Assembly: GCA_048886185.1 (NCBI GenBank) | Contig: JBHLKY010000005.1 | Coordinates: 86,901-118,900 of the forward strand | DNA from: Candidatus Hermodarchaeota archaeon | GTDB lineage: Archaea; Asgardarchaeota; Heimdallarchaeia; Hodarchaeales; Hodarchaeaceae | Reading direction: 5' to 3' | DNA length: 32,000 bases | Part shown: piece after piece, positions 1-32,000 of the stretch | How positions within the stretch are numbered: position 1 is the stretch's first letter | How the letters are laid out: each line of letters begins with the position of its first letter | Made by a program: the position numbers and the translations under genes | The notes under the pieces: generated by a model | Told to the model about the DNA's origin: nothing | The model's input: only the letters and a program-made list of their open reading frames with translations | Databases searched by the model: none

Positions 1-1456
1 TTGGATTTATCTCTTCACCAGTTATTTTTTTAATGAGTTCAGGGGGATCATAAAGATTAACTGAAGAATGTACATTTTCAATTAACCAATCTATAATTGG
101 TTTAAGTTCACCTTTCCGTATGAGGTCTTTATAATCTGTAATTTCTTTAGCCATTTGGGCCAATATTTGCGTATTATAGATATTACCCATTGTATATGAG
201 GGGAAATAACTAAAACTGCCTCCTGACCAATGAATGTCTTGTAATACACCTTCAGAGTCATTTTCAATGTTTACGCCTAAATATTCTTTGTATTTTGAGT
301 TCCACAATTCAGGAAGCTGATCTGTTGTTATTTTCCCAGATAATAGATCACGTTCAATTTCAAAACGAATAATTATGTGTAAACCATAAGTTACCTCATC
401 TGCAGTAACCCGAATTTTAGAAGGTTTAACCTCATTGATTGCATGAACAAAAGGATCTAATTCAACCTCAGAGAAAATATCTCCAGTCATCTTTTTAAGT
501 TGAGGAAGGTAAAACTCCCAAAATTCAAGGCTCCTACCAATAAGATTTTCGATGAATCGAGATTGAGATTCATGAATTCCATACGAGGCACTTTCTCCAA
601 CAAATTGGTATTTGTATTTCTGTAAAAGATTTTGCTCGTACAAACCGTGACCAGCTTCATGAAGTACCGAATAAAAAGAATCAGAGAAATTTTCTTCATA
701 ATAATGAGTAGTAATTCGGACATCGTCAAAATAACCTGTAGTGAATGGATGTTCAGTTTCATCTATTCTACCCCTTTCCAGGTCATAATGAACTAATTCC
801 GCTATATTTTTGGACAATTTCTTTTGTATGCCAATAGGACAGTTTCGTTTAATGAGAGAGAGGTCTGGTTGTTTAGGGGATTTTACACATTTCTGAATAA
901 TTGGTATTAGTCCCTCTTTTAGTTCATCAAACAATATTGTAAATTGAGATGAATTCATTCCAGGCTCATATTTTTCAACAAGAGCATCAAAAGGCTCCTT
1001 ATCTGGGTTTAGATAAAAAGCTTTCTTCTTCGTTAAATCGAGAATTTTATCAAGTTCAGGTTTGAATAATAAATAATTAGAGTCTTTTTTGGCTTTTTTC
1101 CAAGCAGCTATTGAGATTGGTATCTGTTTAGCTATGCTTTCCACTAGTTCCTTAGGAACCTTTGACTCCATCTTATGTTTCCGTTCTATCAGATAGATCT
1201 CCCTTTTCTCCTCTTCACTGAGAGAAGAATACTTTGGATGGTTTTTTATTTCTTTCACTAGTTCTCCTATCTTTGGATTCGCGATACGGCCATGTTTTAA
1301 TGACGCTATCATTGCTAGTTCTTCAGCACGCTGGTCGACTCCTTTTGTTGGCATATATGTCTCAAAATCCCAATCAAGGATGTATTCTATCTGTTGAAGT
1401 ACAAAATAATCATGAATCTCTTCTAGAAGATTATCGAAAGCATTTTGTATATCCAT
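1..1456 (-). CDS. Carboxypeptidase M32 (carboxypeptidase Taq family), C-terminal end just outside the window
   Basis: Hand translation from ATG at 1456: MDIQNAFDNLLEEIHDYFVLQQIEYILDWDFETYMP..., HEAGH (HEXXH zinc motif) at 661-647, HESQSRF, GVLQDIHWSGGSFSYFPSY at about 250-195. All in one frame (485 codons). Absent from the ORF track because no stop lies inside the window. Confidence 0.95.
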   Translation of the reverse strand, partial: MDIQNAFDNLLEEIHDYFVLQQIEYILDWDFETYMPTKGVDQRAEELAMIASLKHGRIANPKIGELVKEIKNHPKYSSLSEEEKREIYLIERKHKMESKVPKELVESIAKQIPISIAAWKKAKKDSNYLLFKPELDKILDLTKKKAFYLNPDKEPFDALVEKYEPGMNSSQFTILFDELKEGLIPIIQKCVKSPKQPDLSLIKRNCPIGIQKKLSKNIAELVHYDLERGRIDETEHPFTTGYFDDVRITTHYYEENFSDSFYSVLHEAGHGLYEQNLLQKYKYQFVGESASYGIHESQSRFIENLIGRSLEFWEFYLPQLKKMTGDIFSEVELDPFVHAINEVKPSKIRVTADEVTYGLHIIIRFEIERDLLSGKITTDQLPELWNSKYKEYLGVNIENDSEGVLQDIHWSGGSFSYFPSYTMGNIYNTQILAQMAKEITDYKDLIRKGELKPIIDWLIENVHSSVNLYDPPELIKKITGEEINP

Positions 1457-1880
1457 TTAAAAAAACCTCAAACGAAATAATTTTCTATGAACAGATTTTT
1501 ACTTCTTCTGAAGATTATAAAAATTGGATTCAACAAATAAAACAAGTTTATTTTGTTGATAGATTTTAAATTAATGTTTCTTAAGTATTTAACACCTAAT
1601 GATTTATATAAATCTATTTTACAAAATTATAACTCTGAACTCATGATTTCAATAATATACATTTCACAATATACCCTGAATCTCCAAAGAATGGTTTGCT
1701 TGTTTGTAATTGAATATATCATTCATCATATATTAATTGGAAATATGTTTAATATCTATATGAACTACTAACCAATCCTCCTGAAAAATAATATAATATT
1801 ATAGCTAAAAGATGCTTTTAAATAGAACAAGATTCAAACTTAGTGAAAAAGTGCCATTTTTTTAATGAAGATGTCTACCT

Positions 1881-3068
1881 ATGGAAAATAATGAATGTTA
1901 CATTCTGAAATTGAAATGTACAAGTTGTAAAAAAGAATTTGATTGTAGTGAAAAACATACAGTGTGTGAATCTTGTGGGAAAGTTCTTTTTTCAATCTAT
2001 GACCTTGAAAAGGCGAAAGAACATCTAACAAAAGAAAGAATCCATAATCGAAGAAGTTACAATATATGGCGTTTACATGAAATTATGCCTGTAATTAACC
2101 ATAAGTTTCGTCTTACTTTAGGAGAGGGATGGACTCCACTAGTACATTTAAAGAATTCAGGAGAAAAATATGGGTTAAAGAATTTATTCCTTAAAGATGA
2201 AGGCCAAAATCCAACAGGAACATTCAAGAGTCGTGGGTTATGTGCTGCCGTATCCAAAGGCATTGAATTAGGAATCCAAAATTTCGCAATTCCAACTGCT
2301 GGAAATGCCGGTGCTGCTTTATCGGCTTATACATCATACATCAGAGTAAAATCACATATTTTTATGCCAGAAGATACTCCACAATTAATACAAAATCTGG
2401 TTGTAGCTCTAGGAGGTAATTTAGAAATTGTATCAGGCCTCATCACTGATGTTGCAGCCCGATGTACGCTTGCTGTAAACCAAAATAACTGGTTTGATGT
2501 CTCTACCCTAAAGGAACCTTATAGAGTTGAGGGAAAAAAAACCATGGCTTTCGAGGTTGTTGAGCAGCTTGATTGGAATATTCCTGATGTAATTGTATAT
2601 CCGACTGGAGGAGGAACAGGGATTGTAGGAATGTGGAAAGCTTTTGACGAATTAGAAGCCATCGGATTAATTGGATCAGATCGGCCAAGAATGGTAACTG
2701 TTCAATCATCAGGTTGTGCTCCTATTGTGAAAGCGTTTCAACAAAGACAAAAGAAAGCTGTTTACTGGGAAGAAGCTCAAACACTAGCGCCTGGTTTACG
2801 TATTCCTAAAGCAGTAGGGGACTATTTAATATTGAAAGCTATTTATGAATCAAAAGGTACTGCTGTTGCTATCAATGATGAAGATATTCTAACAGCAATG
2901 AAGACCCTCGCGTATACAGAGGGGATTCTACAGTCACCAGAGGGAGCAGCTACATATGCTGTGGTTCAAAAATTATTGGATTCGGGATTTGTTACCCCAT
3001 CTGAATCTATTATTCTATTCGGTACTGGATCAGGTTTTATTTATCCAGAATTATGGAATATTATCTAA
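1881..3068 (+). CDS. thrC: Threonine synthase (PLP fold II) with N-terminal zinc ribbon
   Basis: CxxC...CxxC N-terminus, TLGEGWTPL, NPTGTFKSRG (PLP lysine), PTAGNAG, EGKKTMAFE, PTGGGTG, PEGAAT. Confidence 0.9.
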   Translation: MENNECYILKLKCTSCKKEFDCSEKHTVCESCGKVLFSIYDLEKAKEHLTKERIHNRRSYNIWRLHEIMPVINHKFRLTLGEGWTPLVHLKNSGEKYGLKNLFLKDEGQNPTGTFKSRGLCAAVSKGIELGIQNFAIPTAGNAGAALSAYTSYIRVKSHIFMPEDTPQLIQNLVVALGGNLEIVSGLITDVAARCTLAVNQNNWFDVSTLKEPYRVEGKKTMAFEVVEQLDWNIPDVIVYPTGGGTGIVGMWKAFDELEAIGLIGSDRPRMVTVQSSGCAPIVKAFQQRQKKAVYWEEAQTLAPGLRIPKAVGDYLILKAIYESKGTAVAINDEDILTAMKTLAYTEGILQSPEGAATYAVVQKLLDSGFVTPSESIILFGTGSGFIYPELWNII

Positions 3069-3167
3069 TCAATGAAAAATGATAAAGTTTTTCTGAAGGG
3101 GGATTAACATCTAATAAAAAGAATAGAAATTATAAAAACAACAGAAATAAAGAATTTTGACTGTTTT

Positions 3168-4457
3168 TTGGTGAAAAAAATGAATAAGGTAAGTATGAGT
3201 TCACTAGTAATATTTGGTGTACTAATAACTCTAAATCTTCTCAATCCAGTTAATGCCTCAGTTCAACTAGATATTCCAACTGAAGAAGAATATGTTTCTG
3301 GAACCATTACTAATCTCTTTTCAAATATGAGTTATGTGTGGATTCATACAAATGAAACCTCTCTACTATCTTTAATGATGTATAATGAGATCTACAATGT
3401 AGCACCTTTTTACCCGTTTTTTGGTCAATCTTTTAACGTAGCAAATGAATCATTCTTTGTTGGAACGGTAATAACAGGATTTGAATTATATCAAGATAGC
3501 AACTACAACAATATTCTTGATTCTAAAGAAGAATTAAGATATTATATTGCACTTAATGGATCTACTGGATTTTTACTACCACATGTAGAACGTAGCGTAA
3601 CTCGTACAGAACGAACTTATAAATGGAAAGTTGGATATTCGAATGTAGATGGATTTCTCTTTCCAGATTTAGATCTCACAAGAAATAAGAAAACAATTAT
3701 TGCGAATGTTAACCTCTCATATTCATTTAAGATTAACAGTAATTATTCTGAACTGAAATTAGCAATTGAAATGGGAGCTTGGGATGTCTATGAATATACA
3801 TTTAATTCCCAACCTCCCCCAGAAGAATTACGCTTACAAGATATTGACCTTACTAATTACAGTCTTTCAATATTATTTGGTACTACAGTTAGTAGTGAGA
3901 ATCCTATATCAATAACTTTAACAAATGAAACTACAGGTTTTTCTGACGCTACAATCATGGTAAATGATATTCCCATCTTCCAATCACTATTCAAGGACAC
4001 ATATGACCTCGGACTAGTCATATCCACTCACTCAGCCATAGCTATACCTGCAACTCCAGAAACACTTTATGATGAACAAGTGCTTTCTTGGCGTACCCCT
4101 CAGGAACTTTATACTTGGTGGGGATCATTCTTCTCGTCAATGAGTGATCTGACAATAATTCCTGCATTAGGAATTGAAGAAGTATCATTTTTATACAGAA
4201 TTTGTTATCCTATCTGGAATGGTGAACCATTCAGCCATGATCCAAGATATCGAGCACTTTTCAATGGTGTAATTTCTCCAAGACCAACACAGACTGATCA
4301 ACCGACTTCAGAACCAGAATCTAGTAGTGAATTAAGTGGGGAATCCAGTACTTTCTCTTCAACACCAATGATTCAAAGTACACCAAGCTTTCTAATTTCA
4401 AGCGTCCTTGTAATGGTTATTCTTGTCCCATGCTTAAGAAAGAAAAGCAAACTTTAA
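3168..4457 (+). CDS. Secreted/cell-surface protein with C-terminal membrane anchor (PGF-CTERM-like)
   Basis: Basic-then-hydrophobic signal peptide, DSNYNNILD acidic loop, many N-x-S/T sequons, Pro/Ser/Thr/Glu linker, then TPSF + hydrophobic helix + RKKSKL. Start may be TTG 3168, GTG 3171 or ATG 3180. Confidence 0.75.
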   Translation: MVKKMNKVSMSSLVIFGVLITLNLLNPVNASVQLDIPTEEEYVSGTITNLFSNMSYVWIHTNETSLLSLMMYNEIYNVAPFYPFFGQSFNVANESFFVGTVITGFELYQDSNYNNILDSKEELRYYIALNGSTGFLLPHVERSVTRTERTYKWKVGYSNVDGFLFPDLDLTRNKKTIIANVNLSYSFKINSNYSELKLAIEMGAWDVYEYTFNSQPPPEELRLQDIDLTNYSLSILFGTTVSSENPISITLTNETTGFSDATIMVNDIPIFQSLFKDTYDLGLVISTHSAIAIPATPETLYDEQVLSWRTPQELYTWWGSFFSSMSDLTIIPALGIEEVSFLYRICYPIWNGEPFSHDPRYRALFNGVISPRPTQTDQPTSEPESSSELSGESSTFSSTPMIQSTPSFLISSVLVMVILVPCLRKKSKL

Positions 4458-4566
4458 TCAATTTTTTTCTCTTTTTATTCTAAAAAATTAATCAGATTTC
4501 AATCTTGTTCTTTCATAAAATTGGATATTGAGGTTCTAAACTTTTCTACAAATACTCAAGACCTTT

Positions 4567-4633
4567 AAAAGCTTAAAGCTTTTTTATTTCAGAATTTCGA
4601 AATTTTGAAATCTTTTTAAATAGGGATATCCCT
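4567..4633 (+). promoter_or_regulatory. Promoter with three inverted repeats (candidate operators) upstream of the regulator-ABC operon
   Basis: AAAAGCTT-A-AAGCTTTT (4567-4583); ATTTCAGAATTTCGAAATTTTGAAAT (4586-4611, 13-bp arms, one mismatch); AGGGATATCCCT (4622-4633, perfect). Confidence 0.55.
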
Positions 4634-4656
4634 TAAGCTAAACTGAAGGAAATGTA

Positions 4657-5217
4657 ATGAGATCTTCTTTTGGTACAACTGATATATCAATTAATGCTTT
4701 AAGAGCCCAACTTTTTGATATATTTGCTAAATATTATGAAGAATACGGAATTCCAGGCCTCTGTGGCTGGATAGATACGTTGTTCCTTTTTGAAACACGA
4801 GACCCACATGGCCATCATTGGACACAAAGGTCAATTTCAAAACGATTAACTGAGCTTTTTCCGAATGGTAAATACCCAACCTCGATCTCTTCTATTAATC
4901 GAGCAATAAAGATAAATGAAAAATATGGTACTGTCTTAAAGGAGGGAACACATAATACTGGATATACATATACGGCGACAACAGGAACAGAAATGATTAC
5001 AAAAATTTTTGAAGGATTCATTGAGAAAACTAATGTCTGTATAAATGATTTACACCTACTCCTGATAAAATGTCAAGAATCAGATATGAATTTGAAAAAA
5101 ATTTTAGAAGAACAAATCCTTGGTTATAATACCTATGTGCGGTTACTTGAGTATGCACTGAAATTTTTTAATGAGAAATTATCAGAATTACTTTTGAATG
5201 GAGGAAAAAACATTTAA
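4657..5217 (+). CDS. Winged-helix transcriptional regulator, GbsR/MarR-like
   Basis: WTQRSISKRL...TSISSINRAIKINEKYG HTH and wing pattern, helical C-terminus; first gene of the ABC operon, overlapping the next gene at TAATG. Confidence 0.7.
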   Translation: MRSSFGTTDISINALRAQLFDIFAKYYEEYGIPGLCGWIDTLFLFETRDPHGHHWTQRSISKRLTELFPNGKYPTSISSINRAIKINEKYGTVLKEGTHNTGYTYTATTGTEMITKIFEGFIEKTNVCINDLHLLLIKCQESDMNLKKILEEQILGYNTYVRLLEYALKFFNEKLSELLLNGGKNI

Positions 5218-6176
5218 TGTCAACTATTATAGAAGTTAGTGATTTACACAAATCTTTTGGGAAAGGGGATAAATTAGTAAGAGCTGTTGCTGGAATCTCA
5301 CTGAAAATTAAGGAAAATGAAATTTTTGGCTTTTTAGGCCCGAATGGAGCGGGCAAAACTACCAGTCTTCGCATGATTATGGGTCTTCTAAAACCTGATG
5401 CTGGTGATATTAAAATTCTCGGACAAGATCCCCATAAAGATGGTACAGGCTTGAAGAAAATATTGGGAATAATCCCTCAGTCCCTGACCTTTTATGATGA
5501 TCTAACAGTTGAAGAAAATCTATGGTTCTTAGCAAAAATCTATGACATTCCAACAAAGATAGCGAAAGACCATATTGACTTCCTAATTGCTAAAGTTGGT
5601 CTTGAGGAGAAACGAAAACATTTGACTCGCAATCTATCTGGAGGTTTGCAAAGAAGATTGAATTTAATTCTCGGATTAGTTCATGATCCGAAAATAATTT
5701 TATGTGATGAACCAACTCCAGGCCTCGATCCCCAGTCTCGAGTTGCAGTTTGGGAAGTCATTAAAGATTTACCAAAACAAGGTAAAACCGTGATCCTAAC
5801 TACTCATTTCATGGAGGAAGCAGATAGATTAAGTGATCGCATTGCAATTATGGACCATGGCAAGATATTAGTTCTTGATACTCCTAAAAGATTAAAGTCT
5901 TCCATTGGTGAAGGAGATTTAGTAGAATTTTCTTTAACTGGAAGTCAAGCTGAAGTAGAAGTTCTAGCTAGTAAATTGAAAACTTTTAATGGTATTGAAG
6001 ACGCTTATGTTTCTGGTGGTTTAATTGTCATTCGGGCGCTTGATGTAGTTTCTCGTCTTAGTCGAATCTTAAATTTTATTGAATCAAAAGGTTGTGAGGT
6101 TGATAATATGTCTATCAGAAGTACATCACTTGAGGATGTCTTTATTAATTTAACTGGTCGAGATTTGCGGGATTAG
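5217..6176 (+). CDS. ABC-2 type exporter ATP-binding subunit (DrrA-like)
   Basis: Walker A GPNGAGKT, signature LSGG, Walker B IILCDEPT, H-loop TTHFMEEA, C-terminal SLEDVFINLTG. Confidence 0.95.
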   Translation: MSTIIEVSDLHKSFGKGDKLVRAVAGISLKIKENEIFGFLGPNGAGKTTSLRMIMGLLKPDAGDIKILGQDPHKDGTGLKKILGIIPQSLTFYDDLTVEENLWFLAKIYDIPTKIAKDHIDFLIAKVGLEEKRKHLTRNLSGGLQRRLNLILGLVHDPKIILCDEPTPGLDPQSRVAVWEVIKDLPKQGKTVILTTHFMEEADRLSDRIAIMDHGKILVLDTPKRLKSSIGEGDLVEFSLTGSQAEVEVLASKLKTFNGIEDAYVSGGLIVIRALDVVSRLSRILNFIESKGCEVDNMSIRSTSLEDVFINLTGRDLRD

Positions 6177-6187
6177 AAGGTGATTTA

Positions 6188-7570
6188 GTGTCAGTAAGAC
6201 AAGTACTTGCGGTCACACAACGAATGGGGTTACAATTAATCAGAAGTAAATGGACCATACCATATTTAATTTTATTTCCATTATTTTTTATTGGATTATA
6301 TTGGATCGGATTTTCAACATCTCCAGTTGGAGAAACTCAGACATTTTTACTAGGTGTGATCAACCAAGATGCAGGTCTTTCAGATAGCGTTCAATCTCTC
6401 TTTCAAAATGAGACAATTATGAAAAATACTTCTTTTAGTCAGTATCACAATCCTGAAGTTATTAATAAGGGATTCGGAAGTGAATTTGTTGAGATTCTTG
6501 GAAACTTAACATATAGTAATCTTCCAGATGCGCCGCTCATATTTGAAGTAACTTATTTTAAAACAGAGTCCAGAGCTAATGATAAATTATTTAAACGAGA
6601 TTTAGATGTTTTAATTATCCTTAGTCCTAATTTTTCTAATACAACCCTTTCAATCTTAAACAGATATTGGTGTAATACGTTTGGATATTATTTTCATGAA
6701 ATGATTCAGCTATACTTTCCAACATCTCCCGATTTACCGATAGGAATAAACGATACAATTCGTATAATAGGAGATGAGAGCTACTTAAACTTTAAAATAG
6801 CAAAATCATTGCTTTCCGTTGTGATACATTCATATCAAGATCTCACAACTGCCTTCAAAGGACCTGGTGGGACTATTTCACTCAGCCTGAATGAAGAATG
6901 CACAGTTAATATTCAAACATATTCATTATTTGAATTATCTATCCCTGGTTTAATTGCGTTTGGTATAATTGTTCAACCTTCATTAACTTCAATGCTATTT
7001 TGTATGGAATTTAGGCCCAATAATAAAACCTTCGATAGAATATTGTTAGCTCCTTCCTCAACTAAACTGTATATTACTGGATCAGTTTTAATACAAATCC
7101 CTGTAATGTTAGGACAGACAATAATACTATTTATAACAAGCTTATTATTAGGATTTCATCCTGCAGGAGATATACTTCTTGGATTTTTAATTAGTTTGAC
7201 GATTTTCCCATTCTGCTTATTTCTCGTTTATATTTCTACTGCCTTTCTATCGAATGAAGATGTAGTAGGAAATATATTAGGATTTGGTGCACCCTTTATG
7301 GCATTCATGAGTGGGGCTTTCATTGAAGTTCCTGAAATAATTCTCATCCCCGAGATCTTCCCAACTGCAAGTGGTGTTCTTCGAGATTTTCTTCTATGGG
7401 ATCTTTTACCATTAACTCATACAGTTAATGCTTTACGCTTAGTTTTACTTTATGATTTTGAGTTTCATCTTGTTTTACCAGATATCTTTGTGAGTTTATT
7501 TCTTTCAATAACTTTTCTCAGCTTATCACTTATTATTTTCAGTTATTTCCGTTTTAAACGTCGAGGCTGA
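6188..7570 (+). CDS. ABC-2 type exporter permease
   Basis: One N-terminal TM, large extracytoplasmic region, about 5 C-terminal TMs, LPLTHTVNALR motif; follows the ATPase. Confidence 0.88.
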   Translation: MSVRQVLAVTQRMGLQLIRSKWTIPYLILFPLFFIGLYWIGFSTSPVGETQTFLLGVINQDAGLSDSVQSLFQNETIMKNTSFSQYHNPEVINKGFGSEFVEILGNLTYSNLPDAPLIFEVTYFKTESRANDKLFKRDLDVLIILSPNFSNTTLSILNRYWCNTFGYYFHEMIQLYFPTSPDLPIGINDTIRIIGDESYLNFKIAKSLLSVVIHSYQDLTTAFKGPGGTISLSLNEECTVNIQTYSLFELSIPGLIAFGIIVQPSLTSMLFCMEFRPNNKTFDRILLAPSSTKLYITGSVLIQIPVMLGQTIILFITSLLLGFHPAGDILLGFLISLTIFPFCLFLVYISTAFLSNEDVVGNILGFGAPFMAFMSGAFIEVPEIILIPEIFPTASGVLRDFLLWDLLPLTHTVNALRLVLLYDFEFHLVLPDIFVSLFLSITFLSLSLIIFSYFRFKRRG

Positions 7571-7576
7571 TAACAA

Positions 7577-8884
7577 GTGTATAAAATACTACTTTACATA
7601 ATACGATGTCTGAAGCAAACAGCTAGAAATACCGAAAGAATGAGTATTATATTTTTGATACCCATTCTATTTATTATAGGAATTGCATTTCTTTATGGTG
7701 ATAAAAGTTCATTTGTTGTCATTGGAGATACTGGTGAGAATTATAGGATTGGTGTTATTGATAAAGACCAAAATTTGAATCTGAATTCTTCACTTCAATC
7801 TCAATTTAATCAATACACGGCACAAAACAATTTGTTAGGAGAACCTTTTCATGAAGGATTTGGTAGGTGTTTTATTAAGAACATTAATCAATCTGAAATT
7901 CTATTGTCTAATGGTGATAAACGTAGATTTTCTGTTATTCCTTATAAGGATATAGAAGATGCCAGTAAAGCAGTTCAAAGTCGATTTATTAGTTTATGCC
8001 TTATAATTCCCAACAATTTTTCACAAACTGTTATTGCTGGATTAAATCATCGAATTAAAGTCACAGAGGGAAAACTCCTATTAACAACTTCAAAATACTT
8101 TTATTCGGTAGCTAAAGTAGAGTTAATAGGAGATTATTCCTATGCACGTTTTGCTGAAGCAACCATATTACTGGAAGAAATGCTTAGTTCTTTCCTTGAT
8201 GTTTTTTGGATTACTGGCCTGGACTGGCCTGGTAAATTCACAGTGGTTCATGAATCAATCTCAACACTAGCTTTTACAGAATTTGATATCTATGTTCCAG
8301 CATTCTTGATATTTGTATTAATTACATCTAGTACTGGTGTTGCGGGTATTATTGGTTATGAACAAGAACAAGGTACAATTGATAGATTAAAATTAAGCAA
8401 ATTCCCCTCATCTTACTTGTTGTTTGGTCTTTCGATTACCCAAATCATCTCAACACTTATAACAATGATTTGTGTCATGATTACCATTTATCTATTAGAT
8501 TTTCCCTTCCAGGAAGATTATCAAATCTTTTTTATCATAATGGTAAGTATTTTGGCTGTTATGCCCCTTTTAGGATTAAGCCTAGGGATTGCTGCGTTCC
8601 TTGGAGGTAAAATGGCTACTTATCTACCAGGTCTCCTAGCAATACCTCTCTCTTTCCTTACAGGTGGTTTTATTCCCTTACCACGTTTTTCTTTGTATGG
8701 TGACATTCAATTGTGGCATTTGAATCCCTTCTATTCAACTGGTGAGATCTATCGAAAAGTATTGATCCTTAATTTGGAGGTAAATCAGATTTTCTTGGAT
8801 TTAAGTATGCTAATTCTGAGTGGAATGTGTTTATTTAGTATGGGGGCTTTTATATTTATAAGAAGTGTATATAAAAAACTTTAA
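7577..8884 (+). CDS. ABC-2 type exporter permease (second subunit)
   Basis: Same topology; EQEQGTIDRLKLS and LNPFYS motifs; 6 nt from the previous gene. Confidence 0.88.
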   Translation: MYKILLYIIRCLKQTARNTERMSIIFLIPILFIIGIAFLYGDKSSFVVIGDTGENYRIGVIDKDQNLNLNSSLQSQFNQYTAQNNLLGEPFHEGFGRCFIKNINQSEILLSNGDKRRFSVIPYKDIEDASKAVQSRFISLCLIIPNNFSQTVIAGLNHRIKVTEGKLLLTTSKYFYSVAKVELIGDYSYARFAEATILLEEMLSSFLDVFWITGLDWPGKFTVVHESISTLAFTEFDIYVPAFLIFVLITSSTGVAGIIGYEQEQGTIDRLKLSKFPSSYLLFGLSITQIISTLITMICVMITIYLLDFPFQEDYQIFFIIMVSILAVMPLLGLSLGIAAFLGGKMATYLPGLLAIPLSFLTGGFIPLPRFSLYGDIQLWHLNPFYSTGEIYRKVLILNLEVNQIFLDLSMLILSGMCLFSMGAFIFIRSVYKKL

Positions 8885-9003
8885 TAACAAAACGAGATTT
8901 ATTAATTAAGGAATAGGTGAATTAGACTTAAAAAGTGTTTCAAGTATTATTGTATTGAGAGTAAAGAGAAGAAGTTAAGTAGTTCTTCTTCTTTCTTTTT
9001 TTA

Positions 9004-9591
9004 CTATCGTCTACTTTTTGGTTTCCAATACTGCAGGAACTCTCCCCATTCTGTTGTCATAATTAAATCAAGCATCTTTTGAGCAAGCATTCTAATTTCC
9101 CATTGTGCTTCTTTTTTCAATCGTTGTTCAAGAAACCAAATAAGACTATTCATATTAAGTGTCCAAGTAATCGTGGTTTTACAAGCATTTGGAAGACAGA
9201 ACCTGGCATCTTCTTTTGGGATATTGTGTTCACGATAATAATGATACTCATCAGCTTCACGATTCCGAGCTTCAATGTATTTCTCTTTTAGTTCTTCATT
9301 GTTTTTTATTTTGGGAGGGATGATAAACCAATCAGGATCAGTTAAAGGATCAAAATATCTTTGAGATTCTTGGGTGAATGTAACTCCAATACGTTGACGA
9401 ACTAATTGATGTGTACAAGCTCTACTTATTTCTCGGATTTGTACAGTCACCGAGGAATGTTCCAAGACAGACCAATGGCCTGCTTTGAATATTTTTTCAG
9501 GAATTCTCTCAATATGATCTTTCCGTCGTGAGGTCTTCATTCCTTTAATAATCCCTAAAACTGGTGAGATTTGTATTAATTCTATTTCCAA
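9004..9591 (-). CDS. thyX: FAD-dependent thymidylate synthase
   Basis: GHWSVLEH, SRACTHQLVRQR...ESQRY, EDARFCLPNA, AQWEIR motifs; TTG start. Confidence 0.93.
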   Translation of the reverse strand: MEIELIQISPVLGIIKGMKTSRRKDHIERIPEKIFKAGHWSVLEHSSVTVQIREISRACTHQLVRQRIGVTFTQESQRYFDPLTDPDWFIIPPKIKNNEELKEKYIEARNREADEYHYYREHNIPKEDARFCLPNACKTTITWTLNMNSLIWFLEQRLKKEAQWEIRMLAQKMLDLIMTTEWGEFLQYWKPKSRR

Positions 9592-9638
9592 TCTTCAAGT
9601 CTCCAATTAAAACAGTAAAAAAATAATTGAGTTTAATA

Positions 9639-10376
9639 TTAAGGTTGAAATAAGGTTTCTAAAGGTACTTTAATGTCCTGATAACGAAATGAAAGAATAT
9701 GTCGTGTTGTTTTTGGAGCATAAAGTCTTTTTTCTTTAGCTGCTTTAATAACATCCTCTTTCGTAACTCGTGTACGTAAAAGGGCAAATGAACCTTTATC
9801 ATTTTCAATTGAATGGATTGCAAAGTCAATTGTTTTTGCATAATCAAAAGCTGTGGGATTAAAATTGGCGAGAAACTTCTGATAAATAGCTTGTTGCGTT
9901 CCATTTAAACAATAATATTTACCATTATTTGTCATCAATGTAAAACCATATTTGGGGTTTTTTAGAATATCTCGTGAGAAATTCTCAATTTCGTCCCATT
10001 CAATACTCATTTTTTTGAGCTCAAATGGGAAGTTAAAGGGCCCCTTTTCAGTATAAAATGGATGCCAAGTACCGAGTTTAATGTCAGGATTATCAACATA
10101 TTCAATCTCAACACATGGTATTTTGATCACCTTGGCATTTCTTTCTTCACCTAGTTCTTTAAGTGCAACTACTCTATGATGTCCGTCTAGAATAACATTC
10201 TCATTCTTGACTACTAAAATTGGACGGAAAAAATGTCCAAGGTTTTTCAAGTTATCCTTTAACCAGCCAACTTGGTTTTGTACTGTTTCTTCATGACCAT
10301 AGAGCTCATCAATATTTAAAAGAACTATATGTTGATGAACTAGAGGTCTTTCTGAATAAAAGCGATCTTGGGCCAT
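9639..10376 (-). CDS. serK: ADP-dependent L-serine kinase SerK-like (ParB/Srx fold)
   Basis: GHEE, ILDGHHR, TWHP, TKEDV and C-terminal PKTTRHIL...VPLETLF follow Thermococcus SerK as I recall it, over the full length. Start set at ATG 10376 (MAQDRF) rather than 10424. Confidence 0.8.
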   Translation of the reverse strand: MAQDRFYSERPLVHQHIVLLNIDELYGHEETVQNQVGWLKDNLKNLGHFFRPILVVKNENVILDGHHRVVALKELGEERNAKVIKIPCVEIEYVDNPDIKLGTWHPFYTEKGPFNFPFELKKMSIEWDEIENFSRDILKNPKYGFTLMTNNGKYYCLNGTQQAIYQKFLANFNPTAFDYAKTIDFAIHSIENDKGSFALLRTRVTKEDVIKAAKEKRLYAPKTTRHILSFRYQDIKVPLETLFQP

Positions 10377-10431
10377 TATTCGACAACAGAATTCTTTTTT
10401 TTTAAATACCTTTATTTCGATCATTTAGGAT

Positions 10432-11232
10432 TTAAAGAATACTTAGAATGAATAAGAATATTATCAATAACAGTAATTTTAAAAAGTCTAAAGGGGTGAA
10501 ATAAATCTCTCTAATGTAGCTTCTTGTAGAATAACAACCAAAAGCACGACCATCCATGCTGATTGTTATGTCTCGTATCCTATTTAACGTTGAACTAATC
10601 ATAGGTATTAATGTATAGCTCAAAAGATTCACTACGCCTCGTAGATTATTAGGATTAATATTTAAACCTCGTGCCTGCTGTGCATTTTGAATAATACTAG
10701 TTTCTATATTAAATACAGGTGTAAAACGTAATGATAATGACAATGAATAGGCAAAACGGTATGGAATACCGATAGTAGTCAAAGATTGAGCGAAGTCAAA
10801 TGGATTTGTAGAATTAATGAAAATCCAACTAATTGAGATTAAACCCCAAAAACGACCTATCAAAAGTAATCCTTGATAAATCCCACGCTCATAGATAGGC
10901 AAAAATGGGCCATATTGATAAATTTTAATTGGAATAAGATGAAAATATAAGTCTCCACCATGAACAAAAAGAACTTGAACTAAAAAAATAGTAATTGAAA
11001 ACATAAGTATCATTCGGTAACGTGGCCTTGCAATATTGAAAGAGAGTCTTCCAAAGGAATAAATGAAGAATATACTAAGGACAATAAAATAAATTTTAAT
11101 TAGGTTAGAATCAGAAAAAAGTAACAAAGATACAAGAATCACTGCAGAGAATTTGACTAGAGGGTTCGTTCCAATCTTTTGACTGTTTTGAAGGAGAAAA
11201 ACTTCTAAGGAAATAGCTCGCTTATCATTCAT
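10432..11232 (-). CDS. ecfT: ECF transporter transmembrane T component
   Basis: Hydrophobic N-terminal half, SLSLRFTP, AQQARG and SMDGRAF (two conserved Arg motifs). Confidence 0.93.
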   Translation of the reverse strand: MNDKRAISLEVFLLQNSQKIGTNPLVKFSAVILVSLLLFSDSNLIKIYFIVLSIFFIYSFGRLSFNIARPRYRMILMFSITIFLVQVLFVHGGDLYFHLIPIKIYQYGPFLPIYERGIYQGLLLIGRFWGLISISWIFINSTNPFDFAQSLTTIGIPYRFAYSLSLSLRFTPVFNIETSIIQNAQQARGLNINPNNLRGVVNLLSYTLIPMISSTLNRIRDITISMDGRAFGCYSTRSYIREIYFTPLDFLKLLLLIIFLFILSIL

Positions 11233-12721
11233 TGAACATCATCTCTCTTAAAAAATTTATAATTCTAGTTTTATAGAGAAAAGGAATCACTTCATCTGGC
11301 GTTCCTTGATTAACAAGCTTTCCTTTATCTAAGACGAAAATATAATCAACTAAATCATATAGTTCTCTCCGATGAGATACAATGATTGTTGTAAATCCCT
11401 TTTGTTTTCGTTCTTTTAATTTTTGTATTAAATATTCAATATTTGCACGATCCTGTCCAATGAAGGGTTCATCTAGTAATAAAAGATCAGGAGTATAGAT
11501 TAAAATGGAACAAATGTTTAATCGGCGTTTTTCACCATAGCTTAAACCAAAAGGGGGCTGATTCAGATAAGAATCAAGTGCTGCTTCTTTAAGTAATTGG
11601 TTTGCTTTAAGATTAATGTCATGCAAATCTAATTTGAAATTTTTGGGAGCAAAAATCACTTCTTCTAAGATATTTCGTTCAAAGATTTGGTGATTGGGAT
11701 TTTGAAAAACAAGTCCTATTTTCTTAGCCAGCTGAAATGTAGGAATTTTTGTTATATCTTTTTTATTATATATAATATTCCCTGTGCTAGGTACGAGATT
11801 AAGTAGTGCTTGTAAGAGGGTGGTTTTACCAGCACCATTAGGGCCAACAATTCCATAAATTCGTCCAGGAGTTAGCTCTAGAGAAATCTGTTTTAATGCT
11901 TCACGCTTATTTAACATTATAGTGAGTTCTTGGGTTTTTAGGACTCTATTAGAAGAGGTTTGGTGAGGAATTTGTTTAACTTCTTTAAGTAGTTCATGAG
12001 GAACCTTGAGACTTCGAAAATTAATATTAGATTCCCTCATCTCTTTAATGACTTTTCCTTGTTCTATAACAATTAATTTATCAAGTAATTTTTTAAACAC
12101 GTAAGGTTGATGTTCTATTAAAATGATCGTTAGCTTTGTACATTTGTTTAACTCTTTTAGTGAAAGTATTAAATTTTGTACACTCCGATTATCCAAAAAA
12201 GAAGTTGGTTCATCAAGTATAAGAACCTTTGGTTGCATCGCAAGAATTGAGGCAATAACAACACGCTGTTTTTCACCACCTGAGAGCTCATTGGTAGATC
12301 TATTAACCAATGAAATAAGATCCATTGCTTTAATGCTGGTTTGCACTCGGTTAAGGATATCTTCTTTAGGTAACGCCAAGTTCTCTGGACCAAAAGCGAT
12401 TTCTTCGAGTACTGATGAAGTAACAAGCTGATTTTCGGGATCTTGTTGTACTAAGCCAATAAATTGACTAATATCACTAATAGACATCTCAAGACTTGAA
12501 ATTCCTTGAAAATTAACCTCTCCTCTTAATTCACCTGCAATTGTATGTGGGATGTGACCCGATAATGCTAATGCTAAAGTAGTTTTTCCTCCTCCACTAG
12601 TTCCAGTTACGCAAACAATTTCTCCTTCATTAAATTCTAAATTAATATCTGTTAATACAGGATTATCTGAACCATTATAGTAGAAGGATAAGTTATTCAC
12701 CTGAATCTGAGGGAGAACCAA
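11225..12721 (-). CDS. ecfA: ECF transporter fused double ATPase (EcfA-A', YkoD-like)
   Basis: Two Walker A (GTSGGGKT, GPNGAGKT), Q-loops QQDPENQ and FQNPNHQ, LSGGEKQR and LSYGEKRR, two LDEP; overlaps ecfT by 8 nt. Confidence 0.93.
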   Translation of the reverse strand: MVLPQIQVNNLSFYYNGSDNPVLTDINLEFNEGEIVCVTGTSGGGKTTLALALSGHIPHTIAGELRGEVNFQGISSLEMSISDISQFIGLVQQDPENQLVTSSVLEEIAFGPENLALPKEDILNRVQTSIKAMDLISLVNRSTNELSGGEKQRVVIASILAMQPKVLILDEPTSFLDNRSVQNLILSLKELNKCTKLTIILIEHQPYVFKKLLDKLIVIEQGKVIKEMRESNINFRSLKVPHELLKEVKQIPHQTSSNRVLKTQELTIMLNKREALKQISLELTPGRIYGIVGPNGAGKTTLLQALLNLVPSTGNIIYNKKDITKIPTFQLAKKIGLVFQNPNHQIFERNILEEVIFAPKNFKLDLHDINLKANQLLKEAALDSYLNQPPFGLSYGEKRRLNICSILIYTPDLLLLDEPFIGQDRANIEYLIQKLKERKQKGFTTIIVSHRRELYDLVDYIFVLDKGKLVNQGTPDEVIPFLYKTRIINFLREMMFNE

Positions 12722-12887
12722 TACGAGTCACACAATCTTCTATTCACTGAAAAAGTTTTTAATCAAGCTGATTCACAAAAAATGTGACCCATTAATAAAA
12801 CCTTTCTCCCTTTCAATCTCTTTTATACCTTGAAGTGATTTCATTTATTTATCTGAGAATTGTTGATAAAATATTATTTTCTTGTGA

Positions 12888-12909
12888 GATCCTGATTAAA
12901 TCTAGGATC
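12888..12909. terminator. Inverted repeat just downstream of the S-component gene; possible terminator or mRNA processing hairpin
   Basis: GATCCT-GATT-A-AATC-T-AGGATC in the 200-nt gap; no clear U-tract on the coding strand. Confidence 0.3.
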
Positions 12910-12921
12910 AATCTAAAATTT

Positions 12922-14061
12922 TTACAATTTATGAACTTCAATATGATTTACTTTTTGTACCCAAAAGCTGCCATGGAACTTCCCTGCAACTAAACGAAGC
13001 CCATTAGACTCCATGACTAGTAATAAGAATTTATCACCTTGAATATCTGTAGAATTAAATTCAACGTAATACCCATCTGATGCACTAATTTTTACCATAT
13101 AGAATTCAGAAATGGGTTGCGCTGCTTCTATTATAAGATGTAATGGAACACCAGTATAATTTTGGGGGGGCCTATATGTAAAATCACCTTTTAATTCAGC
13201 TTCTACCGTCACTTGACGATCTAAGAAGTCAGCTGGATAATAAGTGTAAGGATTATAAACATCTCCAGTTATTTGAGCCGAAAATCGATTTTGAGAAATT
13301 AAATAGGAGAAAATAGTTATTTCAAAAATAATTAAAATAATTATAAGGCTTATGCGAATTGCCCTTACATATTTTACTTTGTATGATAATGTAGGTTTTT
13401 TTCGCCAGTTTAAAATTGTGGATTTGCTATATAATTGAAAAACTGCGATTGGTAGAAACCCTCCTAGTAGAAATCCTGATCCAAAACTTAATGTTGCAAT
13501 AAATGCGATGAAATAGGCAGGGATTTGAGAATTGAAAAAAATAAGTTGCTGAAGGAATACATTTGATGCACTTGCTATACCTGACGCCAAAGAAATTATT
13601 ATTTTGTTGTTAGAAGAGAGGAAAATAATAAGAATTATCTCTATTATCAATCCTTGAGTACCAGATATCAACAAAACTAGAATACCGTGCGCACTGCCAG
13701 TAAAGAATTCAATAAATCCTTTCACGACACCTGCAAACAGTGCAACACCCATTTTACGATTTGTTAGCAAATAGATTAGTACTATCCAGAAGACGTGAAG
13801 CCCTGCAATTATTTGTCCCCCACCAAAAGGAAGACCAATAATCCTATTGATAAGATTACCTAGATACCCAATGAAAGTACTAAAAATACCTCCTAAAGCA
13901 CAAAAAAGAGCAATTATAACTAAATCACTTGTTTCATAATAGTACTGGGATCTTTTATGTCGTATTAGATCTGCTCTTACCCACGGAATCTTTGAGATAA
14001 GGGGAATGGTTTCAGAAGAACTACTGTTTGATATATCACGAGAGTCTTCTTCTTGTCTCAT
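12922..14061 (-). CDS. ECF S-component (YkoE-like) fused to a C-terminal sulfite-oxidase/MsrP-fold domain
   Basis: Residues ~45-210: six hydrophobic segments with GQIIAGLHVFW...GVALFAG...EFFTGSAHG...QGLIIE, the YkoE pattern. Extra TM at ~235-255. Residues ~260-379: YTGVPLHLII, SASDGY, LRLV, FWVQKVNHIEV. Confidence 0.8.
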   Translation of the reverse strand: MRQEEDSRDISNSSSSETIPLISKIPWVRADLIRHKRSQYYYETSDLVIIALFCALGGIFSTFIGYLGNLINRIIGLPFGGGQIIAGLHVFWIVLIYLLTNRKMGVALFAGVVKGFIEFFTGSAHGILVLLISGTQGLIIEIILIIFLSSNNKIIISLASGIASASNVFLQQLIFFNSQIPAYFIAFIATLSFGSGFLLGGFLPIAVFQLYSKSTILNWRKKPTLSYKVKYVRAIRISLIIILIIFEITIFSYLISQNRFSAQITGDVYNPYTYYPADFLDRQVTVEAELKGDFTYRPPQNYTGVPLHLIIEAAQPISEFYMVKISASDGYYVEFNSTDIQGDKFLLLVMESNGLRLVAGKFHGSFWVQKVNHIEVHKL

Positions 14062-14139
14062 GATCTGTCTCCGTAACTATTAATTACTTCCTAAAAGTCA
14101 ATAATGTTACTGTACTTGTTGTAGAAAGACAAAACATTC

Positions 14140-15180
14140 CTAAGTATAAGTTATTCTGATGAAAACAACATCACGGATCCATCGCCAACTATCAGTTAAA
14201 AAGGAATCAGGACTAACAAAAGCAATCATAAATGGTCCAGAGCCTTCTATTAAAGGAGAACTATCGTTCTTATAAGCTAAGATAAGACTTAAGTTATTTC
14301 TACCTCCATGACCAATAAATTCACCCGCAGAATTGTAAACAGGAACGCTTCCAAAAACCTCTTCTTTAATAAAGGTTCTCCTGTACCCATCCGATGCAAC
14401 AATTTCAATTGAAAAATTGAAAGATGTGTCAATTAAAGTATTGAAAACATAACTAAGATTCACACCTGTGTAATCAAAAGGACCAGTAAAAATTCCAGTT
14501 TTAGTAATAAAACCCCCAGCTGAAGTAATAGAAGGAAAATTAAGCACCTGAGTCCAAGAAAATGTGTAATTCTTCATATCAGCCTCGATGGTTATTCTTT
14601 CAGATTCACGTCGAAATTCTAATTTATTCACATATTTCGACCAACGAGTACCTGCTGATCCCCGTAGCGCTTCTAAAGAAGAGGTATTTCCTTTGTCGTT
14701 ATTAGAATAACCTTCATCTAGAGGAAGAAATGCAATGCGAGGGCCATCCTCCCAATTAGGATAAAGAATATCATTGAATTTATAAGCTAAAATCATAGAT
14801 CCTTGAGTGTTGTTCCATTTTGTAGTTGGCGGGATAATGTTATCATAAGTAAAAATTTGAGGTGTATAATTATCTCGTGTTGAAACGATTAAGAGGTCCC
14901 CTGTTTGAATTCCTCCGACCTCATCGGCAAGTATAGAAATTAGTATACCCTGATAGGTTCCTTTATCCCTCCAATTCCCAAGGGTATTCTGGTACTCACT
15001 TTTTCCTCTAATACTAGGTAATGATAAAAGGGAAGTCATATTGAAGGTTTTTGTTTCACCTGAGACACCAATAACAGTTAAAATTGTCTCTTCCTCTTCA
15101 GGAGAAGTATCGATGCAACCTGAGAATAATACAATTGCCATTAGCGAAAGAATGATAAATGAGGATTTTTTTAATTTCAT
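14140..15180 (-). CDS. Lipoprotein with two tandem sulfite-oxidase/MsrP-like (molybdopterin-binding fold) domains lacking the metal-ligating Cys
   Basis: MKLKK + hydrophobic + lipobox FSGC; two repeats each with YxG(I/V)xL, (T/A)(R/S)DxY, ILAYK..D, GP and W..V..(L/I). GTG 15189 is an alternative start; TTTTATATA box about 25 nt upstream. Confidence 0.7.
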   Translation of the reverse strand: MKLKKSSFIILSLMAIVLFSGCIDTSPEEEETILTVIGVSGETKTFNMTSLLSLPSIRGKSEYQNTLGNWRDKGTYQGILISILADEVGGIQTGDLLIVSTRDNYTPQIFTYDNIIPPTTKWNNTQGSMILAYKFNDILYPNWEDGPRIAFLPLDEGYSNNDKGNTSSLEALRGSAGTRWSKYVNKLEFRRESERITIEADMKNYTFSWTQVLNFPSITSAGGFITKTGIFTGPFDYTGVNLSYVFNTLIDTSFNFSIEIVASDGYRRTFIKEEVFGSVPVYNSAGEFIGHGGRNNLSLILAYKNDSSPLIEGSGPFMIAFVSPDSFLTDSWRWIRDVVFIRITYT

Positions 15181-15271
15181 AATGGTCACTTTTATATACT
15201 GGATTATTATATAAAAAAGAAATTAATAAATTTTGATTGGGTGAGCCTCTAAGCCCATCTTTTAGAACATC

Positions 15272-16063
15272 TTAGGTCGAGGATTTATTTGTATTGAAAG
15301 GATTTCGTGTATGTTTTATAACAGCTTGGGATAATTTAAGGGATCCACGGAGAAAACTAGCTGGTTTCATCTTTTGGCTACCCATACGCCATTTTTTGGC
15401 TTCATAAACAATATCAACGCCATCACTACCTATTTCATCTCCTAAAAGGAGATCAAACTTCTCAGGAACTTCAGGCCTCACTAAATTAAATATCCCTTCT
15501 GCTGCTAATGCTGCGTGTGCAATATCAAGAATTATATCAGCAAATTCTATACAAACAGGTTCCTCTCCCAGCTCACGATGAAGATATCCTCGCTTAATAC
15601 TTTCGTATCCCTGGTTGATTATTATTTTTGCAGAACGATTTAACAATTTCTCACTATAGTCAACGTTCTGTAAGACATTTTTTCCAAGTATGGCTTCTCC
15701 TTGTTGGGCAGCTGCAACAGCATGAATAGGTGAGAAGCCCATACCAATCCTTGCTGGTAAATCAGTGGATTCTAGAAGACGTAAATCAAGAATTGGAGCA
15801 TAGACTGGGTGAACGAAAAATACTGACAATGCTTCACCAATTTTAGCTAATCTACGTGGTGGTTTCTCTTCGTTGATGTCATCTACATCCACAATTAAGA
15901 CAAGGTCTATGTCACTGATCCCTGGTATTATCCAACCTGTTTCATCTTGTTCTCTTCGATAAGATCCATACAGTATTAGCCCTCGTACATATTGGAGAAG
16001 TTCATCTTCAACTGCACTAGTGAATTCTTCTAGTAGATTGTTGTACTCGTCATACCAAGACAT
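15272..16063 (-). CDS. Pol-beta superfamily nucleotidyltransferase with helical (HEPN-like) C-terminal domain
   Basis: LILYGSY...SDIDLVLIV, third acidic residue in LDLRL; helical C-terminal half (ILDIAHAALAAEG). Confidence 0.75.
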   Translation of the reverse strand: MSWYDEYNNLLEEFTSAVEDELLQYVRGLILYGSYRREQDETGWIIPGISDIDLVLIVDVDDINEEKPPRRLAKIGEALSVFFVHPVYAPILDLRLLESTDLPARIGMGFSPIHAVAAAQQGEAILGKNVLQNVDYSEKLLNRSAKIIINQGYESIKRGYLHRELGEEPVCIEFADIILDIAHAALAAEGIFNLVRPEVPEKFDLLLGDEIGSDGVDIVYEAKKWRMGSQKMKPASFLRGSLKLSQAVIKHTRNPFNTNKSST

Positions 16064-16236
16064 TTTTGCACCACTATTTCCAAAGATTGTTTTTGATATT
16101 AAATATATGAATACTTTTCTATAAAAATTGCTAAGAAACTTCTCATTAATAAGAATAAAGATAGGATACGAATGAATAGGATCAAATTCTTATCCCTAAA
16201 ATGATTTTAATTAAACTAAGGAGCTTTGAGGAATCA

Positions 16237-16752
16237 CTAGCCGTACATAGTAGTCTTCCCTTCTCTCTTAAGAAGTCGTTTATATTCTTTATCTAATTTT
16301 TTCTGCTTATCAGTGAGAAGAGGGAGTGGTTTCTGGCCTTTTGATCGAAAAGTATCTCCAAGATTGACAAATTCTATACCCTGATCTTTTTTGCCCTTTA
16401 GTGCATTTAGAAAAATCTGATCTAGTTTGTATCCTTCAGTCATCGCTTCTCGAATGATACGATAATCGAGATCTAGAATTCCTAGATTTCCTCGAGATTT
16501 TTGGCTGCTTATCAATTTTAAAAAGTCTTCATCAACGTCACGGGCTATTCGAGTCCCCATCCCTTGCATTTGAAAGGGATTTTTTTCATAAGCCCGAACT
16601 TGGTAAATAGGTCCAGTTGTAGGATGAAATAATAGCAAATCTGACCCAAATTGATCCTTAGTTGGAGCTGAAATAGTTTTCCATTCCCCAGGAGTCTTTC
16701 GGCCCTCTTTAAGGATGTCTCTCAATATCTCTTGAAGGGATTTAATTGTCAT
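16237..16752 (-). CDS. Conserved archaeal hypothetical protein
   Basis: Own TATA-like box upstream; DLLLFHP...YEKNPF...GTRIAR..D...MYG recalls uncharacterised euryarchaeal proteins. Confidence 0.6.
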   Translation of the reverse strand: MTIKSLQEILRDILKEGRKTPGEWKTISAPTKDQFGSDLLLFHPTTGPIYQVRAYEKNPFQMQGMGTRIARDVDEDFLKLISSQKSRGNLGILDLDYRIIREAMTEGYKLDQIFLNALKGKKDQGIEFVNLGDTFRSKGQKPLPLLTDKQKKLDKEYKRLLKREGKTTMYG

Positions 16753-16941
16753 CTCTTATTCACGATTGAATTTTCCATCTCTATATATATTCCTTTTGCT
16801 TTATAAAGATTTAAATTCTCATATTATCAGAATTATCCAAAATTTTTAAGTTAAAATAAGGTTTAACTCTAAAATCCTATAAAAAATCGTCTTCTCTGGA
16901 TTAAATTTCAATTAACTTAGAGAAATAATTTTTCATTTAAT

Positions 16942-17754
16942 TTATATAATAATCAACGTAGCTAACATAACTGACATACCAATTAATATACCAGCAGTTA
17001 CAATATGAGCATCACTACCATTATTATGGCAGGTTTCGTGAGCAGCAGGTAACAATTCATCAAGGGAGATGAAAGTCATTATTCCTGCGACAAAAGCCAG
17101 TGACATCACTATTATTTCTTCACGGACTATTCCTAAGCTTAGAAGAATGAATAATCCCATTAAAGCTCCTACAGGTTCAGCCAATCCAGATAAAAACGAT
17201 ATTTTAAAGGCCTTATTCTTATTATTGGAAGCTGAATAAATTGGGATTGCTACTGAAAGACCCTCAGGGATGTTATGCATAGCAATAGCAATTGCTAGAA
17301 TAAGACCAAGGTCAATGGAGTAGAGACTGCCAGTTATCGTCACAAAACCTTCGGGGAGATTATGAATAGCTATTCCAATCGCTGAAAGTAATCCTACTCG
17401 CATCAAACTAGGATTTCTGGAGTTATTTTCTAATATCTTTCCAGTCTCATCACATGCTTGTTGATATTCATGCATATATTCATGAGGAATCAGAAAATCG
17501 AGGAATGCTACCACAACCATTCCTAAAAGGAAAAAAAGCCCTGCAATAAGAATGTCAAGATTAATGATAGCCTCAGGAAGTAACTCAAAAATAGACACTC
17601 CTAACATTACTCCGGCTGAAAATCCCATTGACAGACTTATAATTTTAGGATCATTTCTCTTTACGAAAAACACAACTAAAGCTCCTACTGTTGTAGAGAG
17701 TCCAGCAAACAGGGACAATAATAAGCCCCAAAAAATCTGTTCTAAGGTTATCAT
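16942..17754 (-). CDS. zupT: ZIP family divalent metal transporter
   Basis: About 8 TMs, GFSAGVML, His-containing loop, HNLPEG and HNIPEG motifs, SGLAEPVG, LDELLP. Confidence 0.92.
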   Translation of the reverse strand: MITLEQIFWGLLLSLFAGLSTTVGALVVFFVKRNDPKIISLSMGFSAGVMLGVSIFELLPEAIINLDILIAGLFFLLGMVVVAFLDFLIPHEYMHEYQQACDETGKILENNSRNPSLMRVGLLSAIGIAIHNLPEGFVTITGSLYSIDLGLILAIAIAMHNIPEGLSVAIPIYSASNNKNKAFKISFLSGLAEPVGALMGLFILLSLGIVREEIIVMSLAFVAGIMTFISLDELLPAAHETCHNNGSDAHIVTAGILIGMSVMLATLIII

Positions 17755-18109
17755 TCTTCTAGTTCCAGAAGCAACCTATGATAATCTTGTACTTTGTCCT
17801 TTTAAAAGCTGTTTGCAACTGTGAACTTAATTATTAAAAACAATCCTCTTGAAATTATAGCATAATAAGAATTAGTTCCTATTGAAATAGTCCAATTAGA
17901 AATAATATGGGATAACAATTAATATTTGGACAGTAAATCTTTAGAAGAAGTGATATTCCCTCTAGATTGGAACCATCAGCTAAGTTAAGCAATTCTAATG
18001 TAATATCTAAATAATGGGCTTTCATAAGTGAGGGAAAGATCATTTTATTTTTCTTAGTACGAATATTTTTACATAAAATTATAAAAAAGAGAAAAAAAGA
18101 AAGAGGAGA

Positions 18110-19900
18110 TTAGTATTGATGAACTTTATCTAGTTCCTCGTCTGATACATCAAAGACAACATTGTGTGGGGGTAAAGGTTCTTTATAGAAGAATTCGGGT
18201 AATCTATCGTCTTTTGCAGTCATTCCAGCTCTTTTATTAAATTCTCTTTCCCAACGAACTATGTTTTCACCATATTTATTAACATCGATTTCTGTTCCCA
18301 AGAAACCATTGATTGATTCAACCATACCATTTAATCCAGACTCAATATCAAGAATGGCAAATGCAATAAAAAGACAATAGCCAGTTGAATCAATATATGC
18401 AGTTGTATGTTGGAATGCTCGTGAAAGTTCTGCTTTTTTCACATCTCTACGATCAGGTTTTCCCCCGATTTGTAAGATTTCAGGTGCTATCGTATACCCT
18501 TGAGTATGGCAGCCACCTTGGGTTCCAGTTGCGTAAGTCACTCCGATACCCTTGATTGGTCTTGGATCATAAGCTGGGAGACTCTGCCCTTTCACTTGAG
18601 CAACTCGAGTGACTCCTTTGTATTTACCCATAGCTACAGCTCCATTACCAACAATTTTACCGATTTCTTCATCAGTGGTAATTTTCTTTAATAATTCAAC
18701 AGCTCCAGAACCGTCTCCGAATTCAAGTACACCTCCTTCCATTGCTACAGCAATAGTATTTCCAGCTTCAATTGTGTCTAGTCCTAGGTCATTGCAGACT
18801 CGATTTAGCTCTGCAACATAGTATAGATTATCGATTCCACAGTTAGTTCCTAAGGCCCAAACGGATTCATATTCAAGACAACCAACCTGATGTTTACCAG
18901 TGTCTTCATAAGGAACAATATTTGAACACCTCATGATACAACCTGGATGACATGCATGATTGTAAGTTGCAGTTGACTCAGGGAATTTTGCTTTCACTTT
19001 ATCAATAAATTCATGTACAGCTTCACCAGAAATCTTAGCTGCTCCCTCAAAACGACCCTCTTTCCAATTACGAGTGGGTAGTGCCCCTGCTTCGTTAATA
19101 ATATTTTGAAGAACATTTGTCCCATAGTTTTTGAGCCCACCAAAAGGTTTTATTTCACCTGTTTCAGGATCAGGTTTTTCTAGAACCCCTGTTACAGCAT
19201 GCTCATTTAAAGCATCCCGTAACTTTATTCGTCCTGTATCATATAGTTCTTGCTTAACAGGTTCAAGACCTTCAGTTCCTGTATCATCAGTGATGATTGC
19301 AATGACCCTTTTTGAACCTAATACGGCGCCTAAACCACCCCTACCTGCATATCGTCCAGGATCAGTGTTTTCGACATTGTTCCCAAAAATGCCAGCTCCT
19401 TTCATTAGCTTTTGACCTGCAATTCCACAACCAATTATTCCTGGTTTGTTGGGATATTCTTCCCAGATTTTTGTAATTAATTCATAAAGGCCCATCCCAG
19501 CATATTTATTAGCCATTACAATTTCGCATTTATTTTTCGACACAATAAGATTATACCACTTATCATCTTGGGGTTGGCCTTCTATAACTATAGCTTTAAG
19601 TCCTAAACGTCCAAGTTTTTGAGCTGTCAATCCACCTGCATTTGCCTCTTTGATCCCATTAGTGAGAGGAGATTTTCCTCCAACACTAAGTCTGCCAGAT
19701 GATGGGGCATTTGTGCCAGCCAAGATGCCCGGGGCTACAACTAGCTTATTTTCAGGCCCTAGAGGGTCGCACATCGGATCTACTTCATCAAAAACGATCT
19801 TACTCGTAAGGGCTCTCCCTCCGAGTGTTTCATATTCATCTGGAACAGTCTCATACGTATGTTTTAAGGTAGACATGTCTACTCTTAGAATTTTACTCAT
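18110..19900 (-). CDS. aor: Tungsten-dependent aldehyde:ferredoxin oxidoreductase family protein
   Basis: KSPLT, EANAGG, GRGGLGAVLGSK, CHPGCIMRC and GGCH [4Fe-4S] ligands, EYES, GLDTIEAG, YDPR, DDRLP. Confidence 0.95.
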   Translation of the reverse strand: MSKILRVDMSTLKHTYETVPDEYETLGGRALTSKIVFDEVDPMCDPLGPENKLVVAPGILAGTNAPSSGRLSVGGKSPLTNGIKEANAGGLTAQKLGRLGLKAIVIEGQPQDDKWYNLIVSKNKCEIVMANKYAGMGLYELITKIWEEYPNKPGIIGCGIAGQKLMKGAGIFGNNVENTDPGRYAGRGGLGAVLGSKRVIAIITDDTGTEGLEPVKQELYDTGRIKLRDALNEHAVTGVLEKPDPETGEIKPFGGLKNYGTNVLQNIINEAGALPTRNWKEGRFEGAAKISGEAVHEFIDKVKAKFPESTATYNHACHPGCIMRCSNIVPYEDTGKHQVGCLEYESVWALGTNCGIDNLYYVAELNRVCNDLGLDTIEAGNTIAVAMEGGVLEFGDGSGAVELLKKITTDEEIGKIVGNGAVAMGKYKGVTRVAQVKGQSLPAYDPRPIKGIGVTYATGTQGGCHTQGYTIAPEILQIGGKPDRRDVKKAELSRAFQHTTAYIDSTGYCLFIAFAILDIESGLNGMVESINGFLGTEIDVNKYGENIVRWEREFNKRAGMTAKDDRLPEFFYKEPLPPHNVVFDVSDEELDKVHQY

Positions 19901-19996
19901 TTTTACTCTACACCATTAATTCTCTCCATGTGTAGCGGCACCCACTGCCACCACGGATACCTGTTTACAGGAGTAATGAAAAATATAAGCTTTTCT
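19901..19996 (-). promoter_or_regulatory. aor promoter and structured 5' leader
   Basis: Minus strand: BRE-like AGAAAA + GCTTATATTT (19996-19981), palindrome CCTGT-AA-ACAGG (19971-19960), GC-rich hairpin (19957-19925), GGTG RBS-like site (19914-19911). Confidence 0.6.
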
Positions 19997-20095
19997 TGTA
20001 GAAATGGAATTGAGGAAAGTTAAGTATTTTCTCTTATCATTATAGAATATTAATTTATTAAGAGGACCTGATTTCCCCAGGAGCTCAGATTCTGT

Positions 20096-20749
20096 ATGGA
20101 AGAAGATATTTTTTATCTCCTAAAAATACCATCAGAGGAAATTATGAAAGTGGTGTTACAGGAGGCATTAAGAGATTTAACAATTACACCTGAGGAACAG
20201 GTATTAATCGCTGGAATAGAACATGATTTATCAGTCACTTCAGAAAAAATACCCAATTTAAAGGCAAATGATTTCTTTTCAAAGAATGAGATCCAAATTC
20301 TATTGATAAAACAAAGACGAATCTTAAAAGAAATTGTAACAAACACTTATAAGCGAGCCGAGGCAGATGGAAAGATAAGTTCTGATGAAATGAATATTTA
20401 TCGTGCTCTCCTTCATCAAGTTGATGAGATTACTGCGAGAAAGATTCATATGTTCATGAATCTAGATAATGATACTAAGAAATCGCATTTACTTGAGTTA
20501 TATGACAAAATTGGGACAAAATTTTCTAGTTTAACAGCAACAATCATTATGGATATATTTTCAGAGAAAGTAAAAGAACTTGAAGAAGATTATAGCATTC
20601 ATGATGTAATTAGGGAATTCTCTTCTGATGATACTAATAAAGAGTTTGTCTCAAGATTTAAAACTTTTTTATTAGAGCTAAGCCAAATTCCATTGGAAAA
20701 TCCAAGTGACATTCTTAGCAGTATGGATCAAATAATGGATAAAATGTAA
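20096..20749 (+). CDS. Hypothetical acidic helical protein with TerB/EF-hand-like loops
   Basis: LRDLTITPEE and EADGKISSDE, each between amphipathic helices; divergent from aor. Confidence 0.6.
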   Translation: MEEDIFYLLKIPSEEIMKVVLQEALRDLTITPEEQVLIAGIEHDLSVTSEKIPNLKANDFFSKNEIQILLIKQRRILKEIVTNTYKRAEADGKISSDEMNIYRALLHQVDEITARKIHMFMNLDNDTKKSHLLELYDKIGTKFSSLTATIIMDIFSEKVKELEEDYSIHDVIREFSSDDTNKEFVSRFKTFLLELSQIPLENPSDILSSMDQIMDKM

Positions 20750-20756
20750 AGAAAAA

Positions 20757-21002
20757 TTAAGAACCACCGCCAACAGGTGGAAAAATCGCAACTACATCTT
20801 CTCCATTCAGCTTCTCTTGTAATTCTTGAATATTCCCATTAATCATTATTATTTTTGCTTGATCTTCGGAAATCTTAAGTTTCCTTAATAATGTAGCAAC
20901 GTTGGCGTCTTCTTCGAGAGTGACAGGGAAACTGTCGCCTAATTTGATATCAATTGGCCCGTATTTTCTAAGAGTAGCAAATAATTTTACCATTACAATC
21001 AT
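20757..21002 (-). CDS. moaD: MoaD/ThiS family sulfur-carrier (ubiquitin-like) protein
   Basis: VKLFATLR N-terminus, IMING, EDVVAIFPPVGGG, followed by one extra Ser before TAA. Confidence 0.88.
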   Translation of the reverse strand: MIVMVKLFATLRKYGPIDIKLGDSFPVTLEEDANVATLLRKLKISEDQAKIIMINGNIQELQEKLNGEDVVAIFPPVGGGS

Positions 21003-21017
21003 TTGAGTAAATTTCCT

Positions 21018-21350
21018 TTAATAATAATCGCTTTCATTTTTAGGTCTTTTTGTTATAAATCCATGACCTTTAAGATGTTGGCCCCCACATAAAAGGTACA
21101 TACCCGTTGGAAATAACCCAATTCGTGCTCCTTTTGGTATAATTGAATTTGGATTAGAAATGCTTCCATTGCTAAAAATCTCTCCACATTCATTTAACTT
21201 AATATCAAGACGATCTAATAGCTGAAATATTTTCTCTCCCTCAATGTACGGAAGCCAGAGGATCGTATCCTCTGCGAATGAAGCATTTGGGTCAATCTTT
21301 TTTTTTAATGAACCATATAAGTGAATCTCAATCATTATTATACGACTCAA
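21018..21350 (-). CDS. MoaD/ThiS-like beta-grasp protein with C-terminal extension
   Basis: IEIHLYGSLKK, FQLLDRLDI, IFSNG, ARIGLFP match the ThiS/MoaD pattern; then GMYLLCGGQHLKGHG.... Start may be ATG 21335. Confidence 0.7.
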   Translation of the reverse strand: MSRIIMIEIHLYGSLKKKIDPNASFAEDTILWLPYIEGEKIFQLLDRLDIKLNECGEIFSNGSISNPNSIIPKGARIGLFPTGMYLLCGGQHLKGHGFITKRPKNESDYY

Positions 21351-21477
21351 TATTAGATTGACCTAGCTTTTCTTATTTTGAAAAATATTCTCTTGCAGAT
21401 AAAATTTGTATAATTCTTTAACCTTTCTTACTTAAGGATTACAAAGTTAAAGATGAGTAATCTCTTGAAAACCTAAG

Positions 21478-21705
21478 TCATTCAGATTCGTCGATATCAT
21501 CCATTGAAGGAAATTCGAAAAGATCAGGCTCAAGATCGAAAAGACCGATCTCGAATTTGTCTATGAATAGGTCTATGATAGCTTGGCGAACTATATCTTC
21601 TCTTGAGGAATAGTAACCACGTTCAATAAGCAGATCCATGTACTCTACTAAACTAGTAGCAATGTTTGTGGATAATTTTACAGTCTTAGACTCATTATTT
21701 TCCAA
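21478..21705 (-). CDS. Ribbon-helix-helix (CopG/Arc/MetJ) transcriptional regulator with acidic tail
   Basis: VKLSTNI strand, SLVEYMDLLIERGYYSSREDIVRQAI helices; GAGGT RBS before the TTG start. Confidence 0.85.
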   Translation of the reverse strand: MENNESKTVKLSTNIATSLVEYMDLLIERGYYSSREDIVRQAIIDLFIDKFEIGLFDLEPDLFEFPSMDDIDESE

Positions 21706-21918
21706 AAGGGGAACCTCATTGTTATGTTATTTATCTTGGTGATGATAAAAGAAACTAACTATTGTATCATGAGTTACATTTAAACATATAAACTTTTCTC
21801 GGAAAATTTTTCTAAAGAGATTCTAATTCTGTAATTTGTTCACTCCTTCAATAATTCCCTTCCTCAATATAAATTTTCATGCTTTATTCGAATAAACTGC
21901 TTTAAACTGTAGAAGAAG

Positions 21919-22542
21919 TTAGGAATATAACTTTATTAAGGTAAACTCTTCTCCATAGGCTTTTACAATTTGACCAGATGAATTTCGGAACTGATGATAG
22001 AGAAGAGCTTCATATCCTAATGGAGATATCGAAAACTTTTCTTCAGAGTCAACTTCAATCTGCTTCAGAATCTTTAGTAACACTTTAACGAATATTTCTT
22101 TCTCAGATACATTCAATTCGATTGATTCACTCGTTCCACTTTTAATATACCAAAATTTGATTGTTATTGATACTCCTTCTTCAGATATTTTACTAGGTGA
22201 AATCTCTGACAATAATGTTTCTAATATGCTTAATGTAAAAGTATCGTCTCGATCTCTAGGCGTCTCACCAGAAATGGCAATTTTACTTGATACTTCAGTT
22301 TCCCTAATAGTAGGTGCAACCTCTATTTGTTCTTCTAATAGGTCTGAGCAATGCCGTAACAACGAGGTAGTGGAAATTGACATCTCTTCTAATGCCTTAA
22401 GTATTCCAATAATTGTCGGATTTGTTATAAGGGAACTTAATCGAGCATAAGCTTGGGTTGAAATGCTTTCATGTTTTCGAATTTCATTGAGCATTTCAGA
22501 AAAATTTTGGGTAGTTTCAAGCTCTTTCAATCGTTCAAGCAT
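21919..22542 (-). CDS. Hypothetical protein: N-terminal helical region + C-terminal UFM1/ubiquitin-like beta-grasp domain
   Basis: Residues 124-207 align by eye with eukaryotic UFM1 (see findings). The ORF itself is secure; the domain call is inference. Confidence 0.6.
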   Translation of the reverse strand: MLERLKELETTQNFSEMLNEIRKHESISTQAYARLSSLITNPTIIGILKALEEMSISTTSLLRHCSDLLEEQIEVAPTIRETEVSSKIAISGETPRDRDDTFTLSILETLLSEISPSKISEEGVSITIKFWYIKSGTSESIELNVSEKEIFVKVLLKILKQIEVDSEEKFSISPLGYEALLYHQFRNSSGQIVKAYGEEFTLIKLYS

Positions 22543-22699
22543 AACGTTTCACATTCCTTGTTCTAATTAATTTTCAGTTACGGCAGTGGATTATTTATAA
22601 AATTAATTTATTAGAATCTATGTTAATTTCATGGGTTTGCACTAGGTTAAAAATATGTAGTATATTTAAGTTTATCAGAAACAGAGGTAGATTGAAGGA

Positions 22700-24463
22700 A
22701 TGAATCAGATATCCTCCAAGAATAATGATCTTGATACTGAACTTCTTAATAAAATACCAGCTGGAATAGTTATCTTAGATAGGAATGATAATCAACCTGT
22801 TTTCGCGAACAGAAAAATCAGAGATGATTTGAAACTACAAGATGAACAAGAATTGAGTAAAGAACTCTTCCTCGATTTTCTAGCTCCTTCAGAAAGGCAG
22901 AGATTCATTGAAATTTCTCGTTCTGAAATTCAACCTGGAATAAGTGAATGGAAAAGCCTTACACTAACAGGAAAAGAAACATGGACTCAACTAAGAGTGG
23001 CTCCGATAAGTGAAAAATATTTATTAGTTATTGTCAGAAATATTGGTAAGATTCAGGAAATTTTAGAAGAATTAAATGTAATAGAGGCTAAATATCAAGC
23101 TCTAGTTGAACGAGATCCTAATTTTTTATTCATCTTAAAAAATGGTGTTTTTGAGTATTATAACAAAGCCTTCATTAACAAATTAGGCTACAGTAAAGAT
23201 GAAATCGAGAAACATAGAAGTATGCCAACTTTCTTTGTAGCTCCAGATGATCGTGAGAAAATCGCAAGATTTTTGTTAAAGAGTAAAAGAGATTTAATTA
23301 CTGGAGTCATTCCAAGAGAGAAAGACAATTTTAAGAGATATAACCAACCTGATGAAACTACAGAATTTAACTTAATGCGCCAAGATGGTTCTTATATTCC
23401 TGTCCATGCTATTGTAAAACGGGTATATTCTGGAAAGGATATATTTATTCAGGGTGTCCTAATTGATTTATCCTCAATAAAAGAGTTACAAGACATGAAG
23501 TTGGATTTTTTAGCAATGACTCAACATCAATTTCGGTCACCCCTTCTAAATTTAAAAGGTTATTTAGACTTTTACAAGAAAAGAGTTAAGGATGGAATTA
23601 GTACAGAGGAAAAAGAAGCACTAGGAACGAAACTTATTGAAATATTTGGTCGAAATGTTAACCAATTAGTTTCTATAACTAAAGACCTCAATGATGTAGC
23701 TCTAATACAACGGGAGAAATTCAAGTGTAATCTACGGGGAGAAAACTTTAATCCGATTTTGCAGCAAGTTATTGAGGATTTAGAGTTTTTAATACGGAAT
23801 TATCGCATTGATCTTATCGTAAAATATCCATCTAATCCCTGTATTGTCAATCTTGATAGAGACCGTATTTCACAAGCACTAAGTAATGTTTTAGAAAATG
23901 CTATCAGATTTACTGGCCATGGGATTATTGAAATAGATGTCACTGTTGAGAAAGATGGACAATTCTTGAAAGTTACCGTAATTGACAATGGAGTAGGGAT
24001 TGATTCTACAAATCTTGAGAATATAGGGAAACCTTTTATGACATTTCATCCCTCAGCAAGTCGTTTGGGATTAGGTCTTTATCTTACTCAAGAGATCATT
24101 AATGCTCATGGTGGATCTTTCCATATAACATCTCCAGGTTTCAATCAGGGAACAAGTGTAACGATTAAGTTACCTCTTTTGGTTCCGCTCGATAAGGATG
24201 TTATATCTCTTCATTCAATGACAGAAAGTTCATTAAACCAAATAATCAGAATAGCTAAAACATCTGAAAATATGTTAAAAAGACTGGAAGCTGTACATCA
24301 ATTAGGAAATGGCACTTATAGCGATATTGAACTAGAAGACGTCATTTCCGCTTTAGAACAAGTTATTTTATATGATAGAGATCGAACTATTAGAAATCTA
24401 GCAGGGAAGTTCTATTCACAGATAGTTGAAAAGAAAGAGAATGCGATATCAGATGCATCTTAA
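22700..24463 (+). CDS. Cytoplasmic PAS-PAS sensor histidine kinase with C-terminal HEAT-like extension
   Basis: Two PAS starts (IPAGIVILD...VFAN; DPNFLFIL...YYNKAF..LGYS), H-box HQFRSPL, N-box NVLENAIRFT, DNGVGI, GLGLYL; no TM segment. Confidence 0.92.
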   Translation: MNQISSKNNDLDTELLNKIPAGIVILDRNDNQPVFANRKIRDDLKLQDEQELSKELFLDFLAPSERQRFIEISRSEIQPGISEWKSLTLTGKETWTQLRVAPISEKYLLVIVRNIGKIQEILEELNVIEAKYQALVERDPNFLFILKNGVFEYYNKAFINKLGYSKDEIEKHRSMPTFFVAPDDREKIARFLLKSKRDLITGVIPREKDNFKRYNQPDETTEFNLMRQDGSYIPVHAIVKRVYSGKDIFIQGVLIDLSSIKELQDMKLDFLAMTQHQFRSPLLNLKGYLDFYKKRVKDGISTEEKEALGTKLIEIFGRNVNQLVSITKDLNDVALIQREKFKCNLRGENFNPILQQVIEDLEFLIRNYRIDLIVKYPSNPCIVNLDRDRISQALSNVLENAIRFTGHGIIEIDVTVEKDGQFLKVTVIDNGVGIDSTNLENIGKPFMTFHPSASRLGLGLYLTQEIINAHGGSFHITSPGFNQGTSVTIKLPLLVPLDKDVISLHSMTESSLNQIIRIAKTSENMLKRLEAVHQLGNGTYSDIELEDVISALEQVILYDRDRTIRNLAGKFYSQIVEKKENAISDAS

Positions 24464-27164
24464 TGTTCTTCTGCCCTTTATTCAAGAAAAGCCTCCAATG
24501 TCAATAATCCCCGCGTTACCAATTAAAGTGCAAATTCGCATTATTAGAGAGGTAATTCAATCGTTAGAGAACTCTAACTACCATAAACGAAATTTTTATT
24601 TTGATATATTTTCCCAGATAAGAGATGGAGGGCTTATTGATTTCCTTACTCAGAATGGGGAGAATTTAGCAGATAATTATTGGAAATATAAGAGAATTGG
24701 CTTTTTCTATTATCCCAGGTTAGTTATTAATGAATTATTTACCAAAAAGGACTCCTTAACAATCTTAATAGCAATCAGAAATGCCCTGAATTCAGATTCT
24801 ATAGACTGGATCTGTTTAATTTGCCAAAAATCTACCTTTATCTTTACATTATCAATGAATGACTTTTTACTTTGGTCTCCTATCATTAAAGGCCTAGTAT
24901 CGTACTTTTTAGTTTCGATATTTATTGATAGCTCTGTTTTAGAAGCATTTGATGATACTGAGAGGCGGACTCTTCTAGAAAAAGAAAAATCATGCTTGCT
25001 TAGGTTCATGAAGCACTGGTTTAGAAAAAACACATCTATAGTAAAAAATAAGGATCAATTTGTTGAGCAATTTTTTTTGCAAATGTTTACCTTTTTATAT
25101 GTTCAGGAAGAGTTGTTAGACAATCTAAATGATCAATTGATCTCTTTTCCTAACATCGACAATCCTAATGATATTGAAAAAATCAATTCTCATATTTTAA
25201 CAATTTTTAATAAACAAGATAAACGTTTCACACATAATTCCTTTTTGGAACCTTCTGAAAATTTCATCTACTCAAGTATTGTGGGTAATTTTACCTTAGC
25301 AGATAAAACATGGATTCTAGATATTCATCCCCTCATTTTTCTGGAAATTATCCCACAGATGAAAAATAAATCAGGTTTACAAAAATCTGGAGAATATTAT
25401 ACACCAATTACATTAGCTGAAACTATAGTGTTCCGTACATTTGAGGCTTTTTTACTACAAGATCAAAAAATCCCCTTAAATAGCCTAAAAGTATTTGATC
25501 CAGCCATTGGAGCTGGTATTCTTTTGATATTTTCCCTAGAACGGCTAAGTAACCTTATTTTATCAAGATCCTATTCAGAAAGCTCTTTTATCGATTTAAG
25601 AAGAAAAATTCTTCAATCATGCATTTATGGTCAAGACATTAACCAAGATACAATCAAAATCTGTAGTTATTTCTTAAAATTATTCTGTATATACGATATA
25701 GACAATGATAAAGTATTAGAGAATTTAAATCGAGTAGATTTCTTTGAATCGTTTGTTAAAAACATAGAATTCAATAAAACATTTCCGAAATATGATATTA
25801 TACTTTCAAATCCACCATATCTTGCATTACATAGTCGTTTCACTAGAAAATTTCCCTCTTCAAAAGAATTAAAGATTATTAGGGATAATTTGCCCGTATT
25901 CAGTGGGAAAAGGGATAATACTTATTTAATCTTTCTTGGAATCTGCTTAAAGCATTATTTAACCTTATATGGAGTGTTAGGATTTGTAATTGATCATTCT
26001 TTTTTAGATCTACCTTCTTATAGAAATATTCGTAAATATCTTCTTCAGAATTACCATTTAAGTTATATTTTGGCGTACTATAATTATAAGAAGACAGCAG
26101 TTGTTGATTTAGCCCTTATAATAATTAATCATATTAGAACTAAAAAACAAACTTTATGGCAAGAATCTTTAAAAGACAAGTCAAGATTAATACCACAGAA
26201 TTTCTTTTTTTCACATCCTAACTTCATCTTCAAATACCAAGAAACATTCTTTTTTCTTCCTCACCTTAATAAGAAAACTGTGCCCCTCGGAGAATTAGCA
26301 TCTATTAGCTGTGGTTTAGAATATGGTGGTTTACTTAAAACTCATTTCTTGGCTTCAAAAAGAGAGAAAGGATTTTATAAGTGCATAGATGGGTCAAATG
26401 GTTTACCACAACCGTACATTCTTTTTTGGGTACCTGAACAGCAAAATTCATACGTTAGATTTGATAAAATGTATGAGAAAAACCTTCAGGATACAAATCA
26501 AAATGTTTCACAAACAGGAAAAAAAGTTATTATGATTTCAGGAAATTTAAATCGATTTTTAACGAATAAAATTATATTAAGACAAACAGCCTCCAAATTT
26601 ATTGGAACTATTGACGAAAAAAAGTATTTGACACTAAGAAACACTCATTTGATTTATGATCCCAAACCACCTTATTCTCTTTATTTTATTTTAGGTATTT
26701 TAAACTCCTTTTTGGGAAATTTAATTGGTGAACAGCAAAATATAATCCGAAAACCTCGAAGAAAGTCTAGTCGCTATCCTCAAATTCGATTAAATGATTT
26801 ATGTAAATTTCCAATTATAGATCTGAATAAATTAGATAATAAATTATTGGTCGAACAGCTTGAAAACGCAACAAAAGAATGTTTGAAGATAGGAAAATCA
26901 ATTACAGAAATCTTAACTAATTTTTGGGATATATTTCATGAATTAGGAATAGTATTCAAATCTCAACGACAATTTCTAAGAATATGTCTGAATAAAAATG
27001 ATTTTGCGCGAATTATACCAGGATTTCATTTGAATAAAGTAAAAATATGGGAATCAATTCTTCAAAAAGAAATTAGAAGGTTATCAGTTCAAAAAAAGGA
27101 AATAGATTCCATTGTTTTTTCGTTATACGGTATTCCACAGCAGGATCGCGGGCTAATAGAGTGA
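24453..27164 (+). CDS. N6-adenine DNA methyltransferase, gamma class (Eco57I/TaqI-like) with C-terminal target-recognition domain
   Basis: GEYYTP (motif X), FDPAIGAG (motif I), NPPY (motif IV), KIILRQT...ILGILNS TRD pattern, EIDSIVFSLYG. Start set at ATG 24453, which overlaps the kinase stop. Confidence 0.88.
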   Translation: MHLNVLLPFIQEKPPMSIIPALPIKVQIRIIREVIQSLENSNYHKRNFYFDIFSQIRDGGLIDFLTQNGENLADNYWKYKRIGFFYYPRLVINELFTKKDSLTILIAIRNALNSDSIDWICLICQKSTFIFTLSMNDFLLWSPIIKGLVSYFLVSIFIDSSVLEAFDDTERRTLLEKEKSCLLRFMKHWFRKNTSIVKNKDQFVEQFFLQMFTFLYVQEELLDNLNDQLISFPNIDNPNDIEKINSHILTIFNKQDKRFTHNSFLEPSENFIYSSIVGNFTLADKTWILDIHPLIFLEIIPQMKNKSGLQKSGEYYTPITLAETIVFRTFEAFLLQDQKIPLNSLKVFDPAIGAGILLIFSLERLSNLILSRSYSESSFIDLRRKILQSCIYGQDINQDTIKICSYFLKLFCIYDIDNDKVLENLNRVDFFESFVKNIEFNKTFPKYDIILSNPPYLALHSRFTRKFPSSKELKIIRDNLPVFSGKRDNTYLIFLGICLKHYLTLYGVLGFVIDHSFLDLPSYRNIRKYLLQNYHLSYILAYYNYKKTAVVDLALIIINHIRTKKQTLWQESLKDKSRLIPQNFFFSHPNFIFKYQETFFFLPHLNKKTVPLGELASISCGLEYGGLLKTHFLASKREKGFYKCIDGSNGLPQPYILFWVPEQQNSYVRFDKMYEKNLQDTNQNVSQTGKKVIMISGNLNRFLTNKIILRQTASKFIGTIDEKKYLTLRNTHLIYDPKPPYSLYFILGILNSFLGNLIGEQQNIIRKPRRKSSRYPQIRLNDLCKFPIIDLNKLDNKLLVEQLENATKECLKIGKSITEILTNFWDIFHELGIVFKSQRQFLRICLNKNDFARIIPGFHLNKVKIWESILQKEIRRLSVQKKEIDSIVFSLYGIPQQDRGLIE

Positions 27165-27225
27165 AACTTCAAAATAAAGAAATTATTACAAGGAAAGAAT
27201 TGGCAAGAATTAATATTTAAAATTT

Positions 27226-27330
27226 ATATAACACTAATTCTGATTAAAAAAAGAATTAATTCTTAAATAAAAAAAGTTTCAATATAACACTAATTCTATC
27301 TTGAAGATAGAATAATATTTCTATCAAGAG
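27226..27330 (+). repeat. Direct and inverted repeat cluster upstream of the S8 protease
   Basis: ATATAACACTAATTCT at 27226-27241 and 27282-27297; perfect palindrome AAGAATTAATTCTT at 27251-27264; TTCTATCTT-G-AAGATAGAA at 27294-27312. Confidence 0.65.
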
Positions 27331-27345
27331 AACGAGACGAGTATC

Positions 27346-30300
27346 ATGATTGATTCCTTTCTTATTTGTAGAAAAAAAAATGCAATTTCACTGACAATCG
27401 TTGCCTTTCTATTCCTTGCTATATGTGTTAATCTACCAACATTGTTCTTAGATAAACAAACAGTACCAAGCTTAAGATCTCCTCCAAATGTCTCCTCCCA
27501 AGACCCCTCAATGGATACTATTGTTGATAGTATTCCGAAACCAGATTTTGAACAATATCAATTTTTGGATCCTAAACTTCGTTCATATATGGAGACAGGG
27601 AAGATACCTGAAGGTATCAAAGCCTATAAGGATAGAGTATATTTCCTAATGGGAGCAACAATTAATGTTGATTTTGAAGCGTTGAATGAACATATGACAA
27701 TTAAACAGGTTGCCAAGCTCAATGGTGGCTATATTATACAGGGATATGTCACAAACAGTAAAGTACTACGACGGATTTACTCGAGATCCGATGTAGGAGT
27801 TATAATGTCCGAAAAAAAAGCAGAATTCAAAGAGAATAATAATCCTAAAGATATTACAAAACAGTTTAACATGCAAGAAGTCATGAATGCAGACCGAGTA
27901 AATAATGTGACTGGTAAGGGTGAATTTGACTATCCTATTGATGGAACAGGTGTCACCATTGGTCTTGTTGATTCAGGTACAGATTTCGGTGTTACTGATC
28001 TTAGTACAGCTTACGCAATTGACTCCTCGGGATATCCAACGAGTTTTGACGGTGAAGGCGCAGGATTGGCTGTCACAAATGCATCAATTGCAAGGAGTGG
28101 GGATTATCTACTCCTAAATAACCATAGCTACCCGATCTGGATCGGAGATACAGCTTCTTGGCTTAATTCAACTGATTTGTTTGATACCGAGGATATTAAG
28201 GTTGGAACAGGAATCCCCAGCGTATCTGGCATATATAAAGTTGGAATTGCTGGAACATTTTCCCCTGGTATGCCTTATGCAATAGAATTCTTTCTATTCC
28301 TTCTCACTGATTCAACAACAGATTCAGTTTACGATACACTATATATCGATTGGGAAACTTCATGGAATCTTACAGCTATTTATAATGAGCTTACAAATGG
28401 GCCAATGGCTGACTGGGACTTTACTAATAACGATCCTCACCGTTGGGGAGACGGTACCGAAGTATTAGCTACTGATTTTAACAGTGATGGCATTAATGAT
28501 TTCAGTTTAGGATGTTTAGCAAATACAAACGATATTTATGACATTATGACTGGCGGATTAATTAATGGAATTGACAATACTGGAGCTGGAATCGCTTTCA
28601 TGTGTGATCCTGATGGTCATGGAACAAGTACTGCTGCAGCTGCAGCTGGTCGTGGAATCACGGATTATGATGTTTATGGCAATGGTACCATGTATAAGCT
28701 TCCTGGGATAGCTCCTGCAGCTGATTTAATGGCTATTAGGGCTTTTAATCCCTATGGATGGTTATGGGGTTCTGGTTGGGATCCTATCGTAGGTCAAGAA
28801 CCAAATCGAGATTTCCTTAACTGGACCTATACTGGTAATCATAAAGCCAACCTCCTTAGTAACTCTTGGGGTTGGGTAGGTTTTGAAATCAACGATTTTA
28901 TTTGGGGTTATGACTGGTGGAGTTGGTTTATTGATTACCTCTCAGCTTGGAATAGCACTTTAATTCTAATGGCTGCTGGAAATGATGGCCCTGGTTACGG
29001 TTCAGGATTCACACCAAGCAGTGCTGCTGCACTAACAGTTGGAGCGAGTACGAGCTTTCATATTTACGAAGATGTTTATGATAATAACAGCTATTGGGAA
29101 CAAGGTGCAGATCAGATAATCTCATGGTCATCAGGTGGTCCAATGCCATCAGGGGTTCCAAAACCTAATGTTGTAGCTGTTGGATCAGGAACATTTACTG
29201 TTGACTCATTAGATCACGGACAGGGAGATGGTTCGAATGCTGTTGGAATTTTTGGAGGAACCAGCCTAGCTTGCCCTGTAGCAGCAGGTGTTGCTGCTTT
29301 AATGTTTCAAGCTGGTTATGATAGTAGTGTCTTTCCATCTCCAGATGAACCTGGCTATATAAAGGCTGTAATGGGATCAACTGCTATGGATTTAGGGTAT
29401 GATCCTTTCCGTCAAGGATCAGGATTGGTTGACGCATGGCGAGCTGTAAACATGATGTTTGGTAATAACACAGATGGAACAGATCCAATGCTTTTAGTAT
29501 ATGGTACTTCAACCTTTGATCGTGTTGCTACCAAGGATGATCGTTCAAGTGGTTGGCTAGGATACTACACGGGATTATACGAAACTGGAGATCCCTTCTC
29601 TCCAGAACAGGATACATCAACCCGACGACAATATCATCCATCGGAATTTATGCAAAGTGTTGGTGATAACAACCTGTTTACTGGAAGTTTATTCCCTGGT
29701 GAATCACAAACATCCCAAATGTTGGTTTCAACTGCTGGAGCTCCTAATACCGCGGATTCTGCAGCAGCTTATGAACTAGTTCTTTGGAATGAATCGACTA
29801 GCATGCTGCATTCAACTTCAGAGAACACAACGTGGCCCTTAGAGGATAATTTTGATACTGCTTTTATGAATCAATGGAATACTTGTGACTACGCAGTAAT
29901 ATATCTTACTTACGATAAAAATATGTTCGAAGATGTTTTTCGGGCAGTTGATGACAGTAATTATGTATTTTTACATGATTGGAACGATTTGAATGACAAT
30001 GGACGGATAGATTTCGCACCAGAGGAAAATGGCGAGGTACGTCGGGTGCAGAGTGACACAGGTGGCGGAAATAATCACCAATTACATGTTGGAAAACCAG
30101 GTGAGGCATTCTACAAGACAGGCATAGGTAGTAGAGGGCCGACAATCTATTACCGTGATATTGGCTTTGAAAACGACCGGTGGTCATCCCTGGACGTTTT
30201 AATAACCATTCGTCTTTATAAGAAGACACTCTGGCAAGGAACTCCAATAGATGTAAATCTCATTCTCAATAGTACCTTTGTATGGAATATCACAGTCACA

Positions 30301-32000
30301 GTGGACCAATCCGCTTCTCCAGGGATGTATGGTGGTTTTATTGAATGGACTGAAGGTAGTTTAGTGACAACACGAACTCCAGTTTGTGTCAGAGTAGATG
30401 GCAAAGCTCCTCCTGATATCTCTTTATCATGGGGTGGATCCACTGGTAGACCATATGATAATGGTGCAACTTTCGGAGGTGTTAATTGGTTGGGTCAAAC
30501 TCCAGCTACAGGTGATTGGCGATTCTACTATGTAGATATCGATTATTTTTTAAATAATGCGACTGATGACTTTACAACATGGGTTATGACAAATGTCACA
30601 TGGACAGATCCAGAAACTGTGATTGATGTATACGTTTTCATGAGTGGATATGGAAGTATGGTCTACTTTGGTCCTTATAGTGCAACACAGTCTCAATCAG
30701 AGATCTTCGATTGGACGGGTCGAACTGAAGGTAGACCCACTGGTGAGCGTTCGAATGTACTACTCACTGATTTCACATGGGATGTAAGTGGTTGGTGGGG
30801 TTGGAATACCACAGGTACAGAAGAATGGTTGAATGATAATTCCATTGCTTCTGCTGGACACCTTGGTTACTTTGGTATCGCTTTACGTACAATTGAATAT
30901 GGTTCAATGGCAGCCTATGAAAATTTCACCGTTACCATAAGCGCAGTTCGTAATAGTACATTAACAAGTTACCGAGAAGCTGGACTTCAATCAATTGATG
31001 ACAGTTGGGATCCCTCCTTAATCGGTGGATATCCACCTGCTCCGTTTGCGAATGTTACTCATGAAGGTTTGGATGGACTTATGTCTAACGCACCAACAGC
31101 AATGATTAGAGCTATTGATGACGGAGGTGCAGCAGTTACTAGCGGTAGCAGTTGGGAAGGACCCCACGCTCGGTTCAGTGGCACTTTTGATCCTTGGTCT
31201 CTACCTGGATTTCAAAGTGTTATGATTCGTAATACAGAAATTAAGATTGAATTAGTCGATTCAATTTACGTTGAAGGATTATTGACCGAGGATACTGCAA
31301 TACCGCGTGATTTACCCTCTAATCCAGATGATCTCGACTGGACACACCCTTGGTATGGTATTGAGGCGGGTCAGCGAATTAAACTAGATTTAACTGTACC
31401 AGATCCTCCAGGTATTCCAGGAGATCCTCCACATGATCTAGAGCTAGTATTGGTATCGCCATCAGGGATAATGGTTGCCACAAGTACGAGTGAAGGTAGT
31501 GTAGAAAGCATTAGCCATGTTGCAGCTGAAAGTGGAACGTATATCATTGGTGTTGATTACTGGGGTATCGATGAGTCGCCCTATTATCTTTGGGGTGATT
31601 GGCCAGGCGGTCTTCCATTTATCGTAACAGGCAGGGCAGCCCTAGGTGTCTCCCAAGGAGCTATTGGAACCACCGTGACTGTTGACAGCCATACTCTAGG
31701 TCAAAACAATGTGTTCGAGATAATTGTCAAAGGATACACTAATACATCACTAGATTGGTTACCTTTCGCAGAACACGTCGTAACAGATGTTACCATCAAT
31801 AATTTCCTTCCACCAGTAGTTAAAGTAACCTATCCTAATGGTGGGGAAATAGTTGGTCCAGAACCAGTTACCATTACATGGACAGCTAGTGATCCTAATG
31901 AAGATAGTCTTCTTTTTACAGTCGAAGTTAGTAGTGATGGAGGATTAACTTGGAAACGCCTCGTACGAAACCAAAGAGAAATATATTCTCTAGAAAGGGA
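27346..32000 (+). CDS. Large secreted S8 subtilisin-like serine protease (pyrolysin-like), 3'-partial
   Basis: Open frame from ATG 27346 to the window end (>1550 codons; missing from the ORF track for lack of a stop). Signal peptide; catalytic Asp in GLVDSG (27970), His in DGHGT (28618), oxyanion Asn in AAGND (28981), Ser in GGTSLACP (29263); PPC-like domain near 31370-31570; YPNGGE Ig-like repeat near the end. Confidence 0.95.
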   Translation, partial: MIDSFLICRKKNAISLTIVAFLFLAICVNLPTLFLDKQTVPSLRSPPNVSSQDPSMDTIVDSIPKPDFEQYQFLDPKLRSYMETGKIPEGIKAYKDRVYFLMGATINVDFEALNEHMTIKQVAKLNGGYIIQGYVTNSKVLRRIYSRSDVGVIMSEKKAEFKENNNPKDITKQFNMQEVMNADRVNNVTGKGEFDYPIDGTGVTIGLVDSGTDFGVTDLSTAYAIDSSGYPTSFDGEGAGLAVTNASIARSGDYLLLNNHSYPIWIGDTASWLNSTDLFDTEDIKVGTGIPSVSGIYKVGIAGTFSPGMPYAIEFFLFLLTDSTTDSVYDTLYIDWETSWNLTAIYNELTNGPMADWDFTNNDPHRWGDGTEVLATDFNSDGINDFSLGCLANTNDIYDIMTGGLINGIDNTGAGIAFMCDPDGHGTSTAAAAAGRGITDYDVYGNGTMYKLPGIAPAADLMAIRAFNPYGWLWGSGWDPIVGQEPNRDFLNWTYTGNHKANLLSNSWGWVGFEINDFIWGYDWWSWFIDYLSAWNSTLILMAAGNDGPGYGSGFTPSSAAALTVGASTSFHIYEDVYDNNSYWEQGADQIISWSSGGPMPSGVPKPNVVAVGSGTFTVDSLDHGQGDGSNAVGIFGGTSLACPVAAGVAALMFQAGYDSSVFPSPDEPGYIKAVMGSTAMDLGYDPFRQGSGLVDAWRAVNMMFGNNTDGTDPMLLVYGTSTFDRVATKDDRSSGWLGYYTGLYETGDPFSPEQDTSTRRQYHPSEFMQSVGDNNLFTGSLFPGESQTSQMLVSTAGAPNTADSAAAYELVLWNESTSMLHSTSENTTWPLEDNFDTAFMNQWNTCDYAVIYLTYDKNMFEDVFRAVDDSNYVFLHDWNDLNDNGRIDFAPEENGEVRRVQSDTGGGNNHQLHVGKPGEAFYKTGIGSRGPTIYYRDIGFENDRWSSLDVLITIRLYKKTLWQGTPIDVNLILNSTFVWNITVTVDQSASPGMYGGFIEWTEGSLVTTRTPVCVRVDGKAPPDISLSWGGSTGRPYDNGATFGGVNWLGQTPATGDWRFYYVDIDYFLNNATDDFTTWVMTNVTWTDPETVIDVYVFMSGYGSMVYFGPYSATQSQSEIFDWTGRTEGRPTGERSNVLLTDFTWDVSGWWGWNTTGTEEWLNDNSIASAGHLGYFGIALRTIEYGSMAAYENFTVTISAVRNSTLTSYREAGLQSIDDSWDPSLIGGYPPAPFANVTHEGLDGLMSNAPTAMIRAIDDGGAAVTSGSSWEGPHARFSGTFDPWSLPGFQSVMIRNTEIKIELVDSIYVEGLLTEDTAIPRDLPSNPDDLDWTHPWYGIEAGQRIKLDLTVPDPPGIPGDPPHDLELVLVSPSGIMVATSTSEGSVESISHVAAESGTYIIGVDYWGIDESPYYLWGDWPGGLPFIVTGRAALGVSQGAIGTTVTVDSHTLGQNNVFEIIVKGYTNTSLDWLPFAEHVVTDVTINNFLPPVVKVTYPNGGEIVGPEPVTITWTASDPNEDSLLFTVEVSSDGGLTWKRLVRNQREIYSLER

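Follow-up and report, generated by a model that had tools for sequence, protein, structure and literature searches.

The cassette of four genes located in the window (i.e. the whole stretch of 32,000 nucleotides that was analysed) is probably, with a likelihood of about two in three, a dedicated group I ECF importer of the pterin cofactor of molybdenum and tungsten enzymes, viz. molybdopterin, most likely loaded with W or Mo. It constitutes a strong candidate for a pterin-cofactor importer, with a putative ligand. The preliminary description of this DNA had proposed a system scavenging Moco or Wco, and this interpretation, as far as it goes beyond the identity of the ligand, is supported by the fold of the predicted outside domains, the absence of the biosynthetic pathway, the phyletic complementarity and synteny of the cluster, the results for control proteins, and a riboswitch in bacterial relatives.

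Organization of the cassette

Based on ORF calling, the cassette occupies positions 10432-15189 of the minus strand, where genes for a lipoprotein, an S-component fusion, a double ATPase and EcfT are present in one orientation, and the family matches confirm that these are the four co-oriented genes initially described. The lipoprotein gene (P0001; 14140-15189, minus strand; 349 aa, an ATG at residue 4 being the likelier start) codes for a signal peptide with the lipobox LFSGC, followed by two Cys-less SUOX-fold domains. The S-component fusion (P0002; 12922-14061, minus strand; 379 aa) matches the YkoE-type S-component family PF09819 at 63 bits over residues 46-165. The fused EcfA-EcfA' double ATPase (P0003; 11225-12721, minus strand; 498 aa) matches TIGR04520 (347 bits), TIGR04521 (361 bits) and, twice, PF00005, and its gene overlaps by 8 nt with that of the transmembrane coupling subunit EcfT (P0004; 10432-11232, minus strand; 266 aa; PF02361, 95 bits). 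The EcfT and the two EcfA ATPase domains adjoin the S gene in the same orientation, which is the arrangement of a group I ECF transporter. An AOR gene (18110-19900; PF02730 and PF01314) and a ThiS/MoaD-family gene (20757-21002; PF02597) are located nearby, as had been pointed out. However, their proximity constitutes weak evidence, because the genome contains 13 aor genes and this neighbourhood is conserved in close relatives only.

Cys-less SUOX-fold domains and the S-component core

Three SUOX-like domains are encoded on the minus strand of the cassette, viz. the N-type (residues 33-193; 14611-15093) and C-type (residues 196-349; 14143-14604) domains of the lipoprotein and the C-terminal domain of the S-component fusion (residues 261-379; 12925-13281). 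Since the sole Cys of the lipoprotein is Cys25 of the lipobox and that of the fusion (Cys54) lies in its first membrane helix, all three domains are free of Cys, as had been claimed, and the invariant Mo-ligating Cys of the PF00174 family is found in none of them; at the site of this residue in the enzymes, the S-component C-domain has a short hairpin. In AF2 models (pLDDT 82 for the lipoprotein and 87 for the fusion), the lipoprotein C-domain is similar by VIA-align to chicken sulfite oxidase 3hbg (Z 15.7, rmsd 2.2, 133 aa) and to PruR 7kp2 (Z 15.6, rmsd 2.3, 130 aa), with a Foldseek E of 4e-7, and the S-component C-domain is similar to SorA 2blf (Z 15.1, rmsd 2.0, 121 aa) and PruR 7kos (Z 13.7, rmsd 2.4, 115 aa), its profile also matching SoxC 2xts (E 2.5e-4). 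The comparison with sulfite oxidase called for in the preliminary description thus bears out the SUOX fold for both C-domains. The match of the outside domains to PruR is about as good as that to sulfite oxidase, with Z 13.7-15.6 to 7kos, 7kp2 and 7kom and the whole PruR chain covered. For the N-type domain, the same fold is supported by its hhalign match to the C-type domain (probability 96.4, E 1e-9) and by a PF00174 match of 70 bits over aa 44-152 in the lipoprotein ortholog of L022. In profile-profile comparisons, the three domains are mutually homologous (hhalign probability 96-98%, E 1e-9 to 7.5e-13). The window's own proteins gave no match to Pfam PF00174; of the 34 lipoprotein homologs, all named ones are from Asgard archaea and several have a precomputed match to this family.

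The shared sulfite-oxidase/MsrP-fold motifs noted earlier are present in the C-domains of both the lipoprotein (YTGVNL, ASDGY, LILAYK, W..V..I) and the S-component (YTGVPL, ASDGY, LRLV, W..V..I), and they have diverged in the lipoprotein N-type domain (YQGILI, RDNY, ILAYKF, RWSKYV), into which a further conserved stretch (P.D..YSN.D...TSSLE) is inserted. A C-terminal W and an invariant D-x-Y, the putative pterin contacts, are common to all three domain types, the invariant residues being D106, Y108 and W183 in the N-type domain and D329, Y331 and W367 in the S-component C-domain. PruR itself is a Cys-less pterin binder of the proteobacterial periplasm, in which the pterin is sandwiched between Tyr104 and Trp160 with Asn102, and a Pro-Trp motif is found at the Cys position (PMC11194511); the hairpin region of the domains described here shows no such motif.

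The six-helix core of the S-component (residues 41-225; 13387-13941, minus strand) is of the YkoE type, with Z 23.4 to YkoE 5edl (rmsd 2.3, 181 aa), which is the six-helix S fold, and its family profile matches 5edl at E 2e-14; 288 homologs of the fusion are of similar length. The AF2 model shows a seventh transmembrane helix (residues 229-260; 13282-13377, minus strand). Six-helix S-components have an N-in/C-in topology, and because a seventh helix is added here, the C-terminal domain would be positioned outside the cell. By means of the lipobox and this helix, all three SUOX-fold domains are predicted to be extracytoplasmic. Of the residues contacting thiamine in YkoE, viz. Trp49, Tyr46, Glu77, Gln95 and Asp131 (PMC5037267), two of the five are kept: in an HMM alignment to 5edl, the pair binding the aminopyrimidine (Glu77/Gln95) is retained as E118/Q136, whereas the stacking Trp49 is replaced by an invariant His89, Tyr46 by Ala86, and Asp131 by an invariant Gln172. 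A link to thiamine is also not indicated by Rfam, which gave no match in the archaeal window (RF01055 included), or by ThiC, whose absence does not track the fusion.

Enzymes without the pathway: distribution in Asgard genomes

In the organism's own genome (96% complete), no match was found for MoaA (C-domain), MoaC, MoaE or MoeA (MoeA_N), the single match to PF00994 being CinA-like. The same genome contains 13 intact AOR genes and two MsrP-like genes in which the Mo-ligating Cys is kept. No tungstate/molybdate-binding protein of the TupA or ModA/WtpA type was recognisable in it, and ThiC was found neither in this nor in any other fusion-bearing genome. The checks suggested earlier, viz. loss of moaA/moaC and conservation of the cluster, both turned out in favour of the scavenging interpretation, as the cluster is conserved in Asgard archaea, other archaea and Bacillota, and the fusion never coincides with MoaC across the 201 Asgard genomes surveyed (all metagenome-assembled, with a completeness of 80% or more). 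The fused S-component is present in 54 of these genomes and MoaC in 86, and the two are found together in none (Fisher p = 7e-17, relatedness of the genomes not being taken into account). This complementarity is also seen inside four genera (g1, g23, g43 and g53), and MoeA occurs in only 1/54 fusion genomes, on a tiny contig. Proteins of the lipoprotein type are present in 76 genomes, only one of which is MoaC-positive, and the match there is a fragment. In a congener possessing both MoaC and MoeA (G091), two genes are adjacent, 137 nt apart and with no cassette, and the window's four genes sit exactly between the homologs of these two flanking genes.

Of the control proteins, ThiC is absent from whole families with or without the fusion, and MptA/GTP cyclohydrolase IB was found in 47/54 genomes with and 115/147 without the fusion. 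These proteins do not track the fusion, and the pattern of absence is specific to the Moco genes, within genera as well. MoaC was not found in 115/201 genomes and AOR is present in 197/201; in 61/201, neither MoaC nor the fusion is found, yet AORs are present, and therefore there must be other routes, unless assembly gaps account for some of the absences. In another family of the Heimdall class, where the cluster is split, a gene for MobB is located within it. In a genome in which the pathway is present (G169), an unfused YkoE-like ECF module is located directly beside moaC-moaA-moeA, an arrangement that would also suit a transporter of the metal or of a precursor.

The cluster in other archaea and in Bacillota

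All five fusion-bearing non-Asgard archaea lack MoaC and MoeA and have AORs, and in all 11 of the bacterial genomes tested, the importer is accompanied by MoaC and MoeA; the complementarity is therefore an archaeal pattern only. The Bacillota operon codes for SUOX-like proteins, a phosphoesterase fusion, the S fusion, EcfAA' and EcfT. In relatives, the surface metallophosphoesterase is fused to the same SUOX-like domain, and this accessory enzyme weakly resembles cyclic-nucleotide phosphodiesterases. Among the carriers, Anoxynatronum buryatiense, A. sibiricum and Syntrophomonas are cultured. In 7/20 bacterial loci, the Moco/Tuco riboswitch RF01055 is found at 61-73 bits on the same strand, immediately ahead of the operon's first gene, and no TPP or THF riboswitch reaches the Rfam threshold in these loci. 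In all three alignments examined, RF01055 is of the P3-less form, which Regulski et al. tied to the tungsten cofactor; the targets commonly controlled by this family of riboswitches include transporters of tungstate and molybdate (PMC2408646).

Proposed mechanism and other explanations

If the cassette imports the cofactor, then the Cys-less SUOX-fold domains on the lipoprotein and the S-component would catch the pterin extracellularly and hand it over to the YkoE-derived S pocket, with the EcfAA'-EcfT module powering uptake by ATP. The surface metallophosphoesterase of relatives may first trim the dinucleotide forms MGD and MCD. The organism would make no Moco or Wco of its own, and uptake would feed its 13 AORs and two MsrP-like enzymes. 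Predicted parts of this scheme are the identity of the ligand, its hand-over, the direction in which transport proceeds and what the phosphoesterase does. Against it counts that Moco and Wco are very labile outside proteins.

Import of another heterocycle, viz. a non-Moco pterin (of the neopterin/monapterin type, or a folate/methanopterin precursor) or HMP/thiamine, would be in accordance with PruR, whose structural similarity is on a par with that of sulfite oxidase and which binds small pterins other than Moco and has a similarly short Cys hairpin, with the Glu/Gln pair kept in an S-core of the YkoE family, and with the absence of ThiC from this and all other fusion genomes. However, ThiC is equally missing in related fusion-free genomes, MptA, with which the synthesis of non-Moco pterins starts, is retained in most fusion genomes (47/54), the stacking Trp49 and thiazole ligands of YkoE are replaced, and the bacterial operons are preceded by a Moco/Tuco rather than a TPP or THF riboswitch. 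Moco synthesis is the sole pathway whose absence tracks the fusion, and this explanation is thus unlikely. The cassette could also be an ECF substitute for Wtp/Tup/Mod, in which the SUOX-like domains bind tungstate or molybdate. The riboswitch is equally typical of tungstate transporters (PMC2408646), the genome lacks a recognisable ModA/WtpA/TupA protein, the unfused relative in G169 adjoins moaC-moaA-moeA, and the ECF metal importers Cbi and Nik are known. However, a metal importer should go with cofactor synthesis, whereas the fusion accompanies MoaC in 0/54 and MoeA in 1/54 genomes, and both are likewise missing in 5/5 other archaea; the metal would be useless without pterin or insertase. 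As the S-core is also of the YkoE type, which serves organic vitamins, rather than of the CbiM/NikM type, and the known ligands of the fold are pterins, we regard oxyanion import as quite unlikely.

The earlier list of ligands, besides Moco and tungstopterin, included a precursor. Uptake by cells of the early and most stable intermediate, cPMP, is known from other systems, full-pathway bacteria could use it, and the accessory phosphoesterase weakly resembles cyclic-nucleotide phosphodiesterases. However, cPMP has to be finished by the cell with MoaE and MoeA, and because neither is found in this genome, with MoeA missing also in 53/54 fusion-bearing Asgard genomes and 5/5 other archaea, this part of the list is very unlikely to apply here. 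The least probable of the explanations is that the cassette is no cofactor importer, its outside domains acting as sensors, adhesins or redox modules, and that general genome reduction accounts for the complementarity. PruR indeed signals, and fusion lineages miss other pathways too (e.g. ThiC), but a complete ECF importer module is part of the same cassette, the ThiC and MptA controls indicate a pattern specific to Moco genes, within genera too, and in bacteria the operon is under riboswitch control.

Implications of the proposed cofactor import

For the wider proposition that many Asgard archaea, including eukaryote relatives of the Heimdall/Hodarchaeales type, make no Mo/W pterin cofactor, rely on their neighbours and import the intact metal-loaded cofactor via ECF, we see even odds. 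In the literature searched, no paper describing this system and no prokaryotic Moco/Wco importer was found. If cofactor import is correct, prokaryotes would have their first known importer dedicated to Moco/Wco, it would provide a molecular basis for the syntrophic dependence of Asgard archaea, and it would explain the many tungsten enzymes in their genomes without MoaC. It also names a specific nutrient dependency, which could aid the cultivation of these archaea. To our knowledge, ECF transporters use no outside binding proteins, and the cassette, in which such proteins are predicted from sequence, would depart from this rule. The usual view, as expressed e.g. in PMC9026282, is that Moco must be self-made, being too labile for uptake. 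Tuco-type riboswitches before 'putative sulphite oxidase' genes of Syntrophomonas wolfei were unexplained exceptions for Regulski et al. 2008 (PMC2408646), and the importer system may account for them.

Comparison with known systems

One of the closest known systems is YkoEDC, the group I thiamine/HMP ECF transporter of Bacillus subtilis (PDB 5EDL; PMC5037267), whose S-component belongs to the same family (PF09819), and with which the cassette shares a double ATPase like YkoD, a dedicated T subunit like YkoC, their joint encoding, and the equivalents of Glu77/Gln95. The cassette differs from it in the seventh helix and outside SUOX-fold domain of its S-component, in the extra binding lipoproteins normally absent from ECF systems, in the thiamine site, where Trp49, Tyr46 and Asp131 have given way to His89, Ala86 and Gln172, and in its association with Moco genes and a Moco riboswitch instead of thiamine. 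In comparison to the PF00174 family (sulfite oxidase, SorA, SoxC, MsrP/YedY), the fold (Z about 15; SoxC E 2.5e-4), the G-D motif and the C-terminal W motif are in common, whereas the Mo-ligating Cys and the dimerisation or catalytic partner domains are lacking. PruR (7kos, 7kp2, 7kom, 7rkb) is likewise small, extracytoplasmic and free of Cys, with the SUOX fold (Z 13-15.6), and the conserved Tyr and C-terminal Trp found here may correspond to those of its sandwich. However, PruR is a signalling protein, which binds small non-Moco pterins and partners the c-di-GMP enzyme DcpA (PMC11194511), whereas the present domains are fused or coupled to a transporter, and no diguanylate cyclase/phosphodiesterase partner of the DcpA type was found, the operon partners being ECF subunits. 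The Cys-less pterin-binding form of the SUOX fold is thus already known, and of the earlier proposal that this fold was repurposed as a capture module, it is the coupling to an ECF importer that is new. With the riboswitch-controlled ECF vitamin importers and the group I metal importers that have accessory outside proteins (CbiMNQO, and NikMNQO with NikK/L), the present system has in common a dedicated ECF module, accessory extracytoplasmic components and, in its bacterial members, a cofactor-responsive riboswitch; compared to Cbi and Nik, the S family, the fold of the accessory proteins and the presumed class of ligand are different.

Gene composition and cysteine content of the cassette

The candidate importer is encoded by four genes in the same orientation (window 10432-15189, - strand), viz. 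a lipoprotein (14140-15189), whose signal peptide is followed by the lipobox LFSGC; an S-component fusion (12922-14061) with a YkoE-type core (PF09819); a double ATPase (11225-12721), matched by both TIGR04520 and TIGR04521; and EcfT (10432-11232; PF02361). In the AlphaFold model of the fusion (pLDDT 87), a seventh membrane helix (residues 229-260) connects the core to a C-terminal domain of 120 residues. The preliminary description had stated that the outside domains (viz. this domain and the N- and C-type domains of the lipoprotein) contain no cysteine, and this is correct. The sole Cys of the lipoprotein is the lipobox Cys25 and that of the fusion is Cys54 in the first membrane helix, and as both lie outside these domains, the latter are Cys-free. 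However, it will be incorrect to extend this to every member of the N-type family, as a conserved Cys in an insertion (YSN.DC.ATS), absent from the window lipoprotein, is present in a stand-alone N-type lipoprotein (L024 1852-2433, contig 2 of genome G000) and in N-type domains fused to a phosphoesterase (proteins P0162 and P0038). The predicted complex of the lipoprotein with the S-component C-terminal domain scored 0.00 and carries no weight for or against.

No RNA family was matched in the Rfam scan of the window, due to which the region 28000-32000, where the G+C content is 41-44% versus about 32% elsewhere, is not an rRNA operon. The scan for bacterial-type promoters and terminators, a type inapplicable to archaea, gave results at the level of chance.

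Fold of the outside domains and the ligand pocket

By sequence, the lipoprotein has no match in Pfam or in PDB, and its fold was recognised only through predicted structures, modelled from homolog alignments. The model of its C-domain matched chicken sulfite oxidase (Z 15.7, rmsd 2.2, 133 aa) and PruR (Z 15.6), and that of the S-component C-terminal domain matched SorA (Z 15.1), SoxC (Z 14.8) and PruR (Z 13.7), SoxC being also matched on sequence by the S-family profile (E 2.5e-4). The lipoprotein N-domain is homologous to the other two (hhalign, probability 96), and PF00174 is matched at 70 bits in one of its orthologs. The sulfite-oxidase (SUOX) fold proposed earlier is thus upheld for all three domains, by structure matches for the two C-domains and by these sequence comparisons for the N-domain. 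In PruR, a periplasmic protein without Cys that binds pterins, the pterin is sandwiched by two residues, a Tyr and a C-terminal Trp (PMC11194511). A D-x-Y motif and a C-terminal Trp are invariant in all three domain types and, as motifs compared without residue-by-residue mapping, they are compatible with a PruR-like pterin sandwich.

The model of the S-component core matched YkoE (Z 23.4). In the pocket, the Glu/Gln pair which binds the aminopyrimidine in YkoE is kept, the stacking Trp is replaced by an invariant His, and Asp131 by Gln; these changes would suit an altered yet related heterocyclic ligand. The idea that the actual thiamine S-component might be an unfused YkoE-like gene (L023 1757-2428, contig 4 of G000), a solitary core-only paralog of 223 aa with no adjoining ECF module, was dropped, as this close paralog shares the His that replaces Trp49.

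Cofactor synthesis and tungsten enzymes in the genome

In the genome containing the window (4.84 Mb, 96% complete), whole-genome family searches found no MoaC, MoaA C-domain, MoaE or MoeA, while each of the pathway searches found its family in those of the 11 control genomes having it, archaea included. The lone PF00994 match is CinA-like and the only PF13531 match PhnS-like, so that readings as MoaB/MogA and ModA/WtpA, respectively, were rejected; no TupA-type protein was found in this genome. MobB is retained, and there are 13 intact AOR genes and two MsrP-like genes with the canonical Cys. Based on these searches, which matched none of the key enzymes, the organism appears unable to synthesise the cofactor through the known pathway. 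The preliminary description had also pointed to Mo/W enzymes nearby. An aor gene does lie 3 kb away here, and a Thorarchaeota locus has a PF00384 enzyme next to it, but we do not accept such neighbours as evidence because aor is so numerous in this genome and the neighbourhood is not conserved at other loci. Adjoining aor genes (in the window, 18110-19900, -) are ThiS/MoaD-family genes (20757-21350, -), whose MoaD-like products, as MoaE, MoaA and MoaC are unmatched in the genome, cannot serve canonical molybdopterin synthesis.

Distribution in Asgard archaea and synteny

The searches described in this section were all made on the same 201 Asgard genomes, with a completeness of at least 80% in every case. 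The full-length fused S-component is present in 54 of these and MoaC in 86, and no genome has both. MoeA, found in 90, overlaps with the fusion once (G080, on a very small contig), whereas AOR, found in 197, is present in all 54 fusion genomes. Lipoprotein-type SUOX domains occur in 76 genomes, only one of which is MoaC-positive, and the match there is a fragment. For the controls, MptA (162/201) is present in 47/54 fusion genomes versus 115/147 others, and ThiC (71/201) is missing from whole families irrespective of the fusion. Its absence from every sampled genome of eight families (f1-f6, f10 and f16) suggests that these lineages as a whole depend on an outside supply of HMP or thiamine. 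The complementarity is also seen within genera, with 9 fusion genomes versus 1 MoaC genome in g1, 9 versus 1 in g23, 9 versus 4 in g43 and 1 versus 2 in g53. Fisher's test for fusion versus MoaC gives 7e-17, a value that makes the case look stronger than it is, as relatives are not independent. The loss of moaA and moaC, which had earlier been proposed as a check, is therefore seen in the genome itself, where neither is matched, and for MoaC in the fusion genomes across the sample.

The genes that directly flank the cassette are a nucleotidyltransferase-like gene (15272-16063) and a SerK-like gene (9639-10424). These two genes are neighbours in G091, the only congener with MoaC and MoeA, where they are 137 nt apart with no cassette between them. 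The closed Heimdall chromosome CP070695 has the S, AA' and T genes at this site and the lipoprotein gene elsewhere. The SerK-like gene (- strand, 7 nt after EcfT) is similar to SerK, the ADP-dependent serine kinase of archaea (NF053625; its score of 101 bits is under the cut-off), and contains a ParB-like DGHHR motif; as it remains next to ThyX in cassette-less congeners, it does not belong to the transporter. In G185, of the same genus, the S fusion is encoded side by side with a phosphoesterase fusion and a SUOX-like protein of 659 aa with several domains (L022 7046-11782); no ATPase or EcfT gene follows, and the ECF module must therefore be encoded elsewhere in that genome.

AORs without either MoaC or the fusion are found in 61 of the 201 genomes. 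Twenty of these, from family f2, have a different SUOX-like protein of ~335 aa, followed by two ABC half-transporters (ABC_membrane+ABC_tran; Heimdall-class loci L017 7905-12899 and L018 3729-8558), which may represent an additional route to the same end that is not of the ECF type; the two f2 genomes with MoaC lack this protein. Four others (f6) have a split cluster with a MobB gene inside, as in G176 (L112 230-3674), which has no MoaC or MoeA match and where the order is SUOX-like protein, EcfT, a MobB + Fe-S protein, membrane-anchored SUOX-like domain, and unfused YkoE-like S-component.

Relatives beyond Asgard and interpretation

A scan of species genomes gave 387 relatives of the fusion, from Thermoplasmata, Hadarchaeota, 'Methanobacteriota' and many Bacillota, including the cultured Anoxynatronum buryatiense and A. 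sibiricum. As in the Asgard relatives, the operon everywhere consists of SUOX-like binding proteins followed by the S fusion, EcfAA' and EcfT, confirming the cluster conservation that had been raised earlier as a check. It often includes a metallophosphoesterase fused to an N-type domain, which, by its weak similarity to phosphodiesterases and ApaH, may trim dinucleotide forms. All 16 non-Asgard fusion genomes checked contain AORs; MoaC and MoeA were not found in the 5 archaea, whereas both are present in the 11 bacteria. The Moco/Tuco riboswitch RF01055 (61-73 bits, same strand) was detected at 7 of 20 bacterial loci, a count from a 3 kb flank from which others may be hidden, and in the loci checked it directly precedes the first gene of the operon.

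Three lines of evidence point to uptake of a molybdenum/tungsten pterin cofactor: a pterin-binding fold without the metal ligand; complementarity to Moco synthesis in archaea, including one site at which congeners differ in having or lacking the entire cassette; and bacterial homologs under the cofactor's own riboswitch. As steps are missing here at the start as well as at the end of the pathway, and no oxyanion binding protein is recognisable, the complete metal-loaded cofactor or MPT would fit better as the ligand than cPMP or the metal alone. The metal or a precursor may instead be transported in the branch of G169 (f13), where an unfused YkoE-like S-component, EcfAA' and EcfT (L111 6218-11036) directly precede moaC and moaA on the same strand, with two moeA genes further on, and the cofactor pathway is present. 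For the fused system, in which we favour cofactor uptake, the complementarity argument falls away in bacteria, as these hold both importer and pathway; by analogy with vitamins, an importer beside the organism's own pathway would be normal.

No description of this system was found in the literature searched, which did not cover subscription-only papers. What this analysis adds is the Asgard case, the complementarity with controls across the sampled genomes, and the syntenic presence/absence contrast. The P3 stem is deleted in all three riboswitch alignments printed. Regulski et al. associated the P3-less form with the tungsten cofactor and noted, as unexplained exceptions, that such RNAs in Syntrophomonas wolfei precede genes annotated 'putative sulphite oxidase' (PMC2408646).
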